From the NCBI GenBank assembly GCA_038064195.1, contig JBBTTO010000002.1, positions 333,356-397,355 of the forward strand: 64,000 bases of DNA, in the 5' to 3' direction. This DNA is from Patescibacteria group bacterium. Lineage in GTDB: Bacteria > Patescibacteriota > Microgenomatia > Levybacterales > UBA12049. Below are positions 1 through 64,000 of this stretch, one piece after another (positions within the stretch are counted from its first letter, which is position 1; every line of letters starts with the position of its first letter). The position numbers and the translations under genes are program-made. The notes under the pieces were generated by a model. That model was not told the DNA's origin. It ran no database searches and was given only the letters and a program-made list of their open reading frames with translations.

Positions 1-3000
1 GACTTACCCGTCTGCATGAAGCTTTTGAGTCTGAGTCCAAAAAGCTTGATGAGATTGCGGATACGTTGGCACGACTCTTAAAGAGTCTTCGAACGGGAAG
101 TGTTCTTTCAGAGGATGAGTACTACAAGCTCATGGAATATGAAATCCCTGTTTTCTACACCATCAAAACCGGTTCTGAGGCACTTAATGAGCTTATTATT
201 TCCTTAGATCTCTCACAACTGATTGTCGATCTGCGTAAAGAAGCGGAAAAAGCCAGCGGACAACGCTATCTTAAAATCATAAAGCGTCTCAGGCTCATTG
301 AGAATATGCGTAAGGCGACCGTTGATCCGGCAGCTATGATTCTGACAATCTTACCTGTCATCCCGCCTGATCTCCGTCCTATGGTCCAGCTTGCAGGAGG
401 CCGCTTCGCAACCTCAGATTTAAATGATTTGTATCGTCGTGTCATCAATCGTAACAACCGCTTAAAGCATTTAATGTCACTTGGCGCACCGGAGATTATC
501 CTGCGTAATGAAAAGCGCATGTTACAGGAATCAGTTGATGCACTTATTGACGCGTCACAGCGCGGCAGTCAGGCTATTGCTTCTCCGCTTCGTTCGTTAT
601 CAGACATGCTTCGTGGTAAGCAGGGACGTTTCCGTCAGAATTTACTCGGAAAGCGTGTCGATTATTCAGGACGTTCAGTCATCGTTGTTGGGCCTGAGTT
701 GAAGCTCACTCAGTGCGGACTGCCTAAGGAAATGGCACTTGAGATGTTTAAGCCGTTTGTCCTGCGTGAGGTTATCCTGCGGGGCCTTGCTACCAACATC
801 AAATCAGCTAAACGGTATATTGAAAAGCGACCGCCTGAAGTCTTTGATATCTTAGAGGAGATCACTAAGAATCATCCGGTGCTTCTTAACCGTGCTCCAA
901 CACTTCACAAATTAGGTATTCAGGCTTTCTATCCGGTACTTATTGAGGGGTCAGCTATTCAGCTCCATCCTTGTGTCTGTACAGGTTATAATGCCGACTT
1001 TGACGGAGACCAGATGGCGGTCCACATCCCTCTTTCACAAAAAGCTCAGGAAGAGGCTATCGCACTCATGCTGCCAAGTCACAACCTCTTAAAGCCGGCT
1101 GACGGATCTCCTATAACCCTTCCTAACAAGGAGATGGCACTTGGAGTCTACTTCTTAACATCAGTTGATGAGGCACTCATCCGTCCTACTGAAGAGCAAG
1201 TCTATTTTGAGAACGAAACAGCCGCAATCATGGCTTATGACATGGGGAAAATAAAGCTCAAGCAGCCTGTCCAGGTTCGTGTCACCAAGGACGGCAGTCA
1301 TCAGCTGACTGAGACTACAGTCGGACGTATTCGTTTTAATGAACTGCTGCCTAATACATTTGAGTATGTTAATACCTCAATTAATGCAGCCGGGATTAAG
1401 AAGTTAATTACCCAGGCAATGAAGTTGTGTACCCCTGAGGAAGTTACAGTCCTTATTGACAGTATTAAGTCGCTCGGCTTTTACGGAGCAACTATTTCAG
1501 GGCTTTCAGTCTCTGTTTTTGATACTGAGATGATTCCTGAGAAAAACGGCATGATCGGTGAAGCAGAGACGAAAGTGGCCGGAATTGATAGTGAGTACCA
1601 GCGTGGGCTTATCACACTTGAGGAGAAAAAGCGTCTCTCAAATGACGTCTGGCTTAAGACCACAGATGAAATTGCACGCAAGACATGGAATAGCTTTAAA
1701 TCCAATAATCCGATCAAAGTAACCATTGATTCAGGAGGATCACGTGCCGGAGTTGAGCAGATCAAACAACTTTCAGCTATCCGTGGACTTATCGTTGATC
1801 CGCTCGGTAAAATCGTTGAGCTTCCTGTCAAGTCCAACTTCCGTGAAGGTCTCTCAATCTTTGAATATGTCGCTTCAGCCCGCGGATCCCGTAAAGGGTT
1901 GACGGACTCAGCCTTGAAGACTGCCAATGCCGGATATCTGACCCGCCGACTTGTCGATGTCTCGCATGATGTCATCATCATGGAGAAAGATTGCGGTTCG
2001 ACAGAGGGTCTGACTATCAGTGTCACAGATCCTGAGCGTACTGCAGCTTTTGCGGATCGTCTGTACGGTCGTTATCTCTCAGCCAATGCAATGAGTAAGA
2101 CCCGTAAGGTGATCCTGAAAGCGGGCGAGGAGTTGACCGAGGACAATGTTAAGTTGCTCGTAGATAGTGAAGTCACTGAGGTTGAAGTCAGAACACCGCT
2201 TGGTTGTAAGTTAGCGTATGGCATTTGTCAGATGTGTTATGGCTGGGATTTCTCGACCAAGACGACAGTACAATTTGGTGTGCCTGTCGGTGTAGTCGCA
2301 GCCCAAAGTATCGGAGAACCGGGAACTCAGCTGACAATGCGTGTTCGCCATTTCGGAGGAGTTGTTATGAGTGACGTGACGCAGGGTCTGCCACGTGTTG
2401 AGGAACTCTTTGAGATGCGTACTCCGAAGAATTTGGCACCTATCTCAGGTCTTTCAGGAAAAGTTAAGATCGAGACGACAGAGGAAGGACATCGGGTCCA
2501 GATCCGCAACACTCACATCAAGCCTGTGGAAATTCAGGAATACTTCGTACCTTTGGCTGCCACACTCGCAGTTGAAGACGGACAGGATGTCACAGCAGGG
2601 ACAGCTTTAGCTCAAGGCTATTTGGATCCGAAAGAAGTGCTTAAGGTAGGCGGCATTATCCAGGCTCAGAAGTACTTGGTAACTGAAGTGCAAAAAGTAT
2701 ACGAATCTCAAGGTATCGGTATTAACGACAAGCATTTTGAGGTCATTTTGCGCAAGATGTCTGACAAGATCGTGGTTGAGACAGTCGGTGATACCTCACT
2801 TATCCCGGGAGACTTTGTCACTCGAGCAAGATTTGAAGAGATCAATGCTGAAATCCTTTCAGAAGGCGGCGTACCGGCTACCGGTCGACAAGTGATCCTG
2901 GGTATCACCAAAGCTGCCTTGTTCTCAGATTCATGGCTCTCAGCTGCATCATTCCAAGAGACCACCAAAGTCCTGACTGAAGCTGCTTTGGAAGGCCGTG

Positions 3001-3170
3001 AAGACAGACTCATCGGACTGAAAGAAAACGTCATCATCGGTCGCCTGATCCCGGTCGAGGGAAAAGAATTAGCTGTCGCACGTGAGATAGAGCAGGAAGT
3101 AACTGCTGAAGTTGCTGAAGCAGCAGCACCCATCACTGAGTCTGAGCCTACTGTGGAAGCTGCTGCATAA
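1..3170 (+). CDS. rpoC: DNA-directed RNA polymerase subunit beta' (5'-truncated at the window edge; reading frame begins at nt 3)
   Basis: Open frame from nt 3 to the TAA at 3168-3170. The translation carries the catalytic NADFDGDQMAVH motif and conserved beta' C-terminal regions. The ORF-track start at 66 is an internal TTG. Confidence 0.95.
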   Translation, partial: LTRLHEAFESESKKLDEIADTLARLLKSLRTGSVLSEDEYYKLMEYEIPVFYTIKTGSEALNELIISLDLSQLIVDLRKEAEKASGQRYLKIIKRLRLIENMRKATVDPAAMILTILPVIPPDLRPMVQLAGGRFATSDLNDLYRRVINRNNRLKHLMSLGAPEIILRNEKRMLQESVDALIDASQRGSQAIASPLRSLSDMLRGKQGRFRQNLLGKRVDYSGRSVIVVGPELKLTQCGLPKEMALEMFKPFVLREVILRGLATNIKSAKRYIEKRPPEVFDILEEITKNHPVLLNRAPTLHKLGIQAFYPVLIEGSAIQLHPCVCTGYNADFDGDQMAVHIPLSQKAQEEAIALMLPSHNLLKPADGSPITLPNKEMALGVYFLTSVDEALIRPTEEQVYFENETAAIMAYDMGKIKLKQPVQVRVTKDGSHQLTETTVGRIRFNELLPNTFEYVNTSINAAGIKKLITQAMKLCTPEEVTVLIDSIKSLGFYGATISGLSVSVFDTEMIPEKNGMIGEAETKVAGIDSEYQRGLITLEEKKRLSNDVWLKTTDEIARKTWNSFKSNNPIKVTIDSGGSRAGVEQIKQLSAIRGLIVDPLGKIVELPVKSNFREGLSIFEYVASARGSRKGLTDSALKTANAGYLTRRLVDVSHDVIIMEKDCGSTEGLTISVTDPERTAAFADRLYGRYLSANAMSKTRKVILKAGEELTEDNVKLLVDSEVTEVEVRTPLGCKLAYGICQMCYGWDFSTKTTVQFGVPVGVVAAQSIGEPGTQLTMRVRHFGGVVMSDVTQGLPRVEELFEMRTPKNLAPISGLSGKVKIETTEEGHRVQIRNTHIKPVEIQEYFVPLAATLAVEDGQDVTAGTALAQGYLDPKEVLKVGGIIQAQKYLVTEVQKVYESQGIGINDKHFEVILRKMSDKIVVETVGDTSLIPGDFVTRARFEEINAEILSEGGVPATGRQVILGITKAALFSDSWLSAASFQETTKVLTEAALEGREDRLIGLKENVIIGRLIPVEGKELAVAREIEQEVTAEVAEAAAPITESEPTVEAAA

Positions 3171-3207
3171 TCCCGCCCTCTCAGTTTGTCTGTTTGAGCA
3201 GATTACT

Positions 3208-3236
3208 TTCGTTCCGGAGGCTGGATGTGGTATAAT
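3208..3236 (+). promoter_or_regulatory. Sigma-70-type promoter with an extended -10 (TGgTATAAT at 3228-3236; weak -35 TTCGTT) upstream of rpsL
   Basis: TATAAT at 3231-3236 preceded by TGg. The -35 is only 3/6 to consensus. Confidence 0.45.
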
Positions 3237-3277
3237 CTGATTCTAATTAAGAATTTAGAGTTAAGAATTAATAATCT

Positions 3278-3294
3278 ATAAGGAAGTTCCTTAT
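3278..3294. repeat. Perfect 8-bp inverted repeat ATAAGGAA-g-TTCCTTAT in the rpsL leader
   Basis: Read directly. The arms are perfectly complementary with a 1-nt spacer, which has operator-like geometry. Confidence 0.5.
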
Positions 3295-3303
3295 ATAACT
3301 CTC

Positions 3304-3331
3304 AATTTTTAATTGTTAATTTTTAATTGTT
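3304..3331 (+). repeat. Heptamer-periodic AT tract (AATTTTT AATTGTT)x2 ending 3 nt before the rpsL ATG
   Basis: Tandem 14-nt duplication aatttttaattgtt aatttttaattgtt. There is no Shine-Dalgarno between it and the ATG at 3335. Confidence 0.6.
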
Positions 3332-3334
3332 TTT

Positions 3335-3751
3335 ATGCCTACATTATCACAGCTGGCCAAACAAGGCCGACATAAAAAAACGAAAAAGGTAAAAGCTACC
3401 GGTCTTCGTCGTTTTTTCAATGCAAAAGACCGCGAATATAAAGAGCTTGATTCCCCGCAAAAGCGTGGTGTCGTTACCCTCGTTAAGACCATGACGCCAA
3501 AAAAGCCTAATTCGGCTCTGCGTAAGGTAGCCCGTGTCAAGCTCTCCAATAAAATCGAGGTTACCGCTTATATCCAAGGCGTCGGACATTCACTTTCTGA
3601 GCACGGTATCGTCTTGGTCCGCGGCGGCCGTGTCAAAGACCTTCCGGGGGTCAAATACCATATCGTCCGTGGTAAATATGACCTTCAGGGAGTAGAAGGA
3701 CGTCGCTCGTCACGCAGTAAATATGGCGCGAAGATGCCACAAGGCAAATAA
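3335..3751 (+). CDS. rpsL: 30S ribosomal protein S12
   Basis: [12 protein letters not shown]...[14 protein letters not shown]...[19 protein letters not shown] is a canonical S12 sequence. Confidence 0.97.
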
Positions 3752-3754
3752 CCT

Positions 3755-4225
3755 ATGAGACACGCAAAAGTTACTAAAAGAGTTACAGAGCCGGATGAGA
3801 TCTATGGCAATGTCATGGTGGCCAAACTCATCAATCGCATCATGGAAGATGGCAAAAAGACGATTGCTGAGCGCAATGTCTATAACGCTTTCAAAGAACT
3901 TGAGAAAAAAGGTGATCCGATGCAGCTTTTTGAAAGGGCTATCCAAAATGTCGGTCCGAAAATCGAAGTTAAAGCCCGTCGTATCGGCGGAGCTAATTTC
4001 CAGGTCCCGACAGAAGTCAGACACGATCGCCGTATGGCCCTGGCACTGCGCTGGATCGTCGAGGCGGCCCGTAAGAAGTCCAACAAGGACTTCCACTCAT
4101 TCTCTGAGAAATTAGCCGCAGAATTCCTTGCAGCCGCCAATAACGAAGGCGATGCCATCCGCAAGAGAGACACAACCCTCAAACAAGCAGAGGCTAACAA
4201 GGCTTTTGCCCATTTTAGGTGGTAG
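3755..4225 (+). CDS. rpsG: 30S ribosomal protein S7
   Basis: Canonical S7 sequence lying 3 nt after the rpsL stop. Confidence 0.97.
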   Translation: MRHAKVTKRVTEPDEIYGNVMVAKLINRIMEDGKKTIAERNVYNAFKELEKKGDPMQLFERAIQNVGPKIEVKARRIGGANFQVPTEVRHDRRMALALRWIVEAARKKSNKDFHSFSEKLAAEFLAAANNEGDAIRKRDTTLKQAEANKAFAHFRW

Positions 4226-4245
4226 TTTCTATCTAAGGTTAGGCG

Positions 4246-4270
4246 AGAAGCTCCGAAAGGGGCTTTTTTT
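4246..4270 (+). terminator. Rho-independent terminator after rpsG (AAGCUCC-GAAA-GGGGCUU followed by U7)
   Basis: 7-bp stem with a GAAA loop and a T-run at 4264-4270. No fusA or tuf follows. Confidence 0.7.
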
Positions 4271-4284
4271 GTATTCTGATCAGA

Positions 4285-5721
4285 TTAAAAGAGGTTCCAG
4301 ACGTACTGATTGGTGATTTCGTGGTGATAGAGGATTTCTTCAGGTTTTACACGGGTGCCTAACTCGCGCGGGCAACGGAAGCTAGACGCTTCCTTAAAGG
4401 CATGGAATTTTTCTTTGTTATCTTCGCCAAGTATTTTGGCTATAAAATCGCTGCCTTTGAAAAGCCGCATGGCGTCATTGATATTTCCCGGCAGGAAGCG
4501 GAGACGATCACGCTTGCTGGTATCTTTGGTGATTCTGTCTCCTTCAAGTCCTGTGCGGATAAGTGTATAAAGAGCGAGGTAGGGGTTGGCATCAGGTGCT
4601 ACCGAGCGAATTTCAATTCTGGCTGACTTTTCATTACCTACAGGAATACGGATCATTGAGCCGCGGTCAATGGGTGAGACTTTGATCTGATTTGGTGCTT
4701 CAAAGTGCGGGTCAAGTCGTCTATAGGCATTGACACTTGAGTTAAGAATAAGACAAATATCCGGCGCGTGATTGAGCACTCTCTCGATAAAGTCCCAGGC
4801 AATTTTGGACAATCCATCCTGACCATCTTTCTGATAAAAAATATTCTTAGTGTTTTTAGCAAAAGAAAGGTTAATATGCATGCCGCTGCCGTTAATTCCG
4901 GTTACAGGTTTGGGGAGAAAAGTCGCGGTCATACCCATATTCTCGGCTACCTGGCGACAGACGAGTTTGTAAAGTTGTATCTGATCAGCAGCCCTGAGTG
5001 CTTCAGTATAGGAAAAATTCAGCTCAAACTGCGATGGGGCGACTTCGGGATGATCTTTTTCATTGTGAAAACCCATAGCCCGCTGTGCCTCGGCAGCGGT
5101 GTCAATAAAGCGTTTGAGGCGGTCTAACGGAAGCGAGTGATAATAACCACCGGTGGAGATCAATGAAAACCCGTTATTTTTTTCGTAATTGATCTCCGCG
5201 TCTACTCCATCGACCAGGAATCCCTCTATTTCTGCTGAAGCATACACATTGAGGCCTTTTTTGGTTTTAAGTTCCTTTGTCAGCTCCTGGAGAAGTCCGC
5301 GAAAATCTGAGGAATAGGAGGAACGATCCCTATTGCAGACGTTAGCAAACATGATGATTTTTCCCGGACCGAAGATATCAGCCGGAAGCCAGAAAAGGCT
5401 CGTCCAGTCAGGGTCAAGCCTCAGATCCGACTCCATCTGTGCGGTAAAACCACGGACAGAGGACCCGTCAAAAGTGAGATTGTCTGATGAATCAAGAAAA
5501 AACCTTTTATCATAGTCGAGCATATGAAATCTGCCTTCGATATCGGAAAAACAAAGCGTAACAGCTTTGATCTTTTTCTCGTCAGTCAGGTACTTGCGGT
5601 ATTCTTCTTCCTGAGCTTTAGGATCTGTATCATCCCGTTTACCCTTTGCGGTGAGATTCATCTCCTCAAGCTGGTCATAGGGGATTTCGAGGAAACTCTT
5701 TAAAGAATTATCATTATTCAT
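4285..5721 (-). CDS. glnA: Glutamine synthetase family protein (GlnA-type)
   Basis: 478 aa. Carries GS catalytic-domain motifs (SQFE, NGSGMHINLS, NAYRRL) and a beta-grasp N-terminal domain. Confidence 0.88.
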   Translation of the reverse strand: MNNDNSLKSFLEIPYDQLEEMNLTAKGKRDDTDPKAQEEEYRKYLTDEKKIKAVTLCFSDIEGRFHMLDYDKRFFLDSSDNLTFDGSSVRGFTAQMESDLRLDPDWTSLFWLPADIFGPGKIIMFANVCNRDRSSYSSDFRGLLQELTKELKTKKGLNVYASAEIEGFLVDGVDAEINYEKNNGFSLISTGGYYHSLPLDRLKRFIDTAAEAQRAMGFHNEKDHPEVAPSQFELNFSYTEALRAADQIQLYKLVCRQVAENMGMTATFLPKPVTGINGSGMHINLSFAKNTKNIFYQKDGQDGLSKIAWDFIERVLNHAPDICLILNSSVNAYRRLDPHFEAPNQIKVSPIDRGSMIRIPVGNEKSARIEIRSVAPDANPYLALYTLIRTGLEGDRITKDTSKRDRLRFLPGNINDAMRLFKGSDFIAKILGEDNKEKFHAFKEASSFRCPRELGTRVKPEEILYHHEITNQYVWNLF

Positions 5722-5788
5722 ATAATAATTAACATAAATCTAGTACTAATTAACATTAAAGTCAATAGATCAGATCACATTACTTAAC

Positions 5789-5817
5789 TTGACATAGAAA
5801 ATAAGAGTTTGTATACT
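5789..5817 (+). promoter_or_regulatory. Near-consensus sigma-70 promoter TTGACA-17-TATACT driving the T-box leader
   Basis: TTGACA at 5789-5794, a 17-nt spacer, TATACT at 5812-5817. Predicted transcription start is about 5824-5826. Confidence 0.7.
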
Positions 5818-6021
5818 GTCAATCAGTTCATACATGCGTCCCGATGTAAATCGGGGAAGTCTACCGCAGTAGACAAGGGAAGCACCATTCGGAGCCTCCC
5901 ATGCAGCGTAGGAGAAAGCGATTTCCGCATTACTACGACAGAAGGCAACTGTAAAATCAGCCAAAGCGAATTGTCCTGTAAGGGAACTAAGCGCCTAAAT
6001 AAGGATTAATCTTTTATTTAA

Positions 6022-6041
6022 GCGCCGAAAGGCGTTTTTTT
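6022..6041 (+). other. Stem III-like hairpin of the T-box leader (GCGCC-GAAA-GGCGU followed by a U-run)
   Basis: 5-bp GC stem with a GAAA tetraloop followed by U7. It sits 16 nt before the T-box sequence, so it could also act as an upstream attenuator. Confidence 0.5.
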
Positions 6042-6057
6042 ATTAGCTTAATTAAAG

Positions 6058-6089
6058 CAAGGTGGTACCACGGCTTAAGCCCGTCCTTG
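6058..6089 (+). promoter_or_regulatory. T-box antiterminator: helix A1 CAAGG/CCUUG, 7-nt bulge UGGUACC, helix A2 ACGG/CCGU
   Basis: Fits the canonical antiterminator model: a 5-bp A1 helix, the 7-nt UGGNACC bulge, and a 4-bp A2 helix. UGGU in the bulge predicts pairing with a tRNA 3' end ACCA, i.e. discriminator base A73. Confidence 0.65.
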
Positions 6090-6136
6090 TTCCTCATCCG
6101 CCAGTTGGCGGATTGGGAGCAGCGACGGGCTTTTTG
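6077..6136 (+). terminator. Intrinsic terminator of the T-box leader: AAGCCCGUC ... GACGGGCUU, then UUUUUG
   Basis: An 8-9 bp outer stem plus inner CGCC/GGCG pairs, followed by a U-run at 6130-6135. Its 5' arm overlaps the 3' half of the antiterminator. Confidence 0.7.
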
Positions 6137-6160
6137 ATGCCTGAGAGGGGGTGAAAATAT

Positions 6161-6682
6161 ATGGGAAAAGAAAACATACAATTTATAGTCGCAGATGCAA
6201 CACATATCGATGCCGCGAAAAAAGTTTCGGATTGGGTAAGTTCAAATGATGCTATGTTGCCTAAGTCACCTGAACAAGTTCTTGAGAACTTCAGTACCGG
6301 ACATGCCGTGATTGGGTACGATGGTACTGCGCTTGTCGTTCATGCGGCCTTAACTCAGGTCAATTCTGACCAGACTGCCGAAGTAGGGTCGCTTTTTACT
6401 GAAGAGACTCATCGACATATGGGACTTGCACGAGAAGCTGTCCATGTCTTACTGGAACATGGGAGAAACTTGTATCCTGACCATACACTTTATGCAATCG
6501 CAAATGAACGAAGTGCGCCACTCTTTCAAAAAATGGGTGCCAGAGAGATGCAGACAGATGAACTGGGAGATGAAGTATGGGCGTCATGTGATACGTGCCC
6601 ACGAAAGCCTGAACGAGTAGAGGGTTGTCCGTTTAAGTGTTGCGATACGCCTTTTGATCTGACACATGTTAAATCAGAATAA
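6161..6682 (+). CDS. GNAT-family N-acetyltransferase with a Cys-rich C-terminal tail (CxxC-x9-C-x3-CC)
   Basis: Acetyl-CoA motif RHMGLA present. C-terminal WASCDTCPRKPERVEGCPFKCCD looks like a zinc-binding tail. Strong SD GAGGGGG precedes the ATG. Confidence 0.8.
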   Translation: MGKENIQFIVADATHIDAAKKVSDWVSSNDAMLPKSPEQVLENFSTGHAVIGYDGTALVVHAALTQVNSDQTAEVGSLFTEETHRHMGLAREAVHVLLEHGRNLYPDHTLYAIANERSAPLFQKMGAREMQTDELGDEVWASCDTCPRKPERVEGCPFKCCDTPFDLTHVKSE

Positions 6683-6684
6683 TT

Positions 6685-7788
6685 ATGAAACTCTTAAAAC
6701 AACTTATCAGTATAGAGTCAGTTTCGGGGAATGAGAGCGCCATTCAAGAATTTATTAAAGCGTATCTTGTCACGCTGGGATTTAGCCCTACTTCCTATAA
6801 AGGAAATGTAATGGTGAAGATTTCAGGGCAAGATACGCATAAGGCGCTTATCTTTAATGCTCATGTTGATACTGTCGCTGTAGGGGAGATTTCCAGTTGG
6901 GAATATAATCCGTTTAAAGGTATTGTCGAAGATGACAAGGTTTATGGTCTCGGAGCAAGTGACGAAAAAGCAACGATAGCGGTCATGCTTCATCTTGCCG
7001 AGATACTTGTAAAGCAACCTCCAGCAGTCGATGTCTGGCTGCATTTTGTTGTGAAGGAGGAAGTAGACGGGTCAGGGACAAAAGACTGTCTGGAGTGGTT
7101 TACAGAGCATGAGAGGAGGCACTATCAAGAAGTAGCAGGAGTTTTGGGTGAACCTACCGGTCTTGCAAGTATTGAGGTAGCTCATAGAGGAAATGTCTTT
7201 CTTACTCTTACTTCCTTTGGTGATAGCGGTCATGCTTCGGATCCCGCGAAGATCAAAACGCATGCGGCTTTTGAAATGTTTGCTTTTATAAAGAAAGTAG
7301 AAGTATTGGGCAAAAAATGGGAGAAGACATATAGTGATTCAATTTTAGGTAAGCCGACGATTGGTCTTTTGACTTCGATATCAGCCGGAGACAAGCTGAG
7401 TCCGAATAAGTTTCCTGATTCCTGTACCGCAACAATTGATATTCGAACAACTCCGGCCCTACATGAGAAGGTGTTGGCCGAGATTAGTGCGCTGGATAAA
7501 AAGGTCAAGGTCTCATTTAGTTATCCACCTCTTTTTTATGGAAATACCAATTCGGATGAGAGGATTGTAGAGGTAGCAAAAAGAGTGACAGGTTGTCCAC
7601 TCGATATGTCTACCTGGTCAAACGATTTATGTTTTTTTACTGAGCATAGTATCCCGACTATAGTTTATGGACCGGGGAATAAAGAAAGGATTCATAATGT
7701 AAATGAATATTGTGAAGTAGCTAATTTACAGAAATGTCTGAAGCAGTACCAGGGGATAATAAAGGCGTTTGGCGTTACTGGATTGTAA
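6685..7788 (+). CDS. M20-family metallopeptidase/deacylase (ArgE/DapE-like)
   Basis: Carries HVDTV...GASDEK...E M20 motifs and lies 3 nt after the GNAT gene. Confidence 0.85.
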   Translation: MKLLKQLISIESVSGNESAIQEFIKAYLVTLGFSPTSYKGNVMVKISGQDTHKALIFNAHVDTVAVGEISSWEYNPFKGIVEDDKVYGLGASDEKATIAVMLHLAEILVKQPPAVDVWLHFVVKEEVDGSGTKDCLEWFTEHERRHYQEVAGVLGEPTGLASIEVAHRGNVFLTLTSFGDSGHASDPAKIKTHAAFEMFAFIKKVEVLGKKWEKTYSDSILGKPTIGLLTSISAGDKLSPNKFPDSCTATIDIRTTPALHEKVLAEISALDKKVKVSFSYPPLFYGNTNSDERIVEVAKRVTGCPLDMSTWSNDLCFFTEHSIPTIVYGPGNKERIHNVNEYCEVANLQKCLKQYQGIIKAFGVTGL

Positions 7789-8455
7789 TGCCGAGGATTT
7801 TGTCGCCGATTGCGATTTTATCTACCACATCGAGTCCTTCCGTCACCATGCCAAAGTTAGTATAAGCACCATTAAGATGACTTGAATCTTCTTTAGTGAC
7901 AAAGAATTGCGAATCATTTTGTACTTTTCCGTCTCCTCTACTGGCTGCGCCCAGGGATCCGCGCAGGAATGGTTTATCATTGAATTCAACAGGTATACTA
8001 CCCCCACCTGTGCCGTCTCCTTTTGGATCTCCTCCCTGGATCACCCAATCTTCAACTCTGTGGAATGTCAGATTGTTATAGTAGCCGTCTTTGGCTTTTT
8101 TGATAAAATTTGCCACTGTGTAAGGAGCGTCTTCACCATAGAGGACGAGGGTGATGTCGCCTTTACTCGTCTTAATTACGGCTGTAGCTGAGGCGGTTTT
8201 GTAGCTTTCAAGGGAAGCTTGAGTCACTGGAGAAGATTGAGCGGTTTGTTGTTGCTGTTGTTGTAACTGATTTTGTCCTTGTTGACTGAGAGGGGGAGTT
8301 TGGGTAATAAAGTCCATTTGTTGGGGGATCTGGGTAATTGAAACCTGACCTTTAGGGGGTGTACTCAGTCCCAGGTATCCTGCCTGACTACTATAAAAGA
8401 GAACAGCAAAAATAGCAATGATAACAATGAGAATAGTCAGCTGGATTTTATTCAT
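7775..8455 (-). CDS. Membrane-anchored cyclophilin-type peptidyl-prolyl cis-trans isomerase
   Basis: N-terminal TM segment, a Gln-rich linker, then FHRVEDWVIQGGDP...GTGG cyclophilin core. Confidence 0.85.
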   Translation of the reverse strand: MNKIQLTILIVIIAIFAVLFYSSQAGYLGLSTPPKGQVSITQIPQQMDFITQTPPLSQQGQNQLQQQQQQTAQSSPVTQASLESYKTASATAVIKTSKGDITLVLYGEDAPYTVANFIKKAKDGYYNNLTFHRVEDWVIQGGDPKGDGTGGGSIPVEFNDKPFLRGSLGAASRGDGKVQNDSQFFVTKEDSSHLNGAYTNFGMVTEGLDVVDKIAIGDKILGITIQ

Positions 8456-8680
8456 TTGGATATTGTAGCAATTTATTTTGGTTTGACAAGCTCTTCAGAG
8501 AATACCACTTCTTTGCCTTGTGAGCTCCAATCAGGTACAATTACCACAGTAAAACGCTCTTCATTCTCAAAGCCTACAGCTTTGCATCATGATATCGCGT
8601 CTACGTGGCAAGGCACTCATTGAATTTCGGTAGAATATTCGCCGTTCCCAAAGATTATACGTTTACGGAGCAGACAAACT

Positions 8681-10408
8681 ATGGAACAACAAAACATTCG
8701 CAATTTCGCTATCATCGCGCATATTGATCACGGGAAGTCGACATTATCAGACCGATTACTCGAGATCACGCATACCATCGCTAAAGATAAATTAGGCGAG
8801 CAGTTCCTCGACCAAAATCCGATCAGTAAAGAGCGGGGGATCACGATCAAGCTCGCTCCTGTCAGGATGAAGTATCACTCCGGGGATCAGGAATATGAAC
8901 TCAACTTGATAGATACTCCGGGCCACGTCGATTTCTCGTATGAGGTTTCACGCACCTTAGCCGCCTGTGAGGGTGCAGTCTTATTGGTCGATGCGACACA
9001 GGGTATCCAGGCACAGACTGTGGCGCATTTCCATGCTGCCAAGAAAGAAGGACTGGTCATGATCCCGGTCATCAATAAAATTGATCTAGACAACGCGATG
9101 ACAACTGCGGTTATTAAGGAGCTTGTGGAGGTCTTTGGCTTTAAGCAAGAAGACATTCTCCTCATCTCAGCCAAAACTGGAGAAAATGTCGAGGTCCTAC
9201 TTGAAAAAATTGTTGAGAAGTTCCCCTCACCTCAAGGTGATCCCGATGCACCTCTGCGAGCCCTTATTTTTGATGCTGTTTATGACGAATATCGCGGAGT
9301 CGTATCCTATGTGCGGGTGATGGATGGGAGTGTCAAAAAAGGGGATAAAGTGCAGCTTTTCCAGAGCGGTGTCAAGACTGAGGTCACTGATGTCGGGTAT
9401 TTCTCACCGTACTTGGCTTCAGATACACTTCTTAATACAGGTGAAATCGGCTATGTGATTACAGGTATTAAGAATATCCGTGAGGCCAGGGTGGGAGATA
9501 CTATTATCGAACAAAATAGCTCAGTTGATGCTTTGCCTGGTTATACTACGCCAAAACCAATGGTTTTTTTTGGGATGTATCCGAGGGATCAAAAAGATTT
9601 TGCGCATCTTAGGGACTCTCTTGGCAAACTTTCCCTCAATGATACTGCACTTACCTATTCAGAAGAGTATTCAGCCTATTTAGGAAGTGGCTTTAGAGTA
9701 GGATTCTTGGGACTTCTGCATGCTGAGATTGTCAAGGAACGGCTACAAAAAGAATTTGATCTGGAATTACTTTTGACTATGCCGCAGGTGCTTTATGACA
9801 GGCGGGAAGACGGTACGATCTATGAGCCGTATATGTTGCTCACTGTCTATGTCCCGACTGAGTATGTCGGCGGGGTCATGGGGGTCTGTCAAAAGAAAAA
9901 AGGAAGTTTACTCGATATGAAATATCATGAGTCATACGCGACTCTCTCCTATGAAATGCCTTACTCAATGTTCATGCGCGGGCTCTCAGCTGAGATAAAA
10001 TCAATCTCAAGCGGATTTGCCAGTCTGGATTATGAAATTAGCGAATACAAGCTTGCCGATCTGGTTCCTCTTGAGGTAAAGATAAATGATAATGCAATTG
10101 ATGTTCTTTCAGAATTGGTTTATAAAGATGAAGCGATGTATATTGCACGTGAAAAAGCCGGAAAATTAAAAGACTCTCTCCCCCGTCAGCAGTTCCGCCA
10201 GATTATCCAGGCGGTTCTGAGTAATGCCATAGTCGCACGGGAAGAAATACCGCCTTTCAGAAAAGATGTCCTCGCCAAAATGAGCGGCGGAGATCGCAGT
10301 CGTAAAGACAAATTACTTGAAGCACAGAAAAAAGGAAAGTCACGTATGCTTCAGACAGGCAAGGTTCAGCTTCCGCAGGAAGCCCTATTTTCGTTGATAG
10401 AGAGTTAG
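8681..10408 (+). CDS. lepA: Elongation factor 4 (LepA)
   Basis: NIRNFAIIAHIDHGKST G-domain and a LepA-specific C-terminal domain. Confidence 0.95.
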   Translation: MEQQNIRNFAIIAHIDHGKSTLSDRLLEITHTIAKDKLGEQFLDQNPISKERGITIKLAPVRMKYHSGDQEYELNLIDTPGHVDFSYEVSRTLAACEGAVLLVDATQGIQAQTVAHFHAAKKEGLVMIPVINKIDLDNAMTTAVIKELVEVFGFKQEDILLISAKTGENVEVLLEKIVEKFPSPQGDPDAPLRALIFDAVYDEYRGVVSYVRVMDGSVKKGDKVQLFQSGVKTEVTDVGYFSPYLASDTLLNTGEIGYVITGIKNIREARVGDTIIEQNSSVDALPGYTTPKPMVFFGMYPRDQKDFAHLRDSLGKLSLNDTALTYSEEYSAYLGSGFRVGFLGLLHAEIVKERLQKEFDLELLLTMPQVLYDRREDGTIYEPYMLLTVYVPTEYVGGVMGVCQKKKGSLLDMKYHESYATLSYEMPYSMFMRGLSAEIKSISSGFASLDYEISEYKLADLVPLEVKINDNAIDVLSELVYKDEAMYIAREKAGKLKDSLPRQQFRQIIQAVLSNAIVAREEIPPFRKDVLAKMSGGDRSRKDKLLEAQKKGKSRMLQTGKVQLPQEALFSLIES

Positions 10409-10409
10409 A

Positions 10410-10510
10410 AGGTATAGGTTTAGTTGTGGCTACTAGTATGGTTTTGGGTATAGTTATAAGGTTATTCCTATAACCTATGACCACAACTTTGCCAGCCGCT
10501 ATACCCAAAC
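10410..10510. repeat. Complex imperfect inverted-repeat element (AGGTATAGGTTTAG ... CTATACCCAAAC) between lepA and greA
   Basis: Left arms ggtataggtttagttgtgg and gttttgggtatag. Central palindrome ataaggttat/ataacctat. Right arms ccacaac and ctatacccaaac. Confidence 0.55.
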
Positions 10511-10523
10511 CTTATGTCAATTT

Positions 10524-10997
10524 ATGAAACAATTTATACAAAAAGTCGAGCCTATTCCTTTTACCAAAGACGGGTTTGAGAAGATTCAAAAAGAGCAGGA
10601 ACAACTTCTGGTTGAGCGTGTTGATGCTCTTACTCATTTGAAGAAGTCACGTGAGATGGGAGATTTGAAAGAAAATGGCTATTATCAGGCTTCCCGTCAG
10701 AAAATGAACGCGATTGACGGCAGGCTACGCCGTATCAAATTTCTCCTCAAATACGGGGTAGTCCTCTCCCCCAGTCAATCGGGGATGGTTGAAATCGGGT
10801 CGACAGTAACGCTTAAAACAGGTAATAACGAAGTGACTTATCAAATAGTTGGAGGCGAAGAATCAAATCCATCTGAAGGAAGGATCTCGCATCGTTCGCC
10901 ACTCGGGAAAGCGTTATTTTCTCATAAAACAGGTGAGAAAATAACCTTAAATTTACCCGCAGGTTCTACAGACTACCTCATTAAGAAGATCTCCTAA
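10524..10997 (+). CDS. greA: Transcription elongation factor GreA
   Basis: 157 aa. Coiled-coil N-terminus and an FKBP-like C-terminal domain. Confidence 0.9.
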   Translation: MKQFIQKVEPIPFTKDGFEKIQKEQEQLLVERVDALTHLKKSREMGDLKENGYYQASRQKMNAIDGRLRRIKFLLKYGVVLSPSQSGMVEIGSTVTLKTGNNEVTYQIVGGEESNPSEGRISHRSPLGKALFSHKTGEKITLNLPAGSTDYLIKKIS

Positions 10998-11052
10998 GAC
11001 GAAATGACCTTGACTCCCTCTCCAGTAAGGAGAGGAGTATAGAGTTAGGCTA

Positions 11053-12165
11053 TTATAGTGCAAAAAACAGGATGGCTCCGATCAGGCTCAAGACTGAGAA
11101 GAATGCTCCCAGGCCGATGATAGTTGCCCCCGGTCCCGGACTGGCAATAGTCGGAGTAGGTGTATCAGCTCCGGCAATAGTCGGAGTAGGTGTATCTGTG
11201 AGTCCGGCTGTCGGTGTAGCAGTCGGACCTGCGACACTTATGGTCTGGAGACAACCGGCAGAAGTATTAGAGGCACCTCCGTCATCAGTTAAGGTCGCGG
11301 TAGCTTTGAAGGTGCCACCCGCGCTATATATATGGGAAGTAGTTGCTGAGACGGAAGCAGTCGCTAAGCCGTCGGTAACTGAGGCAGTGTTGCCATCACC
11401 AAAATCAAAATCTGCTTTGTTAATAACGCCGTCATTGTCAGTTCCGACGGCAGTAAAGTTAACAGTCAACGGCGCTGCGCCTGATGTCACATCAGCTGTG
11501 AGTGAGGCGCAGGCAGGTATCTGGTTGGTGGCTTCGGTAATAGTCGGAGTGGGTGTGTCTGTCGGAGGCTCGACTACTGCAGGAGTAACGATATCGATGA
11601 TGGCAGGGGTACTGCTTGATAGGACATCTTCACTTGCCTGGTCGGAGGTGCCGATGGAGAGAACCTGTGTCTGGGTACCGTAGATAACCTGGGTGGGTGT
11701 ATCTGTGCCGGCGAGTGCTTTCAGGTGCAAGGTACCGATCTCTGTTGGGGTCTGAATAGCCTTGGTAAGATCTGAGCCGACAGACAAGGATACAAGGATT
11801 TTGCCGTCTTCATAGACCGGACCCTCATTGATAGTCGGGAAGGCGGTCTTGTTAGGTTCAAAGGCAGGTTCCCCGCCTGTCCCTGAGGCTGTAGCAAGTT
11901 TGGAACTGTCGTACTGGATCTCGAGGCGAACGAATGAAACCAGATTAGAACTCGGGTCAACACTGAGCTTAAGATCGATGACGTCATCAACTTTGGCCTG
12001 AATCGGATTTGAGGGCGTTGAAGGTGGTGTAAAACCCAGAGTGGAGGCTGCCTGCGCACGAGAACGAACTTCCTGCTGCTGTTGGAGGAGGAAAATGGTG
12101 ACAGGAATACCGATGAGGACAAGAACGATGAGGGCTATGACGATTATTTTTTTGGCAGAAAACAT
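11053..12165 (-). CDS. Surface-anchored hypothetical protein (N-terminal TM/signal, TPTPT repeats, C-terminal hydrophobic anchor)
   Basis: Hydrophobic N-terminus, Thr/Pro-rich repeats and a C-terminal TM segment. The overlapping plus-strand ORF 11072-11683 is judged spurious. Confidence 0.7.
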   Translation of the reverse strand: MFSAKKIIVIALIVLVLIGIPVTIFLLQQQQEVRSRAQAASTLGFTPPSTPSNPIQAKVDDVIDLKLSVDPSSNLVSFVRLEIQYDSSKLATASGTGGEPAFEPNKTAFPTINEGPVYEDGKILVSLSVGSDLTKAIQTPTEIGTLHLKALAGTDTPTQVIYGTQTQVLSIGTSDQASEDVLSSSTPAIIDIVTPAVVEPPTDTPTPTITEATNQIPACASLTADVTSGAAPLTVNFTAVGTDNDGVINKADFDFGDGNTASVTDGLATASVSATTSHIYSAGGTFKATATLTDDGGASNTSAGCLQTISVAGPTATPTAGLTDTPTPTIAGADTPTPTIASPGPGATIIGLGAFFSVLSLIGAILFFAL

Positions 12166-12242
12166 AGCAATGAGACGTACAAATGGTACGTCACTTTCAT
12201 CGTATATGAATTAAAGAAGAGGTGTCAAGCGAGCTGTGAAAT

Positions 12243-12291
12243 AGGTATAGGTTTAGGTATAGCAGCCATAACTGTACCTACTACCTAAATT
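12243..12291. repeat. Second copy of the dispersed palindromic repeat (AGGTATAGGTTTAGGTATAG ... TACCTACTACCTAAAT)
   Basis: Shares an exact 14-mer AGGTATAGGTTTAG with 10410-10423. The inverted partner tacctaaa lies 20 nt downstream. Confidence 0.5.
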
Positions 12292-12302
12292 TTGTAAAAC
12301 CC

Positions 12303-12331
12303 TTGACAATTCAAGGCGTATATTGTATAAA
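12303..12331 (+). promoter_or_regulatory. groES-groEL promoter TTGACA-17-(TG)TATAAA
   Basis: TTGACA at 12303-12308 and TATAAA at 12326-12331, with an upstream TG. Confidence 0.6.
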
Positions 12332-12358
12332 TTAGCAGTAACAATTAATGAGTGATTA
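12332..12358. promoter_or_regulatory. CIRCE-like inverted repeat TTAGCAgTa-N9-GAGTGaTtA (candidate HrcA operator)
   Basis: 7/9 matches per half-site to TTAGCACTC-N9-GAGTGCTAA. Positioned just downstream of the -10, as in canonical groESL operons. Confidence 0.4.
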
Positions 12359-12379
12359 CTCAGCATTATATAGATTACT

Positions 12380-12691
12380 ATGGCAAGCAAATCGAATGTC
12401 AAATCCGAAATTAAACCACTCTTTGATAACGTCTTAATCAAGCCTGAAGAGGCAGAGACAAAGACTGCTAGTGGCATTATATTGCCGGACTCTGTTAAAG
12501 AAAAACCTCAGCTCGGAACTATCATGGCTGTAGGGAATGGTCATATAACTCCCGAGGGTAAAACAGTCCCGATGACTGTCAAAGCAGGACAAAAGGTAAT
12601 GTATAAAAAATGGGGCGGTAATGAAGTTAAAGTAAATGGTGAGGACTGGATGATGGTCGAACAAAAAGACATTCTCGCAATCGTTGGTTAA
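12380..12691 (+). CDS. groES: Co-chaperonin GroES
   Basis: 103 aa with the canonical cpn10 sequence. Confidence 0.95.
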   Translation: MASKSNVKSEIKPLFDNVLIKPEEAETKTASGIILPDSVKEKPQLGTIMAVGNGHITPEGKTVPMTVKAGQKVMYKKWGGNEVKVNGEDWMMVEQKDILAIVG

Positions 12692-12811
12692 CAATTACGT
12701 AAATTCTAAGCGCTAATTTCGAAGCTCGAAACAAATATAAAATAATAAATACAAAATAGTTTCGGATTTCGATATTCGGATTTAGAGTTTCTTTTCCGAA
12801 GGAAAAGTATT

Positions 12812-14476
12812 ATGGCAAAGCAAATTATATACGGCACAGAGGCACGGGCAAAGCTCAAATCAGGTGTAGATCAACTGGCTAACGCCGTGGCTACGACACT
12901 TGGACCAAAGGGCCGCAACGTCGCGCTTGATAAAAAATGGGGAGCCCCTAATGTCATCCATGATGGTGTCACTGTTGCAAAAGAAATTGAACTCAAAGAT
13001 CCTTTCGAAAACATGGGCGCACAACTGGTCAAAGAAGCTGCTTCCAAAACAGCCGATGTCGCCGGAGACGGTACAACTACCTCCACAGTTCTCGCACAAT
13101 CAATTGTCAACGAAGGTATCAAAATGATCACCGCAGGTGCTAACCCGATGGTCATGCGCCGCGGTATTGAAAAAGCCGGTGAGCACGTCGTCACAGAACT
13201 GAAAAAAATGGCCAAGGATATCAAGGAGACGGATATTGCCAATGTCGCAACTATCTCTGCCGGTAACGCAGAACTCGGACAACTCATCGCTGAGGCTTTG
13301 AAGAAAGTCGGTAAAGACGGTGTCGTCACTGTAGAGGAAGGACGAAGTCTCACCACAGAAATTGAGTATAAAGAAGGTATGGAATTTGATAAAGGCTATG
13401 TCTCAGCCTACTTTGTCACCCAGCCTGAGAAGATGGAATCTGAGATCGAGAGTCCTTATATCCTTATTACCGATAAGAAAATCTCAGCTCTTAACGAATT
13501 GCTGCCATTCCTTGAGAATTTAGTTAAAGTCACCAAAAATCTCGTTGTAATTGCGGATGATGTTGATGGTGAGGCATTAGCCACACTCGTTGTGAATAAG
13601 CTTAAAGGTACCTTTAATACGCTGGCTATTAAAGCACCGGGCTTTGGTGATAGACGAAAAGAAATGCTCCAGGATATCGCAGTCCTGACAGGCGGAACGG
13701 TGATCTCTGAGGATACGGGACGAAAGTTAGATAGTGTCACGCTTGAGGACTGTGGACGGGCTGATAAAGTCTGGGCTGATAAAGATAATGCCCGCGTAAT
13801 CGGCGGTAAAGGTGACAAAATAGCTATTACTGCACGTGTCAAACAAATCAGGATGGCAATTGAGAAAACCACATCAGAGTTTGATCGGGAGAAACTCCAG
13901 GAAAGACTCGCTAAATTATCAGGTGGTGTAGCAGTCATTAATGTCGGAGCAGCAACTGAGGTGGAGTTAAAAGACCGCAAAGAGCGTGTCATTGATGCCG
14001 TTGCTGCAACTAAAGCCGCCCTTGAGGAGGGAATCGTCCCAGGAGGATCTGTCGCACTTCTTGACGTTGCGACTCGTATGACGACTAAGCCTCTTGAAGC
14101 AGCTAAAGCCTCACGAGATGAGGTCTTTGGGTTTGAGATCGTCAAGTCAGCACTCGAGGCACCTTTTATCCGTCTTATGCAAAACGCAGGGCTTGATGCA
14201 GGACAACTCATCGCTAAGGCACGCGAAGTATCTGCCGCCGGACAGGGCTTTAATGTCATGACAGTTGAGTCTGCTGAGACTGCAACACCTGTTGATATGC
14301 TTAAAGAAGGCATCATTGATCCTCTCAAAGTAGTTCGCAGCGCAGTGCAAAATGCAGTCTCTGTCGCCACAATGATTTTGACCACTGAGTCATTGGTAAC
14401 TGATATTCCTGAGGAGAAGCCAGGCTTACCCGGTGCCGGTGGCATGCCAGGGGGTATGGGTGGAATGGACTACTAA
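12812..14476 (+). CDS. groEL: Chaperonin GroEL
   Basis: 554 aa, ending in a GGM repeat. The large minus-strand ORFs inside it are spurious. Confidence 0.97.
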
Positions 14477-14511
14477 GTCAGTAGTCAGTTGTTAGAAGTT
14501 AGTTGTTAGTT
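14477..14511 (+). repeat. Heptanucleotide tandem repeat (GTYAGTW)x5 immediately after the groEL stop
   Basis: gtcagta gtcagtt gttagaa gttagtt gttagtt. Confidence 0.5.
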
Positions 14512-14512
14512 A

Positions 14513-14538
14513 GGGATCCGCGATGAGCGGATTTTTTG
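14513..14538 (+). terminator. Rho-independent terminator after groEL (AUCCGC-GAUGA-GCGGAU followed by U6)
   Basis: 6-bp stem and a T-run at 14532-14537. Confidence 0.7.
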
Positions 14539-14545
14539 TTGGTTT

Positions 14546-16213
14546 TTAAGCGGAGCGGTTGGCGTCAATGACTTCCTCACTACCGCCAAGAATTTCTCTC
14601 CAGTTACCGAGTTGACGGAAGATTTGGATATACGTCTGAGCTTCCCTGATCTTGAACAGCCAGGTAAGGAGAAGATAAATAACAAGTCCTGCCAGACTTG
14701 AGATGCCTGTCAGCATGATGAGATTGACCGTGCGGGTGGTGTCAAAGACTAGCTCATCAAGAAGTTTAATCGGAACGTATAGTGCAAGCCCGGTAAAAAG
14801 TGTGGCAACAAAAAATTTAGTGAAAGAGATAAGGAGCGTACTGCGGTCAAAGCCGCCTGTCTTACGGTCAAGATAGATAAAGAGAAGGATAAGCTGTAAA
14901 AAATTTGAGAGTGTGAAGGCTATCGCGATACTTGAAAGCCCCATATGATTGATCACGACTAAAATATAGCTGAGTATAAGAAGGAAGACAGTGGCAATGG
15001 CACTGGTCACAAGGGGAATAAAGGTGTTATGGAGCGCGTAGAAAGCTCTGTAGAAAAGAACGATCAGTCCCTGAGCAAAAATAGAGATTGCCAGAAAGGC
15101 CAGTGTCGTACCGGTAAGCACTGTCGCGGGCCAGTCAAATTTATCAGCTCCGTAAATAAGACGGACAATCGGGATGCGCAGTACTAAGATCAGAGCTGAG
15201 ACAGGTAAGATCAGATAAAGCATCTGATTGAGACTGGCAAGAAAAGTGGCTTTGAATTCTTCCAGATTGTTGCGTTCGCGGGAGAGGACAGGAAAAGCAG
15301 CCTGGGCAATGCTGTAGCCAATGAGTGAGACAGGAGCAAACATCAGCGTTTTGGCGTAATCAAAAAGTAAATGCATGCGTCCGGGATCCGTCATAAATGA
15401 GATGATGGCGGCAATAACAATAGTCCCGAGCTGCTGGATCCCCACCTGAATAGTTCGCGGCCACATCAGCTTGAGGATCTTACGTACTCCATCATTACCG
15501 AAAAGCTGTGAGGACGGGGTAAAGTGAAAGCCTACTTTTATAGCAAGGGGGATCTGACAGACGATATAAATGATTGATCCGAGGACGGCACCAAGGGGAG
15601 CCGAATAGATCCCAAACCAGCTATGCAGAAAGATGATACCTAAGATAATACCCAGGTTGTAAAGCGCCTGGGCAAATCCCGGGATAAAGAAATGATTGTA
15701 AGACTGGAGGAGCGCGGTAAAGAAAGTACCTACAATAAACAACAGCTGCCCGATAACCAGTAGTCGCATCAGGTTGGCCATAAGTGTCATCTGGGCTGGT
15801 GTGAAGTTGGCGCCAACATTGAAAAGTTCGAGGAAAAAAGGAGCGAATACGGCAACAATAAGCGAAAGGAGTGCAAAGATCCCTATCCCTACTACTAAAA
15901 AGGTGGAGGCCATACTATGTCCTTCTTTGGCTCTCCCGCGGCTGAGATAATCAGAAAAAACAGGGATAAATGCGCTTGAGAAGGCAGCGGCGACAACGAG
16001 TTGAAAGATGGTATCCGGAAGGATTGAGGCATAGTTGTAGACTCCAAGGGTACTTGTCGGGCCAAAAATTGAGATAAGAAGGCGGCTTCGAACGAGTCCC
16101 AGAATTTGTGAAAATATAACTGTCGCCATGAGGATATAGGCCGCGGAGATGATATTGGTTTGCCTTTTTAACAGAACCTCCAATCCTCGTTTGAAAATAT
16201 CACTCATAGACAT
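14546..16213 (-). CDS. murJ: Lipid II flippase MurJ (MviN)
   Basis: 555 aa polytopic membrane protein of the MurJ/MOP family. Confidence 0.9.
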   Translation of the reverse strand: MSMSDIFKRGLEVLLKRQTNIISAAYILMATVIFSQILGLVRSRLLISIFGPTSTLGVYNYASILPDTIFQLVVAAAFSSAFIPVFSDYLSRGRAKEGHSMASTFLVVGIGIFALLSLIVAVFAPFFLELFNVGANFTPAQMTLMANLMRLLVIGQLLFIVGTFFTALLQSYNHFFIPGFAQALYNLGIILGIIFLHSWFGIYSAPLGAVLGSIIYIVCQIPLAIKVGFHFTPSSQLFGNDGVRKILKLMWPRTIQVGIQQLGTIVIAAIISFMTDPGRMHLLFDYAKTLMFAPVSLIGYSIAQAAFPVLSRERNNLEEFKATFLASLNQMLYLILPVSALILVLRIPIVRLIYGADKFDWPATVLTGTTLAFLAISIFAQGLIVLFYRAFYALHNTFIPLVTSAIATVFLLILSYILVVINHMGLSSIAIAFTLSNFLQLILLFIYLDRKTGGFDRSTLLISFTKFFVATLFTGLALYVPIKLLDELVFDTTRTVNLIMLTGISSLAGLVIYLLLTWLFKIREAQTYIQIFRQLGNWREILGGSEEVIDANRSA

Positions 16214-16274
16214 TTATTGTAGTGGGTTTTCTGTGAAAAGTCATTATCAAAAGGTCGAAGACCTCATCCTCCTA

Positions 16275-16295
16275 TCCCTCTCCTCTGAGGAGAGG
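16275..16295. other. Perfect 10-bp stem hairpin CCCTCTCCTC-t-GAGGAGAGGG between divergent murJ and rpsT
   Basis: Read directly. No flanking U-run, so it is not an intrinsic terminator. Confidence 0.4.
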
Positions 16296-16320
16296 GAAGG
16301 GTGAGGTAAAGCTTATTTAT

Positions 16321-16764
16321 ATGCTCAGCTCATTGCGTATGAGCTTCAAACATGGTAAAATACCATCTATGCCAATTCTCAAACACGCCAAGAAAAAGCT
16401 GAGACAGGATATCCGTAAAGAGTATATCCAGGATAACGCGAGGGTGCATTATAAGCAGCTTATTAAAAAAGCTAAAGAAAATCCGTCAAAGGCTACCATT
16501 AGTGCTGCTTTTCAGGCGATCGATAAAGCTGCTAAGAAAAATCTTATTCATGACAATAAAGCAGCTCGTCTGAAGTCAGCTCTCTCAAGAGCCTCAGGTG
16601 ATAAGCCTACCCAGACTCCCGCTCCAAAGAAGCATCTGACTAAAGCCGCTCAGGCCAAAGCTAACAAGAGTATCAGTAAAGCACCTGTGGCTGAAGTGGT
16701 ACCCGTCGTTGAATCTCCCAGAACTTCTCCTAAAGCGAAGAAAGCAACACCCAAGAAGAAATAA
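16321..16764 (+). CDS. rpsT: 30S ribosomal protein S20 with a Lys/Ala/Pro-rich C-terminal extension
   Basis: Conserved S20 core HAKKKLRQDIRK... The true start is probably the internal ATG at 16369 (MPILKHAKKK). The C-terminus is extended by about 55 residues with a histone-H1-like composition. Confidence 0.85.
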   Translation: MLSSLRMSFKHGKIPSMPILKHAKKKLRQDIRKEYIQDNARVHYKQLIKKAKENPSKATISAAFQAIDKAAKKNLIHDNKAARLKSALSRASGDKPTQTPAPKKHLTKAAQAKANKSISKAPVAEVVPVVESPRTSPKAKKATPKKK

Positions 16765-16773
16765 GCTCCTCAA

Positions 16774-16802
16774 TTGATCTACTTCCACAAAAGCGTTATA
16801 AT
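16774..16802 (+). promoter_or_regulatory. Consensus-like promoter TTGATC-17-TATAAT upstream of serS
   Basis: TTGATC at 16774-16779 and TATAAT at 16797-16802. Confidence 0.7.
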
Positions 16803-16812
16803 CCCCTTAGGC

Positions 16813-16917
16813 AATTTTCAATTCGAAATTTACAATTTGAAATGAATGTTTAAAGATTTAAATTTAAAACATTTGTATTTCATTAAAAATTGAAAACTGA
16901 AAATTTCAAATTAAACC
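16813..16917 (+). repeat. About 105-nt AT-rich heptamer-periodic leader (AATTTTC AATTCGA AATTTAC AATTTGA ... TTGAAAA CTGAAAA) abutting the serS ATG
   Basis: Fifteen consecutive 7-nt units with recurring AATTYNN and YTGAAAA forms, plus internal inverted symmetry. No Shine-Dalgarno. Confidence 0.5.
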
Positions 16918-18183
16918 ATGATTGATATTAAAATTCTCAGAGAGAATCCGAAAGATATTGAGACAGCAGCTCGAAATAAAGGTATAACAATCAATGCCGC
17001 ACACATTCTCGAGATCGATGAAAAATACCGTGAGCTTTCCTCTGTTGTTCAGCTACTTCGTGAAGAACGTAATCAACTCGTAAAAGCCGGTTCATCAACA
17101 CTTGAAAGTGAAAGGAATTCCGCTATCGCGGAGGGGAAGAAATTGAAGGTCCTCCTTGAGCAAAAAGAGCATGCGCTTAATTCAGTAAAAGATGAGTTGG
17201 ATAGGGCGCTCTTGACTATTCCTAACCCCGCGAAATCAGATGTTAAGATCGGTAAGGATGAGACTGAGAATGAAGTTATCCGTAGTGTTGGAGAGCCCAC
17301 GAAGTTTGCTTTTCCTCCCAAAGATCACCTAGAGCTTGGTGAGGCGCTTGGTATTATTGATGTCCAGACTGCAAGTCAGGTCTCAGGAAGCCGTTTTAAC
17401 TACCTCAAAAATGAAGCGGTTCTCCTGGAGTCAGCCCTTAAGGAGTTGGCTTTTGAAGTTTTGCTTACCGAAGGGTTTATCCCTGTTACACCACCTGTTC
17501 TTATCAAGCATGAAGTCATGGACGCGCTTGGTTATACAGCCATGGGGGAGGCAGACAATATCTTTTCCCTTGATAAAGACGGTCTGTATCTGGTTGGTAC
17601 TTCAGAGCAATCGATTGTGCCGATTCACATGAATGCTACTCTCAAAAAAGAAGATCTGCCACGACGTTATGTCGGGTACTCAACCTGTTTTCGCCGTGAA
17701 GCGGGGAGTTACGGGAAAGATACAAAAGGAATTTTTCGTGTTCATCAGTTTAATAAAGTTGAGATGGTCTCATTTGTTGAGGAAGGGGATGATGATCGTG
17801 AGCATGAGTATCTCCTTGGTCTTGAAGAAAAGTTTTTCCAGATGCTCGCACTCCCCTACCAGGTGGTTCGTATTTGCACCGGGGATTTGGGCTTTAATGC
17901 AGCCCGTAAATACGATATCGAGGCTTGGATCCCATCACAAAATAAATACCGTGAGGTGACATCGACATCAACAGTTACTGATTTTCAATCACGACGTCTT
18001 AACATGCGCTATAGTGACGGCAACGAGAAAAAATACCTCAGTGTCCTCAACGGGACGGCATTTTCAATGAATCGGCCGATTATTGCCATCCTTGAAAATT
18101 ATCAGCAGGAAGACGGCTCAGTCGTTATCCCTGAGGTCTTGCGAAAATATATCGGTAAGGATAAAATAACGCCTCGAAGATAA
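16918..18183 (+). CDS. serS: Seryl-tRNA synthetase
   Basis: N-terminal coiled-coil and class II motifs 1-3. Confidence 0.95.
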   Translation: MIDIKILRENPKDIETAARNKGITINAAHILEIDEKYRELSSVVQLLREERNQLVKAGSSTLESERNSAIAEGKKLKVLLEQKEHALNSVKDELDRALLTIPNPAKSDVKIGKDETENEVIRSVGEPTKFAFPPKDHLELGEALGIIDVQTASQVSGSRFNYLKNEAVLLESALKELAFEVLLTEGFIPVTPPVLIKHEVMDALGYTAMGEADNIFSLDKDGLYLVGTSEQSIVPIHMNATLKKEDLPRRYVGYSTCFRREAGSYGKDTKGIFRVHQFNKVEMVSFVEEGDDDREHEYLLGLEEKFFQMLALPYQVVRICTGDLGFNAARKYDIEAWIPSQNKYREVTSTSTVTDFQSRRLNMRYSDGNEKKYLSVLNGTAFSMNRPIIAILENYQQEDGSVVIPEVLRKYIGKDKITPRR

Positions 18184-18241
18184 GGGAATTACAGCCATTT
18201 TATTAAACACACATGGCTGGTATGTGCTATAATTAGCCTCT

Positions 18242-21058
18242 ATGCTTCCCTTACTTGGTAAATTTTTCGACAGTAATGATCGTGAGATTACCAACCTCTC
18301 GAGTACTGTTAAAGCTATTAATGACCTCGATTCAAAGATTAAAAAACTGAAGGATACGGATTTTCCTAAACGAACTCAGGAACTTCGTGATCGGGTAGCT
18401 AAGGGTGAGTCACTTGATCTCATCCTCCCCGAAGCATTTGCACTGGTTCGCGAAGCGGCGTCACGAACTGTCGGGCTCAGACATTATGATGTCCAGCTGA
18501 TAGCGGCTACAGTTCTTTCACGCGGAAAGATCGCCGAACAAAAAACAGGAGAGGGAAAGACAATGTCGGCAGTGCCGGCTCTGTATCTCAACTCTCTTAC
18601 AGGGAAGAGTGTCCATTTAGTAACAGTCAATGACTACTTAGCCCGTCGTGACGCCGGTTGGATGGGTCCTATCTTTCACTTCCTCGGACTAAGTGTCGCA
18701 TCAATGATCAGTGAGGCATCATTCATCTATGATCCCTCTTTTACGAAAGAAGGAGAGGTTGATGAGCGGCTTTCTCATCTCAGGCCGATTACCCGTCAGG
18801 AAGCGTATAAAGCGGATGTTGTTTATGGCATTAACTCAGAATTTGGTTTTGACTATCTGCGTGACAATATGGTGCAGGATCCGGAACAACTTGTACAACG
18901 GGATTTCTACTTTGCAATTGTTGATGAGGTGGATTCAGTTCTCATCGATGAGGCTCGTACCCCCCATATCATCTCAGCTCCGGATGAGGCGCCCTCTGCC
19001 AAATATTATGAATACGCTAAACTCGTTGATAAACTCAGTTCAGATACGGATTATAAGATTGATGAAAAGTTACGTACTGCTCACTTAACAGATCACGGTA
19101 TCGGGAAAATCGAGAAGCTGTACGGTCTCTCAAATATTTATGAACAGGATTTTGATACGGTTTACCATATAGAGGCTGCACTTAAAGCCCGAACTCTCTT
19201 TCATAAAGAAAAAGATTACATCGTCAAAGACGGGCAAGTCATACTGGTGGATGAATTTACCGGCAGACTCATGGAAGGACGACGGTTATCTGAAGGGCTC
19301 CACCAGGCAATTGAGGCTAAAGAAGCAGTCCCGATCCAGCGTGAGTCCAAAACCTTAGCCACGGTGTCTCTACAGAACTATTTCCGCATGTATGAAAAGC
19401 TCGCCGGTATGACCGGAACCGCACTTACTGAGGCTGAAGAATTCAACAAAATTTATAAGCTTGACGTTGTTGTCATTCCGACCCACAATCCAATCGTTCG
19501 TGAAGATCTCGCGGATGCAGTCTACAAAACAACTCGCGCTAAATTAACAGCCGTGGTCAATGAAATTGTTGAAGCCCATAAAAAGGGTCAGCCCGTACTG
19601 ATCGGGACGACTGCTATTGATAAAAATGAGATTATTTCAGAACTCTTAAAGCGTCGGGGTGTCAAACACGAAGTCCTCAATGCCAAAAATCATGCCCGTG
19701 AGGCACAAATTATCTCTCAGGCAGGGAGAAAAGGGGCAGTGACTGTCGCGACCAATATGGCCGGACGAGGAGTGGATATCATCTTAGGTGGGGCGGAGTT
19801 GGGTGGTAAAGACAGTAAAAAAGACTGGGAGAAAGCTCACAAAGAGGTTATTGAACTCGGAGGGCTTTATGTTATCGGAACTGAGCGACATGAGTCACGT
19901 CGTATCGACAACCAGCTCAGAGGCCGCTCAGGACGTCAGGGAGATCCGGGGAAGTCACAGTTCTTTGTCGCACTCGATGATGACATCATGCGGCTTTTCG
20001 GTGGTGACCGTATCGCAGGGCTGATGACACGCTTTAATATGCCAGAGGATGTACCTCTTACTCACGGACTGGTCTCAAAAGCTATCGAAAATGCTCAGGT
20101 CAAAGTCGAAGGCTTTAACTTCGATATCAGGAAGCATTTGGTCGAATATGATGATGTGCTTAACAAACAGCGGGAGATTGTGTATTCGTCAAGACGAAAA
20201 GTTGTCGAAGCAGGATATGAGACAAAAGGAGCAAAAGGGACAAAAGAGACAAAGGGAGAAAGCCCTGAGATAGATACCCTTAGGGAGGATATTACTGAGA
20301 AGATTAGAGCTTCAATTGCTGCACTCGTGACAGTGAGCAGTGAAGCAAATTCTTTTGAGGAGATGGAAGATGTAAATGGCAAAATTATTCAGGAATTTGT
20401 GACGATAGTGCCTTTTGATGAACACTCCCAAAAGCACTTAGTTGAGCAGGTACAGCAATACCATACCGCTGAGGAGAAGACTGAGTTCTTGACGAAGATT
20501 GCTGCAGATGTCTATGGTCAACGGGAAAAAGCCATGGGTGAAACAACGATGCGGAAGGTGGAGCGATTTGTCATGTTATCTGTTATAGACAATCTGTGGA
20601 TGGATCATCTCGATGCGATCGATAACCTCCGTCAGGGTATCGGACTGAGGGGCTATGCCCAGAAAGATCCGCTCGTTGAGTACAAAAATGAAGCGTATAA
20701 GATGTTTGAACAGTTGATGTGGACTATTGACGATCAGGTAGTTCATCGCATTTTCAAGATTCAAGTTCAGGAGCAGGTCCAACCAGGCCATGAGGGGCAC
20801 AATCATGGAGCATTCCAAGCCAATGTCAACTTAGATGCGGCCGTCACCAATACTCCGGAAAGTGAAGTCAGCACTGAGGTGCTCGTGCAGAAGAACGCGG
20901 AAAAAAGAAATATCGCAGAACCACGCGGAAATGAGGATCAGCGTAGTTTAGCATCTGGTTCAGCAGAAAGCAGCGCTGACAAGCATAAGCTGGGGCGAAA
21001 CGATCCCTGTTGGTGTGGCTCTGGCAAGAAGTATAAGAAATGTCATTACCCAAATTAG
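18242..21058 (+). CDS. secA: Preprotein translocase ATPase SecA
   Basis: 938 aa. DEAD-like motor domains and the C-terminal zinc-binding CWCGSGKKYKKCH. Confidence 0.97.
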   Translation: MLPLLGKFFDSNDREITNLSSTVKAINDLDSKIKKLKDTDFPKRTQELRDRVAKGESLDLILPEAFALVREAASRTVGLRHYDVQLIAATVLSRGKIAEQKTGEGKTMSAVPALYLNSLTGKSVHLVTVNDYLARRDAGWMGPIFHFLGLSVASMISEASFIYDPSFTKEGEVDERLSHLRPITRQEAYKADVVYGINSEFGFDYLRDNMVQDPEQLVQRDFYFAIVDEVDSVLIDEARTPHIISAPDEAPSAKYYEYAKLVDKLSSDTDYKIDEKLRTAHLTDHGIGKIEKLYGLSNIYEQDFDTVYHIEAALKARTLFHKEKDYIVKDGQVILVDEFTGRLMEGRRLSEGLHQAIEAKEAVPIQRESKTLATVSLQNYFRMYEKLAGMTGTALTEAEEFNKIYKLDVVVIPTHNPIVREDLADAVYKTTRAKLTAVVNEIVEAHKKGQPVLIGTTAIDKNEIISELLKRRGVKHEVLNAKNHAREAQIISQAGRKGAVTVATNMAGRGVDIILGGAELGGKDSKKDWEKAHKEVIELGGLYVIGTERHESRRIDNQLRGRSGRQGDPGKSQFFVALDDDIMRLFGGDRIAGLMTRFNMPEDVPLTHGLVSKAIENAQVKVEGFNFDIRKHLVEYDDVLNKQREIVYSSRRKVVEAGYETKGAKGTKETKGESPEIDTLREDITEKIRASIAALVTVSSEANSFEEMEDVNGKIIQEFVTIVPFDEHSQKHLVEQVQQYHTAEEKTEFLTKIAADVYGQREKAMGETTMRKVERFVMLSVIDNLWMDHLDAIDNLRQGIGLRGYAQKDPLVEYKNEAYKMFEQLMWTIDDQVVHRIFKIQVQEQVQPGHEGHNHGAFQANVNLDAAVTNTPESEVSTEVLVQKNAEKRNIAEPRGNEDQRSLASGSAESSADKHKLGRNDPCWCGSGKKYKKCHYPN

Positions 21059-21165
21059 GGTAATGAACCTGAGCCTGTCGAAGGGCCACTATCCACAACT
21101 CCCGCAGCAACAGTAAGGATAGCGCTTAAAATTTTTACCACTACCCTATCTTTCACTATAAGCAT

Positions 21166-22380
21166 CTACTCATACCGTAGAGCGTCGATTGGGGAAAGTT
21201 TGGCAGCACGTTGGGCAGGATACATTCCAAAAACTATTCCGACTAACATTGAGACACCAAACGCAACAGTGACAGCAATCGGGCTTACCACTAATGGAAT
21301 GCCAACTAAAATTGCAATAACTCCAGCGCCAAATATTCCTAGCAAAATTCCTGCTACTCCCCCAATGCCAGTCATCACGATTGCCTCGAGTAAAAATTGA
21401 AGCAAGATGTCTTTATCATCTGCGCCGATTGACTTTAGCAATCCAATTTCCTTTGTTCGTTCAGTCACCGAAACTAACATAATATTCATTACGCCGACTC
21501 CGCCAACGACAAGCGATATTGCGGAAATTGCGACAATGATTAACGTTAAGACATTTGTGATTGTTTTAACAATGGTTAAAGAATCCGTTGCACTTGCCGT
21601 AATAAAGTCGTTTTCCTCGCCTACTTTTAAGTTATGACGTTCCCGGAGCAATTCCGTTACTTGATTAATCGTTTCATTCATTAAATTTGTGTCCTTTACC
21701 TCAATATCGACTTCACGAATGGTAGAGCTTCCTGCAACCTCATTCATTGCCGTGTTGATCGGAATGAATAATGCATTATCAAAAAAACCTCCAAACAATA
21801 CGCTTCCCGATCGAGTTACTCCAATGACTTTAAATGTTTTATTAGCTATTTTTATTTTCTCGCCAACTGAATTTGTCCCTTGTCCAAAAAAAGTTTCTGA
21901 GACTTTATCACCAATGACTACTACTTGTTCAGAATTCAAATTATTATCAGCAGTAATGAATTCTCCGTGAACCATCGTAGGGTTTAAAAGATCAACTATT
22001 TCTGGGCTCATGCCATATACCAAGATTATTTTGTCGACATCATTCGCAGAAACAGATACAGATGTGGTCACGAATGCACCAACATTCTTAATGTTCGTAA
22101 GTGAAGTATCTTTTCGGATTGCTTCCACATCTTCAAGTGTGATGGTATCTGCGCCACCACCCATACTAGACATAAGACTACTTCCAGGATTTATCTGGAA
22201 AAAATTTGTGCCAAACGAGGACAATTCGTTATTCACAAAAACTACAGCACCTTGACCAATGGAGTAAATTAAAATAACTGAAGAAATACCAATGATAATT
22301 CCAAGCATCGTAAGAAATGTTCTCATCCCGTTGCTTTTTAATGAAGTAAATGCTGATTGAAATAATTCCTTAAGATCCAT
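21166..22380 (-). CDS. ABC transporter permease, MacB/FtsX family
   Basis: N-terminal TM segment, a large periplasmic domain, then a C-terminal FtsX 3-TM bundle. Confidence 0.85.
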   Translation of the reverse strand: MDLKELFQSAFTSLKSNGMRTFLTMLGIIIGISSVILIYSIGQGAVVFVNNELSSFGTNFFQINPGSSLMSSMGGGADTITLEDVEAIRKDTSLTNIKNVGAFVTTSVSVSANDVDKIILVYGMSPEIVDLLNPTMVHGEFITADNNLNSEQVVVIGDKVSETFFGQGTNSVGEKIKIANKTFKVIGVTRSGSVLFGGFFDNALFIPINTAMNEVAGSSTIREVDIEVKDTNLMNETINQVTELLRERHNLKVGEENDFITASATDSLTIVKTITNVLTLIIVAISAISLVVGGVGVMNIMLVSVTERTKEIGLLKSIGADDKDILLQFLLEAIVMTGIGGVAGILLGIFGAGVIAILVGIPLVVSPIAVTVAFGVSMLVGIVFGMYPAQRAAKLSPIDALRYE

Positions 22381-23086
22381 ATTTTTTTTTATTCATGTCA
22401 CTTACAATTTTTCCGTCAACGATATGGATTCTTCTATCTGTATAATTCGCAATCTTTTCGTCGTGAGTTATAACGGCAACAGTACTTCCTTTTTCATGAA
22501 GGTCGTGTAACAATTGCATAATTTCCCGAGAAGTTTTAGAGTCCAAATTCCCCGTGGGTTCATCTGCAAGAATAATCTCGGGATTCATAATTAAAGCTCT
22601 TGCTATAGCAACGCGCTGTATCTCCCCGCCGGAGATTTTATTCGACATATTTTGAGCTTTCTCTCCAAGCCCTACTAATTGAAGAGCTTTCATTACGCGG
22701 GATTTTCGTTCCTCACTCGGTATATGTCCATAGAGCATAGGACGTTCGACATTTTTTAAAACTGTGGTTCGTGGAAGAAGATTGTATGATTGAAAAACAA
22801 ATCCGATTTCTTTATTCCGAATTTTTGCGAGTTCACTAGAAGTATAACTACTTATATCTTTTCCTTTAAATAGATATTTTCCACTTGTTATGGTATCTAG
22901 AGCGCCAATAATATGCATTAACGTAGATTTTCCAGAACCGGACGGACCGGTAATAGATAAAAATTCCCCTTTCTTAATTGATAATGAGATTCCTTGGATA
23001 GCACGATATTTTGACCCATCTGGCATGGGGAAGTCTTTTATAATGTTTATTAGCTGAATAAGTCTTTCATCATCTTTCGTTTTCAT
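22370..23086 (-). CDS. ABC transporter ATP-binding protein (MacB/LolD-like)
   Basis: Walker A GPSGSGKST, the LSGGE signature and Walker B. Confidence 0.9.
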   Translation of the reverse strand: MKTKDDERLIQLINIIKDFPMPDGSKYRAIQGISLSIKKGEFLSITGPSGSGKSTLMHIIGALDTITSGKYLFKGKDISSYTSSELAKIRNKEIGFVFQSYNLLPRTTVLKNVERPMLYGHIPSEERKSRVMKALQLVGLGEKAQNMSNKISGGEIQRVAIARALIMNPEIILADEPTGNLDSKTSREIMQLLHDLHEKGSTVAVITHDEKIANYTDRRIHIVDGKIVSDMNKKKYGS

Positions 23087-24372
23087 AATCCTAAAAAGCT
23101 AGGCTTTTTGGCTCTTATATTCGTGAGCGCTGTAATAATTTCCTGACCTTCAGAAATGCCGTTCAAAATTTGAGTTCGCGTTTCGCCTTTTACACCAATA
23201 ATAACCGGAATATATTTCATTTCATTTTTTTCTAATACGCGAACTGACTTTAGGCCATTGTTCAAAACAACTGCCGAACTTGGTATGGTTAACACGTTTT
23301 CCAAATTTTGGGTTGTGATATCACAGTCAAATGTCATTCCTGATTTTAAAGAGGTATCATTTTCAATTTCGACATAGACTGTGTAGTTAGTCACTCCTTG
23401 TACATTTTCACCAATACTGTTGATTCTTAAAACTATCCCTTTAAACTTTTTATCTTTATATGCATCTGGTTTTATTACAACTGGTTGTCCAATTTTTATT
23501 TTTGCGATATTTGTTTGTCCCACTATTACAACTCCTTCTGATTCCTCACTATTTTTTATAATCAGCGCTGGTTTTACTGTTGGTGTCAGAGCTGACTGCG
23601 GATGTAGTGAATCGCCTTTGGAAAAGGAAATATTTTCTACAATTCCATCAATCGGAGAGTTTGCGGTTGCTGTTTTGGTCATCAGATACGCGTTATATGC
23701 ATTATCTACAGCTGCTTGGTCACGAGCAATAACTCCTTGTTGGTTTTTAAAGTTATCTTCGGCTGCAAGCCAATCATTTTGGGCTGAAATAAATTCAGCT
23801 GCGGTTCTATTCTGAATATTTGGTGTTCCATCTGAATTTTCATATGTTGAATTTGTAGAAAGATCTATATATTTCTTCCATGAGGTAAACATACTAGACT
23901 GTAATGTGTGCAAATTTGCATTTGAGGCGTCAAGAATTGATTTTGCTGCCATATAATTCGCATAGGCAGTTTTCTTTTCTTGGTCTGTTGCGCTACTTAC
24001 TACTAAAAATAAAGGCTGATTTTTGGTGACATGCTCACCGTTTTCCACATATACCTCAGATACTGTTCCGTTTGTAGGAGAGAAGATTGGTAAATTTCCA
24101 TCCGTGGTGATTAATCCGGATTCAGATACAATTTCTGCAAGAGAAGTTCTTTGTGCTTTCTCAAATACATAACCGCTTCGTGTGTCGGAGGTACGAAATA
24201 CAAATACAAGGAATACGGCTAATACAATAATAAATATCCCTAAAATACCAATCCGTTTATGTCTTAAATACAATCTCCATAAAGATCCCAATGGTCGTTG
24301 TATGCTTATATTCATGGCCCTATGATAGAGGATCTCGATTTTGGGCTCAATGATCCTGATCACTCGGCCCAA
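23083..24372 (-). CDS. HlyD/MacA-family periplasmic adaptor (membrane fusion protein)
   Basis: N-terminal TM segment, coiled-coil and beta-barrel regions. Alternative start Met21 at 24312. Confidence 0.75.
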   Translation of the reverse strand: MGRVIRIIEPKIEILYHRAMNISIQRPLGSLWRLYLRHKRIGILGIFIIVLAVFLVFVFRTSDTRSGYVFEKAQRTSLAEIVSESGLITTDGNLPIFSPTNGTVSEVYVENGEHVTKNQPLFLVVSSATDQEKKTAYANYMAAKSILDASNANLHTLQSSMFTSWKKYIDLSTNSTYENSDGTPNIQNRTAAEFISAQNDWLAAEDNFKNQQGVIARDQAAVDNAYNAYLMTKTATANSPIDGIVENISFSKGDSLHPQSALTPTVKPALIIKNSEESEGVVIVGQTNIAKIKIGQPVVIKPDAYKDKKFKGIVLRINSIGENVQGVTNYTVYVEIENDTSLKSGMTFDCDITTQNLENVLTIPSSAVVLNNGLKSVRVLEKNEMKYIPVIIGVKGETRTQILNGISEGQEIITALTNIRAKKPSFLGL

Positions 24373-24679
24373 AGGAATTAAAAAATGTTAAGTAATGTTC
24401 CACGATCATTTTGACGCAAATGGTGGAATAATAGGCTGTACCCTATTCAGAAGACACTTCCCTCCAGAGGCGGGCGGGCAAAAAATGCACTTGAGTAGTG
24501 ATTTAGGCTGATAGTTATTATAAAACTCCTTATCTAACCGCTAAAAAATAATTCAAGTACGAATGTCTCTTCTGTATACAAGGTATTTAGATTCATAGAT
24601 TTTACGTATCTCTATAACTTAGGGGTCCCATATAGCAACCATAATAATGTAGACTGGGAGAAGGATATATTTTTTATCT

Positions 24680-27358
24680 ATGGAAAGCTTCTGGTATTCA
24701 AAAAGTATTCTTGATACTCTTAAAAGTCTTCATTCTGATGAAAAGGGTTTAACTCAAGAAGAAGCGAAGGTTCGTATTGGAAAATATGGATTTAATAAGC
24801 TACCGGACGCAAAGCTGGATAGTCTGCTTTTAATTTTTCTTCGTCAATTTCAAAGTCCACTCATTTATATCCTCATTTTTGCCAGTTTAATTGTGTTTTT
24901 GATGAAGGAGTTTATTGACGGCTCTATTATTCTATTCGTACTGCTTTTCAATGCGGTCGTTGGCACAATTCAAGAGGGTAAGGCTCAAAATACCCTCCTA
25001 GCGTTAAAAAAGTTTGCTGAGACTAATACTAAAGTGCTTCGTGATGGCAAAGAGCTTGTTATTCCTGACTATGAAGTTGTACCAGGGGATATGGTAATGC
25101 TGCAGGAAGGGGATAAAGTTCCAGCTGATGCCAGAATAATTATTTCTAATAATCTAACAGTTGATGAAGCAGCTTTAACTGGAGAGTCAGAACCAGTTTC
25201 CAAAGTTGATGAACTATTGTCCGCTACAAATCTAACCACGGCCGATCAAAAAAATATGGTTTTTAAAGGAACGAATGTTGTGGCTGGAAATGGCAAAGCA
25301 ATTGTAGTGGCTACAGGTCTGGAGACTGTTTTGGGGAAAATATCAAAAGAAATAGCTGTTATCAATACGGAAATTCCTCTTAAGGCAAACATACGTTACC
25401 TAACAAGACTGATTATTATAACCGTTTTCACAATTTGTACTTCTATATTTATTCTTGGAATTTTCCTAGGCCACTCAGTAAGGGAAATGTTTACTACAGT
25501 TGTGTCTCTTGCTGTATCTATTATTCCGGAAGGTTTGCCAATTGTTATGACATTGGTCCTTGCAACAGGTGTATGGAGAATGAGTAAGCGTAACGCTTTA
25601 GTTAAAAAGTTACAAGCAGTTGAGGCATTAGGTCAGGCACAAGTTATCGCAGTTGATAAAACAGGCACCCTTACCGAGAACAAAATAATTCTGCAAAAAT
25701 TATATGTTGATGGGAAGACTTTTACAGTAGCGGGCGAAGGATACAAACCTGAAGGAGACATAATGCTTGATGGTAGCAAGATTGACCCACTCAGCCATCA
25801 GGATTTACTTTTATGCGGGAAAATAGCAGCTTTGGGTACGAATGCCGGTATTGTATTGAATGAAGAAAATAAAACATGGGAGGTAACCGGTGACCCTACG
25901 GAATCAGCCTTATCAGTCTTTGCTCAAAAAGTAGGATTTCATAAAGACGTTTTGGAAAAAGAGTCACCAAAAATTTCTGAGATACCGTTTGACTATAAAA
26001 CTAAATATCATGCCACAACACACAAGGTAGATGGAGCTATTTTTACAACAATAATTGGTGCTCCTGAGGAAATTCTAGATGTAGCTTCTAAATTTTGGCA
26101 TGATGGCAAAAGCCAACTAGTAACTGCCGAGAAAAAAAAGGAGTTAGAATCCAATCTTATCGGGATGTATGGACAGGGCTTACGCGTGTTAGCGTGCGCT
26201 ATAAAAGATGAATCACCTGAAGAGTTACAGCCAACGGATATTAATGACCTTACCTTTGTTGGATTTATGGGGTTGAAGGACGCTCTCAGACCGGAGGTGC
26301 ATGAGGCTGTTGCGGAAGCAATATCTGCCGGAATAAAAGTAGTCATGATTACCGGAGACCATAAAATCACGGCAGAGGCTATTGCAAGAGAGGCGGGAAT
26401 TTATCACGACGGAGACACTATCCTAACAGGTGAAGATATTGAATCACTGTCCAATGAAGAATTTGTCGGGGTGCTTGAAAAGGTATCAGTTTTTGCAAGA
26501 GTTACACCTGAGGACAAGCTAAAAATAGTTCTTGCTTACAAAAAGAAAGGATTGGTTATAGCTATGACCGGGGATGGGGTAAATGACGCCCCATCGCTTG
26601 TCGCAGCAGATTTAGGGGTCTCAATGGGTAGAATCGGGACAGAAGTGGCAAAGGAAGCCTCAGATATAGTTCTTCTTGATGATAATTTCACAAGCATTGT
26701 TGCAGCTATAGAGGAAGGTCGTAGTATTTATAAAACTATTAAAAAAGTCATTCTGTACCTTTTTTCTACCAGTTTTGGGGAAGTATTTACAATTGTCGGA
26801 GCATTGTTGCTTGGGCTTCCTTTGCCAATTCTGGCCGCTCAGATTGTATGGCTAAACTTTGTGACTGATGGTTTTTTGGATGTCTCTTTGGCTATGGAAC
26901 CTAAAGAAGGAGATTTGCTTAAAGGGACATTTAAGCATCCCAGTAAGTATTTATTAGATAAGTTGTCTCTAGAGAGAATGTTTTTGATGGCAGTTCCAAT
27001 GATGGTTGGTACGCTCTTTCTTTTTAGCAGATATTATCAGGGCGATATAGTTAAAGCCGGGACCATTTCATTAACTGTTCTGGCTGTTTTTCAGTGGTTC
27101 AATGCTTGGAATTGTAGGCATGAAAGCAAGTCAATTTTCCAACTGAATCCCTTTTCTAACAAGTTTTTGGTTGGTGCTACTATTATTGTTGCTTCTCTTC
27201 AGGTAGTTGCTATATATGTACCATTTATGCAAAAAATACTACAGACCACAGGCTTGAATTTATTTGACTGGATTATAGTTATCTTTGTTGCCTCATCAAT
27301 AATTTTGGTTGAGGAGCTGAGGAAATTACGCTACAGGAGAGCTCATAACCTCAAGTGA
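24680..27358 (+). CDS. P-type cation-transporting ATPase, P2-type (Ca2+-ATPase-like)
   Basis: DKTGTLTEN phosphorylation motif, TGDGVNDAPSL and a 10-TM topology. Confidence 0.9.
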   Translation: MESFWYSKSILDTLKSLHSDEKGLTQEEAKVRIGKYGFNKLPDAKLDSLLLIFLRQFQSPLIYILIFASLIVFLMKEFIDGSIILFVLLFNAVVGTIQEGKAQNTLLALKKFAETNTKVLRDGKELVIPDYEVVPGDMVMLQEGDKVPADARIIISNNLTVDEAALTGESEPVSKVDELLSATNLTTADQKNMVFKGTNVVAGNGKAIVVATGLETVLGKISKEIAVINTEIPLKANIRYLTRLIIITVFTICTSIFILGIFLGHSVREMFTTVVSLAVSIIPEGLPIVMTLVLATGVWRMSKRNALVKKLQAVEALGQAQVIAVDKTGTLTENKIILQKLYVDGKTFTVAGEGYKPEGDIMLDGSKIDPLSHQDLLLCGKIAALGTNAGIVLNEENKTWEVTGDPTESALSVFAQKVGFHKDVLEKESPKISEIPFDYKTKYHATTHKVDGAIFTTIIGAPEEILDVASKFWHDGKSQLVTAEKKKELESNLIGMYGQGLRVLACAIKDESPEELQPTDINDLTFVGFMGLKDALRPEVHEAVAEAISAGIKVVMITGDHKITAEAIAREAGIYHDGDTILTGEDIESLSNEEFVGVLEKVSVFARVTPEDKLKIVLAYKKKGLVIAMTGDGVNDAPSLVAADLGVSMGRIGTEVAKEASDIVLLDDNFTSIVAAIEEGRSIYKTIKKVILYLFSTSFGEVFTIVGALLLGLPLPILAAQIVWLNFVTDGFLDVSLAMEPKEGDLLKGTFKHPSKYLLDKLSLERMFLMAVPMMVGTLFLFSRYYQGDIVKAGTISLTVLAVFQWFNAWNCRHESKSIFQLNPFSNKFLVGATIIVASLQVVAIYVPFMQKILQTTGLNLFDWIIVIFVASSIILVEELRKLRYRRAHNLK

Positions 27359-27465
27359 GACCTATAAACGGATGGGTTTTATTGAAGAACAGATTAATCT
27401 CGTAAAACGAATAGAGTAATTTTTTAATAATCATTAGGATCCTATGGTATACTCGAGATGAAATT

Positions 27466-28026
27466 ATGAAGATTCCCGATAATGCGAAATTGGTTTTTAA
27501 GGGGGTTATCTTTGATGTCTATCAATGGCAGCAGGAACTCTTTGACGGGAGTCAGGCTACTTTTGAAGCGCTCAAAAGGCCAGGGACCGTGCAAGTGATC
27601 CCGACAGTCGGGGATAGAGTTTTACTTTCTTATGAAGAACAGCCCGGCAAACCACGCCGTCACACTTTTTTTGGCGGACGGATGGAAGAAGGGGAGGAGC
27701 CATTGACTGCTATTAAGAGGGAACTTTTGGAAGAGACAGGTCTTCAGTCTGACGACTGGGAATTATATAAAGAATATGTATCAGGCGGTAAAATAATCTG
27801 GCCGATATATCTCTACGTTGCCCGTAACTGTAGAAAAGTTACAGAACCGCGTTTAGACCCGGGCGAAAAAATCGATATTAAAGAGTTTGGCTTTGAAGAA
27901 TTTGTCGATATTGTTTCCCGCGAGGATTTTATGGAGACACAGACCTCCAATGAAGTATTCCGTTTCAAACAAGATGCAGACAAACTTGAAGATTTCAGGA
28001 AACTTATTTTCCCTTATCACGATTGA
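27466..28026 (+). CDS. NUDIX hydrolase
   Basis: NUDIX box GGRMEEGEEPLTAIKRELLEETGL. Confidence 0.8.
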   Translation: MKIPDNAKLVFKGVIFDVYQWQQELFDGSQATFEALKRPGTVQVIPTVGDRVLLSYEEQPGKPRRHTFFGGRMEEGEEPLTAIKRELLEETGLQSDDWELYKEYVSGGKIIWPIYLYVARNCRKVTEPRLDPGEKIDIKEFGFEEFVDIVSREDFMETQTSNEVFRFKQDADKLEDFRKLIFPYHD

Positions 28027-28065
28027 GGATGTTCGCAACTTCTAACTACCTCATTTGACTCTCGC

Positions 28066-28992
28066 TTGGAAAAATGCGACCATATCTATATGAGTCTTTC
28101 GACAGGTGTGTCTTCTCAGCCGAGTAATTATCAAAAGCTGCACGCCAAATGGTCTAGGCGCCATGCAACTCTTAAAGAAAAGTTGCTCAGTAAACACAAA
28201 GAGTCTTTAGACTGGCTGTCCAAGAATGTCCCCGGGAAAGAGCATATCGCAGCGGGATCGCTTAGCGGACTTCTCCTTTTGGCTCCGCCTGCCTTTAATA
28301 GTCCCGCGGCTACTGTCTCAGGTGCAACGCAACAGGAACCCCCTTTTGAACTTTCGACACAATCAATACTGTTGAATGATTTAGGCAATGTCGTACCTCC
28401 TGATGTAGGGGTGCTTGACCCACAGGAGGAGCAGAAGATAACAACTATCTTGAGTAACCACCTGGGAACAGGAGTTACTGCTGAGATGAATGGAATTCGT
28501 ATGAATCGCAACTACGGTCTCATCGGGGCGGAGCAGCACTTGATGCGGTATCCCGGGGACACTATTGGATCTCATTTTGAGACTGATCAGGAAGCGGGTA
28601 AATTTGCCAGATCCGGAATGGCGCCGGGGAGAGGTGCTTGGGGATATTTTGCTTATTCGGCAGGTGAGATGACACAGAAGGATATCGATCGTGAGAAATA
28701 TTATATTGCCGTCCAGACATTTATGACGTCGGGGTATTCAGAACATGTGCGTGAATACTCAGAATTTTTCAAATTCCGTAAGGTACTGGTAGTCAATCCG
28801 CAAAACGGTAAAGCAATGGTAGTCGTGATCGGGGATGCGGGACCGGCGGTCTGGACGGGCAAGCAGTTAGGAGGATCACCGGAGGTGATGTCGTATCTTG
28901 AGCGGGTGGACGGAGCAGCTCGTGGGCCGGTACTCTATTTCTTTATTGATGATCCTGATGATAAAATTCCTTTAGGGCCGATAAATATCTGA
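28066..28992 (+). CDS. Hypothetical membrane-anchored protein with a possible RlpA-like double-psi beta-barrel C-terminal domain
   Basis: TM segment around residues 60-77. C-terminal NGKAMVVVIGDAGP...GKQLGG resembles the RlpA NGxSVVVRINDRGP pattern. The resemblance is weak. Confidence 0.5.
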   Translation: MEKCDHIYMSLSTGVSSQPSNYQKLHAKWSRRHATLKEKLLSKHKESLDWLSKNVPGKEHIAAGSLSGLLLLAPPAFNSPAATVSGATQQEPPFELSTQSILLNDLGNVVPPDVGVLDPQEEQKITTILSNHLGTGVTAEMNGIRMNRNYGLIGAEQHLMRYPGDTIGSHFETDQEAGKFARSGMAPGRGAWGYFAYSAGEMTQKDIDREKYYIAVQTFMTSGYSEHVREYSEFFKFRKVLVVNPQNGKAMVVVIGDAGPAVWTGKQLGGSPEVMSYLERVDGAARGPVLYFFIDDPDDKIPLGPINI

Positions 28993-28998
28993 CCATAT

Positions 28999-29328
28999 AT
29001 GCGAAAAAAACAGTTTTATAGTCATATCATTGAGACAGAGTCAGTCGTTGTCAGACTGCATGAAATGGAGTTGAAGGATGAGGAAAAAGAGCATCTCCAA
29101 AGCCTCATGGAATCAAGCTTGCACCATACTATATTAGATGCTATTCTGTCAGAGTTAAGCCCAAGTGATAAAAAACTCTTCCTGTCGGTACTCGCAAGCG
29201 ATGACCATGAGGCAATCTGGAAGTTTTTGAAAGAGAAAATTGACGGGATAGAGGGGAAAATCCAGAAGGTCGCAGACGAACTAAAAAAAGAGCTTCACGA
29301 AGATATTGACGAGGTACATAGACCATGA
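28999..29328 (+). CDS. Hypothetical small acidic helical protein
   Basis: 109 aa with no recognisable motif. Its stop overlaps the next start (ATGA). Confidence 0.45.
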   Translation: MRKKQFYSHIIETESVVVRLHEMELKDEEKEHLQSLMESSLHHTILDAILSELSPSDKKLFLSVLASDDHEAIWKFLKEKIDGIEGKIQKVADELKKELHEDIDEVHRP

Positions 29329-30425
29329 AAGCAATTTTCTACTTAACCGCTTCAACACTCACTATTCAGACTGAAAAAACAGTTCTTAAGCGTATTACTC
29401 TGCCTGAGGATATAGTGGGTGAAGATAAGTCTGTCAATACTCCCGCTCTCAGGTCATATTTTGAGGAACAGATCACATCCATAGCCAAGAAGGCCAGTCC
29501 GGGTGTCGTTATTCTGGGCTCGGGGGTTCTGGCACAAGTGGTAGTACCTAAGGGTGAGGAGTTAGCCTCATTCAAAGAAGAACTCCTTAAAAATCTCACT
29601 TTTTCGCAAGAATATGTAGTAGAAAAGACGATTGAGACAAAAACAAAGACCTATATCCTGATTGCCAACAAAGCATTGTTTGAGGCGGTTGTTGATGCAT
29701 GTCGAAGTGCCGGGATTGATATAGGCGCGGTTCTTCCTTTTTCTCTTTTCAGTGATTTAGATGCGGAAGAATCACTGACGAAAAAAGATATTAAGGCTAT
29801 GCTTAAGCAAAAGGAGCTCTATAAAGTCGGAGATTTCCTGTCTGAGGAGACAACTGAGGAAGAAAAAGTACCTGAGAAGGCTGAGCTTAGTGAAGAGGAG
29901 ACGAAGAAAGAGGAAGACGAGGTTGTTTCTCCCGTAGATGAGGTGAGCTCAGGGGAAGCGTACACTAAAGAGTCGCGCTGGAATACGGCCAGACTCTTGG
30001 TCCTACTCGGTTTTTTGATAGTTTTGACGCTTCTGATGGGAGGGCTTATTTATTTCCAGCAGATACGCTTTCAGAGTAGCAATACTCCGGAAACGTCCGA
30101 AGCAGTTACTCCGACGCCAACGGAAGTACCAAAAGAAGTGGCAAAAACAGATCTTAAAGTCAGTATTAAAAACGGCACCGGAACTGCCGGACAGGCAGGT
30201 AGAGTGAAGGATCTCCTCTCAGGCATCGGTTACTCGGCTATAACAACCGGAAATGCTGAGAGTACCGATCATGACAAAACAGAAATTGTTTTCTCGTCTC
30301 AGGTTAGTACTAAGCAGCAACAGGAGATTAAAGACCTTCTTTTAACCACCTTCACGGCAGTTACAACGCGGGTAGATAATCAGGCAACAGACGATATTTT
30401 GATAATCACAGGCATCGAAAAATAA
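29325..30425 (+). CDS. Hypothetical single-pass membrane protein with a C-terminal LytR_C-type domain
   Basis: About 200-aa N-terminal domain, an acidic linker, a TM segment, a PT linker, then KVSIKNGTGTAGQAGRVKDLLSGIGY, which is LytR_C-like. Confidence 0.55.
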   Translation: MKAIFYLTASTLTIQTEKTVLKRITLPEDIVGEDKSVNTPALRSYFEEQITSIAKKASPGVVILGSGVLAQVVVPKGEELASFKEELLKNLTFSQEYVVEKTIETKTKTYILIANKALFEAVVDACRSAGIDIGAVLPFSLFSDLDAEESLTKKDIKAMLKQKELYKVGDFLSEETTEEEKVPEKAELSEEETKKEEDEVVSPVDEVSSGEAYTKESRWNTARLLVLLGFLIVLTLLMGGLIYFQQIRFQSSNTPETSEAVTPTPTEVPKEVAKTDLKVSIKNGTGTAGQAGRVKDLLSGIGYSAITTGNAESTDHDKTEIVFSSQVSTKQQQEIKDLLLTTFTAVTTRVDNQATDDILIITGIEK

Positions 30426-30531
30426 TAGTCAGCGTATTTTACCTTCTTTTTAGATCCTCTCCTGCTGCTTCCCAGTTGTCAGGTTGCTGTCAAGCTCCCC
30501 ATCCAGCTCAAGAGTATAATAAGCCTATAAT

Positions 30532-31119
30532 ATGAGAGGCAGGTTAGAATATCCTTCACGTTGGGACGGAGTCGCTTTTCACGGCTCAAATATCAAATCA
30601 GGTCCAAATCAGGACGCAGAGCTATTTAATCGACAGCTGGAACGATTTCCTGATCTTCTGATCAGTGGCATGTTAGATGGTATCGATGCTGGCATGCATA
30701 AATTTGACAATATGCCTTATGATGTGACAGTTCTTGGTCCTCCTAAACTCATGACAGTAGGAACGCCAACAATTGGTCAAGTAGTACTAAAAGCCAAGTT
30801 GCTTTTGTGGGGTGAACATTCAGATTTCGGTATATCCAATTCTGATCCCTGGAAAGATAAAGAAACCATTACCTATGTGACAGTTTCAGGGAATGTCTGG
30901 AACCCGTGCAGATCTTTTATTGAAGCAAGTCATATTGGTGATGAATATGATGAGATGGATTCACTTTTCTGGCAGTCTTTATCAGATGAAGAGATGCAGC
31001 GGCGTATTGCTGCTCTATGGCAACGTAAAGAGATGATCCAGGAAGCAAGTCGGTTTAGCGAGAACAGAAAAAGTAATGATAGACAGGTCAACTTATATCG
31101 TAGATCTCTTACCGCGTAA
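30532..31119 (+). CDS. Hypothetical protein
   Basis: 195 aa with no recognisable motif and no Shine-Dalgarno. Confidence 0.45.
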   Translation: MRGRLEYPSRWDGVAFHGSNIKSGPNQDAELFNRQLERFPDLLISGMLDGIDAGMHKFDNMPYDVTVLGPPKLMTVGTPTIGQVVLKAKLLLWGEHSDFGISNSDPWKDKETITYVTVSGNVWNPCRSFIEASHIGDEYDEMDSLFWQSLSDEEMQRRIAALWQRKEMIQEASRFSENRKSNDRQVNLYRRSLTA

Positions 31120-31120
31120 G

Positions 31121-32302
31121 TTATCTCCTGACAAAAAGAATGGCGTTAGGGATATTACGTCCCGGGCCCAATTTATAGCCACCTGACCAGAGGGCGGTAG
31201 ATCCTCCTTCATCAAGATTCATTGCATTTTCCATACCTAACGTCTTCATGGTACGTGCCGACTCCCCCATGGTGGCGTTATAAACAAAGCCTATATAGAC
31301 GGTGCTCCCCCGCGCGGCGACGAAACCTCGAGGGCCTTTGCTGTTGAATTTGGGATCAGGATTGTCAGAATAAACGACATTTCCGCCTGAGACAAGAAGC
31401 GGGAAATTAGAGAGAACTGCATCAACGCCCGTGTCGCGTCCCCATTCTGACGCGTGTGCTACAAAACGTGCAGAACTTCCCTGAAAAATGACAGCCGGAT
31501 TGTTACTATAGACATTATTATCAGAGTTAAAATAATGCTTATTCTTATTCATCACCAGAAGGTCAAAGGAGTTGGTTTTTCCGGAGCAGCTCGGGTATTC
31601 GGCCGGACAAAAATACGTACCGTTGATGCCCGCGAAAGCGCCGTTACGAGCAACATAATCGCTCAAGGGGAGAACAGGGCAATTGTTGCTACAATCTCCA
31701 TCTGATGCGGTATCGACAATAACACGTGTCGAATTAAGATCAGCAGCGACAATTGCGACCGTAAAATCCCCGACATCGGTTGAGACTTTTTGTACACTAA
31801 AGCCTGATCCCGGGGGTGTATTGTTTGCCGGTGCATTGGTAGCAGCTGCAGGCAGAGATGATATTGCCAATGCGGCTTGGGCTTTGGACTGGTCGTCTTT
31901 GATTTGTTTGTTCAAAGCGACCAGTGTCGCATCAGATGAGGCATAGTTACGTTCGGAGAGGTAGGCGAGTGACTGAGTGAACAGCTTTTCATAAGCATCG
32001 GTTTTCTGTTTTTGCGCTCTCAGGTCCTGAATCGTTTCATACGTCTTAAGCGCAACTTTATAAGAAGATTCGATGGCCTTAATCTGTGTCTGAAGTGTCT
32101 CATTGCGCTTAAACTGATCCTGATTTTTGAGATCCTGATATTGCTTTTCAACACGAGCAAGTTGTTTTTGTGTCGCGGATAAACTTTTGTTTTGTGAGGT
32201 GAGTTTGACAACGGCGAGAATGATAAGAACAGCCGCAACGATAACAGGAACACTGAATAAGAAGGCCAGGTGTTTTTTGAGGATATGAAGCAGTTGGGAC
32301 AT
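31121..32302 (-). CDS. Phosphodiester glycosidase family protein (DUF2233/NAGPA-like), membrane-anchored
   Basis: N-terminal TM segment, a coiled-coil, and a C-terminal ...AMNLDEGGSTALW motif typical of DUF2233. Confidence 0.7.
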   Translation of the reverse strand: MSQLLHILKKHLAFLFSVPVIVAAVLIILAVVKLTSQNKSLSATQKQLARVEKQYQDLKNQDQFKRNETLQTQIKAIESSYKVALKTYETIQDLRAQKQKTDAYEKLFTQSLAYLSERNYASSDATLVALNKQIKDDQSKAQAALAISSLPAAATNAPANNTPPGSGFSVQKVSTDVGDFTVAIVAADLNSTRVIVDTASDGDCSNNCPVLPLSDYVARNGAFAGINGTYFCPAEYPSCSGKTNSFDLLVMNKNKHYFNSDNNVYSNNPAVIFQGSSARFVAHASEWGRDTGVDAVLSNFPLLVSGGNVVYSDNPDPKFNSKGPRGFVAARGSTVYIGFVYNATMGESARTMKTLGMENAMNLDEGGSTALWSGGYKLGPGRNIPNAILFVRR

Positions 32303-32350
32303 TTACATTATTTTATCAGGAAAATTTAAGACTGATCAAGTCAATAGTAT

Positions 32351-32379
32351 TTGATTTGAGGCTAATAAAGCCCTATAAT
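32351..32379 (+). promoter_or_regulatory. Promoter TTGATT-17-TATAAT upstream of the sigma factor gene (leader about 110 nt)
   Basis: TTGATT at 32351-32356 and TATAAT at 32374-32379. Confidence 0.65.
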
Positions 32380-32490
32380 ATCTTTCTTATGTCTGAGAAA
32401 TTGAGACCACGAGATTTTGATACCTCTTCAGAATTTTTTGATGGTTGAGTCAAAGAGGATCGTTCCCTCTCAGGTGATACTCCCGCGATC

Positions 32491-33867
32491 GTGTTGTATA
32501 ACGGAGTGGGAGAAGCAGACGTTGCTTCTCCGGATTTCCTTGCAGGAGTCGAAGAGCTACTAGAAGATATTAGAGAGCCTGATAATATGTCAGTGCTGTT
32601 GCAAGAAATTGAAGCAAGGGGTGATATTGTCGATGCGTTCCCCCGTGTCCCCTCAGAGATTTTGGATTCTGACTTGGATGATCCTGTTGTACTTTATTTT
32701 CGAGATGCAGGTACGAGAGATATTCTAACTCGCGAAGAAGAAGTGAGCCTTGCGCAAGCAATGGAGCGAGGGGACACGGCTGCAAGAGCGATATTGATCG
32801 AATCAAATTTACGTCTCGTTGCCTCCATAGCGAATCGATATGTTGGTCGAGGCCTTGATTTCCTAGATCTAATTCAGGAAGGTAATATCGGACTGATGCG
32901 TGCAATTGAGAAATTTGATTGGCGGCTGGGGTATAAAATATCTACCTATGCGACGTGGTGGATACGCCAATCTATGACGCGAGCGATTGCTGATAAAGGA
33001 CGCATCATACGATTACCTGTCTATATTATTGAATCTGGTCATAGTATACGAAGAACTGAGAACGATTTGAAGAGTGAGTTTGGTAGGGAGCCAACTGATG
33101 ATGAGGTTGGAGCTGCATCAGGATTTGGCAGAGAAAGAGTAGATGCTATCAAGTCACATACCCAAGGAATTGATTCTCTCAATCGTCCTTTAGATCAAGA
33201 TCCTGATCATGAGAGAGGAGATTTTCTGGCAGATCCGGACAATCTTGAAGAAGGTGTCTTAACCGGTGTGCAAAATCAGGAAATTTTAGACGGGCTTGCA
33301 GGGCTAACAGACAGAGAAAAATTGATCATCTCTATGAGGTTTGGTCTTAAGGGGAGTGATACCCATACGCTTGAAGAGACCGGATACGAGTTAGAAATAA
33401 CTCGTGAGAGGGTACGACAAATTGAAAAAAAAGCTCTTGCCAAGCTAAAAAGAAATAATCATATGCGATCTTTATATTATGGCGATTCGGAAGAGTCAGT
33501 CAGAAGGGCTACTGTGCCAGAACAAGTAGTAGTACCGTCTTCTCATGTGGACACAGTTGAATATGTTCAGTTTTCTCACATTGAAAAGGAGATTTTTAGG
33601 CTTTATGCCAGAGGATTGAGTCTCAAAACGATTGCAAAGATTGCGGGTATTACCAATCAAGATGCAAAAAACTATATTACCAGCATACGGCATAAGCTAA
33701 AAGCTTCCACGAGGACTGAGGCGATAAGTATCGGTACCAGGCTTGGATTACAGACAGATACTGATGGTGGTAGTGATGATCTAGGAATAGAGAATGGTAA
33801 TTCAGGGTTTATTCCTGAAGTTGGATCTCAAAGGGATCCTGATCTGTCTCAGCCTGATAGAGAGTAG
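32491..33867 (+). CDS. RpoD-like sigma-70 factor (regions 1.2-4.2) with an extra C-terminal LuxR/GerE-type HTH domain and an acidic tail
   Basis: Region 2 [16 protein letters not shown]...YATWWIRQ. Region 4.2 [28 protein letters not shown]. Then about 125 extra residues containing [50 protein letters not shown]. Confidence 0.85.
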
Positions 33868-34739
33868 GATTTAAACTTGTCGATGTTAGCTTTATCAGGG
33901 CCTTTTTTATCAAGTCCCGGGACTTCTAAAATAAATGGTTTGTTCTTCGTCAAAGAACTGTTTACTAACATCTTAAATTCATCTTCCGGAATTTGACCCA
34001 TGCCTAAATTTTCATGTCTATCTCTGAACGAGCCCAGCGGATCTTTACTGTCATTGATCTGAAATACTTCAAGTCTGTCCATGCCGACTTTTTGCTCAAA
34101 TTCGTCAAAATATGTCTTAAATTTGTCCTCAGTTGATAGATCACAGCCAGCGCCCCAGAGATGACAGGTGTCCAGACAGACTTTAATACGGGGATGATTT
34201 AATTGCCTCACAATAAATCCTAATTCCGAAAGTGACCAGTTGAGCTTTTTGTTGCCGGCATTTTCAATAATAAAATACGTTCCTTCAGGTGTGCTATCAA
34301 GCACAGCCTGAACATTGTTAAAGACAATGTCATATTGTTTAGCAGTCGGTTTTTCTGCCTGCTTGAAAGAACCCAGATGAATGATTGAACCGACAATGTT
34401 CATTCTCTTAGCCAGGTTTAACTCATCTATAAGGGTCTGGATGGAAGCCTTACCGATGCGGTCATTGTCGGCGAAGTTGACGAGATAGGAAGCATGGAAA
34501 TAGACAGGATCTATGGCATATTTCTTTCGTTCAGTCAAAAAAGTCTCAATTTGCTCATCACTTACAGGCTGGACGCCCCAGTTACGAGGGGAAGAGGAAA
34601 AAATCTGCAGGCAGTTGCCGCCGATCTCGTTAATTTTATGAAGTGCGTTATGATATCCGCCCGCAATTGATAAATGAGCGCCAATTTTCAGGTTAGTGGT
34701 CTTTGTGATAACGCTCTTCGATTTTGTTGAGCTTGTCAT
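33849..34739 (-). CDS. nfo: Endonuclease IV (AP endonuclease family 2)
   Basis: TIM-barrel Nfo motifs [10 protein letters not shown]...HASYLVN. The 3' end overlaps the sigma gene convergently by 19 nt. Confidence 0.9.
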
Positions 34740-35025
34740 TAATTGCCCGTTCGATGTCTACGCCTGCGGCGTTGGCAAGTTGGATGGTCGTTATAAGTAC
34801 GTCGGCAAACTCTTCATAGAAATTTCTTTTATCAAAGCGATCGAGCTTAGACTTTCTCTGTAATTTAAGCACAGAGAGTGTATCGTTACAGAGTTCGCCT
34901 ACCTCTTCATTTAATTTAATTGTTTTGGTCAGAATCTCTTTTTCAGCTTGGGTATTGAGCTTATAAATGATCGGCTTTTTCCGATCCAGCTCTTTCATTT
35001 TTGCCTGTAGTGCTTTAAAATCCAT
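34693..35025 (-). CDS. MazG-like nucleotide pyrophosphohydrolase
   Basis: EEVGELCND and EEFADVLITTIQLANAAGVDIE motifs. The ORF-track start at 35157 is rejected because it overlaps alkA; Met45 at 35025 is preferred. Confidence 0.7.
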   Translation of the reverse strand: MDFKALQAKMKELDRKKPIIYKLNTQAEKEILTKTIKLNEEVGELCNDTLSVLKLQRKSKLDRFDKRNFYEEFADVLITTIQLANAAGVDIERAINDKLNKIEERYHKDH

Positions 35026-35071
35026 GCTTGCAGTATAGCACAGAATGCAGAAGATGGTGTAAACTTTCGCT

Positions 35072-35665
35072 ATGGATAAAGCACGGACAATTCTCAGTAA
35101 AAAAGATCCGATACTTGGGAAAGTTATCAAAAAGATAGGATCTTTTGAAAGCCACAAAGGCGGGAATTATTTCGAGGATTTGACTGAATCAATTGTCTCA
35201 CAGCAACTCTCAATCAAAGCAGCCAATACGATCTGGGGTCGATTTATCGCCTTACTGCCTGACAAGAAGGTCACTCCGGAGAATGTTTGGGAAGTGCCGG
35301 ATCAGAAAATCCGTGATGCCGGTCTCTCCTGGTCAAAAGTCGCATACGTTAAGGATCTGGCGAAAAAGACAATGGAGTCAGGTATTATCTTTGAGCAATT
35401 TGAGATCATGACTGATGAGGAGATCATCACTGAGCTTATCAAAGTAAAAGGTATAGGACGCTGGACTGCTGAGATGTTTTTGATGTTTGCGATGGAGCGG
35501 CCGGATGTTTTTTCCTACGGCGATTTAGGGCTGCGCCGTGCTATTCAGAAATTATATAGTTTTGATCATGAGCCGACTGTTGAGGAAGCAGAGAAAATAG
35601 CACAGAAATGGAAGCCATACAGGACCCTCGCCTGTCGTTATTTGTGGCGTAGTCTTGAACTATAA
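35072..35665 (+). CDS. DNA-3-methyladenine glycosylase II-like (HhH-GPD superfamily)
   Basis: HhH-GPD motif LIKVKGIGRWTAEMFLMFAMERPDVFSYGDLGLRRA. Confidence 0.75.
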   Translation: MDKARTILSKKDPILGKVIKKIGSFESHKGGNYFEDLTESIVSQQLSIKAANTIWGRFIALLPDKKVTPENVWEVPDQKIRDAGLSWSKVAYVKDLAKKTMESGIIFEQFEIMTDEEIITELIKVKGIGRWTAEMFLMFAMERPDVFSYGDLGLRRAIQKLYSFDHEPTVEEAEKIAQKWKPYRTLACRYLWRSLEL

Positions 35666-35667
35666 TC

Positions 35668-35701
35668 GGTAGCGGGTAGCGGGTAGCGGGTAGCGGGTAG
35701 C
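35668..35701 (+). repeat. Heptanucleotide microsatellite (GGTAGCG)x~5
   Basis: cggtagcgggtagcgggtagcgggtagcgggtagc, lying between the alkA stop and the dehydrogenase start. Confidence 0.85.
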
Positions 35702-36715
35702 TTGTGCTATTCTAGAATTGTGAAGATTGCTTTTTTTGAGATAGAAGAATGGGAGGAAGACTTCCTCCAAAAAAAACTTGAAGGACATGACATTTCATTT
35801 GATACAGATTTGATATCTCCAGAGACTCCCCGGATAGACAATATTGAGATTTTGTCGGTTTTTATCTATTCAAAAGTTGATAAAGACCTCCTTTCGAAAA
35901 TGCCTCAACTTAAGATGATCGTTACTCGCTCAACCGGCTTTGATCATATCGATATTGAGGCTTGTAAGGCCAGAAATATCATCGTAACCAATGTGCCTGA
36001 ATACGGTACCCAGACAGTAGCCGAACATACCTTCGCACTCCTTTTAGCCCTCTCCCGAAAAATTGTCCAGTCAGTTGAAAGGACACAGAAAAGTGATTTT
36101 AGCCTGGATGGGCTTCGGGGTTTTGATCTTTATAAAAAGACACTGGGAGTGGTCGGCGCGGGTAATATCGGACAAGCTGTTATCAGGATTGCCAACGGAT
36201 TTGGCATGGATATCCTGGTATCTTCACCACACCAGGATATGGAATTGGCCCAGCGTTTAGGCTTTATGTATGTTGATCTGGAACATCTTTTAAAAGTCTC
36301 AGATATTATTACCTTTCATGTGCCTTTGACTCCGGAGACCAAGCATATGCTTAATAAAGATAATATCTCACAACTGAAAAAAGGAGCTATCGTTCTTAAT
36401 ACTGCCAGAGGCGGGATAATTGAGACTGAGGCACTTTTAATGGGACTTGAGCAGGGGATAGTAGCCGGGGCAGGTATAGATGTACTTGAGGAGGAATGCT
36501 TTATTAAGGAAGAAAGGCAGCTTCTGACCAGTCAGTTTCTCAAGGAATGTGATATCAAGGCACAACTTCTCAATCACGTATTGGTGACGAAAGAGAATGT
36601 CCTGGTGACACCCCATAATGCCTTTAACAGCATTGAGGCGCTTTTGCGTATCCTTGACGTTAGTGTCGAGAACGTGCTATCTTTTGTCCAGCAAAAAACC
36701 GTTAATCAGGTTTGA
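35702..36715 (+). CDS. D-isomer-specific 2-hydroxyacid dehydrogenase
   Basis: NAD-binding GVVGAGNIGQAV and the catalytic R/E/H. Probable start is GTG 35720 (MKIAFFE). Confidence 0.85.
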   Translation: MCYSRIVKIAFFEIEEWEEDFLQKKLEGHDISFDTDLISPETPRIDNIEILSVFIYSKVDKDLLSKMPQLKMIVTRSTGFDHIDIEACKARNIIVTNVPEYGTQTVAEHTFALLLALSRKIVQSVERTQKSDFSLDGLRGFDLYKKTLGVVGAGNIGQAVIRIANGFGMDILVSSPHQDMELAQRLGFMYVDLEHLLKVSDIITFHVPLTPETKHMLNKDNISQLKKGAIVLNTARGGIIETEALLMGLEQGIVAGAGIDVLEEECFIKEERQLLTSQFLKECDIKAQLLNHVLVTKENVLVTPHNAFNSIEALLRILDVSVENVLSFVQQKTVNQV

Positions 36716-36734
36716 GGATACAGGTGTGGCTGCC

Positions 36735-36790
36735 AGTATGGGTTTAGGCATAGTTGGAAGAAACCCTTTCAACAAAACCATACCTAAACC
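36735..36790. repeat. Third copy of the dispersed palindromic repeat (GGGTTTAGGCATAG-N25-CATACCTAAACC)
   Basis: Inverted pair of GGTTTAGGYATRG in the intergenic region before tkt. Confidence 0.5.
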
Positions 36791-36809
36791 AGCTGCTACA
36801 ACCATAACT

Positions 36810-38699
36810 ATGACTAATTTCACTGACTGGGAAAAGAAGGCTAATCTCCTTCGCAAACTAATTTTAACTTCAACAACAGCTGCCGGGTCGGGCCACGTTA
36901 CCTCAAGTTTCTCGGCAGTTGAATTGGGAACTGTGCTTTTTGATAAATATTTTAGCTATGATCTTGATAACCCGCTGTCGTTAACCAATGATCGTTTTGT
37001 CTTGTCTAAAGGCCATGCGTCACCATTATTTTACGGATTGTATGCAATGAGCGGTGCTTTTCCTCTTGAGGATTTACAGACACTACGAAAACTCGGCAGT
37101 AACTTAGAAGGCCATCCGACATCTCATTTTAAATATACCGATGCAGCGACGGGGTCTTTGGGACAAGGGTTATCTGTGGGTAACGGACTTGCATATTATC
37201 TCAAAGATCAAAGACCAAAGACCAAAGATCAAAAAAATCCTAAGGTTTTTGTCATGTTAGGTGACGGGGAGTGTGCCGAGGGTCAGGTCTGGGAAGCGGC
37301 AAATTTTGCGTCTTATTACAAATTGAATAACCTCATTGCGATTGCTGACATTAACAGATTGGGACAAAGTCAGGCGACAATGTTCGGCCACCAAATGAAT
37401 AACTATCAAAAAAGATTTGAGGCGTTCGGTTTTGAGACTGTGGTTATCAAGGGGCATAATTTGACTGAGATTGATAACGCTTTTACACAAGCTGTTGAGA
37501 ATAGGACAGGAAAACCCTTCATTATTCTGGCAGAGACGGTAAAAGGTAAGGGGGTTTCATTTCTTGAGGATAAAGACGGTTGGCATGGGAAAGCTCTTAA
37601 AAAAGAAGATCTTGAGAAAGCGCTTGCTGAATTGGGTGAAGTTGATGAGAGTGTCAGATTTGAATTAAGAAAACCAGAGGTCATTGCGAGCGTGGCGAAG
37701 CAATCTGATAAAAAGATTGCCACGTCGTCTACGACTCCTCGCAATGACATATTATTTGACTTCAAAAAAGGTGAGGAGGTTGGGACCCGAGAGGTATACG
37801 GCAAGGCACTCTCCCAACTTGCCCGGGAAGATGAGCGGATCTTTTCGCTGGATGCTGATATGAAGAATTCGACTTTCAGCGAGGATTTTCTTAAGATTTG
37901 GCCGGAACGATTTATAGAATGCTTTATCGCTGAACAGAATATGGTAAGTGTGGCAGTCGGACTCGCGAGGCTGGGGAGGAAGCCGTTTGTTTCAACCTTT
38001 GCTTCTTTTCTTACCCGGGCCGCTGATCAAATACGTATGGCCGCGGTTTCAAGAGCGAATATCGCTTTTGTGGGTGCTCACGTCGGAGTCTCAATCGGTG
38101 AGGATGGTCCGTCGCAAATGGGACTTGAGGATATTGCTCTTTTTGGGACAATTCCTGACTCAATTGTTTTGCAACCGAGTGATGTTGTCTCGATGACAAA
38201 GCTTATTCCACACCTTTTGTCTCACGAACATATCTCATATCTCAGAATGCTTCGACCCAAAACACCTGTACTCTACGAAAACGATGAAGAATTCAGTGTC
38301 GGAGGATCGAAAGTTTTACGCTCGACTGCTAAAGATGTCCTGACAGTTGCTGCGACAGGAATTACAGTCCATGAGGCTCTCAAGGCTCAACAAGAATTGG
38401 AGAAAGAGGGGATTATGATTCGAGTTATTGATTGTTATAGCATCAAACCTGTCGACAAAACAACTTTGCGATTTTGTCTCTCTGAGACTTTGAAATCTAT
38501 TATCATTACCGTTGAAGATCATTACGAGCACGGAGGACTTGGTGACTTTGTCCTGGCGGCAATGAGTGAGCGGGGCGGGACAGTGTACAAAATGGCAGTC
38601 GATCATATCTCGCGCTCGGGAACCAAGGATGAATTACTGTCTGATGCGAAGATCAGCGCTTCAGCAATTGTACAAAAAGTCAAAAATCTTCTAGACTAG
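36810..38699 (+). CDS. tkt: Transketolase (compact single-chain form, about 629 aa)
   Basis: N-terminal TPP domain GSGHVTSS...GHASP, then pyrimidine-binding and C-terminal domains. The ORF-track start at 36618 is rejected. Confidence 0.85.
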   Translation: MTNFTDWEKKANLLRKLILTSTTAAGSGHVTSSFSAVELGTVLFDKYFSYDLDNPLSLTNDRFVLSKGHASPLFYGLYAMSGAFPLEDLQTLRKLGSNLEGHPTSHFKYTDAATGSLGQGLSVGNGLAYYLKDQRPKTKDQKNPKVFVMLGDGECAEGQVWEAANFASYYKLNNLIAIADINRLGQSQATMFGHQMNNYQKRFEAFGFETVVIKGHNLTEIDNAFTQAVENRTGKPFIILAETVKGKGVSFLEDKDGWHGKALKKEDLEKALAELGEVDESVRFELRKPEVIASVAKQSDKKIATSSTTPRNDILFDFKKGEEVGTREVYGKALSQLAREDERIFSLDADMKNSTFSEDFLKIWPERFIECFIAEQNMVSVAVGLARLGRKPFVSTFASFLTRAADQIRMAAVSRANIAFVGAHVGVSIGEDGPSQMGLEDIALFGTIPDSIVLQPSDVVSMTKLIPHLLSHEHISYLRMLRPKTPVLYENDEEFSVGGSKVLRSTAKDVLTVAATGITVHEALKAQQELEKEGIMIRVIDCYSIKPVDKTTLRFCLSETLKSIIITVEDHYEHGGLGDFVLAAMSERGGTVYKMAVDHISRSGTKDELLSDAKISASAIVQKVKNLLD

Positions 38700-38715
38700 A
38701 GGATACATCCTGCCT

Positions 38716-39093
38716 ATGGCTTTCCCGCATCATCACGAAAAGCGTAAAATCATGATTAATCTGTTTACTCTTCCGATGATCATCGGAATATTGGCCTTAG
38801 CCACCGTATTCAGTGCCCCGGTCAGACGGATTGTGAATATCCCCCAGAAAATTATCTTAGGCGCTAAAGATAATCGTTTACAGGAGGTCACTAAGGAGAA
38901 TTTTTCAAAAGAGATAGTCGATGATACAAAGGATCAACTTGATACCATGAAAACGGATGTTCTCAAGACTACTGTCGGGGAGATACTAGAATTTCTCAGT
39001 AAGGGAAGTAAAATTACCAAAGATCTTAACGGTGTGCAACAGCAGGCAGGCGGACTTTTTGATACATATACCAACCTCGACTTTATAAAGTAA
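38716..39093 (+). CDS. Hypothetical small membrane-anchored protein
   Basis: Single TM segment. Probable start at Met13. Confidence 0.4.
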   Translation: MAFPHHHEKRKIMINLFTLPMIIGILALATVFSAPVRRIVNIPQKIILGAKDNRLQEVTKENFSKEIVDDTKDQLDTMKTDVLKTTVGEILEFLSKGSKITKDLNGVQQQAGGLFDTYTNLDFIK

Positions 39094-39151
39094 CTGCCGA
39101 TCTCTCCGGAGTTGACACTCCGTCTCTCATCAATTACGCTGATGATACTCA

Positions 39152-40420
39152 ATGAACAAAGTAAAAAAACTCCTTAAAGTACTCGGCCCCGGATTCATAA
39201 CCGGTGCATCAGATGATGACCCCTCAGGCATCGGGACCTACGCACAGACGGGGGCTATGTTTGGCTATAATCAGCTCTGGACGGCTCTTTTTTCGCTGCC
39301 TTTTATGACTGTCGTTCAGGAAATGTGCGGCAGGATCGGGATGGTAACCGGGACAGGGTTGGCCGGAGTACTGAAAATCCATTACACCCGCAAGGTTCTT
39401 TATATAGCCGTCGGGATATTATTTATTGCCAATACGATCAATATCGGCGCAGATTTAGGGGCAATGGCCGCATCAGCCCAACTGATCCTGGGTATCCCTT
39501 TTTGGGTATGGCTGCTTATTATTACCGCGACTACGATCTCGCTTGAGGTCTTTGTCTCCTATCCTGCCTATGCAAGACTGCTTAAATACCTGACTCTCTC
39601 GCTTTTTGCCTACATTGTCACAGTCTTTGTCATCAAGCAGGATTGGATGCATATTCTGTCGGGAACAATCATTCCGAGTTTTACTTTTAATAAAGATTAC
39701 CTGCTAAATATCGTGGCGCTTTTGGGGACAACAATTTCCCCTTATCTTTTTTTCTGGCAGGCAGATGAGGAGGTCGAAGAGGAGATAGAGCATCACCAAC
39801 TCCGTGCGATGGGAAAGGGTGTGCCGAGAATTACCAAGAGAGATATTCGGGAGATGCGACTGGATACGATTGTCGGTATGCTTTTTTCAAATATTGTGAT
39901 GTTTTTTATCATCGTGACGACTGCTTCAACACTGGGAGCACACGGGATAAAAGATATCCAAACAGCCGATCAGGCAGCTTCAGCCCTAAGGCCTTTTGCC
40001 GGGGATTTTGCTTTCCTGCTTTTTGCACTGGGGATCATCGGTACGGGGCTTTTGGCCGTTCCGATCCTGGCAGGATCTGCCTCGTACGCGATTTCTGAGG
40101 CTTTTAATATGAAAGCAGGATTGAGTAAACGATTTACTCAAGCACATGGGTTTTATGCGATAATTGCGCTTGCGACCCTACTCGGATTTTTGATCAACTT
40201 TACCTCAATTAAACCTTTTACTCTTCTCTATTACACGGCTATCCTCAACGGAGTTGCCGCTCCTCCCCTCCTGGTCTTGATTATGCTGACGGCTAATAAC
40301 TCAAAAATCATGGGGAAATATACCAATAACCGGACAGTCAATATGTTAGGGTGGGCTATAACAAGTGTTATGTCTTTGGCAGCCCTCGCTCTGGTTGCAA
40401 GCCTTATCTTCTTCAAGTAG
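39152..40420 (+). CDS. NRAMP-family divalent metal transporter (MntH-like)
   Basis: LGPGFITGASDDDPSGIGTYAQTGA signature and a polytopic membrane topology. Confidence 0.85.
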   Translation: MNKVKKLLKVLGPGFITGASDDDPSGIGTYAQTGAMFGYNQLWTALFSLPFMTVVQEMCGRIGMVTGTGLAGVLKIHYTRKVLYIAVGILFIANTINIGADLGAMAASAQLILGIPFWVWLLIITATTISLEVFVSYPAYARLLKYLTLSLFAYIVTVFVIKQDWMHILSGTIIPSFTFNKDYLLNIVALLGTTISPYLFFWQADEEVEEEIEHHQLRAMGKGVPRITKRDIREMRLDTIVGMLFSNIVMFFIIVTTASTLGAHGIKDIQTADQAASALRPFAGDFAFLLFALGIIGTGLLAVPILAGSASYAISEAFNMKAGLSKRFTQAHGFYAIIALATLLGFLINFTSIKPFTLLYYTAILNGVAAPPLLVLIMLTANNSKIMGKYTNNRTVNMLGWAITSVMSLAALALVASLIFFK

Positions 40421-40431
40421 AATGCCTCTGT

Positions 40432-41439
40432 ATGGATGATATAAAAGATAGATCACAGAAATTGCTCGAAAAAATAGATTTGGGACAAAAAAAGACGCGA
40501 ATCCTTGAGCTGCAAAAGGAAAGTGAAGATCCTGTTTTTTGGCAGGACCATAAGGCAGCAGGCGTGAAGATGAAAGAGCTCTCAACTCTGCAAAAAGAGA
40601 TTGAGGAGCTCGAGTTACTGCAGCTCTGGATAGATGAAGGGGAGATGGAGGAAGCGGGTAAATTACTTAAGAAATTAGAGACCCTCCTTTATTTTACTTC
40701 CCCATATGATGAGGGTAATGCGATTGTGGCAATTCATTCAGGTCAGGGAGGAACTGAGGCGATGGACTGGGCCGAGATGCTTTACCGGATGTATACGAGG
40801 TTTTTTGAGAAAAAAGGCTGGGGGTATGAAATTTTGGATGAAACTCCGGGTGAGGAAGCGGGGATTAAAAGCATTTCTCTGGCTGTTTCCGGCCCTTATG
40901 TGTATGGCCTTTTAAAACACGAAGCAGGGGTGCATCGTTTGGTCCGTCAGTCGCCTTTTAATGCTGATAAGCTGCGTCAGACATCCTTTGCCATGGTTGA
41001 AGTGCTGCCTCAGATAGATCAGGCAGGGGTGATTGAGATAAAAGACGATGAGATCGAATTTGATGCTTTCCGGGCAGGAGGACACGGGGGGCAAAACGTC
41101 AACAAAGTCTCGAGTGCAGTCAGGATCAAGCACATTCCAACCGGTATTGTCGTCACTGCTTCAGTTGAGAGACAGCAAAATCAAAATCGAGAGTTTGCAA
41201 TGAAGCTCCTTAAAGCTAAATTATGGCAACGGCAGGAAGAAGAGCGTCATAAAGAAGAACAGCGTATGAAAGGGGGGTATGTCACTCCCGGTTGGGGCAA
41301 TCAGATCCGCTCTTATGTCCTCCATCCCTATAAAATGGTGAAAGATTTGCGCACTGATGTCGAGACAGGCAATACAGACGCCGTCTTAGACGGTGATTTG
41401 GATCAATTTATCGAAGCGGAGCTAAGACAGTTGTCATGA
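40432..41439 (+). CDS. prfB: Peptide chain release factor 2 (no programmed frameshift)
   Basis: SPF tripeptide (RQSPFNADK), GGQ motif and the RF2 N-terminus in a single frame. No CUU UGA C frameshift site was found. Confidence 0.9.
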   Translation: MDDIKDRSQKLLEKIDLGQKKTRILELQKESEDPVFWQDHKAAGVKMKELSTLQKEIEELELLQLWIDEGEMEEAGKLLKKLETLLYFTSPYDEGNAIVAIHSGQGGTEAMDWAEMLYRMYTRFFEKKGWGYEILDETPGEEAGIKSISLAVSGPYVYGLLKHEAGVHRLVRQSPFNADKLRQTSFAMVEVLPQIDQAGVIEIKDDEIEFDAFRAGGHGGQNVNKVSSAVRIKHIPTGIVVTASVERQQNQNREFAMKLLKAKLWQRQEEERHKEEQRMKGGYVTPGWGNQIRSYVLHPYKMVKDLRTDVETGNTDAVLDGDLDQFIEAELRQLS

Positions 41440-41440
41440 T

Positions 41441-41484
41441 GGGGCAAAAGGGAGGAAGGAGAGAAAAGAGACAAAGGAGGACTG
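41441..41484 (+). repeat. Polypurine tract (GGGGCAAAAGGGAGGAAGGAGAGAAAAGAGACAAAGGAGG) 5' of the four-helix-bundle gene
   Basis: Roughly complementary to the polypyrimidine tract at 41854-41905. Confidence 0.4.
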
Positions 41485-41853
41485 ATGGAGAAGTCGGGAA
41501 AAGGATATCACAAGCTTATTGTTTGGCAGAGAGCTAGGGAGTTGGTCAAAATAGTATACGAGCATACAGATGCTTTCCCGAAGGCTGAAGAGTTTGGTTT
41601 GAAAGGACAAATTCGTCGTGCAAGTGTTTCGGTGGTCCTCAATATAGTAGAAGGCTATAGGAGATCTTCCAGAAAAGATTATATCCATTTTTTAACCATC
41701 GCCAATGGGTCGCTTTCTGAAACAGAAGCAGCTATGGAGCTTTCTGTCGACTTAAAGTATCTTACCGAAGCTAATTACGAGATACTTGAGAAAAAACGGG
41801 GTGAAGTTGCCTATTTATTGTATCAATTAATCAAAAGTTTAAAGGCTAAATAA
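41485..41853 (+). CDS. Four-helix-bundle protein (TIGR02436 family, the '23S rRNA intervening-sequence protein' family)
   Basis: YHKLIVWQRARELVKIVYEHTDAFPKAEEFGLKGQIRRASVSVVLNIVEG is the family signature. Confidence 0.8.
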   Translation: MEKSGKGYHKLIVWQRARELVKIVYEHTDAFPKAEEFGLKGQIRRASVSVVLNIVEGYRRSSRKDYIHFLTIANGSLSETEAAMELSVDLKYLTEANYEILEKKRGEVAYLLYQLIKSLKAK

Positions 41854-41905
41854 ACTCCCTTTGTTACCTTTGTCCCCTTTGCCCCTTTCTTCCCCTCTCT
41901 CGTGG
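41854..41905 (+). repeat. Polypyrimidine tract (CTCCCTTTGTTACCTTTGTCCCCTTTGCCCCTTTCTTCCCCTCTCTC) 3' of the four-helix-bundle gene
   Basis: Contains CCCCTTTGCCCC, the reverse complement of upstream GGGGCAAAGGGG-like sequence, and CTTTCTTCCCCTCTCTC matching GGAGGAAGGAGAGAAAAG. Confidence 0.4.
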
Positions 41906-41987
41906 GGTTGTCAAATGATCACAAATGTGGTTAACTAGATACTGTCTTGGAGCAAGTTCCGAAGGCGCGGGGAAGGTGAGATAAGCG

Positions 41988-42437
41988 ATGGAAGAAAAAA
42001 AAGAAGAATCATCCTCCTTGATGCACGATCTAAAGGAATCATCAACCGGAGAAAATCGTATGAAATTTATCGGAATTTTTATTATTGTCGTACTTCTGGG
42101 TGTAGGTACCGGGTATGGGTTAACAAAGGTGACGGGCTCCGGTCCAACTCAAGGAAGTGTCCCGGGTAGCTCAGCTCCTCAAGGGGCAACTTATGGTACG
42201 TCCAATACTAAGGATTACCCTGATGTGGCCGAGGGAGTACTTCGTAAAGGCGGTATAGAAGACGAAGGAGCTTTCCATTTGGAGCGTCCGGGGGGGGAGA
42301 GCCAGAATGTCTATATGACCTCAAGCAACGTCGATCTCGCGAAATTGGTCGGTAAAAAAATAAAGGTTTGGGGACAGACTCAATCTGCACAGCATGCCGG
42401 ATGGCTCATGGACGTTGGAAAAGTTGAGGTGCTATGA
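41988..42437 (+). CDS. Hypothetical membrane-anchored protein (first gene of the ftsEX operon)
   Basis: TM segment near residue 25. Its stop overlaps the ftsE start (ATGA). Confidence 0.45.
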   Translation: MEEKKEESSSLMHDLKESSTGENRMKFIGIFIIVVLLGVGTGYGLTKVTGSGPTQGSVPGSSAPQGATYGTSNTKDYPDVAEGVLRKGGIEDEGAFHLERPGGESQNVYMTSSNVDLAKLVGKKIKVWGQTQSAQHAGWLMDVGKVEVL

Positions 42438-43270
42438 TCCGACTACTAGAAGTAACAAAGACATACGGGACAGGCACATCTGCTCTGTCTGATATCTCCC
42501 TTTCAATTGACAAAGGGGAGTTTGTTTTTATAGTGGGACCTTCAGGCTCAGGTAAGACGACGCTTCTTCGCCTCTTAATTCGTGATATGACTCCGACAAG
42601 AGGTACTATCACTCTCAACAACGTTGATATCGGAAAGCTCTCAAACAAAAAAGTTCCTCAGCTTCGTAAGCAAATAGGAGTTGTTTTTCAGGATCTTAAA
42701 ATGCTCATGGACAGAACAATTTATGAAAATATTCTGCTTCCCTTGGAGATGGCAGGAATGGATCATAAAGAGGCTGAACAGAAAGTTCATAAGATATTGA
42801 CTCAAGTCGGGATAGAGGAGCATATGGAAAAATTCCCTATTCAACTTTCTGGCGGAGAGCTGCAGCGTGCAGCTATCGCGCGTGCGCTTGTGTTCTCACC
42901 TGAGATCCTCCTTGCTGACGAGCCGACCGGGAATTTAGATAATACGACATCATGGGAGATTGTAAAATTATTGCAGGATATTAATAAATTGGGAACAACA
43001 GTTATCATGGCCACACACAATTTAGAAGTGGTCAACAGTCTGGACAAAAGAGTCGTTGAGCTTGAAAAAGGCAAGATGACACGTGATACTAAGAAAGGTC
43101 CTTCGACAAGCTCAGGACAAGATGTAAAAGAGACTAAACATGTGAAGAAACCTGAAGAGAAGGAAGACAAAAAAGATCTGGAAAAAAAACCGGAAGTTGA
43201 GGAAAAAGATTCTTCGATAAATCTGCCTGCCGGCAGGCAGGACTCAGAACAAGGCAAACATAAACAATGA
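42434..43270 (+). CDS. ftsE: Cell division ATP-binding protein FtsE with a Lys/Glu-rich C-terminal tail
   Basis: Walker A, the LSGGE signature and Walker B. About 60 extra charged C-terminal residues. Confidence 0.9.
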   Translation: MIRLLEVTKTYGTGTSALSDISLSIDKGEFVFIVGPSGSGKTTLLRLLIRDMTPTRGTITLNNVDIGKLSNKKVPQLRKQIGVVFQDLKMLMDRTIYENILLPLEMAGMDHKEAEQKVHKILTQVGIEEHMEKFPIQLSGGELQRAAIARALVFSPEILLADEPTGNLDNTTSWEIVKLLQDINKLGTTVIMATHNLEVVNSLDKRVVELEKGKMTRDTKKGPSTSSGQDVKETKHVKKPEEKEDKKDLEKKPEVEEKDSSINLPAGRQDSEQGKHKQ

Positions 43271-44133
43271 AAACAACTAGTACAGCCTGGAAACACATTC
43301 GTCGCTCGCCGTATCAGGCATTGGCGGCTATCTTGATCATGATGCTGACCTTTCTTGTCGTCTCAATGTTCACGATGGTGATCGTCAGCTCCAGTCAAAT
43401 TATCTCTTATTTTGAAGCATCTCCTAAGGTAACCGCTTTTTTTAAGGAAGATACACAGCAGCCCACAATCGATGCCTTAGCTGACTCACTGAAAGCCACG
43501 GGTAAAGTCTCAAGTATAAAATTCGTCTCAAAAGAGGAAGCATTCAGGCGCTATAGCAACTGGAATAAAGATAATCCGGTCCTTTTGGATCTGGTCAATG
43601 CCGATGTCCTGCCTCCCTCACTTGAGATATCAACCTATAAAATTGAGGATCTGGATTCGATTGCGAAAGTCCTTAAAGATTCGTCCTATGTCTCAGACGT
43701 CGTATTCCTCAAAGACGTCGTCTCAACGCTTATCTCTTGGACTGATGCGATGCGTAAGATCGGTCTCGTACTCGTGATTATCCTTGTTATCGTCTCAATC
43801 TTTGTCATGACAACAATCATCGGCTTTAAGATCTCACAAAAGCGTGAAGAGATTGAGATTATGCGGCTCCTTAGTGCGACCAACTGGTATATCAGATGGC
43901 CATTTTTACTCGAAGGGATGTTTTATGGATTTTTAGGCGCGATGCTCGGCTGGCTGCTTACCTTCGGCCTCACTCTCTATGCGCGGCCATTCCTGCTCTC
44001 ATTTGTACGGGAAATCCCTCTCATGACCCTTTCTCCTTATTTCCTCCTTGCTTTACTCGGTCTGGAGATCGGATTTGCACTAATGCTTGGCGCGATCGCC
44101 AGCTTTTTGGCAGTTTTGCGTTATTTGAAGTAA
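43267..44133 (+). CDS. ftsX: Cell division permease FtsX
   Basis: 4-TM FtsX topology, translationally coupled to ftsE. Confidence 0.85.
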   Translation: MKTTSTAWKHIRRSPYQALAAILIMMLTFLVVSMFTMVIVSSSQIISYFEASPKVTAFFKEDTQQPTIDALADSLKATGKVSSIKFVSKEEAFRRYSNWNKDNPVLLDLVNADVLPPSLEISTYKIEDLDSIAKVLKDSSYVSDVVFLKDVVSTLISWTDAMRKIGLVLVIILVIVSIFVMTTIIGFKISQKREEIEIMRLLSATNWYIRWPFLLEGMFYGFLGAMLGWLLTFGLTLYARPFLLSFVREIPLMTLSPYFLLALLGLEIGFALMLGAIASFLAVLRYLK

Positions 44134-44143
44134 AATCATCCCT

Positions 44144-45418
44144 ATGAATAATGTCCTTCGCCGCTTATGGCTGATTAGTCTTTTTTTGGCCGTTATTTTT
44201 CTTGCTGTTCCTAAGATGCCTATCCTTGCCGAGCCTACTACCCCTACCCCGACCCCTACAGGAAGTGTAACACCAACTCCTGATAACTCAGGACAGGTCA
44301 ATGATTTGAATAATAAAATCAAAGAACTAGAAAGTAAGGTATCTGATCTTCAATCTCAGGAGAAGTCTCTCTCATCACAAATTTCAGTGATGGATAATCA
44401 GATTAAGCTGACACAGTATCGGATTGATTATACTAAGCAACAGATCACTCAGCTGAATGATGATATTAATACGGCATCAACAAAAATCAGCCATCTTGAT
44501 AGCTCCCTCACCTCAATTACCAAGACACTCCTTAACAGAATCTCCGCGACATATCAGCTGGGTAATGTTGAGCCTTTACAACTTCTACTCTCGTCGCAAA
44601 GTTTTACGGATTTTTTTGACCGTACTAACTACATAAAAATCGTTCAGGCACATGATAAAAAACTCATTTATAACACGGTCCAAGCCAAAAATGATTACGC
44701 AAATCAAAAACAAATCTTTGAGGATAAAAAACAGCAAGTCCTGGCTTTGCAAACACAGCTGGAGAACTATACTGCCCAACTCGATCAGGAGAAAATCAGT
44801 AAACAAAAGCTTCTCAATGAGACGCAGGGAAGTGAAGCAAATTATCAACGACTCCTGGCCCAGGCACGAGCACAGCTGGCGGGCTTTAGTCGCTTTACCC
44901 AGAGTCAGGGTGGCGCATCAATCTTAAGTGGTCAGACTGTTTGTGATGACTGGGGCTGTTACTACAACCAGCGTGATAGTCAGTGGGGAGGCAATGCTTT
45001 GAATGGCACTCAGTATACGCTAGCTAGTGATGGCTGTTTAGTTACTGCAATGGCAATGGTTTATACCCATTTTGGTCATCGCTCAGTTACTCCTCAGACA
45101 ATTAATAGTAGCTCAAATAACTTTGCATCTTATTATCCAGCCTATCTCAAATTCGATATCTCAGCCGATGGTGCTAATTACTCACGAGTCAGTATTAGTA
45201 GAGCGGAGATGGATAACCAGCTTGCCGCGGGTAATCCGGTTGTTGTTGGAATCAGTTATGATGGCGGACCAATATCAGATCATTTTGTAGTTATCGTGAG
45301 TGGATCAAATGGAGATTACTTGATGAATGATCCGTTTACTCCCAACGGACATCGAATTTCCTTTACCTCGAAATACTCAATCGGGAGTATTAACGATATC
45401 TATAAGGTAAATATTTAA
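44144..45418 (+). CDS. PcsB/EnvC-like FtsEX-associated peptidoglycan hydrolase: coiled-coil plus a C-terminal papain-like (C39/CHAP-type) cysteine peptidase domain
   Basis: Signal peptide and TPTPTPT linker, about 200 aa of coiled-coil, and a C-terminal Cys (DGCLVTAMAMV) / His (DHFVVIV) dyad. Confidence 0.65.
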   Translation: MNNVLRRLWLISLFLAVIFLAVPKMPILAEPTTPTPTPTGSVTPTPDNSGQVNDLNNKIKELESKVSDLQSQEKSLSSQISVMDNQIKLTQYRIDYTKQQITQLNDDINTASTKISHLDSSLTSITKTLLNRISATYQLGNVEPLQLLLSSQSFTDFFDRTNYIKIVQAHDKKLIYNTVQAKNDYANQKQIFEDKKQQVLALQTQLENYTAQLDQEKISKQKLLNETQGSEANYQRLLAQARAQLAGFSRFTQSQGGASILSGQTVCDDWGCYYNQRDSQWGGNALNGTQYTLASDGCLVTAMAMVYTHFGHRSVTPQTINSSSNNFASYYPAYLKFDISADGANYSRVSISRAEMDNQLAAGNPVVVGISYDGGPISDHFVVIVSGSNGDYLMNDPFTPNGHRISFTSKYSIGSINDIYKVNI

Positions 45419-45460
45419 TCTGAATTTGCTCCTTTATCCAACTGTGCTATTCTGTACAAA

Positions 45461-46339
45461 GTGAGATACTTCATTCAAGTTTTTTCTCTCAGCAGTTTCT
45501 TCTTTTTTGTCTCATTATTTACTACAAGTTCAGTTTTCGCTGCCTTTTCGTTAAATATTTCAAACATCAATCCCGATAATGTTTCTGATAGCGAACAAGA
45601 AGTATCAGTGACAATTTCTTTAACCGATTTGCCGAGTGAATCTTACTTTCGCGTCGGGTGGCAAGAATCCTCTGGAAAACCGTACTTCGGGTTTATAAAA
45701 AATGATAACGAAAGTTGGGTCAAAGTGGAGTCAAGTCAAGATTGCAAGAGTTACTATAAAGTCTCGGATTTGACCAAACAATCTATTACGATAATCACGA
45801 AGATTGGCCAGGATAATACTCCAACGAATGGATCCTATTTGTTGAAAGCTAGGAGATATACTGCGACTTGCTCGTCTGAAACAGACAGTGAATCTGTCTC
45901 TATCCAACTCAATCTTCCTACTCCCACTTCGACTCCGACTGATATTCCCACCCCCACACGTACCCCTACTCCTACGAAAGAACCGACTCCGACCAAAGTG
46001 CCAACCCCTACTAAGACGCCAACCCCCACCAAATCTCCGACAGCAACACCAACGTCAGCTGTCGTTAAACCTACTCCGACTAAGAAAGCGGCAAGTACTC
46101 AACCGTCAAGCGATAGCGAGGGGGCAGTCATAAGTGACTATCCGACTGCAGTTCTGGGTGTAAATACGAAAGCGGATACTCCTACTCCTTCTCCGACGCC
46201 TTCTCTTCGTGTAGCAAGCGCTCAATCTCCAGTTAGTCTTATTACGCTTATATTTTGCGGGGTAGGAGGAATACTCCTTGTTACCTGTGGTATACTCGTC
46301 TATCTAAAGAAGAAAAAAGGGGGTTTTAGCCGATTATGA
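45461..46339 (+). CDS. Surface-anchored hypothetical protein (signal peptide, PTPT repeat linker, C-terminal TM segment plus KKKK tail)
   Basis: N-terminal signal, TPTPTKxPTPTK repeats, and C-terminal LITLIFCGVGGILLVTCGILVYLKKKKG. Confidence 0.6.
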   Translation: MRYFIQVFSLSSFFFFVSLFTTSSVFAAFSLNISNINPDNVSDSEQEVSVTISLTDLPSESYFRVGWQESSGKPYFGFIKNDNESWVKVESSQDCKSYYKVSDLTKQSITIITKIGQDNTPTNGSYLLKARRYTATCSSETDSESVSIQLNLPTPTSTPTDIPTPTRTPTPTKEPTPTKVPTPTKTPTPTKSPTATPTSAVVKPTPTKKAASTQPSSDSEGAVISDYPTAVLGVNTKADTPTPSPTPSLRVASAQSPVSLITLIFCGVGGILLVTCGILVYLKKKKGGFSRL

Positions 46340-46758
46340 TAACAACACATAGTACAGAAGAGACGTATGCTTATGCCAAAAAAATTAGTGAGACACTCAA
46401 ACCGGGAGATATTATAACGCTGCAAGGAGATTTAGGAAGCGGTAAGACAACTTTCACCCAAGGTTTGGGTAAAGCTTTAGGTATTACCAGACCGATTACC
46501 TCCCCGACCTTTTTGTTCATAAAAAGTTACAGTATAGAAAAAGGCGTGATAAAAAAGCTCTATCATGTTGATCTTTATCGGATAGAGAAAGAGGAAGATA
46601 TCAAAGGTTTGGGTCTTATGGAAATGCTCTCTGATTCTGAAGCGATAACAGTTATCGAATGGCCTGAGAAAATGGGAAGTTTACTCCCCCAGAGAAGAAT
46701 TGCGTTAGAATTTGAATATGTTGATGAAAATACGAGGAGGATAGAAGTTAGGTCTTAG
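46336..46758 (+). CDS. tsaE: t6A biosynthesis ATPase TsaE (YjeE)
   Basis: P-loop LQGDLGSGKTTF, SPTF and LYHVDLYRIE motifs. Confidence 0.85.
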   Translation: MITTHSTEETYAYAKKISETLKPGDIITLQGDLGSGKTTFTQGLGKALGITRPITSPTFLFIKSYSIEKGVIKKLYHVDLYRIEKEEDIKGLGLMEMLSDSEAITVIEWPEKMGSLLPQRRIALEFEYVDENTRRIEVRS

Positions 46759-46790
46759 GCCTTGGATCGTAGGGTTGAATAGGATTTTTT

Positions 46791-47375
46791 ATGGATCAAA
46801 CTCTTGAAAAAGCAATTCAGGTATTAAAAAGTGGGGGGATTGTGATTTTCCCGACTGACACGGCCTTTGGCGTTGGTTGTCGAATTGATGATGAACGCGC
46901 AATTGAAAAGCTTTTTCGAATCAGGCAACGAGCGAGTAATAAGCCAACACCTGTTCTATTCTCGTCAATTGGTCAAGTGAAAGAGTATACTGAGAATTTT
47001 CCGGAGGGTGTTGAAGAGTTGATGGAGAAGTACTGGCCGGGAGCTTTAACAATTGTGCTGCCTGCAAATAAGTCACGGATTCCTAAACTGGTTCGTGGAG
47101 GAGGAGAAAATATCGGCTGTCGAATTCCATCCCATCCTGCAGTTTTGCAAATTATCAAAGAAGTAGGAGTGCCAATCCTGGGGACATCGGCTAATTTCAA
47201 TGGCGAGCCAACTCCTTATACTACCGAGGATCTTGACCCGAAGTTAGTTAATCTCGTTGATTTCGTAGTTCCAGGATTGACGTCTGTACACAAAGAATCA
47301 ACAGTTATAGATTGTACTCAGAAGCCATGGAAGATACTGAGACAAGGCTTTGTTGAATTAATAATTAAGAATTAA
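46791..47375 (+). CDS. tsaC: L-threonylcarbamoyladenylate synthase TsaC/YrdC
   Basis: YrdC fold motifs FPTDTAFGVGC...KPTPVL. Confidence 0.85.
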   Translation: MDQTLEKAIQVLKSGGIVIFPTDTAFGVGCRIDDERAIEKLFRIRQRASNKPTPVLFSSIGQVKEYTENFPEGVEELMEKYWPGALTIVLPANKSRIPKLVRGGGENIGCRIPSHPAVLQIIKEVGVPILGTSANFNGEPTPYTTEDLDPKLVNLVDFVVPGLTSVHKESTVIDCTQKPWKILRQGFVELIIKN

Positions 47376-47377
47376 GA

Positions 47378-47698
47378 ATGAAAAATATTGTTTTATCGAT
47401 AGACACATCACATCACAACAAGTTGATTGTTTCGCTTACCAAAGATGGAGAGAAGAAGGTTTTTGAAGAAGCATTTGATTATCATAAGTCACAGGGAGTT
47501 TTGCCGCTTGTTGAAAAGACACTTAAGAAGGAGGGTTTAGAGTTCTCCGACTTGACTGGGATTGAGGTCAATACCGGCCCAGGTTCTTTTACCGGCCTGC
47601 GCGTCGGAGTCACCATTGCCAACACACTGGCCACTATTTTGCAGATTCCTCTTAACGGGAAAACAGTCGGAGAATTAGCAGCCCCTGTCTATTCATAG
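47378..47698 (+). CDS. tsaB: Minimal TsaB (YeaZ) homologue, 106 aa
   Basis: LSIDTS ... NTGPGSFTGLRVGVTIANTLA matches the TsaB N-terminal half. The C-terminal half is absent. Confidence 0.7.
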   Translation: MKNIVLSIDTSHHNKLIVSLTKDGEKKVFEEAFDYHKSQGVLPLVEKTLKKEGLEFSDLTGIEVNTGPGSFTGLRVGVTIANTLATILQIPLNGKTVGELAAPVYS

Positions 47699-47754
47699 GG
47701 CAATTTATTTTTTGCAATTTGAAAAAGAAGCTGTCATAGTAGGTATATCTGCCT

Positions 47755-48708
47755 ATGATAGATTTTCTGCACCATCTTTTTTTACCTCGTGAATCCAACA
47801 ATCACCGCGCTAAATTGCTTCATCACTCAAGCCTCCTAGTCCTTATCATCGGCCTTTTCATATTCGGTGCAGGATTCAGTTTTACCGCTTCGCATAACGA
47901 GGCCGTTTTGGGTATCAGCTACTCAATTACTCCTCATGAGCTTTTGATCCTGACTAATCAAAAAAGACAGGATGCGGGACTACCACCTCTTACGATGAAT
48001 GATGCCTTGACCCAAGCCGCTACTCGAAAAGCTCAGGATATGTTAACGAAAAATTATTGGGCACATATTGCCCCTGATGGTACAACTCCCTGGTATTTTA
48101 TTAAAAGTTCGGGTTACGAATATATTTATGCCGGCGAGAATTTGGCCAGAGGATTTTATTCAACAGGGGATGTCGTTAACGCCTGGATGGCCAGTCCGAG
48201 TCATCGGGAGAATGTGCTCTCCCCGAATTATAAAGATGTCGGTTTTTCGATCCAGGAAGGACCTTTGACAGGTGACGAGACGGTCCTGGTCGTCCAAGAA
48301 TTCGGAAGTACCCGTTCAACTACAACTGCAGTTCAAACGGAATCTGCTCCTCAGGTCACACCGGAGGTGCCACGTGTTACACCTGTTGTCGTTATTGCAG
48401 TTGACTTGCCTACTCCGACTCCCACAACTCTTCCTCCTCAATCACCTACACCGACTGTTGTTTCGGCTCCTATGTCACAATCACAAGTTGCTGCGTACAG
48501 GAATGATCCGCTCATCAATAAGCCGCAAGCTCAAAAAAGTATTGCACTCTTTATTATTTTAGGGCTTCTTTTCCTTCTCATACTTGATATTGTTATTACC
48601 AAGAAAAAGGGAATTACGAGAATACTTTCACATAATCTTGATCATGTTATTTTCTTTGGGATATTACTTATAATAATTATTCTGATTACTAAAGGAGGAG
48701 TTCTCTAA
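47755..48708 (+). CDS. CAP/SCP (PR-1-like) domain protein, membrane-anchored at both ends
   Basis: CAP motifs HY.Q..W...GCA and GENLARGFYSTGDVVNAWMASPSHRENVL. C-terminal TM segment. Confidence 0.7.
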   Translation: MIDFLHHLFLPRESNNHRAKLLHHSSLLVLIIGLFIFGAGFSFTASHNEAVLGISYSITPHELLILTNQKRQDAGLPPLTMNDALTQAATRKAQDMLTKNYWAHIAPDGTTPWYFIKSSGYEYIYAGENLARGFYSTGDVVNAWMASPSHRENVLSPNYKDVGFSIQEGPLTGDETVLVVQEFGSTRSTTTAVQTESAPQVTPEVPRVTPVVVIAVDLPTPTPTTLPPQSPTPTVVSAPMSQSQVAAYRNDPLINKPQAQKSIALFIILGLLFLLILDIVITKKKGITRILSHNLDHVIFFGILLIIIILITKGGVL

Positions 48709-48962
48709 TGATACGACCGGACAAGCATTATCTTTACTATCTGTTTCTTCTTGTTATGGAAGCTTTAATCGGCGCTTTGATAATCATGTCCCAGGGTGAC
48801 AGATATATGCAGCTAGTTTATGGACTTTTTGCAGCCATAATCTATGTTGTCTGGGGAATTATTCATCACCTGATTAATCATACATTGCACAAAAAAGTGG
48901 TGATAGAGTATCTCCTCATGGGAGCTGTCGGAGTAAGTGTACTCTACTTTTTTCTCCGTTAG
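48708..48962 (+). CDS. Hypothetical small two-TM membrane protein
   Basis: 84 aa, hydrophobic. Confidence 0.4.
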   Translation: MIRPDKHYLYYLFLLVMEALIGALIIMSQGDRYMQLVYGLFAAIIYVVWGIIHHLINHTLHKKVVIEYLLMGAVGVSVLYFFLR

Positions 48963-49594
48963 TCTTTAAGCCAGGGGAACTGTGAGAAATCTACTTCTGT
49001 CGAGAATTTTTCTTTAAGTGTCGGATAACCCATATCTTTTTCACTGACTATGGGGTCTTTAACAGGCCAACCACCGAATTGTCGTGTCAATAGGGGATCA
49101 TTAAAATTGACTGCAGGAGTTGGTTTGCCTTCATAATAGCCTGTAATCATATAGAGGTATTCAGCATCCTCTGTCCCAGTGTTACAAAACGAATTACCCA
49201 TGCCAAGAGGTAGATAAAGAGTGCGTCTTTTAGTATCTCCTAACTCAACTTTGACAGCTTTTCCAAAGGTTGGTGAGTCGGTTCGGAAATCGACTATGAC
49301 CGCCAGAACTTCCCCTTTAACCACATAGATGATTTTCTCCCAAGGTTCGGAGTGGAAGCCGCGGATGACTCGTGGCTTTGATCGGGAATGATTCCACTGA
49401 GTAATGGCAATTTTTTTATCGAGAACCTTTTCAAAATCACGAAGCTCAACAGCTTCATGAAAAAAACCGCGATTGTCTTCAATAGTCGGACGTTCTGATA
49501 TAAGAAGCCCGGGAATATCGGTTGCATGAATATGCTCCGGCCACTCAGAATTTGAGGGGGAAAAGCCTGTGCCAAATGCCGTTTTATTCACCAT
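48959..49594 (-). CDS. rmlC: dTDP-4-dehydrorhamnose 3,5-epimerase
   Basis: Cupin RmlC motifs DNRGFFHE...RGFH....EK.IYVVKG. Start trimmed to Met15. Confidence 0.85.
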   Translation of the reverse strand: MVNKTAFGTGFSPSNSEWPEHIHATDIPGLLISERPTIEDNRGFFHEAVELRDFEKVLDKKIAITQWNHSRSKPRVIRGFHSEPWEKIIYVVKGEVLAVIVDFRTDSPTFGKAVKVELGDTKRRTLYLPLGMGNSFCNTGTEDAEYLYMITGYYEGKPTPAVNFNDPLLTRQFGGWPVKDPIVSEKDMGYPTLKEKFSTEVDFSQFPWLKD

Positions 49595-49667
49595 AACAGC
49601 ATCACTATAGCAAATTATTATTGAGTTGACAAACAATCCTATGTCACCTAAGATAGAAAAAGTTTGT

Positions 49668-50690
49668 ATGAAATTACTCGTTACCGGTGGTGCAGGTTTT
49701 ATCGGTTCGCACTTTATTAATTACTGGATGCTCCACCACCCGGATGATCAAGTTATTAATCTTGATACGTTAACCTACGCCGGAAATTTAGAAAACCTCA
49801 AAAACGTTCAACATAACCCCAACTATCGTTTTGTTAAAGGGGATATCACTGATATGGCTCTCGTTGAGGCGATGATGAAAGGTGTTGATATCGTCGTCCA
49901 TTTTGCAGCTGAGACACATGTCGATCGCTCAATCATGGATCCCTGGCCTTTTATCCAATCAAATTTGGTGGGTACGTATACACTGCTTGAGGTGGCTAAG
50001 AAAAATAAGGTGAAGAGGTTCCATCATATTTCAACTGATGAGGTGTTTGGGACGCTTGAGATTGGTAAAGATCAAAAGTTTGATGAAGAAACGAAATACG
50101 ACCCCCGCAGTCCGTATTCAGCAACGAAAGCAGGATCTGACCACCTTGTGAGGTCATATTACTATACCTATGATCTGCCAATAACTATCAGTAACTGTTC
50201 CAATAATTTCGGTCCCGCGATGTACCCTGAAAAGCTTATCCCACTAGCTATAACTAATATCATTGAACATAAAAAAGTACCAGTACACGGGGACGGGAAA
50301 AATGAAAGGGACTGGCTTTTTGTGGAAGATCATATCACAGCAATTGAACGAATCCTGGAGAAGGGTAAGATAGGTGAGACGTATCTGGTCGGAGGACTTG
50401 TCAAAGGCATGTCAAACTTGGAGACAGTGCAAAAAATTATTACTCTGATGGGTGAGAGTCAGGATCTGATTCAGTTAGTTAAAGATCGGCCGGGTAATGA
50501 TCGAAAATATGATATAAACTGGCAAAAAATCCATCGTGAGCTCGGTTGGCAGCCAAAGTACACCATGGATGAAGCCTTGAAGATTACTATAGAGTGGTAT
50601 CAGAATAATCAGGATTGGTGGCGAAAAATTAAATCCGGAGAATTTAAGGATTATTATGACAAACAATTCGGCGATCAAGGGCTCATCTAA
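49668..50690 (+). CDS. rmlB: dTDP-glucose 4,6-dehydratase
   Basis: MKLLVTGGAGFIGS Rossmann fold and YSATKAGSD. The ORF-track start at 49626 overlaps rmlC and is rejected. Confidence 0.9.
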   Translation: MKLLVTGGAGFIGSHFINYWMLHHPDDQVINLDTLTYAGNLENLKNVQHNPNYRFVKGDITDMALVEAMMKGVDIVVHFAAETHVDRSIMDPWPFIQSNLVGTYTLLEVAKKNKVKRFHHISTDEVFGTLEIGKDQKFDEETKYDPRSPYSATKAGSDHLVRSYYYTYDLPITISNCSNNFGPAMYPEKLIPLAITNIIEHKKVPVHGDGKNERDWLFVEDHITAIERILEKGKIGETYLVGGLVKGMSNLETVQKIITLMGESQDLIQLVKDRPGNDRKYDINWQKIHRELGWQPKYTMDEALKITIEWYQNNQDWWRKIKSGEFKDYYDKQFGDQGLI

Positions 50691-50702
50691 TATCTCCATC
50701 TT

Positions 50703-51584
50703 ATGAAAATCTTTGGAACAGGGTTATCAGGCTTACTCGGTACACGCATTGTAGAACTTCTCCAGGCAACGCATGCATTTTCAGATAATAGTAGGGCGAA
50801 CGGGGTTGATATCACAGACAGTGAGCAAATACGCAAAGCAATAAACAGCTCGGATGCAGAAGTCGTCCTCCATTTGGCAGCTTACACCAACGTTAAAGCA
50901 GCAGAGCTGGAGCGCGATTTAGGTGAGCAAAGTGAATCATGGAAAATCAACGTGATCGGGACCGAAAATGTTGCTCGAGCCTGTAAAGAAGCGGGCAAGA
51001 AGCTTATTTTTACATCCAGCGATATGGTCTTTGATGGGGAAAATACACCAGAGGGCGGGTATACAGAGGAGGCAAAGCCTCACCCGCTGAGTTGGTATGC
51101 TAAGACCAAATATGAAGGGGAATTGCGTGTCCAGGCCCTTACTACTCCCTGGATTATTATACGTCCTGCCTACCCTTATAGAGCCCGATTTGAAAAAAAT
51201 GATTTCGTCAGGCTTTTTATGCAGAAACTGTCTCAGGGCGAGCAACTGACCGTACTTACCGACCGTATTATTACCCCTGTCTTTATTGACGATCTGGCTC
51301 CTGCTTTGGATGCACTTTTAATGCAAAATGCAGAGGGCATTTATCATACTGTCGGGAGTACCCAACTTAGTATTTTTGAGGCAGCTGAGCAGATCGCTGA
51401 GTGTTTTAACTACGACAAAAAATTAATCGGTCAGACAACGCGAGCCGAATTCCTGGTAGGACGTCCACCTGAGCCCTTTAATTCGGCGCTTAATAATGCT
51501 AAAATTAAGCGACTTGGCGTTGAGATGAGAACTTTTCGAGAAGGGCTTGAAGAAATTAAAAAACAACAGGCGACTGTAAATTAA
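50703..51584 (+). CDS. rmlD: dTDP-4-dehydrorhamnose reductase
   Basis: RmlD-like SDR layout with YAKTK. Confidence 0.75.
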   Translation: MKIFGTGLSGLLGTRIVELLQATHAFSDNSRANGVDITDSEQIRKAINSSDAEVVLHLAAYTNVKAAELERDLGEQSESWKINVIGTENVARACKEAGKKLIFTSSDMVFDGENTPEGGYTEEAKPHPLSWYAKTKYEGELRVQALTTPWIIIRPAYPYRARFEKNDFVRLFMQKLSQGEQLTVLTDRIITPVFIDDLAPALDALLMQNAEGIYHTVGSTQLSIFEAAEQIAECFNYDKKLIGQTTRAEFLVGRPPEPFNSALNNAKIKRLGVEMRTFREGLEEIKKQQATVN

Positions 51585-51595
51585 TTTTTTAAACT

Positions 51596-52894
51596 ATGAC
51601 GATAACATTTGTGGGACATGGGTATGTAGGCCTCGTTAGCGCGGCAGTTTTTGCGGATCTTGGGAATACCGTCTGGGTCATAGGGCATACGGCAGAAAAA
51701 ATTGAGAATCTTAAGAAGGGTATTATCCCCATCTATGAACCCGGGCTTGAGGAATTGGTCAAACGAAATGTCGATGCGGGCAGGCTTCTTTTTACGCTTG
51801 ATTATGCTCCCGGAGTAGCTGCATCGGATGTCATCTTCATCGCAGTCGGAACTCCTCCGAAAAAAACAGGAGAGGCGGATTTATCAGTAGTCTACGACGT
51901 GGCAAAAAAAATTGGGCAACATCTAGATGGATATAGCGTGGTCATTACAAAGAGTACTGTTCCTATCGGTACCAATCGTGAAATCCAAAGAATTGTTAAT
52001 AAGGCAAAACCCCTCAAAGCTGAATTTGATATAGCATCAGTCCCTGAATTTCTGCGCGAGGGTCAGGCAATTGGAGATACACAACATCCAGATCGCGTAG
52101 TGATAGGCACAGATTCTGATAAAGCTCGGGATTTGCTTGTCGAGCTCCATAAGCCTTTAGACGGTGAGCGTGTCCTCACGACTATTGAGACTGCTGAAAT
52201 GATTAAATACGCTGCTAACTCTTTCCTGGCAACAAAAATTTCTTTCGCTAATGCAATTGCGCAGCTTTCAGAAGAATTAGGAGCAATAGGCCCTAAGGTG
52301 CTTGAGGGTATTGGTCTTGATAAAAGGATCGGCAAGGCATTCCTGAATGCGGGCGTTGGATATGGTGGAAGTTGCTTTCCTAAAGACGTGAAAGCTCTTA
52401 TCGCAATTGCCAATCAAAATAACTATGATTTCTCACTTCTTAAGGAAGTTGAGGCAATTAATCATTTTTCTATGGTGAGGACAGTCCATAAAGCCAAGAA
52501 AATGCTAGGTGATCTTAGTGGTAAAACAATTGCCGTCCTCGGCCTGGCGTTCAAACCTGACACTGATGACATGCGTGATGCTCCGTCCCTGGTGATTATT
52601 CCTAAGCTTATCGAAGCAGGCGCTAAAGTTAAAACATTTGATCCGATTGCGCTTGAGAACGCAAAACGCCTGTTAAAAGACTGTGACGGGATCACATTTA
52701 CGAAAGATCCGTATGAAGCAATTAAAGACGCGGATTTGCTGCTTCTAGTTACTGAGTGGAATGAATTTAAGGAGCTTGATTTAGAAAAGGCCATTTCTCT
52801 TATGAAGCAGAAGTTCTTAATTGACGGACGTAATGTTTATGACCCTGAGGAAATGAAAAAATTGGGTTTTACCTACCAAGGTGTCGGGCAATGA
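51596..52894 (+). CDS. ugd: UDP-glucose 6-dehydrogenase (nucleotide-sugar dehydrogenase family)
   Basis: N-terminal GHGYVGL Rossmann fold, catalytic GGSCFPKD, and a C-terminal UDP-binding domain. Confidence 0.85.
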   Translation: MTITFVGHGYVGLVSAAVFADLGNTVWVIGHTAEKIENLKKGIIPIYEPGLEELVKRNVDAGRLLFTLDYAPGVAASDVIFIAVGTPPKKTGEADLSVVYDVAKKIGQHLDGYSVVITKSTVPIGTNREIQRIVNKAKPLKAEFDIASVPEFLREGQAIGDTQHPDRVVIGTDSDKARDLLVELHKPLDGERVLTTIETAEMIKYAANSFLATKISFANAIAQLSEELGAIGPKVLEGIGLDKRIGKAFLNAGVGYGGSCFPKDVKALIAIANQNNYDFSLLKEVEAINHFSMVRTVHKAKKMLGDLSGKTIAVLGLAFKPDTDDMRDAPSLVIIPKLIEAGAKVKTFDPIALENAKRLLKDCDGITFTKDPYEAIKDADLLLLVTEWNEFKELDLEKAISLMKQKFLIDGRNVYDPEEMKKLGFTYQGVGQ

Positions 52895-53850
52895 AAAAGA
52901 TTTTAATAACCGGCATGACGGGGTTTGCCGGTCAATACCTCACAGAATTACTCCTTAAGGGTACGGACGTAGAAATTCACGGAACATACCACTCTGAAGA
53001 GGGGAGAGTGAGGCTCGGGGATCTGCTAGAGAAAGTCACGCTCCACCAGGCCGATTTAACCGTTAAGGAAGAAGTAGAAAAAGTAGTGAGTGCTGTCACT
53101 CCCGATGAGGTCTACCACTTAGCAGCCCAGACTTCGCCAAGCGAGAGTATGAAAGATCCGGCCGCGACTTTGATGACTAACACTTTGGCTGAATTATATC
53201 TTTTTGAAGCGCTGAAAAATCAAAATAAGCCGGAGACGAGGGTGCTGGCTGTAGCCTCGGCTGAGGTATATGGAGCTATAGATCCTAAGGATTTACCAAT
53301 AGATGAGGATACTCCCCTCCGTCCGACAACACCCTACGCGGTCTCAAAGATCACTCAGGATTACCTGGCTCTTCAGTATTTCCTCAGTCATAAAATGAAC
53401 ATTATCAGAGCCCGACCTTTTAATCATATGGGACCGCGTCAACAACAGAGATTCGTTTTACCCATGTTTGCCAAACAAGTCGCTGAGATTGATAAAGGTC
53501 TTAACGATCCCGTTATGAAGGTCGGGAATCTCAAAGCACGAAAAGATTTTACTGATGTACGGGATATCGTCAGGGCCTACGTGTTGCTTATGGAAAAAGG
53601 TGAGGCGGGGGAAGTCTATAACATCGGCTCGGGGAAGTCGGTTGCGATACAGGAGATGCTGGATATTTTACTTGGTATGACTGATAAAAAAATAAGCGTT
53701 GAAATAGACCAGGCGCTTTTCCGCCCTCTTGATACACCGGATGTGATTTGTGACTACAGCAAGCTTCGGGAACTGACCGGGTGGGAGCCTGAAATCAGCC
53801 TTGAAACAACATTGAGCGACACGCTTGAGTATTTTAAAAAAGTTGTATAG
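52891..53850 (+). CDS. NAD-dependent epimerase/dehydratase, GDP-4-dehydro-6-deoxy-D-mannose reductase (Rmd)-like
   Basis: SDR with TGxxGFxG and YAVSK. Directly precedes gmd. Confidence 0.7.
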   Translation: MKKILITGMTGFAGQYLTELLLKGTDVEIHGTYHSEEGRVRLGDLLEKVTLHQADLTVKEEVEKVVSAVTPDEVYHLAAQTSPSESMKDPAATLMTNTLAELYLFEALKNQNKPETRVLAVASAEVYGAIDPKDLPIDEDTPLRPTTPYAVSKITQDYLALQYFLSHKMNIIRARPFNHMGPRQQQRFVLPMFAKQVAEIDKGLNDPVMKVGNLKARKDFTDVRDIVRAYVLLMEKGEAGEVYNIGSGKSVAIQEMLDILLGMTDKKISVEIDQALFRPLDTPDVICDYSKLRELTGWEPEISLETTLSDTLEYFKKVV

Positions 53851-53860
53851 AATAGGTTGA

Positions 53861-54847
<987 letters not shown>

Positions 54848-54902
54848 TTTGAACGAATTATCTCTGCTAGTGGGACGTCCTTTTTCTTGATACAATAATT
54901 TT

Positions 54903-55856
54903 ATGCAGACAATACTTGTAGCCGGAGGAGCCGGATTTATCGGATCACATTTATGTGAGAGCCTTCTTAAGGATGGGCATAAAGTAATTTGTGTAGATAA
55001 CCTTTTAACCGGCTCACGATCTAATATCGAGCACTTACTTGATAATCCCTTATTTTCATTTGTAAATCATAATGTCATTAGAGCCCTTCCCGATACAGAA
55101 CATATTGATGCGATTTTTCATTTGGCGTCTCCTGCATCCCCGAATCATCATAGTAAATTAAGTTACCACGCTCTGCCCATGGAGACAATGCTGGTGAATA
55201 CGCAAGGCACGCTCGAGCTGTTAAAAGTTGCCGAGAAAAATCAAGCTAAATTTCTTTTTGCTTCAACGTCTGAGGCATATGGAGATCCCTTAGAGCATCC
55301 TCAAACAGAGGAATATCGGGGTAATGTCTCTCCAATTGGCCCCAGAGCGGTGTATGATGAGGCTAAGCGATTCGGTGAAACAATCACGAGTTATTTTTGG
55401 CGTGAACGTCAGGTTGACGCGCGCATTGTCCGAATTTTTAATACATACGGACCCCGGTTATCAAAATCCGATATGCGGATGATCAGTGTCTTTATTATAC
55501 AGGCGTTTGGTGATAAGCCGATTACTATATTTGGTGACGGCACGCAGACCAGATCGTTATGCTATGTGGATGATTTGGTAGAAGGACTGGAGAGACTAAT
55601 GTTTTCAGCAAATACCAGAGGACAGGTTGTAAATCTGGGTTCTACAGAAGAACATACGGTTATAGAATATGCTACGATGGTAAAAGAACTGACTGGCTCA
55701 AAAAGTGAGATTGTCCATACGGAAGACCTACCTGAGGATGATCCGGTAAAAAGGCGTCCTGATATAAACAAAGCAAAAATGTTGCTTGATTGGGAACCGA
55801 AAGTAGGTCTTAAAGAAGGACTCCTGAAAATGATAGAGGACTATAAAAGTGTTTAA
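54903..55856 (+). CDS. uxs: UDP-glucuronate decarboxylase (UDP-xylose synthase)
   Basis: Strong similarity pattern to UXS1: GGAGFIGSHL..VDN..TG...N.EH....F....HDV, ASTSEAYGDP..HPQ.E.Y.G.V.PIGPRA.YDE.KR, RIFNTYGPR. Confidence 0.88.
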   Translation: MQTILVAGGAGFIGSHLCESLLKDGHKVICVDNLLTGSRSNIEHLLDNPLFSFVNHNVIRALPDTEHIDAIFHLASPASPNHHSKLSYHALPMETMLVNTQGTLELLKVAEKNQAKFLFASTSEAYGDPLEHPQTEEYRGNVSPIGPRAVYDEAKRFGETITSYFWRERQVDARIVRIFNTYGPRLSKSDMRMISVFIIQAFGDKPITIFGDGTQTRSLCYVDDLVEGLERLMFSANTRGQVVNLGSTEEHTVIEYATMVKELTGSKSEIVHTEDLPEDDPVKRRPDINKAKMLLDWEPKVGLKEGLLKMIEDYKSV

Positions 55857-55864
55857 TAATTAGC

Positions 55865-56980
55865 ATGAAAATTGTTGTTATCATTCCCACCTATAACGAA
55901 AAAGCCAATATGGAGAAAATGATCCCGGTACTTGAGGGTGAAGTTTTCCCGAAGATTAAAGGCCATGAAATGGAAATACTTGTAGCAGATGACGGTTCGC
56001 CTGACGGGACAAGAGATGTCATCGAAGTGTATATGAAAAAATATAAAAATCTCCATCTCATCGAAGGGAAAAAAGAGGGACTTGGTGCTGCGTACGCCCG
56101 TGCCATGAAGAATTCGATGGAAGAGCTGGGTGCTGAAGCAGTCATCGAATTTGACGCGGATTTTCAACATGATCCGCATGATATCCCAAAACTCATTGCG
56201 GCGATGGATGAAGGCTATGACTATGTCATCGGAAGTCGCTATATCAAAGGAGGCCAAATACCCAAAGAATGGGGGATGGATCGGAAAATGTTGAGTATCT
56301 TCGGTTCACTTTTTACGCGAATTGTCTGGCTTACATTCAGCATTCATGACATGACCTCAGGCTTTAAATTAACAAAGACATCATATTTAAAGCAGATTGA
56401 TTTGGATAATCTTCTATCACAGGACTTTGCTTATAAAATGCATATTTTACATGATGTCGTAAAGCTCGGTGCTAAAGTAAAAGAAGTCCCGATTATTTTT
56501 TATGAAAGAACAGAAGGGGCAAGCAAAATAAATAAGAAGGATCAACTGGATTCGCTGTATGTGGTCTTGAGATTACGTGCCCGGGACTCTGAGAAATTCC
56601 TGAAATTTTTGGTTGTCGGAGGTTTCGGATTTCTGATTAATGCGATTATCTTAAGGCTCCTGGTCGACGGCGCGCACTGGAATCCGTCTTTGGCCAATTT
56701 AGTCGGTGCCGTAGCTGCAATATTCTCTAACTATAATTTCAATAATCTCTGGACTTTTAATACCAATAGAGCAAAAACAGTCGGTCAATACATAATAAAA
56801 TTACTTCAGTTCTATACAACTTCAGCCATTGGCGTAATTTTTATTCAGACAGGGACTATTTTTGTCGGCGACAGCCTCATCGGCAGGCAATTCTACTTTG
56901 AATATTTTCTCTTTGGAACATTTCTCCTCTTGATATGGAACTTTACTATTTATAACAAAATTATCTGGAAGAAAAAATAG
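55865..56980 (+). CDS. GT2 polyprenyl-phosphate glycosyltransferase (Dpm1/ArnC-like) fused to a C-terminal GtrA-like 4-TM domain
   Basis: IIPTYNE...DDGSPDGT...DADFQHDP GT-A motifs plus a GtrA-like TM tail. Confidence 0.85.
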   Translation: MKIVVIIPTYNEKANMEKMIPVLEGEVFPKIKGHEMEILVADDGSPDGTRDVIEVYMKKYKNLHLIEGKKEGLGAAYARAMKNSMEELGAEAVIEFDADFQHDPHDIPKLIAAMDEGYDYVIGSRYIKGGQIPKEWGMDRKMLSIFGSLFTRIVWLTFSIHDMTSGFKLTKTSYLKQIDLDNLLSQDFAYKMHILHDVVKLGAKVKEVPIIFYERTEGASKINKKDQLDSLYVVLRLRARDSEKFLKFLVVGGFGFLINAIILRLLVDGAHWNPSLANLVGAVAAIFSNYNFNNLWTFNTNRAKTVGQYIIKLLQFYTTSAIGVIFIQTGTIFVGDSLIGRQFYFEYFLFGTFLLLIWNFTIYNKIIWKKK

Positions 56981-56995
56981 TTCCCTCTGGCTGGT

Positions 56996-58549
56996 ATGGC
57001 ATTAAACATCAGATCATTTTTAGGAAAAAAAGAAAATCTTATCCTCTTGGGTATACTTGTTTTGGCTGCATTCCTGAGGCTTTACAGGATTGCAGATTAT
57101 ATGACATTCCTTGGAGACGAGGGACGAGACGTGCTGACGGTAAAGCATATTTTGGACGGACAATTTACCCTTCTTGGCCCCAGGTCATCTGCTGCAGATT
57201 TTTATTACGGACCGATCTATTTTTATATGATCGCACCATTTCTTTTTCTTTTTCACTATGACCCGGTCGGACCGGCAGTCTTTATCGGCATCCTCGGAGT
57301 CATAACCGTATTTCTCCTGTATAAAATAGGCAAAGAGTTTTTCGGCTCCATAGCCGGGTTGGTGGCGGCCGCTTTGTATGCCATATCGCCTGTCATCATT
57401 ACGTATTCCCACTCATCATGGAATCCTAATCCACTTCCCTTTGTGTCACTTTTGATGCTCTATACACTCTATCACGGTCTGAAAAAACCACACTGGTCGC
57501 GATTTGGCTTGGTAGGCTTTCTTTTAGGTATTGCCCTCCAACTGCAGTATATAGCGCTTTTTCTGGTAATAATTGTCGGGGTCTATACGACTATCGGGAC
57601 TTTTTTGGAAGAGAAGAAAGGTGCTTTTCTAAAGCTGTTAAAACGATTCAGTGCAGTGGCGGCAGGTTTTCTCGTCGGTTTTTCGCCCTTTTTGGCATTT
57701 GAATTTCATCATGGCTTCCCCAATACTAAGACGATCATCAATTTTATGCTTGGTAAGTATACGCCAGTTGATGCCCCTCCTGTCTCAGCCCTCGGACAGG
57801 TCATCGAAGTATTTTTCAAACTGTTCGGTAGACTTATTACCCGCTTTCCCGAAGAAAATAGTATTCATATCTTTGAAAAGCCGGACCTGATGATATGGTA
57901 TATTTCGACGCTGGTATTGGGGCTTACCACCTCCATTCTCCTCTTTAAAATTAAAGACAGACTTGTCAAAATCCTCTTCCTTTGCTGGTTAATCTTAGGT
58001 GTGGGACTGTTCTTCCTCTATAAAAAAGAAATTTTTGATTATTACCTGGGATTTATGTTCCCGTTGCCGTTTCTTATTATCGGGAATAGCGTCGGTCTGT
58101 TAATTCGTGATAAAAAAGATTCTCTGCTCAGAACAGTGAGCATAGCTATTATTATCTGTCTGATATTTATGAATCTGGGAGGGTGGCCTTTCCGCAATCC
58201 GGCCAACAGACAAAAACTGCAGGCCCAGACAATTGCCGAGTTTGTTTTGCAAAAAGCAGAGGGGAAGCCGTTTAATTTCGCTCTCATAACTCCGGGTAAT
58301 TCAGATCATGCGTATCGTTATTTCTTTGAAGTAGAGGGTAATCCGCCGGTGACTATTCAAAACCCAGCTATCGATCCGGAGCGAAAAACCGTCACAGGGC
58401 AACTCCTCGTTGTCTGCGAAGAAGTAAACTGTCATCCTTTGGGTCATCCGCTTTTTGAGGTGGCGTCTTTCGGGCAGGCCGATATAGTCGGGGAGTGGAA
58501 TGTCTCTGTAGTTAAGGTTTTTAAATTGATCCCCTATAAAGGACACTAG
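56996..58549 (+). CDS. GT-C fold glycosyltransferase (ArnT/PMT, GT39/GT83-like)
   Basis: Polytopic membrane protein with a periplasmic DE-containing first loop (FLGDEGRD) typical of polyprenyl-P-sugar-dependent GT-C enzymes. Confidence 0.75.
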   Translation: MALNIRSFLGKKENLILLGILVLAAFLRLYRIADYMTFLGDEGRDVLTVKHILDGQFTLLGPRSSAADFYYGPIYFYMIAPFLFLFHYDPVGPAVFIGILGVITVFLLYKIGKEFFGSIAGLVAAALYAISPVIITYSHSSWNPNPLPFVSLLMLYTLYHGLKKPHWSRFGLVGFLLGIALQLQYIALFLVIIVGVYTTIGTFLEEKKGAFLKLLKRFSAVAAGFLVGFSPFLAFEFHHGFPNTKTIINFMLGKYTPVDAPPVSALGQVIEVFFKLFGRLITRFPEENSIHIFEKPDLMIWYISTLVLGLTTSILLFKIKDRLVKILFLCWLILGVGLFFLYKKEIFDYYLGFMFPLPFLIIGNSVGLLIRDKKDSLLRTVSIAIIICLIFMNLGGWPFRNPANRQKLQAQTIAEFVLQKAEGKPFNFALITPGNSDHAYRYFFEVEGNPPVTIQNPAIDPERKTVTGQLLVVCEEVNCHPLGHPLFEVASFGQADIVGEWNVSVVKVFKLIPYKGH

Positions 58550-58626
58550 CCCCGAGTTGCTTTTAGAGGGGAGTCGGGATGAGAGTTGTCACAACTCGGG
58601 TATAAAGATCCTATTGTGAATAGACT

Positions 58627-58857
58627 ATGAAAATACCGTTTTTTCCACCTAAGACCATTGAAAAAATGCGAATGCTTGGCATATCAGAATCGCAAATTGT
58701 GGATGTTTTTAATACCGGTGATTACAAGACAAGTGAAAACGGGAGTAAAATGGCGATCAAAAAAGTAGGTAATCTTGAATTAGGTTGTTTCTATGATCAA
58801 AATAGCAGAACCGGTGAATATATCATAACTGGTGTTTGGAAGAGAGACAGATTTTAA
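58627..58857 (+). CDS. Small DUF4258-like protein (putative toxin-fold), 76 aa
   Basis: Pattern ...EKMRMLGISESQIVDVF...G...KK.GNLEL.C.YD......YIITG resembles DUF4258. No partner gene is apparent. Confidence 0.45.
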   Translation: MKIPFFPPKTIEKMRMLGISESQIVDVFNTGDYKTSENGSKMAIKKVGNLELGCFYDQNSRTGEYIITGVWKRDRF

Positions 58858-58873
58858 ATTTGATTTTGGATAT

Positions 58874-58915
58874 TAGATCGTAGATCTTGGAAGTTAGGTC
58901 TAGGATTTAGATTTA
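58874..58915 (+). repeat. Degenerate heptamer tandem repeat (TAGATCG TAGATCT TGGAAGT TAGGTCT AGGATTT AGATTTA) 13 nt before the yjjX start
   Basis: 7-nt periodicity read directly. Confidence 0.4.
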
Positions 58916-58927
58916 TTTATTAATACT

Positions 58928-59458
58928 ATGAAAGTAGCGATTGGTTCAAAAAATCCGGTTAAAATTGAGGCAGTAAAAGAGGCCTTTGGCAAGGTCTGGC
59001 CGGATCAGGATTTTGAGTTCATAGGGATTGAAGTGCCATCGGGTGTGCCGGATCAACCCATGAGTGATGAGGAAAGCATCAAGGGTGCGACGACGCGTGC
59101 AAATAATGCCCTCGATCGTTTGAATGCAGATTTTGGGATAGGGCTTGAGGGGGGTCTGCAGAAAATCGGTGAAAGGTGGTTTGATTGTGGATGGATTGTC
59201 GTAATAAATAATGAAGGCGGGGTAGGAGTTGGCTCGTCTTTGCGTTTGGAAGCACCAGTCAAGATGATGGAGCTTATCAATCAGGGGATGGAGCTGGGGA
59301 AGGTTAATGATATTCTCTTTAAAAAGGAAAATTCCAAACACAGTCAAGGCCATTTTGGACTCATGACTAACAATGCCGTGACTCGAAAAGAAGGTTATCG
59401 GGACGGTATCATCGCGGCCCTTGCTGCCTTCATTTATCCTGAATTGTTTGAAGAATAA
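58928..59458 (+). CDS. yjjX: Inosine/xanthosine triphosphatase (YjjX family)
   Basis: MKVAIGSKNPVKIEAV...GVPDQP...EGG...RKEGYRDGIIAAL matches the YjjX pattern. Confidence 0.8.
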   Translation: MKVAIGSKNPVKIEAVKEAFGKVWPDQDFEFIGIEVPSGVPDQPMSDEESIKGATTRANNALDRLNADFGIGLEGGLQKIGERWFDCGWIVVINNEGGVGVGSSLRLEAPVKMMELINQGMELGKVNDILFKKENSKHSQGHFGLMTNNAVTRKEGYRDGIIAALAAFIYPELFEE

Positions 59459-60079
59459 TTAGACGTACAGGTCTGTGAGGATGTCGGTAACGCCTGGCTT
59501 GGGGCGTGCAGGAGCGTATTCACGACCATAGAGGATAAGCAGGTGGGGGAATTCAATCCACCACTCCTTGGGAACTATTTTCATTAAATCCTCTTCAATT
59601 TTTTCAGGTTTGTCCGAGTCACTCAGCCCTAAGCGGCCGACTGCTCTGATGACATGAGTATCAACGACAATGCCCTCAGACGTGTGAAAGGCATCGCCCA
59701 AAACAACATTGGCTGTTTTCCTGGCGACTCCCGGGAGATTATCTAATTCCTGCATAGTATTGGGAACTTCACCATTATGTTTGTCAACCATTTGTTGCGA
59801 AGCTGCCCTAATATTTTTTGCCTTGTTCCCGTGGAAGGTGACTTTTTTGATCAGAGCGTCGATATCTTCAACTGAGGCTTTGGCCATAGATTTGGCGTCG
59901 GGATAATGTTTGAAAAGCTCAGGGGTCACGGTGTTGACCAGCTTATCAGTACATTGTGCCGAAAGAATAGTGGCGATAAGCAGTTCAAAAGGATTTGAAA
60001 ATTCAAGAGCGGTACGAGGGTGAGGGTAGATTTGTTTGAGGCGATGGTAAATCTCTTTAACTTTCTCTTCTTTAGTCAT
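59459..60079 (-). CDS. nth: Endonuclease III-like HhH-GPD glycosylase (C-terminal 4Fe-4S Cys cluster apparently absent)
   Basis: HhH motif LPGVARKTANVVL and the catalytic Lys/Asp. No C-x6-C-x2-C-x5-C at the C-terminus. Confidence 0.8.
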   Translation of the reverse strand: MTKEEKVKEIYHRLKQIYPHPRTALEFSNPFELLIATILSAQCTDKLVNTVTPELFKHYPDAKSMAKASVEDIDALIKKVTFHGNKAKNIRAASQQMVDKHNGEVPNTMQELDNLPGVARKTANVVLGDAFHTSEGIVVDTHVIRAVGRLGLSDSDKPEKIEEDLMKIVPKEWWIEFPHLLILYGREYAPARPKPGVTDILTDLYV

Positions 60080-60100
60080 AAAAGTATTATATCATTGTTC

Positions 60101-60451
60101 TTAAGCTGGGCTGAACTTATCAGGGAAAAGCCTTGCAAGTGTTCCATCATCTAGGAGTCTACAATACGTTAACCAAAGATCACCATATAAAGTTACTTCC
60201 TTGCCTTCATTAATAAGTCTGATTACTTCTCCTTCATAAACATACTTTAAATACCATTCTTCGCTCTTAGAGATATGTCTTTGTGCATCCTCATAACTTT
60301 CAACTGCAGCTCGAGCACCTGAGTATGGAACATAAACATATATCTGACCATTTTCATCTTGTTGAATTTCGGCGATAACATCTCCGTTCTTATCTCTAAC
60401 TTCCTCAAGTAGTTCATATTTATCAAAGGATATAAAAGACTCACATGTCAT
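60101..60451 (-). CDS. Hypothetical protein
   Basis: 116 aa with no recognisable motif. Confidence 0.4.
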   Translation of the reverse strand: MTCESFISFDKYELLEEVRDKNGDVIAEIQQDENGQIYVYVPYSGARAAVESYEDAQRHISKSEEWYLKYVYEGEVIRLINEGKEVTLYGDLWLTYCRLLDDGTLARLFPDKFSPA

Positions 60452-60541
60452 TTGTCGGATTATAACATTTGATAGGATCCCCTAATAGTCAGCTTATTAC
60501 GAGTGGTTTCACTCCTGCATATCACGTGTTACAATCGTCTG

Positions 60542-61084
60542 ATGGAATTATATTTTGTAACAGGTAATGAAGATAAGGTGAAAGATGTCGAAGCAGTCCT
60601 TGGATTTCCGATTAAATCAGTAAGGCTGAATCTGCCGGAAATTCAGTCATTGGATATAGAAGAAATCGTCAAAGCGAAAGTTCAGTCGGCATTTGAACTT
60701 GTAAAAAAACCAGTATTTGTAGACGACTCGGGATTTTATATCACTGCTTGGAATGGATTTCCGGGTCCATTTATAAAGTATATCCTTTCATCAGGAGGGA
60801 ATGATCTACTGCTAAGGATGATGGAGACAGAGGAGAACAGAGAGGTCATGGTAAACTCAGCAATCGGTTTTCATGACGGGGAGCAAGTGTATACGTTTGT
60901 AGGAGAAGCAAAGGGGGTACTTGTCGTTGAGTCTCGCGGAAAAAGTTGGGGTTGGGAGCCTATATTTCAGCCTCTCTATCAGAAGCAGACTTATGCTGAA
61001 ATGACAAGAGAATACAAAAATTCTATTTCCATGCGCCGAGTTGCTTTAGAAAAATTTAAAAGGCATCTTCAACTAGAGAGTTAA
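60542..61084 (+). CDS. rdgB: Non-canonical purine NTP pyrophosphatase (RdgB/Ham1)
   Basis: MELYFVTGNEDK...FVDDSGF...GFPGP are Ham1 motifs. Start trimmed to Met14. Confidence 0.85.
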   Translation: MELYFVTGNEDKVKDVEAVLGFPIKSVRLNLPEIQSLDIEEIVKAKVQSAFELVKKPVFVDDSGFYITAWNGFPGPFIKYILSSGGNDLLLRMMETEENREVMVNSAIGFHDGEQVYTFVGEAKGVLVVESRGKSWGWEPIFQPLYQKQTYAEMTREYKNSISMRRVALEKFKRHLQLES

Positions 61085-61100
61085 AGACTTACTTGCTAGT

Positions 61101-61187
61101 ATGGATGTAATGACAGACATACAGTGGTTGATCGGTGGAGAGGCGGGATATGGCATAGTGACGACTGGCGTGATGATGCTTTTATGA
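61101..61187 (+). pseudogene. 28-codon ORF MDVMTDIQWLIGGEAGYGIVTTGVMMLL, a possible remnant of the N-terminus of a 2-oxoacid:ferredoxin oxidoreductase alpha subunit (GGxxGxG)
   Basis: LIGGEAGYGIVTTG resembles the conserved KorA/PorA N-terminus. It is followed directly by a terminator. Confidence 0.25.
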
Positions 61188-61190
61188 ACG

Positions 61191-61219
61191 AAAAACCCCC
61201 CGCAAGCGAGGGGTTTTCT
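61191..61219. terminator. Bidirectional intrinsic terminator AAAAACCCCCCGCAAGCGAGGGGUUUUCU
   Basis: GC stem flanked by an A-run and a U-run, between convergent rdgB and the zinc-ribbon gene. Confidence 0.7.
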
Positions 61220-61268
61220 GTATGTTTCTTGAAGGTTCTGAACGAATCTTCAAGAAGGAAACGTTAAG

Positions 61269-61415
61269 CTACTTAGCCTTACCAATTCTGTACATTCCTG
61301 TACCACAAACTGGACATTTTCCTTTCATAGCTGGTTTACCATTCTTCATAGTAACAGCTTGCGCATTTGGATCATCGCGCTTTGCTCGACATTTAACACA
61401 ATACATTGTTGCCAT
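61269..61415 (-). CDS. Small zinc-ribbon protein (CxxC...CxxC), about 48 aa
   Basis: MATMYCVKCRAKRDDPNAQAVTMKNGKPAMKGKCPVCGTGMYRIGKAK. The ORF-track N-terminal extension is rejected. Confidence 0.5.
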   Translation of the reverse strand: MATMYCVKCRAKRDDPNAQAVTMKNGKPAMKGKCPVCGTGMYRIGKAK

Positions 61416-61528
61416 AGATAAAGTCACCTCCCTCCTTCGCCAAGGCTCCGGAAGGGCAAGCCCTTCAACATAAACCTTACGAAACATAGTGAGTGATTAA
61501 AATCTGTCATAAATATATTATGCCTGAA

Positions 61529-61786
61529 CTACCTCATCAAAAAGGATAGCACAAGCTCGACAACAATAACAGCCGTGGTAATAAGCATGGTTTTGATGAG
61601 GTCATGACGGACAAAATGGTAGTCTTGAGTAAGGTTATGAGTGACTGATTTGGTCGGTACGACGGGCTGAGTAAAAGTCGGGAGAGTAAGGGGCAACGAT
61701 GGCGATGAGACAGCCTGAATAGTCAGATTCTGGCGTTTGAGTTCGGCTGCAATCTTCTGCGAGCGTGTTTTTCGCTTCTTTGCCAT
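61529..61786 (-). CDS. Hypothetical small protein with a basic N-terminus and a C-terminal TM segment
   Basis: 85 aa. Confidence 0.4.
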   Translation of the reverse strand: MAKKRKTRSQKIAAELKRQNLTIQAVSSPSLPLTLPTFTQPVVPTKSVTHNLTQDYHFVRHDLIKTMLITTAVIVVELVLSFLMR

Positions 61787-61844
61787 TATAGTAGCCTAGG
61801 TTACACTATTGACACTGAGGCTGTCAAGAGGCTAAGATGGCTCT

Positions 61845-62327
61845 ATGCAAGGACCGATTTTATGGGTCATTTCAGGAATTTCTCTTATTTGGCTCATTAT
61901 TTTAACATTTATCGTTATCACCTATAAGAGGCATTATGACTTGCTCATCAAGGATGCAACAAGTGAGTCGTTGACTTCCCTTCTTGACCGTGTCCTGGGT
62001 GATCTGCAAGTGACTAAAAAGGATATTGCAAGTCTTACGAGCCAATATGATAGAATTGAAAAAGAAGGTTCGTTGCATATTCAAAAGATAGGACTGGTGC
62101 GATTTAATCCCTTCAAAGATACGGGAGGAGATCAAAGCTTTATCCTATCTTTACTTGATGCTCATAATAACGGTATAGTGATTTCAGGCTTGTATTCACG
62201 ATCTGGCATGCGCTGGTACGCCAAACAGGTCGTAGACAGTAAGGGTGCTGAGCATGAACTTTCGGTTGAGGAGGTAAAAGCCATCCAGTCAGCCAAGGCT
62301 ATAGGAAGAGAGAATGGAAAACAATAA
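61845..62327 (+). CDS. DUF4446-family membrane-anchored protein
   Basis: N-terminal TM segment, then RFNPFKDTGGDQSFILSLLD...GIVISGLYSR...RWYAK. Confidence 0.6.
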   Translation: MQGPILWVISGISLIWLIILTFIVITYKRHYDLLIKDATSESLTSLLDRVLGDLQVTKKDIASLTSQYDRIEKEGSLHIQKIGLVRFNPFKDTGGDQSFILSLLDAHNNGIVISGLYSRSGMRWYAKQVVDSKGAEHELSVEEVKAIQSAKAIGRENGKQ

Positions 62328-63486
62328 ACTGCTCATCATACTTGCCGCTGCCGGTCTGTATCTCCTGTCGGCAGGTATCTCCTACTTCGCCTTCTCTCAT
62401 GTCTCAGGGAGAAGCACCTCAACTGCAACTATTCCGACAACATCAAATAACGGCTATGACGCACTCGAATTTGACCAGACTGCGCCAAAGACTGAGGAGT
62501 GTCCGCTTAACGGCGCCATGTATTCTAAGGCGCAGCGCAGCTGGTGGGAGAAGCATCGTCCGCTGGCTGTCATGGTTGAAAACTCGACAGACTCACGTCC
62601 GCAGTCCGGTATCTCTTTTGCTGACGTCGTCTATGAAGCCATAGCTGAAGGCGGTATCACACGGACCATGAATGTCTATTATTGTCAGGATGCAGGTATC
62701 ATCGGCCCTGTCAGGTCGGCTCGTACGTATTTTCTGGATTACCTTTCAGAATACGGTTCCTTTCCACTTTATGCTCATGTCGGTGGTGCCAATACTCCAG
62801 GGCCTGCGAATGCTTTAGGTCAGATTGATGACTACGGCTGGTCTTCATACAATGATCTCAATCAATTCTCAATCGGCTTCCCGACCTTTAAACGCGATGA
62901 AAGCCGGTTGGGCCGGGCTGTGGCTACAGAGCACACAATGTATTCAACAAGCGGAGGCTTATGGAAAGTGGGTGCTGGACGCGGTCTTACTAACAAGGAC
63001 AAAGACGGGGATAGTTGGGATGATGACTTTGTTAAATATACTTTCTCAGATGACGCGGGGGTATCTGGCCGCGGAACAATCCAGAAGGTTACCGTTATTT
63101 TTTGGGACGGCCAGCCTGATTATGTCGTGACATGGAACTATGACAAAGCAACCAATACCTATCTCAGGCTAAACGGCGGGAAAGCACACCTGGACAATAA
63201 TACCAAGAAGCAGCTGGCTCCTAAAAATATTGTCGTTCTCTATGAAAAAGAGAGCAGAGCCAACGACGGCTATGAGGGGAACCTTCATGAACTCTTCGGT
63301 ACTAAAGGAACAGGGACTGCTCTCGTCTTCCAGAACGGTCAGGAAATACAGGCGACCTGGAAGAAAGCCGGTCGTGAGGCGCGAACTGAGCTAATCGATC
63401 GGAAAACAGGTAAAGAGATCTCCTTTGTTCGGGGACAGATCTGGTTTCAGATCGTTCCGACATATAGCGACGTTGTTGTTCAATAA
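62314..63486 (+). CDS. DUF3048 (YerB-like) domain protein, membrane-anchored
   Basis: RPLAVMVENSTDSRPQSGISFADVVYEAIAEGGITR...GPVRSARTYF is DUF3048-like. Translationally coupled to the DUF4446 gene. Confidence 0.65.
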   Translation: MENNKLLIILAAAGLYLLSAGISYFAFSHVSGRSTSTATIPTTSNNGYDALEFDQTAPKTEECPLNGAMYSKAQRSWWEKHRPLAVMVENSTDSRPQSGISFADVVYEAIAEGGITRTMNVYYCQDAGIIGPVRSARTYFLDYLSEYGSFPLYAHVGGANTPGPANALGQIDDYGWSSYNDLNQFSIGFPTFKRDESRLGRAVATEHTMYSTSGGLWKVGAGRGLTNKDKDGDSWDDDFVKYTFSDDAGVSGRGTIQKVTVIFWDGQPDYVVTWNYDKATNTYLRLNGGKAHLDNNTKKQLAPKNIVVLYEKESRANDGYEGNLHELFGTKGTGTALVFQNGQEIQATWKKAGREARTELIDRKTGKEISFVRGQIWFQIVPTYSDVVVQ

Positions 63487-63579
63487 GAGTAGGTATTGTA
63501 TACAGAATAGAGTTTACTCGTTGCAACAAGAGCACTTTTCCTATATAGTATAGCCACTGCTTCAAGCTATTTCTGACGT

Positions 63580-64000
63580 ATGTTGTCTGATCTTATTACA
63601 TCTAAATCCCGCGTCACACTTCTTAAAGTTTTTTTGGCTACCCCGTATGAAATGTATCATGTCAGAGAGTGTGTCCGTCGCACGGGGGATGAAATCAATG
63701 CCGTAAGACGTGAGCTGCTTTTTTTGGAAAAGCACGGTATCCTTCAGAAAGAGCAACGGGCCAACAGGGTATATTATTCTCTTGACAAAGAATATCCATT
63801 TTATTTTGACCTCTTAAATATCGGTATCAAGATCATAGGTCTTGGCGATGAAGTCTTGAAGAATCGTCCAAAACTCGGCAAAATAAAGTATGCTATGTTC
63901 TCAACAAAGTTTGTGAGGAAAATTAAGAAAAACCCTGACGATGTGGATTTCATGGTCATCGGAACGGTAGTTTTGCCTGAGTTGGCAGCACTTGTCAGGA
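63580..64000 (+). CDS. Winged-helix DNA-binding protein, 3'-truncated at the window end
   Basis: Open frame from the ATG at 63580 to the end of the window, not in the ORF track. wHTH-like LLKVFLATPYEMYHVRECVRRTGDEINAVRRELLFLEKHGILQK. Confidence 0.55.
   Translation, partial: MLSDLITSKSRVTLLKVFLATPYEMYHVRECVRRTGDEINAVRRELLFLEKHGILQKEQRANRVYYSLDKEYPFYFDLLNIGIKIIGLGDEVLKNRPKLGKIKYAMFSTKFVRKIKKNPDDVDFMVIGTVVLPELAALVR

Follow-up and report, generated by a model that had tools for sequence, protein, structure and literature searches.

At positions 5789–6160 of the window, the whole 64,000-nucleotide stretch of DNA analyzed here, sequence comparison points to a promoter followed by a T-box leader, which would control a GNAT–M20 operon by transcription attenuation and would be induced by uncharged tRNA-Arg. 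We assign this reading a probability of about 80%. The element is most likely an Arg-specific, transcription-attenuating T-box with a decoding module of the actinobacterial type. The T-box assignment made in a first-pass annotation of this DNA holds, with core, terminator and a covarying decoding module found across ~40 loci. The computed support comprises the sequence elements, helix covariation, the exclusivity of two folds, a codon register set by analogy, the tRNA discriminators of relatives and the arginine context of the genes. T-boxes are textbook examples of riboswitches that sense tRNA, and they are known mainly from Firmicutes and Actinobacteria.

Promoter, terminator switch and internal hairpin

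The leader is preceded by a sigma-70-type promoter on the forward strand (5789–5817). Its boxes TTGACA (5789–5794) and TATACT (5812–5817) are separated by a spacer of 17 nt and match the consensus at 11 of 12 positions, and sibling leaders show TTGACA...TAnAAT promoters at the equivalent place. Transcription would start near 5824–5826. From ~5825 to the ATG at 6161, the leader has a minimum free energy of −118.9 kcal/mol (z = −5.7; shuffles folding equally well, 0/100), which bears out the earlier description of a near-consensus promoter and a highly structured leader. The gene coordinates likewise agree with the proposed position of the leader in front of a GNAT–M20 operon and divergent from glnA (4285–5721, reverse strand). 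The first gene of the operon encodes a GNAT acetyltransferase of 173 aa (6161–6682, forward strand), whose best matches are N-acetylglutamate-synthase-type models, all below their cutoffs (NF005840 with 48 bits, also PRK12308, CG3035 and PRK07922). It is followed by a gene for an M20 metallohydrolase of the ArgE/DapE family (6685–7788, forward strand; 367 aa; TIGR01910 with 193 bits vs a cutoff of 217.6). Homologs of this M20 protein bear Microgenomates-like source names, in line with the CPR-like host suspected before.

The antiterminator, which represents the discriminator core of the T-box, is located at 6058–6089 on the forward strand; it was aligned by the Rfam T-box model RF00230 with high posterior probability and is supported by covariation. 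Helix A1 is formed by C6058–G6062 and C6085–G6089, the bulge UGGUACC spans U6063–C6069, and helix A2 is formed by A6070–G6073 and C6081–U6084. The sequence AGGTGGTACCRCG occurs only once within the 64 kb. Across 39 leaders with 24 distinct cores, covariation is seen in both helices, and all bulges read UGGNACC. The bulge-proximal A2 pair of the window leader is A-U instead of the canonical G.U. In this arrangement, U6066 would be the partner of the discriminator base A73 of the tRNA.

Directly overlapping with this core, an intrinsic terminator was found at 6077–6135 (forward strand), consisting of a hairpin at 6077–6132, in which AAGCCCGUC (6077–6085) pairs with GACGGGCUU (6124–6132), and a U-run at 6131–6135. 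The terminator folds with −42.3 kcal/mol compared to approximately −9.6 kcal/mol for the antiterminator region alone. As positions 6077–6089 are common to both structures, the two folds are mutually exclusive. Both the antiterminator (A1, UGGUACC and A2) and the exclusive switch had been read from the single sequence before, and both are corroborated by the RF00230 alignment of the core, the family covariation, the shared segment and the energies given above. Sibling leaders also carry equivalent terminators. Neither the Shine–Dalgarno region (GAGGGGGUGA) nor the ATG that starts the GNAT gene (6146–6163, forward strand, with the Shine–Dalgarno sequence at ~6146–6154) is part of the terminator helix. 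The ribosome-binding site is thus free of sequestration, which suggests that the switch is transcriptional.

A conserved GC hairpin, AAGCGCC-GAAA-GGCGUUU, is located together with a U-run in the Stem III region (6020–6041, forward strand). Its presence had been noted in the first-pass annotation, but it is more than a GC hairpin, since the stem-loop at 6020–6037 is followed by seven U at 6035–6041 and was rated terminator-like in a terminator scan. An equivalent hairpin with U-run is present in 18/31 leaders compared to 0.12 expected in shuffles, as counted with a detector that demands perfect stems and overlooks terminators with bulges, among them that of the window leader. Speculatively, this element between the two modules is probably a pause or structural element.

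An extended version of the T-box explanation, which does not exclude it, would be a two-checkpoint attenuator. Here, 6020–6041 would serve as a first terminator or strong pause under the control of anticodon binding, and the acceptor end would govern the second terminator. The terminator-like score and the conservation across leaders speak for this idea, and leaders without a Stem I platform, which speeds tRNA capture in transcriptional T-boxes (review PMC7583486), would benefit from a delay ahead of the decision point. However, hairpin and U-run are missing in 13/31 leaders, including shorter ones with the same ultrashort Stem I (L025, L033a, L119, L015 and L009), and are also found in L102 with its full-length Stem I. 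An outer helix surrounds hairpin and U-run in many leaders, so that the U-run may be structural, and no alternative fold relieving the first terminator was found. Overall, we consider a second checkpoint unlikely.

Decoding module and leader family

Approximately 40 homologous leaders were found in Microgenomates genomes and metagenomes, 5' of orthologous GNAT–M20 or M20-containing operons. They display a conserved order of an ultrashort Stem I, Stem II, a IIA/B pseudoknot, the GC hairpin with U-run and the antiterminator/terminator switch. At the sequence level, the recurrence of this architecture at ~40 independent loci with compensatory changes confirms that it exceeds chance.

In the window leader, the base helix of Stem I is formed by UGCG (5835–5838) and UGCA (5902–5905; both forward strand), as supported by the fold and the family alignment. 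This helix covaries, with the outer pair being UA in 9, AU in 6, GC in 4 and GU in 2 cases, and a compensatory change is seen in L001 (UGCG/CGCA). Stem I itself is an ultrashort hairpin of 16 nt (GUCUAC-CGCA-GUAGAC; 5859–5874, forward strand), which is supported by fold, alignment and covariation, for example UCCCGC/GCGGGA in L029 and L130 and AUCUAU/AUAGAU in L039. This hairpin was absent from the first-pass annotation.

Two lineage-specific hairpins are inserted on either side of Stem I. Inserted hairpin 1 (CCCGAU-GUAA-AUCGGG; 5840–5855, forward strand), identified by fold and alignment, occupies the site of the K-turn-like loop GUUUGA of the relatives. L086 carries a different hairpin (UGUCC-UAUU-GGACA) at this site, and apart from that version the insertion is absent from L001 and all other relatives in the alignment. 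Inserted hairpin 2 (5877–5900, forward strand) follows Stem I, ahead of the 3' half of the base helix, and has a homologous counterpart in L001 and a shorter one in L086. In the window fold, both insertions turn the K-turn region into a 4-way junction. The relatives show a K-turn-like asymmetric loop (GUUUGA opposite RA) beside the covarying base helix, and L018, L087 and L168 even contain the canonical GAUGA/GA K-turn motif.

Stem II (5907–5937, forward strand) is built from CGUAG (5907–5911) and CUACG (5933–5937), with compensatory changes at all 5 base pairs, followed by an internal loop with GAGAAA (5912–5917) opposite AUUA (5929–5932) and a distal GCG/CGC helix. Leaders with a 7-nt Stem I loop have a minimal Stem II, namely a 5-bp stem with the loop CAAAAU. 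A purine-rich Stem II loop is conserved, as GAGAAA/AUUA in the window and as CAAAAU in the minimal form, at the place where actinobacterial ultrashort-Stem-I T-boxes have an S-turn with a 5-purine string that docks on the codon–anticodon helix. The Stem IIA hairpin ACAG-AAGGCAA-CUGU, followed by AAAA (5938–5952, forward strand; F-box-like CNGUAAAA), was obtained from both fold and covariance model, and RF00230 aligns the IIA equivalents of siblings (L004, L021 and L119) to its own IIA/F-box positions. G5944–C5946 of the IIA loop pair with GCC at 5960–5962 (forward strand), the 3' strand of the pseudoknot helix IIB. In a permutation of cognate versus swapped loops and tails, the pseudoknot was supported with p ~1e-4 and was still significant with an automatic Stem IIA parser that took the IIB helix in 5 sequences. 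The covarying IIB pairs include GGC/GCC, GGCU/AGCC, GUC/GAC, GUGA/UCAC, AGCU/AGCU, GUUG/CAAU and GUGU/GCAC. The subsequent region (5963–6019, forward strand) is a variable linker with two local hairpins, as read from the fold and the sequences. In relatives, direct inspection of the sequences often shows a GNRA-capped hairpin GUGUCGG(C/A)AACGGAG in this linker.

For the decoding module, a covariance model (R1) was set up with a hand-set structure and built solely from leaders with the 7-nt loop. This model retrieves the tetraloop class of the window at E = 1e-6 to 1e-10. The fraction of paired cells in the resulting alignment is 89.5% (58.5% in shuffles), with a covariation score of 0.73 (0.19 in shuffles, <=0.16 in slid controls) and compensatory changes at 15/17 pairs. 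The 7-nt loops resemble anticodon loops (xU-NNN-Rx), of which the window class shows a 4- to 6-nt version. Applied to the window with filters off, R1 placed Stem II and IIA correctly, but the two insertions led it to put Stem I on inserted hairpin 2 (7.2 bits). The Stem I assignment of the window therefore rests on the MAFFT/manual alignment with L001, L086, L006 and others and on the single-sequence fold. RNAalifold on the plain MAFFT alignment found the base helix, a portion of Stem II and no more, as the registers of the two hairpin classes do not agree.

A scan of the whole window at Rfam gathering thresholds gave zero matches. RF00230 scores the window leader with 26.9 bits compared to the gathering score of 93, with Stem I deleted, and the siblings with 29–80 bits, none of them reaching 93; the alignments delete 84–91 Stem I positions. 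The expectation that a cmsearch with this model would place Stem I and a specifier loop was not borne out, and failing RF00230 is too strict a ground for refuting a divergent subclass. As for a separate small RNA or another riboswitch in 5825–6043, this possibility was rejected, with the T-box being the sole Rfam match and the segment aligning to T-box decoding modules.

Proposed specifier codon and cognate tRNA

The proposed specifier CGC is located in the apical loop of Stem I at 5865–5867 and is followed by the purine A5868. CGC plus purine is aligned and conserved in 23/24 leaders; the loop AGCA of L004 keeps GCA, not CGC. The register of the codon was set by analogy with a sibling His leader (L043), which has the loop GU-CAC-GA and the bulge UGGG and precedes a tRNA-His gene (C73, G-1 encoded), hisG (188 bits) and hisD (413 bits). 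With the His codon at loop positions 3–5, this calibration gives CGC for the window. Formally, CGCA in the window is a tetraloop with C-G as its closing pair, and this pair must open for the CGC register. Leaders of the same operon with other Stem I types show AGA followed by G (L102, with a canonical long Stem I and 80.3 bits for RF00230), GAA-CGA-G (L168) or CGA-G (L018 and L103) at the specifier slot, and L087 carries U-CGA-G in its apical loop. The earlier expectation of a specifier other than Gly thus fits a putative CGC (Arg) codon in the Stem I apical loop.

Based on these comparisons, CGC as the specifier of an Arg T-box is most likely, and it matches the arginine gene context. The first-pass annotation had regarded T-box control of GNAT and M20 genes as unusual. 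This impression is not sustained, as the two form an N-acetylglutamate-synthase-like and ArgE-like pair with linkage to argG, argH and argS in relatives. For example, L175 shows the gene order argG-GNAT-argH-M20-...-DDAH/ADI, and argS lies downstream of the operon in L173. According to TBDB, Arg T-boxes favour specifiers ending in C and Ala T-boxes those ending in U (PMC7778990). Besides that, a partner protein of 428–463 aa showed weak ATP-grasp similarity alone in Pfam, NCBIfam and PDB sequence searches.

The discriminators of the tRNAs in related loci are congruent with the bulges. In L115 and L116, CPR tRNA-Arg(GCG) genes with A73 lie ~2 kb upstream of GNAT/M20 and of M20, respectively, and their A73 matches the UGGU bulge, as predicted before from the bulge U. 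Similarly, UGGG matches C73 of the adjacent tRNA-His in L043, and the UGGC variants (L018, L103 and L166) fit G73 tRNA-Arg (L133), not tRNA-Ala. No tRNA genes were found within the 64-kb window, the matching tRNAs named here coming from the loci of relatives, and tRNA-His was the sole tRNA in a search of the first 60 loci.

Alternatively, GCA (5866–5868) could be the specifier with tRNA-Ala(UGC) as effector, if GCA stacks on the closing C-G of a true tetraloop. GCA is indeed invariant in 11/11 leaders of the tetraloop class, including L004 with a preceding A instead of C, and the change of the closing pair from C-G to U-A in L039 suggests that this pair forms. tRNA-Ala carries A73, which would match UGGU, and a one-nucleotide bridge followed by a 3'-stacked triplet appears sterically plausible by analogy with pseudoknots. 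However, the same-operon siblings (L102, L168, L018, L103 and L087) carry CGA or AGA in the specifier position, neither of which is an Ala codon, and the His calibrator, with its codon at loop positions 3–5, points to CGC. Within the 7-nt-loop class, a GCG register would place C after the codon in 7 leaders, while the base after CGC is a purine throughout, and L166 combines GUCGCGA with UGGC (G73), which is incompatible with tRNA-Ala. The arginine gene context and the preference of Ala T-boxes for specifiers ending in U (PMC7778990) argue in the same direction, rendering the tRNA-Ala reading improbable. The GCA (Ala) register of the first-pass annotation referred to a different site; in the Stem I loop, GCA is a minority alternative.

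Other specifier candidates fall into structural elements of the decoding module. AGAAGGCAA, earlier taken as a glyQS-like specifier context, is found at 5940–5948 as described, but covers the 3' part of the 5' strand and the loop of Stem IIA, with its GGC pairing with GCC at 5960–5962. GGAGAAAGC, located at 5911–5919 and thus one base off the coordinates given before, represents the purine-rich internal loop of Stem II instead of a set of specifier codons. Gly, Lys or Arg codons at 5911–5919 and 5940–5948 were rejected, these sites being Stem II and Stem IIA.

Finally, it is highly improbable that the leader is a decayed T-box relic, with a K-turn disrupted by insertions and a constitutive terminator or structured 5' UTR left behind: the two inserted hairpins in place of the K-turn-like loop, the low Rfam score (26.9 bits) and the failure of R1 on the window Stem I would fit such decay, but CGC plus purine, Stem II, the compensatory GGC/GCC pseudoknot, UGGUACC, A1, A2 and the terminator are all intact, their conservation in L001 (87% M20 identity) and L086 (71%) despite differing insertion versions indicates selection, and a constitutive −42 kcal/mol terminator before a conserved operon would silence it.

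Proposed mechanism and relation to known T-box classes

For the Arg-specific T-box, we propose that the −42 kcal/mol terminator (6077–6135) would form by default, and transcription would end before the GNAT gene. Under arginine shortage, uncharged tRNA-Arg would contact the leader at two points; the most likely candidate is the isoacceptor with anticodon GCG known from related CPR genomes. Its anticodon would pair with CGC (5865–5867) in the apical loop of the ultrashort Stem I, a contact buttressed by Stem II (5907–5937) and the IIA/B pseudoknot (5938–5962), and its free 3' ACCA end would pair with UGGU (6063–6066). The tRNA would thereby stabilise the antiterminator (6058–6089), the 5' arm of the terminator would be sequestered and RNA polymerase could read through, while charged tRNA would be unable to stabilise the antiterminator. 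In this scheme, the binding of the tRNA, antitermination and the part played by the U-run are inferred from the sequence and fold features described above.

The window leader resembles the transcriptional T-boxes of Firmicutes (RF00230; B. subtilis tyrS and glyQS) in several respects. Both place a UGGNACC bulge between helices A1 and A2 and have an intrinsic terminator that excludes the antiterminator. Both also contain Stem II, a IIA/B pseudoknot, an F-box-like CNGUAA and a purine 3' of the specifier codon. As in this class, genes of amino-acid supply would be regulated, and the bulge N matches the discriminator of tRNAs in the loci of relatives. However, the window leader lacks the long Stem I, including the internal specifier loop and the double T-loop platform (AG bulge and distal loop) that binds the tRNA elbow, and its K-turn is replaced by a multi-helix junction. 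Further differences are the A-U instead of G.U as bulge-proximal A2 pair, the internal hairpin with U-run and the CPR host, and the distance is reflected in the RF00230 score of 26.9 bits compared to the threshold of 93. L102 is an example of a full Stem I within the same clade.

An 'ultrashort' Stem I is described for the translational ileS T-boxes of Actinobacteria such as M. tuberculosis and N. farcinica (Sherwood et al. 2015, as reported in PMC7583486 and PMC11297988). In common with these, the window leader displays its proposed specifier at the tip of a short Stem I, in the apical loop, without elbow contact, and its decoding module consists of Stem I, Stem II and a IIA/B pseudoknot (~3 bp IIA loop-linker). 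In contrast, its expression platform is an intrinsic terminator and not Shine–Dalgarno sequestration, since the Shine–Dalgarno sequence lies downstream of terminator and U-run and the alternative structure is a hairpin with U-run. The predicted specificity is Arg (His in a sibling) and not Ile, the Stem II of the family can shrink to a 5-bp hairpin with a CAAAAU loop, the Stem I loop has 7 nt and is anticodon-loop-like or takes the 4- to 6-nt form of the window, and the host belongs to another phylum.

As the elbow-binding arm is absent, standard annotation misses the window leader. The TBDB pipeline searched its short-Stem-I model solely in Actinobacteria and among hits of the Rfam model. Given this scope and a CPR leader family below the Rfam threshold, riboswitch censuses of CPR probably undercount T-boxes. 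A limited literature search yielded no T-box report for CPR, Patescibacteria or Microgenomates, nor for arginine or argS. We tentatively suggest, at less than even odds, that Microgenomates use an uncatalogued T-box subclass, which would combine a platform-less Stem I with apical-loop specifier and a terminator, employ the internal hairpin with U-run as a pause or first checkpoint, and act on Arg and His genes and even a tRNA gene. If true, this would contradict the view that the elbow platform is needed for fast tRNA capture in transcriptional T-boxes, and the subclass would act in organisms thought to be minimal in regulation and biosynthesis.

The family unites features that reviews assign to separate classes, namely a platform-less ultrashort Stem I and a kinetic terminator decision. 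It provides a natural test case for the need for the platform in transcriptional control and for its possible replacement by a pause element. Hosts with reduced genomes appear to sense the charging of arginine (and histidine) tRNAs directly, and arginine supply would offer a physiological context for the widespread, poorly annotated GNAT–M20 pair.

Leader, antiterminator and terminator

Between glnA (4285-5721, minus strand) and the GNAT gene (6161-6682, plus strand) lies a near-consensus promoter on the plus strand, TTGACA-17-TATACT (promoter scan, 5789-5817). The leader downstream of it is about 335 nt long and has a minimum free energy of -118.9 kcal/mol (z = -5.7 relative to shuffled controls). 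The T-box core is built exactly as the first-pass annotation had stated. Helix A1 pairs C6058-G6062 with C6085-G6089, the bulge UGGUACC occupies 6063-6069, and helix A2 pairs A6070-G6073 with C6081-U6084, giving an antiterminator at 6058-6089. The terminator (6077-6135) consists of a long hairpin (6077-6132), which shares nucleotides 6077-6089 with the antiterminator, and a U-run (6131-6135). Since the terminator (-42.3 kcal/mol) is much more stable than the antiterminator region alone (about -9.6 kcal/mol), termination is the predicted default state. The Shine-Dalgarno sequence is located 3' of the terminator, so the switch would act at the level of transcription.

The bulge UGGNACC is present in 39/39 leaders (24 distinct cores), and A1 as well as the bulge-proximal part of A2 co-vary. 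The A2 pair adjoining the bulge (6070/6084 in the window and its equivalents in the 39 leaders) is A-U or G-C, whereas canonical T-boxes carry a G.U wobble there, which serves as a steric sensor of tRNA aminoacylation (PMC7583486).

At curated thresholds, Rfam gave no match in the whole 64 kb. Under permissive settings, the Rfam T-box model RF00230 aligned to 5951-6091 with 26.9 bits (E = 4e-4 for 551 nt searched; threshold 93), with a good antiterminator and 91 Stem I positions deleted. Leaders of relatives scored 29 to 80 bits, none of them reaching 93. The first-pass annotation had expected this model to score the leader and to place Stem I, and on those terms the outcome alone would amount to a refutation; we therefore used comparative data.

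A decoding module shared by CPR leaders

The names of M20 protein homologs include Levybacteria, Roizmanbacteria, Woesebacteria and Beckwithbacteria, among others, which assigns the window to a CPR bacterium of the Microgenomates type. Orthologous loci were gathered by exact-protein look-up and by pattern scans, the latter covering species-representative genomes and metagenomes. At about 40 loci a T-box core and then a terminator are found 5' of GNAT-M20; in some of them a protein of 428-463 aa, weakly similar to ATP-grasp, takes the place of GNAT next to M20. Read side by side, the leaders share one plan. In order, it comprises a base helix of 3 bp, an asymmetric loop resembling a K-turn (GUUUGA opposite RA), a very short Stem I hairpin and Stem II; then come a hairpin, ACNG-(7 nt)-CNGU, with AAAA after it, a linker, in many cases a GC hairpin plus U-run, and finally the antiterminator/terminator.

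Based on this structure, we built a covariance model seeded with ten leaders having a 7-nt loop. Tetraloop-class leaders, none of them used as seed, were recovered with scores of 32-44 bits (E = 1e-6 to 1e-10), and new leaders came up too. Paired cells made up 89.5% of the resulting alignment (58.5% when shuffled), the covariation score was 0.73 (shuffles 0.19, slid partners <= 0.16), and compensatory changes occurred at 15/17 pairs; fitting the alignment to our own model favours the modelled structure, but the slid controls argue for a real signal. In addition, the ACNG hairpin has a loop complementary to a segment lying 8-12 nt 3', and both co-vary: GGC/GCC (window), GGCU/AGCC, GUC/GAC, GUGA/UCAC, AGCU/AGCU, GUUG/CAAU and GUGU/GCAC. 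Cognate loops and segments paired better than swapped partners (p ~1e-4). Past this pseudoknot, the linker of L004 (3262-3285), L006, L029, L039, L166 and L167 forms a small conserved hairpin with a GNRA cap, GUGUCGG(C/A)AACGGAG, which may serve as a tertiary-contact element; another hairpin occupies this place in the window (5973-5987). Between T-box terminator and start codon, three loci (L018:1700-1880, L166:770-860, L175:45-350) share a second conserved stretch with structure, namely a hairpin GUGGCAG...CUGCCAC, then AUAUGGUGAGG...GAACCAU, which was not assigned to a known RNA.

In the window, the base helix pairs UGCG (5835-5838) with UGCA (5902-5905) and Stem I is GUCUAC-CGCA-GUAGAC (5859-5874), followed by Stem II (5907-5937), Stem IIA (5938-5952) and helix IIB (G5944-C5946 with G5960-C5962). 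A single-sequence fold gave the same helices as the comparative mapping. Our model placed Stem II and IIA correctly and missed Stem I because of two inserted hairpins (5840-5855 and 5877-5900), located where relatives have the K-turn-like loop. Among the closest relatives, L001 has only the second hairpin, and L086 a different first and a short second one. The first-pass observation is confirmed, and the kind of element had been recognized correctly, while Stem I and the specifier had been misassigned: AGAAGGCAA, read as specifier-loop context, is the Stem IIA loop, and the candidate specifier codons in GGAGAAAGC belong to a purine-rich internal loop of Stem II.

The effector tRNA

The apical loops are of two classes. 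In one, to which the window and ten others belong, a 6-bp stem carries the tetraloop CGCA, L004 (AGCA) being the exception; the other has a 7-nt loop, (G/U)U-CGC-(G/A)-(A/C). MAFFT aligned the CGC of both classes; its G and final C never vary, 23/24 leaders have the first C, and a purine always comes next. The loop can be read in two registers, as CGC (Arg) or as GCA/GCG (Ala). We consider tRNA-Arg the probable effector for the window (roughly 0.8). Reading GCA/GCG with tRNA-Ala as effector is unlikely. The AGCA loop (L004:3184-3199, likewise L005 and L007) is the sole exception in 11 tetraloop-class leaders; the CGC register yields a Ser codon there, yet the bulge predicts A73.

The register can be calibrated with a sibling leader from Gottesmanbacteria (L043), which has the loop GU-CAC-GA, a UGGG bulge and 76 bits with our model. 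Downstream lie a tRNA-His gene (C73, encoded G-1) and then hisG and hisD, both above curated cutoffs. The codon therefore occupies loop positions 3-5 with a purine next, an arrangement like that of an anticodon loop, and bulge N varies with the discriminator, which favours CGC. This leader is a His-specific T-box, and its position directly 5' of a tRNA gene, tRNA-His(GUG), and a biosynthetic operon (L043:3640-4059 and 4076-6094) is unusual.

Further leaders of the same operon also argue against alanine, as none has an Ala codon at the specifier slot: L102, with a full-length Stem I (80.3 bits), has AGA + G in the RF00230 slot, L168 a textbook specifier loop GAA-CGA-G, L018 and L103 CGA-G, and L087 the apical loop U-CGA-G. 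The discriminator of tRNA-Ala is A73, and the GUCGCGA loop of L166 occurs together with a UGGC bulge (G73), which is incompatible with tRNA-Ala; tRNA-Arg(ACG) of L133 has G73. Three tRNA-Arg genes are clustered about 2 kb 5' of the M20 gene in L115 (248-526; UCG, UCU, GCG), where GNAT precedes M20, and three more in L116 (20-300; CCU, UCG, GCG), all with A73. For Arg, bacteria usually use ACG and only uncommonly encode a GCG anticodon; GCG is the exact complement of CGC, and its presence with A73 favours arginine. Specifier usage likewise favours Arg over Ala: according to the T-box database TBDB, a final C is the preference in specifiers of Arg T-boxes and a final U in those of Ala T-boxes (PMC7778990). 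Another CPR T-box, L033:5763-5962, has an intermediate-length Stem I (RF00230, 70.5 bits) and UAC (Tyr) + A in its specifier slot; the locus stops short of the regulated gene.

Relation to known T-boxes and arginine supply

The specifier lies in a side bulge when Stem I is long and in the apical loop in short forms; short or "ultrashort" Stem I lacking the elbow-binding platform characterizes translational T-boxes, mostly of Actinobacteria, whereas transcriptional T-boxes "generally require" the platform for tRNA capture before polymerase arrives at the terminator (PMC7583486). A 2024 study restates this contrast (PMC11297988). The CPR leaders share the decoding-module type of actinobacterial ultrashort T-boxes, but join it to a terminator. 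The TBDB short-Stem-I model is applied only in Actinobacteria and among Rfam-model hits. The limited library searched contained no paper linking T-boxes with CPR, which is no proof of novelty. The description that fits the element best is a transcription-attenuating T-box, specific for Arg, from a CPR subclass with ultrashort Stem I, for which we infer tRNA binding, antitermination and pausing.

An inner hairpin with U-run (6020-6041), terminator-like according to the scan, recurs in 18/31 leaders (0.12 in shuffles). Its U-run might be a structural strand inside an extended Stem III, as an outer helix encloses hairpin and U-run in several leaders. Alternatively, it might be a weak first terminator, or might cause a pause offsetting slow tRNA capture. 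The element is missing in some ultrashort-Stem-I leaders and present in L102 with its full Stem I, so kinetic compensation is only a hypothesis.

For the regulated genes, GNAT matched only N-acetylglutamate-synthase-type models of NCBIfam, all below cutoff, and M20 is an ArgE/DapE-family deacylase. The protein replacing GNAT (428-482 aa; L009:1096-2487, L025:1204-2490, L033:1188-2483, L094:1117-2493, L099:256-1704, L119:1188-) is encoded directly 5' of M20 behind the same Arg T-box; it had no match in Pfam or NCBIfam and only weak similarity to ATP-grasp peptide ligases (PGM1, E = 0.005). The rest of the 64-kb window contains no other arg genes. It encodes a sigma-70 family protein (32491-33867, plus strand; regions 1.2, 2, 3 and 4) with an extra C-terminal GerE/LuxR-type helix-turn-helix, and, within 39152-41439 (plus strand), an Nramp transporter gene and a peptide-chain release factor ORF (PCRF and RF-1 domains, 40351-41439). 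With the GTG start as called, this ORF overlaps the end of the Nramp gene by ~70 nt; translation probably starts farther 3', or else the overlap reflects a frameshift site.

Among the relatives, argS lies 3' of the operon in L173. In L175 the GNAT-M20 pair is embedded in an operon (354-6532) of argG, a gene for a 184-aa protein, argH (500 aa), M20, a methyltransferase gene and a gene for a DDAH/ADI-family protein; its contig starts within a T-box terminator that is homologous to the one in the L018 leader. With such gene matches and neighbours, T-box control of GNAT and M20, at first considered unusual, follows the ordinary logic of arginine supply, in which the pair would act through putative reactions. 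The L175 operon suggests that some Microgenomates, at least, may make arginine from citrulline/ornithine.

Follow-up and report, generated by a model that had tools for sequence, protein, structure and literature searches.

Organization of the sigma factor locus

The window, i.e., the whole 64-kb stretch of DNA that was analysed, carries an open reading frame (ORF) that encodes a sigma-70-type sigma factor fused with a helix-turn-helix (HTH) domain of the LuxR/GerE type. According to the ORF listing of the window, the frame extends on the forward strand from a GTG at 32491 to 33867 (stop codon at 33865–33867) and encodes 458 amino acids. The NCBI record of the protein is MEK7605248.1 (458 aa, Patescibacteria group bacterium). 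Another start, GTG 32506, is also used by gene callers and yields a protein of 453 aa (P0001). The features of the locus are the following:

32351..32379, forward strand: sigma-70-type promoter, TTGATT (32351–32356), 17-nt spacer, TATAAT (32374–32379)
32389..32448, forward strand: ancestral, probably leaderless ATG, 19 codons and an in-frame TGA (32446–32448), from translation and assembly comparison
32680..32778, forward strand: sigma region 1.2 (Sigma70_r1_2), residues 64–96; Pfam PF00140, 33.8 bits
32794..33003, forward strand: sigma region 2, residues 102–171; Pfam PF04542, 80.2 bits
33043..33243, forward strand: sigma region 3, residues 185–251; Pfam PF04539, 42.8 bits
33295..33450, forward strand: sigma region 4, residues 269–320; Pfam PF04545, 71.5 bits
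33425..33432, forward strand: A8 homopolymer within region 4.2, with one A lost in the long-read assembly L005 at the site where the gene is split there
33481..33570, forward strand: sigma C-terminal tail MRSLYYGD, then a disordered linker (linker residues 331–360)
33571..33741, forward strand: LuxR/GerE-type four-helix HTH, residues 361–417; Pfam PF00196
33742..33864, forward strand: disordered acidic tail, residues 418–458, net charge −7
33849..34739, reverse strand: nfo (endonuclease IV, AP_endonuc_2), convergent with the sigma gene

The sequence-only reading of this DNA had placed sigma regions 1.2 to 4.2 in their normal order and a genuine GerE/LuxR HTH behind them, and both statements are borne out by the Pfam domain scan. 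All five domains (r1.2, r2, r3, r4 and GerE) exceed their gathering scores. Regions 2 and 4, present in order, assign the protein to the sigma-70 family, and Foldseek matches it to sigma chains of RNA polymerase complexes. The GerE match covers residues 361–413 (34.4 bits vs. a gathering score of 23.5, E = 1.7e-8), near the interval of about 350–420 given earlier, and the HTH letters quoted there are present exactly. The extension, earlier put at about 125 residues, comprises approximately 125–133 residues past region 4, and its end is acidic as had been described (net charge −7 over residues 415–458). The frame is continuous between the domains, and the 19-nt convergent overlap with the 3′ end of nfo is present in the ORF listing, again as reported; the overlap is also 19 nt in the sister species (L004) and 14 nt in a distant orthologue (L011).

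Residues of region 2 responsible for −10 recognition and DNA melting are kept (a 12-letter motif, not shown; sequence compared with the RpoD consensus). The −35 recognition motif TRERVRQIE is intact in region 4 and invariant across alignments of relatives; alignments of the fusion sigmas likewise conserve a 10-letter motif (not shown) together with TRERVRQ. Residues matching the −10 contacts Y425, Y430, W433, W434, Q437 and T440 and the −35 contacts R584, E585, R588 and Q589 of E. coli sigma-70 are conserved in the fusion, as read from the sequence. The sigma core would thus be expected to read ordinary sigma-70 promoters. The segment MRSLYYGD aligns with the C-terminus of canonical RpoD (cf. 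LKDYLE or LRSFLDD).

The protein had also been described as a tandem of two region-4-like modules. This description holds as an analogy of folds only. Internal duplication of region 4 to give the GerE domain is ruled out, as BLASTP comparison of the two reveals no similarity.

Integrity of the reading frame

Eleven contigs from several samples (at least 10 short-read) encode the protein in identical form. One of them is a 1.076-Mb Hainich groundwater contig (ENA ERZ1292617, Hain_H52_01um_R3_1), on which the gene is located at about 908.7–910.1 kb. In a single long-read assembly, ERZ1286166 (L005), two genes are called instead, P0122 (257 aa) and P0123 (134 aa), and the split lies at the A8 tract. 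This is the observation in favor of an assembly or frameshift artefact by which a sigma gene and an independent luxR-type gene were merged. However, comparison of this assembly with the window over 5 kb gives one mismatch and 18 single-base indels, all 18 of them in homopolymers, and every neighbouring gene is fragmented in it; the split is therefore a long-read error. The single frame is kept in at least 10 other contigs and in three diverged positional orthologues, and the chance that the fusion is an artefact is practically negligible. Inspection of the junction against assemblies, which the sequence-only reading had recommended, thus reveals neither a frameshift nor an artificial fusion. 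Programmed frameshifting or phase variation at the A8 tract is ruled out as well, since the tract is conserved in no relative.

Relatives of the fusion protein

The only close relative in a collection of 15 billion proteins is P0002 of the sister species, which is 85% identical to the window protein and has the same domains and the same neighbourhood. Distant relatives were sought with region 4 and the extension as the query in an exhaustive search of 1.84 billion representatives. Only seven clusters with the fusion architecture are found among the best 150 matches, which agrees with the earlier remark that this architecture is uncommon. The order r1.2-r2-r3-r4-GerE also occurs in P0128, P0135, P0145, P0159, P0191 and P0261, which are 32–39% identical to the query.

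The search for the same fusion in related genomes, proposed previously, shows that it is kept by the positional orthologues P0002, P0135 and P0159. These share a locus running from LytR_C through the sigma gene to HhH-GPD, and together with the window they make up four orthologues that keep the fusion. P0135 (L011) lies in exactly the gene order of the window, i.e., LytR_C, NAGPA (reverse), sigma (forward), nfo (reverse), MazG (reverse), HhH-GPD, 2-hydroxyacid dehydrogenase and transketolase, and its sigma protein is 40% identical to that of the window. P0159 (L012) sits between LytR_C and HhH-GPD.

Two GerE domains each are present in P0135, P0159, P0128 and P0191, and P0128 has a third HTH. 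The C-terminus of the window protein, DLSQPDRE (33841–33864), aligns with the motif found in the first helix of the second GerE domain in orthologues (e.g., LSKRDRE in P0128). Judging from this alignment, the ancestral form most likely contained two tandem HTHs, the second of which was most likely lost in the lineage of the window and P0002.

P0261 originates from a Thermomicrobiales metagenome-assembled genome (MAG) with 67% GC, and the fusion there looks independent for this reason. When all fusions were used together in a profile search, the fused proteins retrieved were P0001, P0002 and P0128 only. Scanning of GTDB species genomes with the extension gave only unrelated LuxR genes of Bryobacterales and Acidimicrobiales, and scanning of JGI metagenomes with it gave nothing; close relatives are therefore very sparsely sampled. 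In IMG/VR, 80 RpoD-like loci were matched, none past query residue ~358, so these data do not point to phages as the source of the fusion.

Structure and evolution of the extension

The structure of the full protein, whose prediction had been advised on the basis of the sequence, was modelled with AlphaFold2 from a 40-sequence alignment. The GerE part is a confident four-helix domain (helices 363–373, 378–385, 389–403 and 408–417; pLDDT 95–97) on a disordered tether. The sigma domains are also confident, the linker (331–355; pLDDT below 50) and the tail (424–449) being disordered. The pTM of the full fusion protein is 0.40, and therefore no fixed arrangement between the domains is predicted. 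Foldseek of the full model returns only ordinary sigma chains, including SigA and sigma-S. Sequence matches of the GerE domain in the PDB are the NarL/FixJ-type output domains of LiaR, VraR, DesR, NarL and GerE.

The basic GerE domain (net charge about +6) is flanked by acidic segments, i.e., the N-terminal segment (−14), the linker (−3) and the tail (−7). Some orthologous GerE domains have zero net charge.

Between the window and its sister species, dN/dS is 0.42 for the core. In the extension, with 4.3 synonymous and 23.7 non-synonymous differences, it is approximately 1.7; this pair is therefore without a sign of purifying selection on the extension. The linker is the most variable part, and the replacements in the GerE domain are mostly conservative K/R swaps. 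Orthologous GerE domains are only about 25% identical, and the Pfam score of the window GerE (34 bits) is lower than those of its relatives.

Promoter, start codon and the state of the window copy

The gene had been said to begin at 32351. This position is out of frame with the ORF and corresponds to the −35 hexamer TTGATT of the promoter, which gives 10 of 12 matches in a promoter scan. The distance from the end of the −10 hexamer to the ATG at 32389 is 9 nt. The arrangement TTGATY-N17-TATAAT, followed by 9 nt and ATG, is common to the window, the sister species and the distant orthologue, whose protein P0135 also starts at the equivalent of ATG 32389. Such geometry suggests a leaderless mRNA, and ATG 32389 is the ancestral, probably leaderless start. 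Of the 57 genes in the window, 11 have a strong −10-like hexamer at a distance of 5–11 nt from the start codon on its upstream side (1.9 expected by chance), and only 9 have a Shine–Dalgarno-like motif. No shared element was seen by eye upstream of the sigma gene's own promoter.

The frame opened by this ATG is interrupted at codon 20 by a TGA that is the same in each of the three independent assemblies examined; with GGA at this position, the sister species reads through. In the window species, the stretch 32389..32448 is a short upstream ORF or the mark of an N-terminal truncation. Third-position substitutions dominate between the window and the sister species in the stretch from the TGA to the GTG. 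An alternative code with TGA read as glycine is ruled out: TGA ends 12 of 55 long ORFs, nfo included. The prfB frameshift motif CTTTGAC was not found near 40.4 kb of the window. Synthesis of the protein probably relies on re-initiation at GTG 32491 or 32506, or is poor, and the TGA may reduce expression in the window species. All sigma regions lie downstream of the lesion, and the N-terminal 60 residues are outside any of them.

The window copy could, alternatively, be decaying as a recent or partial pseudogene of a functional family. The TGA, present in every assembly of this species and replaced by GGA in its sister, is consistent with decay, as are the abundance of leaderless-type starts and the rarity of Shine–Dalgarno-like motifs, under which internal restarts may be inefficient. 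The reduction of the second GerE domain to a vestige, the dN/dS of at least 1 in the extension and the comparatively low GerE score point in the same direction. Against this, all 458 codons are open with no other lesion, the core dN/dS is 0.42, the K/R swaps in the GerE domain are mostly conservative, and the N-terminal 60 residues belong to no sigma region. The second GerE domain is also lost in P0002, whose N-terminus is intact; the loss therefore predates the TGA and was tolerated. Decay of the window copy is thus considered unlikely.

Housekeeping or alternative sigma factor

The protein had been taken for a housekeeping-type sigma factor, a label that the following comparisons do not support. 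Region 1.1 (PF03979) gives no match in the window protein even at E values up to 1, and it is missing from every fused member, while most canonical RpoDs in the match lists have it. Scores against the RpoD equivalogs are 298.5 (cutoff 555) for NF004208, 290 (cutoff 572) for NF006666 and 264 (cutoff 354) for TIGR02393, and the protein stays below every RpoD and RpoS equivalog cutoff.

Fast evolution is the second mark of the fused proteins. The flanking enzymes of the window and the distant orthologue are 75–82% identical (nfo 78%, MazG 82%, HhH-GPD 75%, dehydrogenase 75%), and the sigma proteins only 40%. In the conserved core, canonical RpoDs are 56–92% identical across phyla, and the fused sigmas are 32–52% identical to anything beyond their own species pair, with the exception of P0261, whose core is 55–65% identical to canonical RpoDs. 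In L013 and L014/L015, which stand for a sister clade, a fused sigma gene lies directly behind dnaG and a canonical rpoD, the latter encoding region 1.1 (a weak match). Between these loci, RpoD is 84% identical overall (97% in the core), vs. 44% for the fused sigmas. The fast evolution of the fused sigmas beside a slow canonical rpoD suggests control of rapidly changing functions.

The fusion could nevertheless be the sole or primary housekeeping sigma factor of a reduced genome, with an HTH appended to it. RpoD models are its best family matches, it has an intact rpoD box and intact −10/−35 contact residues, its gene is preceded by a sigma-70-type promoter, and no second sigma or canonical rpoD is found within the 64-kb window; in addition, P0191 is labelled ‘primary sigma factor’ by JGI. 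However, such a role is hard to bring into line with scores well below every RpoD equivalog cutoff and the missing region 1.1, with 40% identity to the positional orthologue between far better conserved enzymes when canonical RpoD cores stay so similar between phyla, and with the position of family members next to a canonical rpoD. An essential gene could hardly afford the nonsense codon that is fixed behind the native start in the window species. A primary role is accordingly regarded as distinctly unlikely. The lack of region 1.1, the sub-cutoff RpoD scores and the fast evolution indicate that the protein is most likely a fast-evolving, group-2-like alternative sigma factor, not a housekeeping one. 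For annotation, this is a warning that the label ‘primary sigma factor’ does not suit the fused proteins.

Proposed role of the tethered HTH domain

As a rule, a sigma factor and a LuxR-type activator are two distinct proteins, which come together at the −35 region of a promoter. Free LuxR/GerE/NarL-type activators usually bind at or next to the −35 element, in contact with sigma region 4 or with the C-terminal domain of alpha. In artificial-recruitment experiments, a DNA-binding module tethered to RNA polymerase activates promoters that carry its site.

The locus holds a genuine, conserved gene of a Patescibacteria (CPR) bacterium for what is most likely an RpoD-like, non-primary sigma factor of the group 2 type. 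Its linker and HTH could serve to read an extra DNA element. The chances of this explanation as a whole being correct are about even. The sigma core would bind core RNA polymerase and read the −10 (TATAAT-like) and −35 (TTGACA-like) hexamers, and the HTH, on a flexible linker of approximately 25–30 residues, would contact an additional element adjoining the −35 hexamer or upstream of it. The holoenzyme would thereby recruit itself to a sub-set of promoters with no need for a separate activator. DNA binding by the HTH, the place of this binding and the genes so controlled are inferred; the basic charge of the GerE domain and the tandem copies of the orthologues are indirect hints of such binding. 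LuxR-type HTHs normally work as dimers, and the single HTH copy retained in the window lineage is a point against the DNA-reading model. Further points against it are the high dN/dS of the extension, the low identity of about 25% among orthologous GerE domains, the zero net charge of some of these, the possibly poor expression after the in-frame TGA, and the lack of a canonical rpoD within the 64-kb window. Inspection by eye of 19 predicted window promoters gave no convincing shared motif upstream of the −35 hexamer.

The extension could instead regulate the protein itself, with the GerE domain and the acidic tail folding back on the sigma domains or binding a partner protein. It would then be a stand-in for the missing acidic region 1.1, a built-in anti-sigma element, or a gate on holoenzyme formation or promoter binding. 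Autoinhibition had been suggested in the sequence-only reading as well, next to an altered recognition of the −35 element, and both would be possible effects. The absence of region 1.1 fits such a role, as does the acidic and disordered character of the N-terminal segment, the linker and the tail (−14, −3 and −7). Rapid change of the extension would suit co-evolving protein contacts, and C-terminal extensions of ECF sigma factors are regulatory (PMC8999054). However, AlphaFold2 yields no confident docking of the domains (pTM 0.40, linker disordered), the HTH is complete, canonical, basic and above the Pfam threshold, and the one to three tandem copies found in relatives suit DNA-reading arrays better than an inhibitor. 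A purely regulatory function of the extension is therefore rather unlikely, and reading of an additional promoter element is the preferred explanation.

More broadly, it can be tentatively proposed, with somewhat less assurance than the role given above for the window protein, that the sigma-LuxR fusions constitute a distinct ‘self-activating’ class of sigma factors. Members of this fast-evolving class would recognize the −10 and −35 elements and a LuxR-type box by means of one or two tethered HTHs, and they would occur in the small genomes of Patescibacteria, which are poor in regulators, and separately in one or more lineages of Chloroflexota. If true, a natural covalent fusion of sigma and activator would mean that the sigma subunit itself can be equipped to select promoters, and it would offer a simple system in which to study activation by recruitment. 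A hint would also be gained of the way in which ultra-small CPR genomes with few transcription factors partition transcription.

Comparison with known systems

The literature searched, which takes in only a minority of subscription-journal papers, yielded no account of a sigma-70/LuxR-HTH fusion. The parts are well known, and their combination appears to be undescribed.

The generic RpoD-like core of the fusion is shared with MzaA, the sigma-70 protein of the MZA anti-phage system (272 bits with the NCBIfam model, 172 bits with PADLOC). Membership in this family is ruled out by the NCBIfam score (cutoff 800), only positions 430–659 of the 683 in the profile being matched. No Mza partner genes are located nearby, and the neighbours are housekeeping enzymes.

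The fusion resembles ECF sigma factors with extensions in carrying an additional C-terminal domain in one polypeptide with sigma. In the groups ECF41, ECF42 and ECF56, with SnoaL-like or TPR domains, the C-terminal extension modulates sigma activity (PMC8999054, PMC7730460). ECF sigmas differ from the fusion in having only regions 2 and 4 and non-HTH extensions; regions 1.2 and 3 of the fusion are above threshold.

The extension shares with the LuxR/GerE/NarL-type effector domains (PF00196) a four-helix HTH above the Pfam threshold and sequence matches in the PDB. Unlike regulators of this type, the fusion has no receiver or ligand-binding domain, and its HTH is linked covalently to sigma. In particular, Pfam gives no Response_reg match for a NarL/FixJ receiver in the fusion, and the GerE domain is preceded by sigma domains. 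Free LuxR/GerE members are dimers, in contrast to the window protein with its single copy; by analogy, the in-chain tandem GerE pair of the orthologues may stand in for a dimer.

Class II LuxR-type activators and phage T4 MotA (sigma appropriation) act via the C-terminus of sigma-70 and add a promoter element. The likeness to them, a DNA-binding module at the region 4 end of sigma, is a functional analogy only. These activators are separate trans-acting proteins, whereas the module of the fusion is covalently attached and has no sequence relationship to MotA.

The group 2 sigmas (RpoS, cyanobacterial SigB–E and Streptomyces HrdA–D) have regions 1.2, 2, 3 and 4 in the same order, conserved −10/−35 contact residues and no region 1.1, as the fusion does, and relatives of the fusion coexist with a canonical RpoD. 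The fused family differs from them in its far faster evolution, with the window protein below both the RpoS and the RpoD equivalog cutoffs, and in the one to three LuxR/GerE HTHs that it carries past the natural C-terminus of sigma.

The 5′ end and the homopolymer run of the sigma gene

The reading frame of the sigma gene carries an in-frame TGA at 32446-48, 19 codons past the conserved ATG (feature 32389-32448), and this codon is the same in three independent assemblies. GGA stands in its place in the sister species, giving readthrough. Third-position (coding-like) substitutions are still seen in the stretch between the TGA and the GTG at 32491. A 10-bp hairpin (GGAGAAGCAG-ACG-TTGCTTCTCC) with a T-rich run after it occupies 32509-32531 and starts 3 nt past the alternative GTG start at 32506. 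This hairpin may be a chance occurrence, because shuffled sequence yields one terminator-like site as well.

Within the part encoding sigma region 4.2 there is an A8 run (33425-33432; about 2950-3000 in L005, a contig of the long-read public assembly ERZ1286166). One A is missing from this run in ERZ1286166, by which the sigma gene is split in two; the same assembly has 18 homopolymer indels within 5 kb, breaking every gene of the region.

Start-codon signals and neighbouring genes

A TATAAT-like hexamer lies 5-11 nt upstream of the start codon in 11 of the 57 genes of the window (1.9 expected), and a Shine-Dalgarno-like motif is present in just 9 of the 57, the start codons for both counts being crude longest-ORF calls. 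Examples of genes with the hexamer are at 31121-32302 (minus strand), 44144, 18242, 59459-60079 and 60101-60451.

The many hexamers near starts, together with the few Shine-Dalgarno-like motifs, suggest that transcripts of this genome are commonly leaderless.

A 195-aa ORF without a Pfam match (30532-31119) is located between the LytR_C and NAGPA genes. Its identity to the sister-species locus is 76%, lower than that of its neighbours. Its tblastn search against L011, the locus of the distant positional orthologue, gave no match, and a 669-aa alpha-amylase-like gene occupies the corresponding position there. The spacer between the HhH-GPD and 2-hydroxyacid dehydrogenase genes contains a short tandem repeat, (GGGTAGC)n, of about 3.5 copies (35677-35701). 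The product of the gene at 41485-41853 is a "23S rRNA intervening-sequence protein", a bAvd-like four-helix bundle. Across its entire 64 kb, the window yielded no hit to an rRNA, a tRNA or any Rfam family.

Location and divergence of fused sigma genes

The order Nramp, peptide-chain release factor, FtsE, FtsX and PcsB-like peptidase is common to 39152-45418 of the window and to L010, the locus of the fused sigma P0128. The P0128 gene sits between the Nramp and release-factor genes at L010, so that within the clade the fused sigma gene has changed place or undergone duplication.

In another clade, dnaG and a canonical rpoD are followed directly by the fused sigma gene (L013, 2275-4802; L014, 915-3562). 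The rpoD genes of these two loci share 84% identity (97% in the core), whereas the adjoining fused sigmas share only 44%, and the rate difference between these neighbouring paralogues is extreme.

Follow-up and report, generated by a model that had tools for sequence, protein, structure and literature searches.

A four-helix-bundle gene between opposed repeat arrays behind prfB in a Patescibacteria genome, and its likeness to the intervening sequences of 23S rRNA

The intervening sequences (IVSs) of 23S rRNA are located in helix 9, 25 or 45 of the molecule and, like the S23p open reading frames (ORFs) that some of them bear, they have been known since the early 1990s. To our knowledge, the origin, the mobility and the function of these IVSs and of their S23p ORFs are unexplained. 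A gene of the same family, which encodes a four-helix-bundle (4HB) protein, lies outside any rRNA gene in the window, that is, the whole 64-kb stretch of Patescibacteria DNA that was analysed here. It sits behind prfB, with a purine-rich tract immediately before it and a pyrimidine-rich tract immediately after it. What, then, is a gene that bears the name of an rRNA element doing in this position, and what are the two tracts that enclose it?

Layout of the locus and its encoded protein

The order of genes in the region is Nramp, prfB, the cassette, hyp149, ftsE, ftsX and a PcsB-like hydrolase. The features to which the text refers are the following.

40432..41439, + strand: prfB (peptide chain release factor 2), with PF03462 and PF00472 on the called gene
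41437-41439, + strand: TGA stop codon of prfB, the host gene directly 5′ of the cassette
41441..41484, + strand: upstream arm, with some five degenerate units of 9 nt in a purine-rich array
41485..41853, + strand: 4HB gene, S23p or '23S rRNA IVS protein' family, 122 aa (PF05635, TIGR02436)
41854..41905, + strand: downstream arm, a pyrimidine-rich array of 9-nt CCCTTTGTY-like units
41905..41945, + strand: promoter-like motif (GGTTGTCAAATG...TAACTAGAT) of the operon hyp149-ftsEX, marking the right edge of the insertion
41988..44133, + strand: host genes 3′ of the cassette (hyp149, ftsE and ftsX)
41988-42437, + strand: hyp149, encoding a conserved 149-aa membrane-anchored protein
42434-43270, + strand: ftsE
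43267-44133, + strand: ftsX

An initial annotation of this DNA had recognized a four-helix-bundle ORF of the TIGR02436 type between prfB and the ftsEX operon. The family assignment is borne out by scores above both cut-offs, namely 122.2 bits (1.3e-35; cut-off 33.8) for PF05635 ("23S rRNA-intervening sequence protein") and 117.8 bits (2.4e-34; cut-off 24) for TIGR02436 ("four helix bundle protein"). The position is also correct, with the addition that the conserved 149-aa gene (41988-42437) intervenes. The gene is present as a single copy, no further 4HB gene being found in the 64-kb window. Likewise, no rRNA and no other Rfam family reaches the gathering score anywhere in the 64 kb, and at E<10 the segment 41300-42050 returns chance-level matches only. 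A motif scan of the window, which corresponds to 6% of the genome, saw no RNase III gene.

The AlphaFold monomer model of the 122-aa protein consists of four helices (pLDDT 92.5). In Foldseek, the model superposes on two solved members of the family, XCC0516 (2GSC; TM 0.86, rmsd 0.8 Å) and BT_0352 (2RLD; TM 0.81). Both were deposited with five chains each, and by analogy the 4HB protein is probably pentameric. No nuclease, recombinase or other catalytic domain is recognizable in it from Pfam/TIGR-type profile matches or PADLOC, and the defence-system models of PADLOC give no match.

A more distant superposition (TM ~0.8) is obtained with Avd (8UB7/4DWL), a protein of diversity-generating retroelements (DGRs). 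The gene might thus be read as the Avd accessory gene of such an element, or as a remnant of one, a reading to which this resemblance in fold and weak matches to PF22296 (bAvd; 30.2 bits), NF033474 (37.5 bits) and PHROG 3206 contribute. Nevertheless, both curated cut-offs (40 bits for PF22296 and 80 bits for NF033474) are missed. Moreover, the gene adjoins prfB and hyp149-ftsEX, neither a reverse transcriptase nor a template/variable repeat pair is present, and no other long repeat pairs with the locus. On the sub-cut-off scores and on neighbours devoid of a reverse transcriptase, DGR identity was rejected, and the reading is almost certainly wrong.

The two arms, at this locus and across the gene family

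The upstream arm (41441-41484; 44 nt, 91% purine) contains the sole 40-mer of the 64-kb window with at least 95% purine, and the downstream arm (41854-41905; 52 nt, 85% pyrimidine) contains the most pyrimidine-rich one (0.90, a value reached by 0.014% of windows). The 44-nt GA-rich and 52-nt CT-rich flanks that had been reported for this gene are therefore real, and they are the most extreme purine and pyrimidine 40-mers of the window. Both arms are degenerate tandem arrays with a common period of 9. Upstream, the units read, in order, GGGGCAAAA GGGAGGAA GGAGAGAAAA GAGACAAA GGAGGACTG, so that the array is made of GGGGCAAAA/GAGACAAAG-type units. Downstream, the units are of the CCCTTTGTC type, and TRF reports CCCTTTGTC x3.7 with period 9 at 41857-41888. 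The unit of this lineage can be written as GRGRCAAAR, and the downstream unit family is its reverse complement. Outside the cassette, the window contains the arm units in one place only, an in-frame tract of secA.

The arms are 70-77% complementary over 26-40 nt in several registers. The MFE and centroid folds of 41430-41915 agree in placing them in the outermost stem, where the downstream arm pairs with 41441-41477, and the cofold energy of the two arms is -47 kcal/mol. A duplex between the flanks is thus present. The initial annotation had proposed base pairing in several registers, which stands as far as the registers and the stem are concerned; the second of its example pairs, by contrast, is not a collinear complement, but a purine/pyrimidine match in one register only. 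The duplexfold value (-39.4) is well beyond that of random window pairs at equal spacing (-18.5+/-5.7; p 0.0015). Against composition-matched shuffles, the difference persists for the cofold (-36.4+/-4.2; p 0.011) and is lost for duplexfold (p 0.18). Cross-pairing with the arms of a related cassette is almost as strong, and the duplex is slightly more stable in the antisense (-43.8) than in the sense orientation (-39.4). At the window's locus alone, pairing comes mostly from composition, that is, from the encounter of a purine-rich with a pyrimidine-rich arm.

Since composition explains most of the duplex energy at this single locus, the flanks could be low-complexity sequence present by chance, or a polypurine-polypyrimidine pair prone to triplex or H-DNA formation and unrelated to the gene, an alternative that had also been raised in the initial annotation. 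However, the tracts with the highest purine and the highest pyrimidine content in 64 kb lie on either side of one and the same 369-nt ORF, and the comparative data already contradict this reading. These data comprise 80 loci with relatives of the gene, taken from one-genome-per-species contigs, whose proteins are 40-71% identical and which belong to Patescibacteria, Bacteroidota, Ignavibacteriota, Acidobacteriota, Omnitrophota and other phyla; the family statistics given below refer to 93 homologous genes.

The scan of these genomes also bears on the position of the gene. The family had been presumed to sit typically inside 23S rRNA. In effect, not one of the 80 relatives from the genome scan (0/80) lies inside an rRNA gene, and a position outside rRNA is the norm for the 4HB family.

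About 80% of the 93 homologues have tandem units of 7 or 9 nt upstream and their reverse complement downstream. The inverted complementarity of a gene's own flanks exceeds the 95th percentile of a shuffled null in 81% of the 93 and the 99th percentile in 68%, while their direct similarity does so in 11% and 5%, respectively. In addition, the duplex energy has a median of -29.1 kcal/mol for own flanks, compared with -16.2 when an arm is combined with the partner from another cassette (p 8e-27). Flank periodicity is 0.65 upstream and 0.68 downstream, compared with 0.48 in neighbouring control genes (p 3e-23 and 1e-19). Period 7 is found mostly in Bacteroidota and Ignavibacteriota and period 9 in Patescibacteria; where both arms are clearly periodic, the period is equal in 10 of 10 cases. 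The mirrored tandem-array architecture is therefore general in the 4HB gene family.

In almost all of the 80 loci, short tandem units precede the gene and their reverse complement follows it. The unit itself varies by lineage and is mirrored in each case listed here, for instance GGTGAAT/ATTCACC, GGACTAG/CTAGTCC, AAAGAGT/ACTCTTT, GAGTCAGA/TCTGACTC and GTATCAAAA/TTTTGATAC. As GGTGAAT, GGACTAG and GTATCAAAA exemplify, the arms of most relatives are of mixed composition. Among the plasmid copies of cyanobacteria and Gemmatimonadota, six of the seven inspected have mirrored arrays. Cyanobacterial plasmid arms include GGGTGTA x4 with CTACACC x4, TAGGGAG x8 with TCCCTAC x5, and GGGAAAA with TTTTCCC, the last pair being purine/pyrimidine like that of the window. 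In at least one relative, located between cas6 and cas4 (L172), the two arrays are direct and not inverted. No Rfam family covers the arms in the 80 relatives.

The GA/CT character of the window's arms is thus merely the unit of this lineage. Similar flanks are present around most other family members, the window's arms are homologous to those of related cassettes, and the mirrored arrays that surround ~80% of the homologues have, for the most part, no purine/pyrimidine bias. Triplex or H-DNA formation was consequently rejected as a feature of the family, and a chance or triplex origin of the flanks is highly improbable.

Insertion, transcript context and the role of the arms

A survey of metagenome contigs gave 80 prfB loci, with prfB 46-72% identical to that of the window. 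The order prfB-hyp149-ftsE-ftsX is kept in ~50 of these 80, and a 4HB gene was found in none of them (0/80) by tblastn and profile search. In the closest empty sites (L087 and L093), the prfB stop codon precedes a promoter-like motif, GGTTGCCAAAAG...TTTACTTA, by 13-16 nt. In the window, the equivalent motif (GGTTGTCAAATG...) lies 466 nt past the prfB stop, directly 3′ of the pyrimidine-rich arm. The difference between these distances implies that ~465 bp were inserted. Comparison of occupied and empty sites thus clearly indicates that ~41440-41904 is an insertion of ~465 bp which consists exactly of arm, ORF and arm, the cassette having landed in the ~15-nt spacer between the prfB stop and the hyp149-ftsEX promoter. 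There is no hairpin at the empty prfB sites; therefore, the arms are not a target structure that existed before the insertion. A search for a target-site duplication yielded no more than TGGGG (5 nt), present at one edge (41440-41444) and again at the other (41902-41906); in G-rich sequence, this is a weak match.

Two loci with a cassette at the same prfB site were found via the protein. In the nearer of them (L167), prfB is 98.5% identical in amino acids to that of the window, whereas identity drops to 88% for the 4HB protein and the arms have been remodelled, the downstream one to CCTTTGGTC x3. In the other (L170; prfB 77% identical), the arms GGATGAGA and TCTCATTCC are still purine-rich and pyrimidine-rich, respectively, although their sequence is different. 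Between the window and the nearer relative, the 4HB gene has a dN of 0.067 and a dS of 0.79 (dN/dS ~0.085), values which point firmly to purifying selection on the protein.

Perhaps, then, the gene has been domesticated by its host and is no longer mobile here, and the arms act as a 5′-3′ clamp that stabilizes the 4HB mRNA or controls its translation. Strong purifying selection is in line with such a role. So is the presence of a cassette at this prfB site in both relatives (prfB identity 98.5% and 77%), as it suggests that the cassette has long been inherited vertically. AGGAGG (41475-41480), the Shine-Dalgarno sequence at the inner end of the upstream arm and 4 nt before the ATG, would lie inside the inner stem, and it is partly paired in the MFE fold. 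Nevertheless, it is unpaired in the centroid fold, close homologues occupy unrelated sites in other genomes, and domestication leaves both the tandem-repeat nature of the arms and their rapid remodelling unexplained. A domesticated gene is, in sum, distinctly improbable.

The unrelated sites deserve a closer description. The closest relatives (L005, L007 and L008; 66-71% identity) lie between unrelated housekeeping genes. When the window is aligned with L005-L009, similarity spans the ORF and both arms (...GACAAAAGGGAC...AAGAGACAAAGG upstream and CCTTTGTCTCCTTTGTCCC downstream) and ends at the outer edges of the arms. From this alignment, the arms evidently belong to the cassette and travel with the gene to unrelated sites. 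Together with the prfB loci free of 4HB genes, this travel supports the insertion part of the mobile-cassette reading that the initial annotation had offered. Six of the 80 relatives are placed just upstream of tRNA genes. At one intergenic site of Chryseobacterium and Epilithonimonas, the contents depend on the species: some have a 4HB cassette, of which three arm types occur, others an IS200/RAYT-like gene between REP-like palindromes, and others the palindromes alone. With such variable contents at one site, the cassette behaves as one of several small selfish insertions.

Dispersal of the arms in the manner of REPs was considered and rejected, as arm 14-mers are barely enriched elsewhere in the loci and clearly so only on one Nostoc plasmid. 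That plasmid carries arms-only hairpins of the cassette-type heptamer. Arrays of the same unit elsewhere in the relatives' loci are rare (5 sites in 390 kb).

The upstream neighbour is on the same strand as the 4HB gene in 77 of 90 cases, compared with a baseline of 188 of 263 (71%; p 0.002). A median of 47 nt separates the upstream stop codon and the 4HB ATG, and a median of 51 nt the 4HB stop and the start that follows. The cassettes are, in other words, packed in sense orientation directly behind the upstream gene. In the window, the upstream arm starts 1 nt past the prfB stop codon. Consensus scans found no terminator-like site between this stop and the cassette, and no promoter-like or terminator-like site in or beside the arms. 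Read-through from prfB is thus the simplest reading, in which a cassette devoid of its own promoter would be transcribed as part of its host's message.

In such a transcript, the two arms, purine-rich at the 5′ side and pyrimidine-rich at the 3′ side, would zip together into an imperfect duplex of ~35-40 bp in several registers. The IVS stems of Leptospira and Salmonella are RNase III substrates. By analogy with these and with the IVS of Coxiella, the arm duplex, which is long enough for RNase III, could also be a substrate of this enzyme. Cleavage would then cut the cassette RNA from the host transcript, limit the harm to the host RNA and set the fate of the 4HB mRNA. We consider it probable that the locus is a transcript-embedded cassette of the RNase III type and a copy of a widespread S23p insertion with opposed tandem arrays. 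This widespread cassette is the element that is called an ORF-bearing 'intervening sequence' when it is found in 23S rRNA.

There is less indication of a role for particular base pairs. Across the family, mismatches between the arms show no bias between the G·U and the A·C type (152 versus 141; p 0.56), and the duplex shows no strand preference, the stability of sense and antisense duplexes dividing the cassettes 49 versus 44. When the units of one arm are put in shuffled order, complementarity is not reduced (mean difference -0.22; p 0.35); thus, it is the unit that is conserved, and not particular base pairs. In a shallow set of 11 orthologous Chryseobacterium cassettes, RNAalifold found an invariant stem, which is uninformative on covariation. 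Conservation of the unit and of the opposite orientation fits a register-tolerant "zipper" stem and protein-binding arrays, on DNA or RNA, equally well.

Consequently, the arms may also be regarded as DNA-level or protein-binding arrays of 3-6 sites each, possibly for the 4HB pentamer, which serve as the ends of a mobile element and whose pairing as RNA is incidental. They would then resemble subterminal transposon repeats, or the REPs around RAYT genes. The outcome of unit-order shuffling and the lack of a mismatch bias or strand preference agree with this reading. The same can be said of the number of units per arm (3-6) alongside solved homologues deposited with five chains each, of the fact that the cassette is an insertion, of the Chryseobacterium hot spot shared with an IS200/RAYT-like gene and REP-like palindromes, of the arms-only heptamer hairpins on the Nostoc plasmid, and of the direct arrays between cas6 and cas4, which cannot form a stem. 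By contrast, the 122-aa protein has no recognizable nuclease or recombinase domain, and there is no clear target-site duplication, the 5-nt TGGGG being weak in a G-rich arm. Furthermore, the orientation bias and the tight packing behind upstream genes would not be expected of an element that acts only as DNA, same-unit arrays elsewhere in the loci are as rare as stated above, and IVS stems have been shown experimentally to be cleaved as RNA (PMC4990558). Such a role of the arms is a serious possibility, but short of probable. It and the RNase III-type cassette are not mutually exclusive.

A broader reading of the same family is rather unlikely. In it, the 4HB cassette would be a distinct and ancient class of selfish element that extends across phyla, and the pentamer would recognize the repeat units of its own cassette, as RNA or DNA. 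The rRNA IVSs would be a subset of the class, and at least some intergenic heptamer arrays or hairpins of the STRR type would be its gene-less derivatives. If this were true, approximately one unit would correspond to each subunit, with 3-6 units per arm, and recognition would promote the upkeep or spread of the cassette; the gene-less arrays would relate to the cassettes as REPs do to RAYTs.

Part of this picture is already published, namely IVSs with an ORF, the inverted ends of these IVSs and the heptamers of Coxiella. That "four helix bundle protein" genes are widespread is likewise known, from annotation. In the literature, mainly that outside subscription journals, we found no description of the mirrored tandem-repeat architecture around non-rRNA 4HB copies across phyla, an earlier description being possible. 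The same literature yielded none of non-rRNA copies as operon-embedded insertions, or of cyanobacterial heptamer hairpins as gene-less versions of the cassette, which some of these hairpins look like. Taken with its ~100 relatives, the locus shows a general cassette, of which the ORF-bearing IVS represents no more than one placement. The usual sites of this cassette are ordinary operons, directly behind a co-oriented gene, as well as positions beside tRNA genes and even within operons of cas genes. With so many natural contexts, so simple a build and a protein on which selection acts, the arms can be tested as RNase III sites, protein-binding sites or both. For annotators, it is of practical importance that operons are interrupted by such cassettes and that assemblies are prone to breaks at the arms.

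Comparison with known systems

Among known elements, one comparison is with DGRs. Their protein Avd forms a pentamer and binds both the RNA of the retroelement and the reverse transcriptase, and it has the four-helix-bundle fold in common with the window's protein (PDB 4DWL and 8UB7; TM ~0.8). As Avd binds RNA, it provides a precedent for RNA binding by this fold. The two proteins are, however, only 12-14% identical, the window's protein scores below the family cut-offs, and a reverse transcriptase and template/variable repeats are absent near the window's gene.

REP/RAYT systems, too, consist of a small gene flanked by inverted repeats. They share the Chryseobacterium intergenic hot spot with 4HB cassettes, and gene-less repeat hairpins occur alongside the gene-bearing copies. 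Nevertheless, the RAYT (IS200-like) is a recognizable HUH transposase, while the 4HB protein lacks a catalytic domain. In addition, REPs are single palindromes, whereas the 4HB arms are tandem arrays that are rare elsewhere in the loci (5 sites, 390 kb).

The third comparison is with tandem heptamer arrays, for whose function in cyanobacteria and other bacteria we know of no explanation. The intergenic heptamers of cyanobacteria, Xanthomonas and Beggiatoaceae (STRR, GGGAATC and TAACTGA) occur in 2-8 copies, and their copy number is variable (PMC4692102, PMC4679880). The arms of cyanobacterial 4HB cassettes are period-7 intergenic tandem arrays of this kind. In contrast, the arrays in the heptamer papers are single and direct, they stand for the most part upstream of genes, and neither a 4HB gene nor a mirrored partner is connected with them (PMC4692102, PMC4679880).

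The closest likeness is that to the ORF-bearing IVSs of 23S rRNA. In Azospirillum lipoferum AZO_p2, a 4HB ORF lies in sense orientation inside an LSU rRNA gene (RF02541; 2692.8 bits, 3199 nt compared with a model of 2925 positions) and is thus a true IVS, with flanks that we take to resemble the helix-45 region of 23S rRNA. Its 5′ arm, CAGAGGA CGGATGA CAGAGGA CGGAGGA CAGAAAG, is 79% purine and its 3′ arm, CCGTCCT CTGTCTT CTGTCAT CCGTCTT, is 75% pyrimidine; the two form 32 contiguous pairs (-66 kcal/mol). The purine-rich 5′ arm and pyrimidine-rich 3′ arm are therefore found in this IVS as they are in the window. The IVS of Coxiella burnetii (428 nt, in helix 45) bears an S23p ORF preceded by two or three tandem GACAGAT heptamers, whose number varies among strains, and RNase III cleavage of its stem has been mapped by RACE to the start of the first repeat (PMC4990558). 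Thus, the description of the window's locus as an IVS-like cassette outside rRNA is upheld with respect to its build, as the Azospirillum and Coxiella IVSs have the same parts in the same order.

Some differences should nevertheless be kept in mind. The unit has a period of 9 in the window and of 7 in the ORF-bearing 23S IVSs. The ORF of the window has a good Shine-Dalgarno sequence and is under purifying selection, whereas that of Coxiella has been reported to be decaying and is probably untranslated. RNase III cleavage has been mapped for the Coxiella IVS, whereas for the window's element it is proposed by analogy. Finally, the 23S IVS sits in an rRNA helix and the window's cassette in an mRNA spacer after prfB. 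By contrast, the ORF-bearing 23S IVSs of Coxiella, Leptospira and Azospirillum share with the window's cassette the protein family and the size (~430-470 nt), as well as a layout of short tandem repeats at the 5′ side and their complement at the 3′ side, the sense orientation in the host transcript and an enclosing stem. In this comparison, the window's locus is an ordinary member of its class, and this class can be described as a variant form of the IVS with another host context.

Short tandem repeats elsewhere in the window

The cassette, which consists of the four-helix-bundle (4HB) gene and two mirrored arms of short tandem repeats, is not the only place in the window with short tandem repeats. 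Others are found at the following positions.

3244-3331: long hairpin in the rpoC-rpsL spacer, with period-7 arms of the AATTAAG/AATTGTT type
14483-14511: further intergenic period-7 array
20221-20261: period-9 purine-rich tract, GAGACAAAAGGAGCAAAAGGGACAAAAGAGACAAAGGGAG, in frame within secA (ORF 18242-21058)
35668-35701: perfect tandem heptamer array, GGTAGCG x4.9
47355-47379: further intergenic period-7 array

The rpoC-rpsL hairpin (-21.7 kcal/mol, z -4.2), at whose centre a perfect palindrome, TATAAGGAAGTTCCTTATA, lies between the arrays, has the same build as the cassette arms, without a gene. The GGTAGCG array occupies the spacer separating the HhH-GPD glycosylase and 2-hydroxyacid dehydrogenase genes, and no inverted partner of it is present within the window. 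The secA tract translates as ETKGAKGTKETKGE and looks like the upstream arm of the cassette, with which it has 13 nt, AAAGAGACAAAGG, in common. This tract could be a captured arm or a chance occurrence within low-complexity sequence.

Gene-less and doubled arrays on plasmids

Arrays lacking a gene are also found among the fetched loci (L-numbers), as gene-less hairpins and single arrays in two of them.

L166 (Nostoc edaphicum pNe_5): record positions 263749-263865 and 258113-258146
L171: 28109-28189

These structures are built from the heptamer AGGGAGT/ACTCCCT, which also flanks the 4HB gene of the plasmid; a second gene-less hairpin has the unit GGGGAAG/CCTTTCC. In a Gemmatirosa plasmid (L175), the stretch 190-130 nt ahead of the 4HB gene is a small hairpin, made of four copies of GGGCAGGA and, directly after them, their complement. 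Another array complementary to these copies, CTCCTGCC x4, lies beyond the gene, which allows two alternative pairings.

Genomic settings of the cassette

Short-read contigs carrying the cassette or its closest relative (L003, L004, L167) terminate at the stop codon or no more than 32-81 nt beyond it, that is, in or slightly beyond the downstream arm; assemblies appear to be broken by the cassette arms. In two prfB relatives, the cassette is replaced by other, membrane-protein-like ORFs between prfB and hyp149, the gene for a conserved 149-aa membrane-anchored protein.

L085, 1041-1913: inserted ORF
L086, 3058-4260: inserted ORF

Thus, the prfB-hyp149 spacer is tolerant of insertions. The contents of a single intergenic site in Chryseobacterium/Epilithonimonas (L069-L084, about 600-1290) vary by species.

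Content 1: 4HB cassette, with three unrelated arm types
Content 2: IS200/RAYT-like ORF between REP-like palindromes, GAGCTCCGTAGGAGC / GCCTCGTAGAGGC
Content 3: REP-like palindromes without an ORF

In six relatives (L005, L006, L011, L024, L026, L034), a same-strand tRNA gene lies 60-130 nt downstream of the cassette, and these cassettes are within non-rRNA stable-RNA transcription units. In an Ignavibacteriota contig, the 4HB gene is followed, after about 120 nt, by a group I intron (L056 2994-3298, minus strand; RF00028, 85.5 bits). Cassettes are also observed within CRISPR-cas operons of a Pseudanabaena plasmid (L172; cas6, 4HB, cas4) and a Picosynechococcus plasmid (L173; cas10, 4HB, cmr3). 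The flanking arrays of the former, (AGCTAAA)n and (AGCCAAA)n, are direct rather than inverted, an exception to the inverted-arm rule.

A motif ahead of the start codon

Many cassettes from outside Patescibacteria, among them ones from Bacteroidota and Ignavibacteriota, carry GGGGG(A) just ahead of the start codon.

5-15 nt before ATG: GGGGG(A) in L033, L040, L044, L050, L052, L054, L055, L067 and L072

In Bacteroidota, by contrast, Shine-Dalgarno sequences are generally absent.
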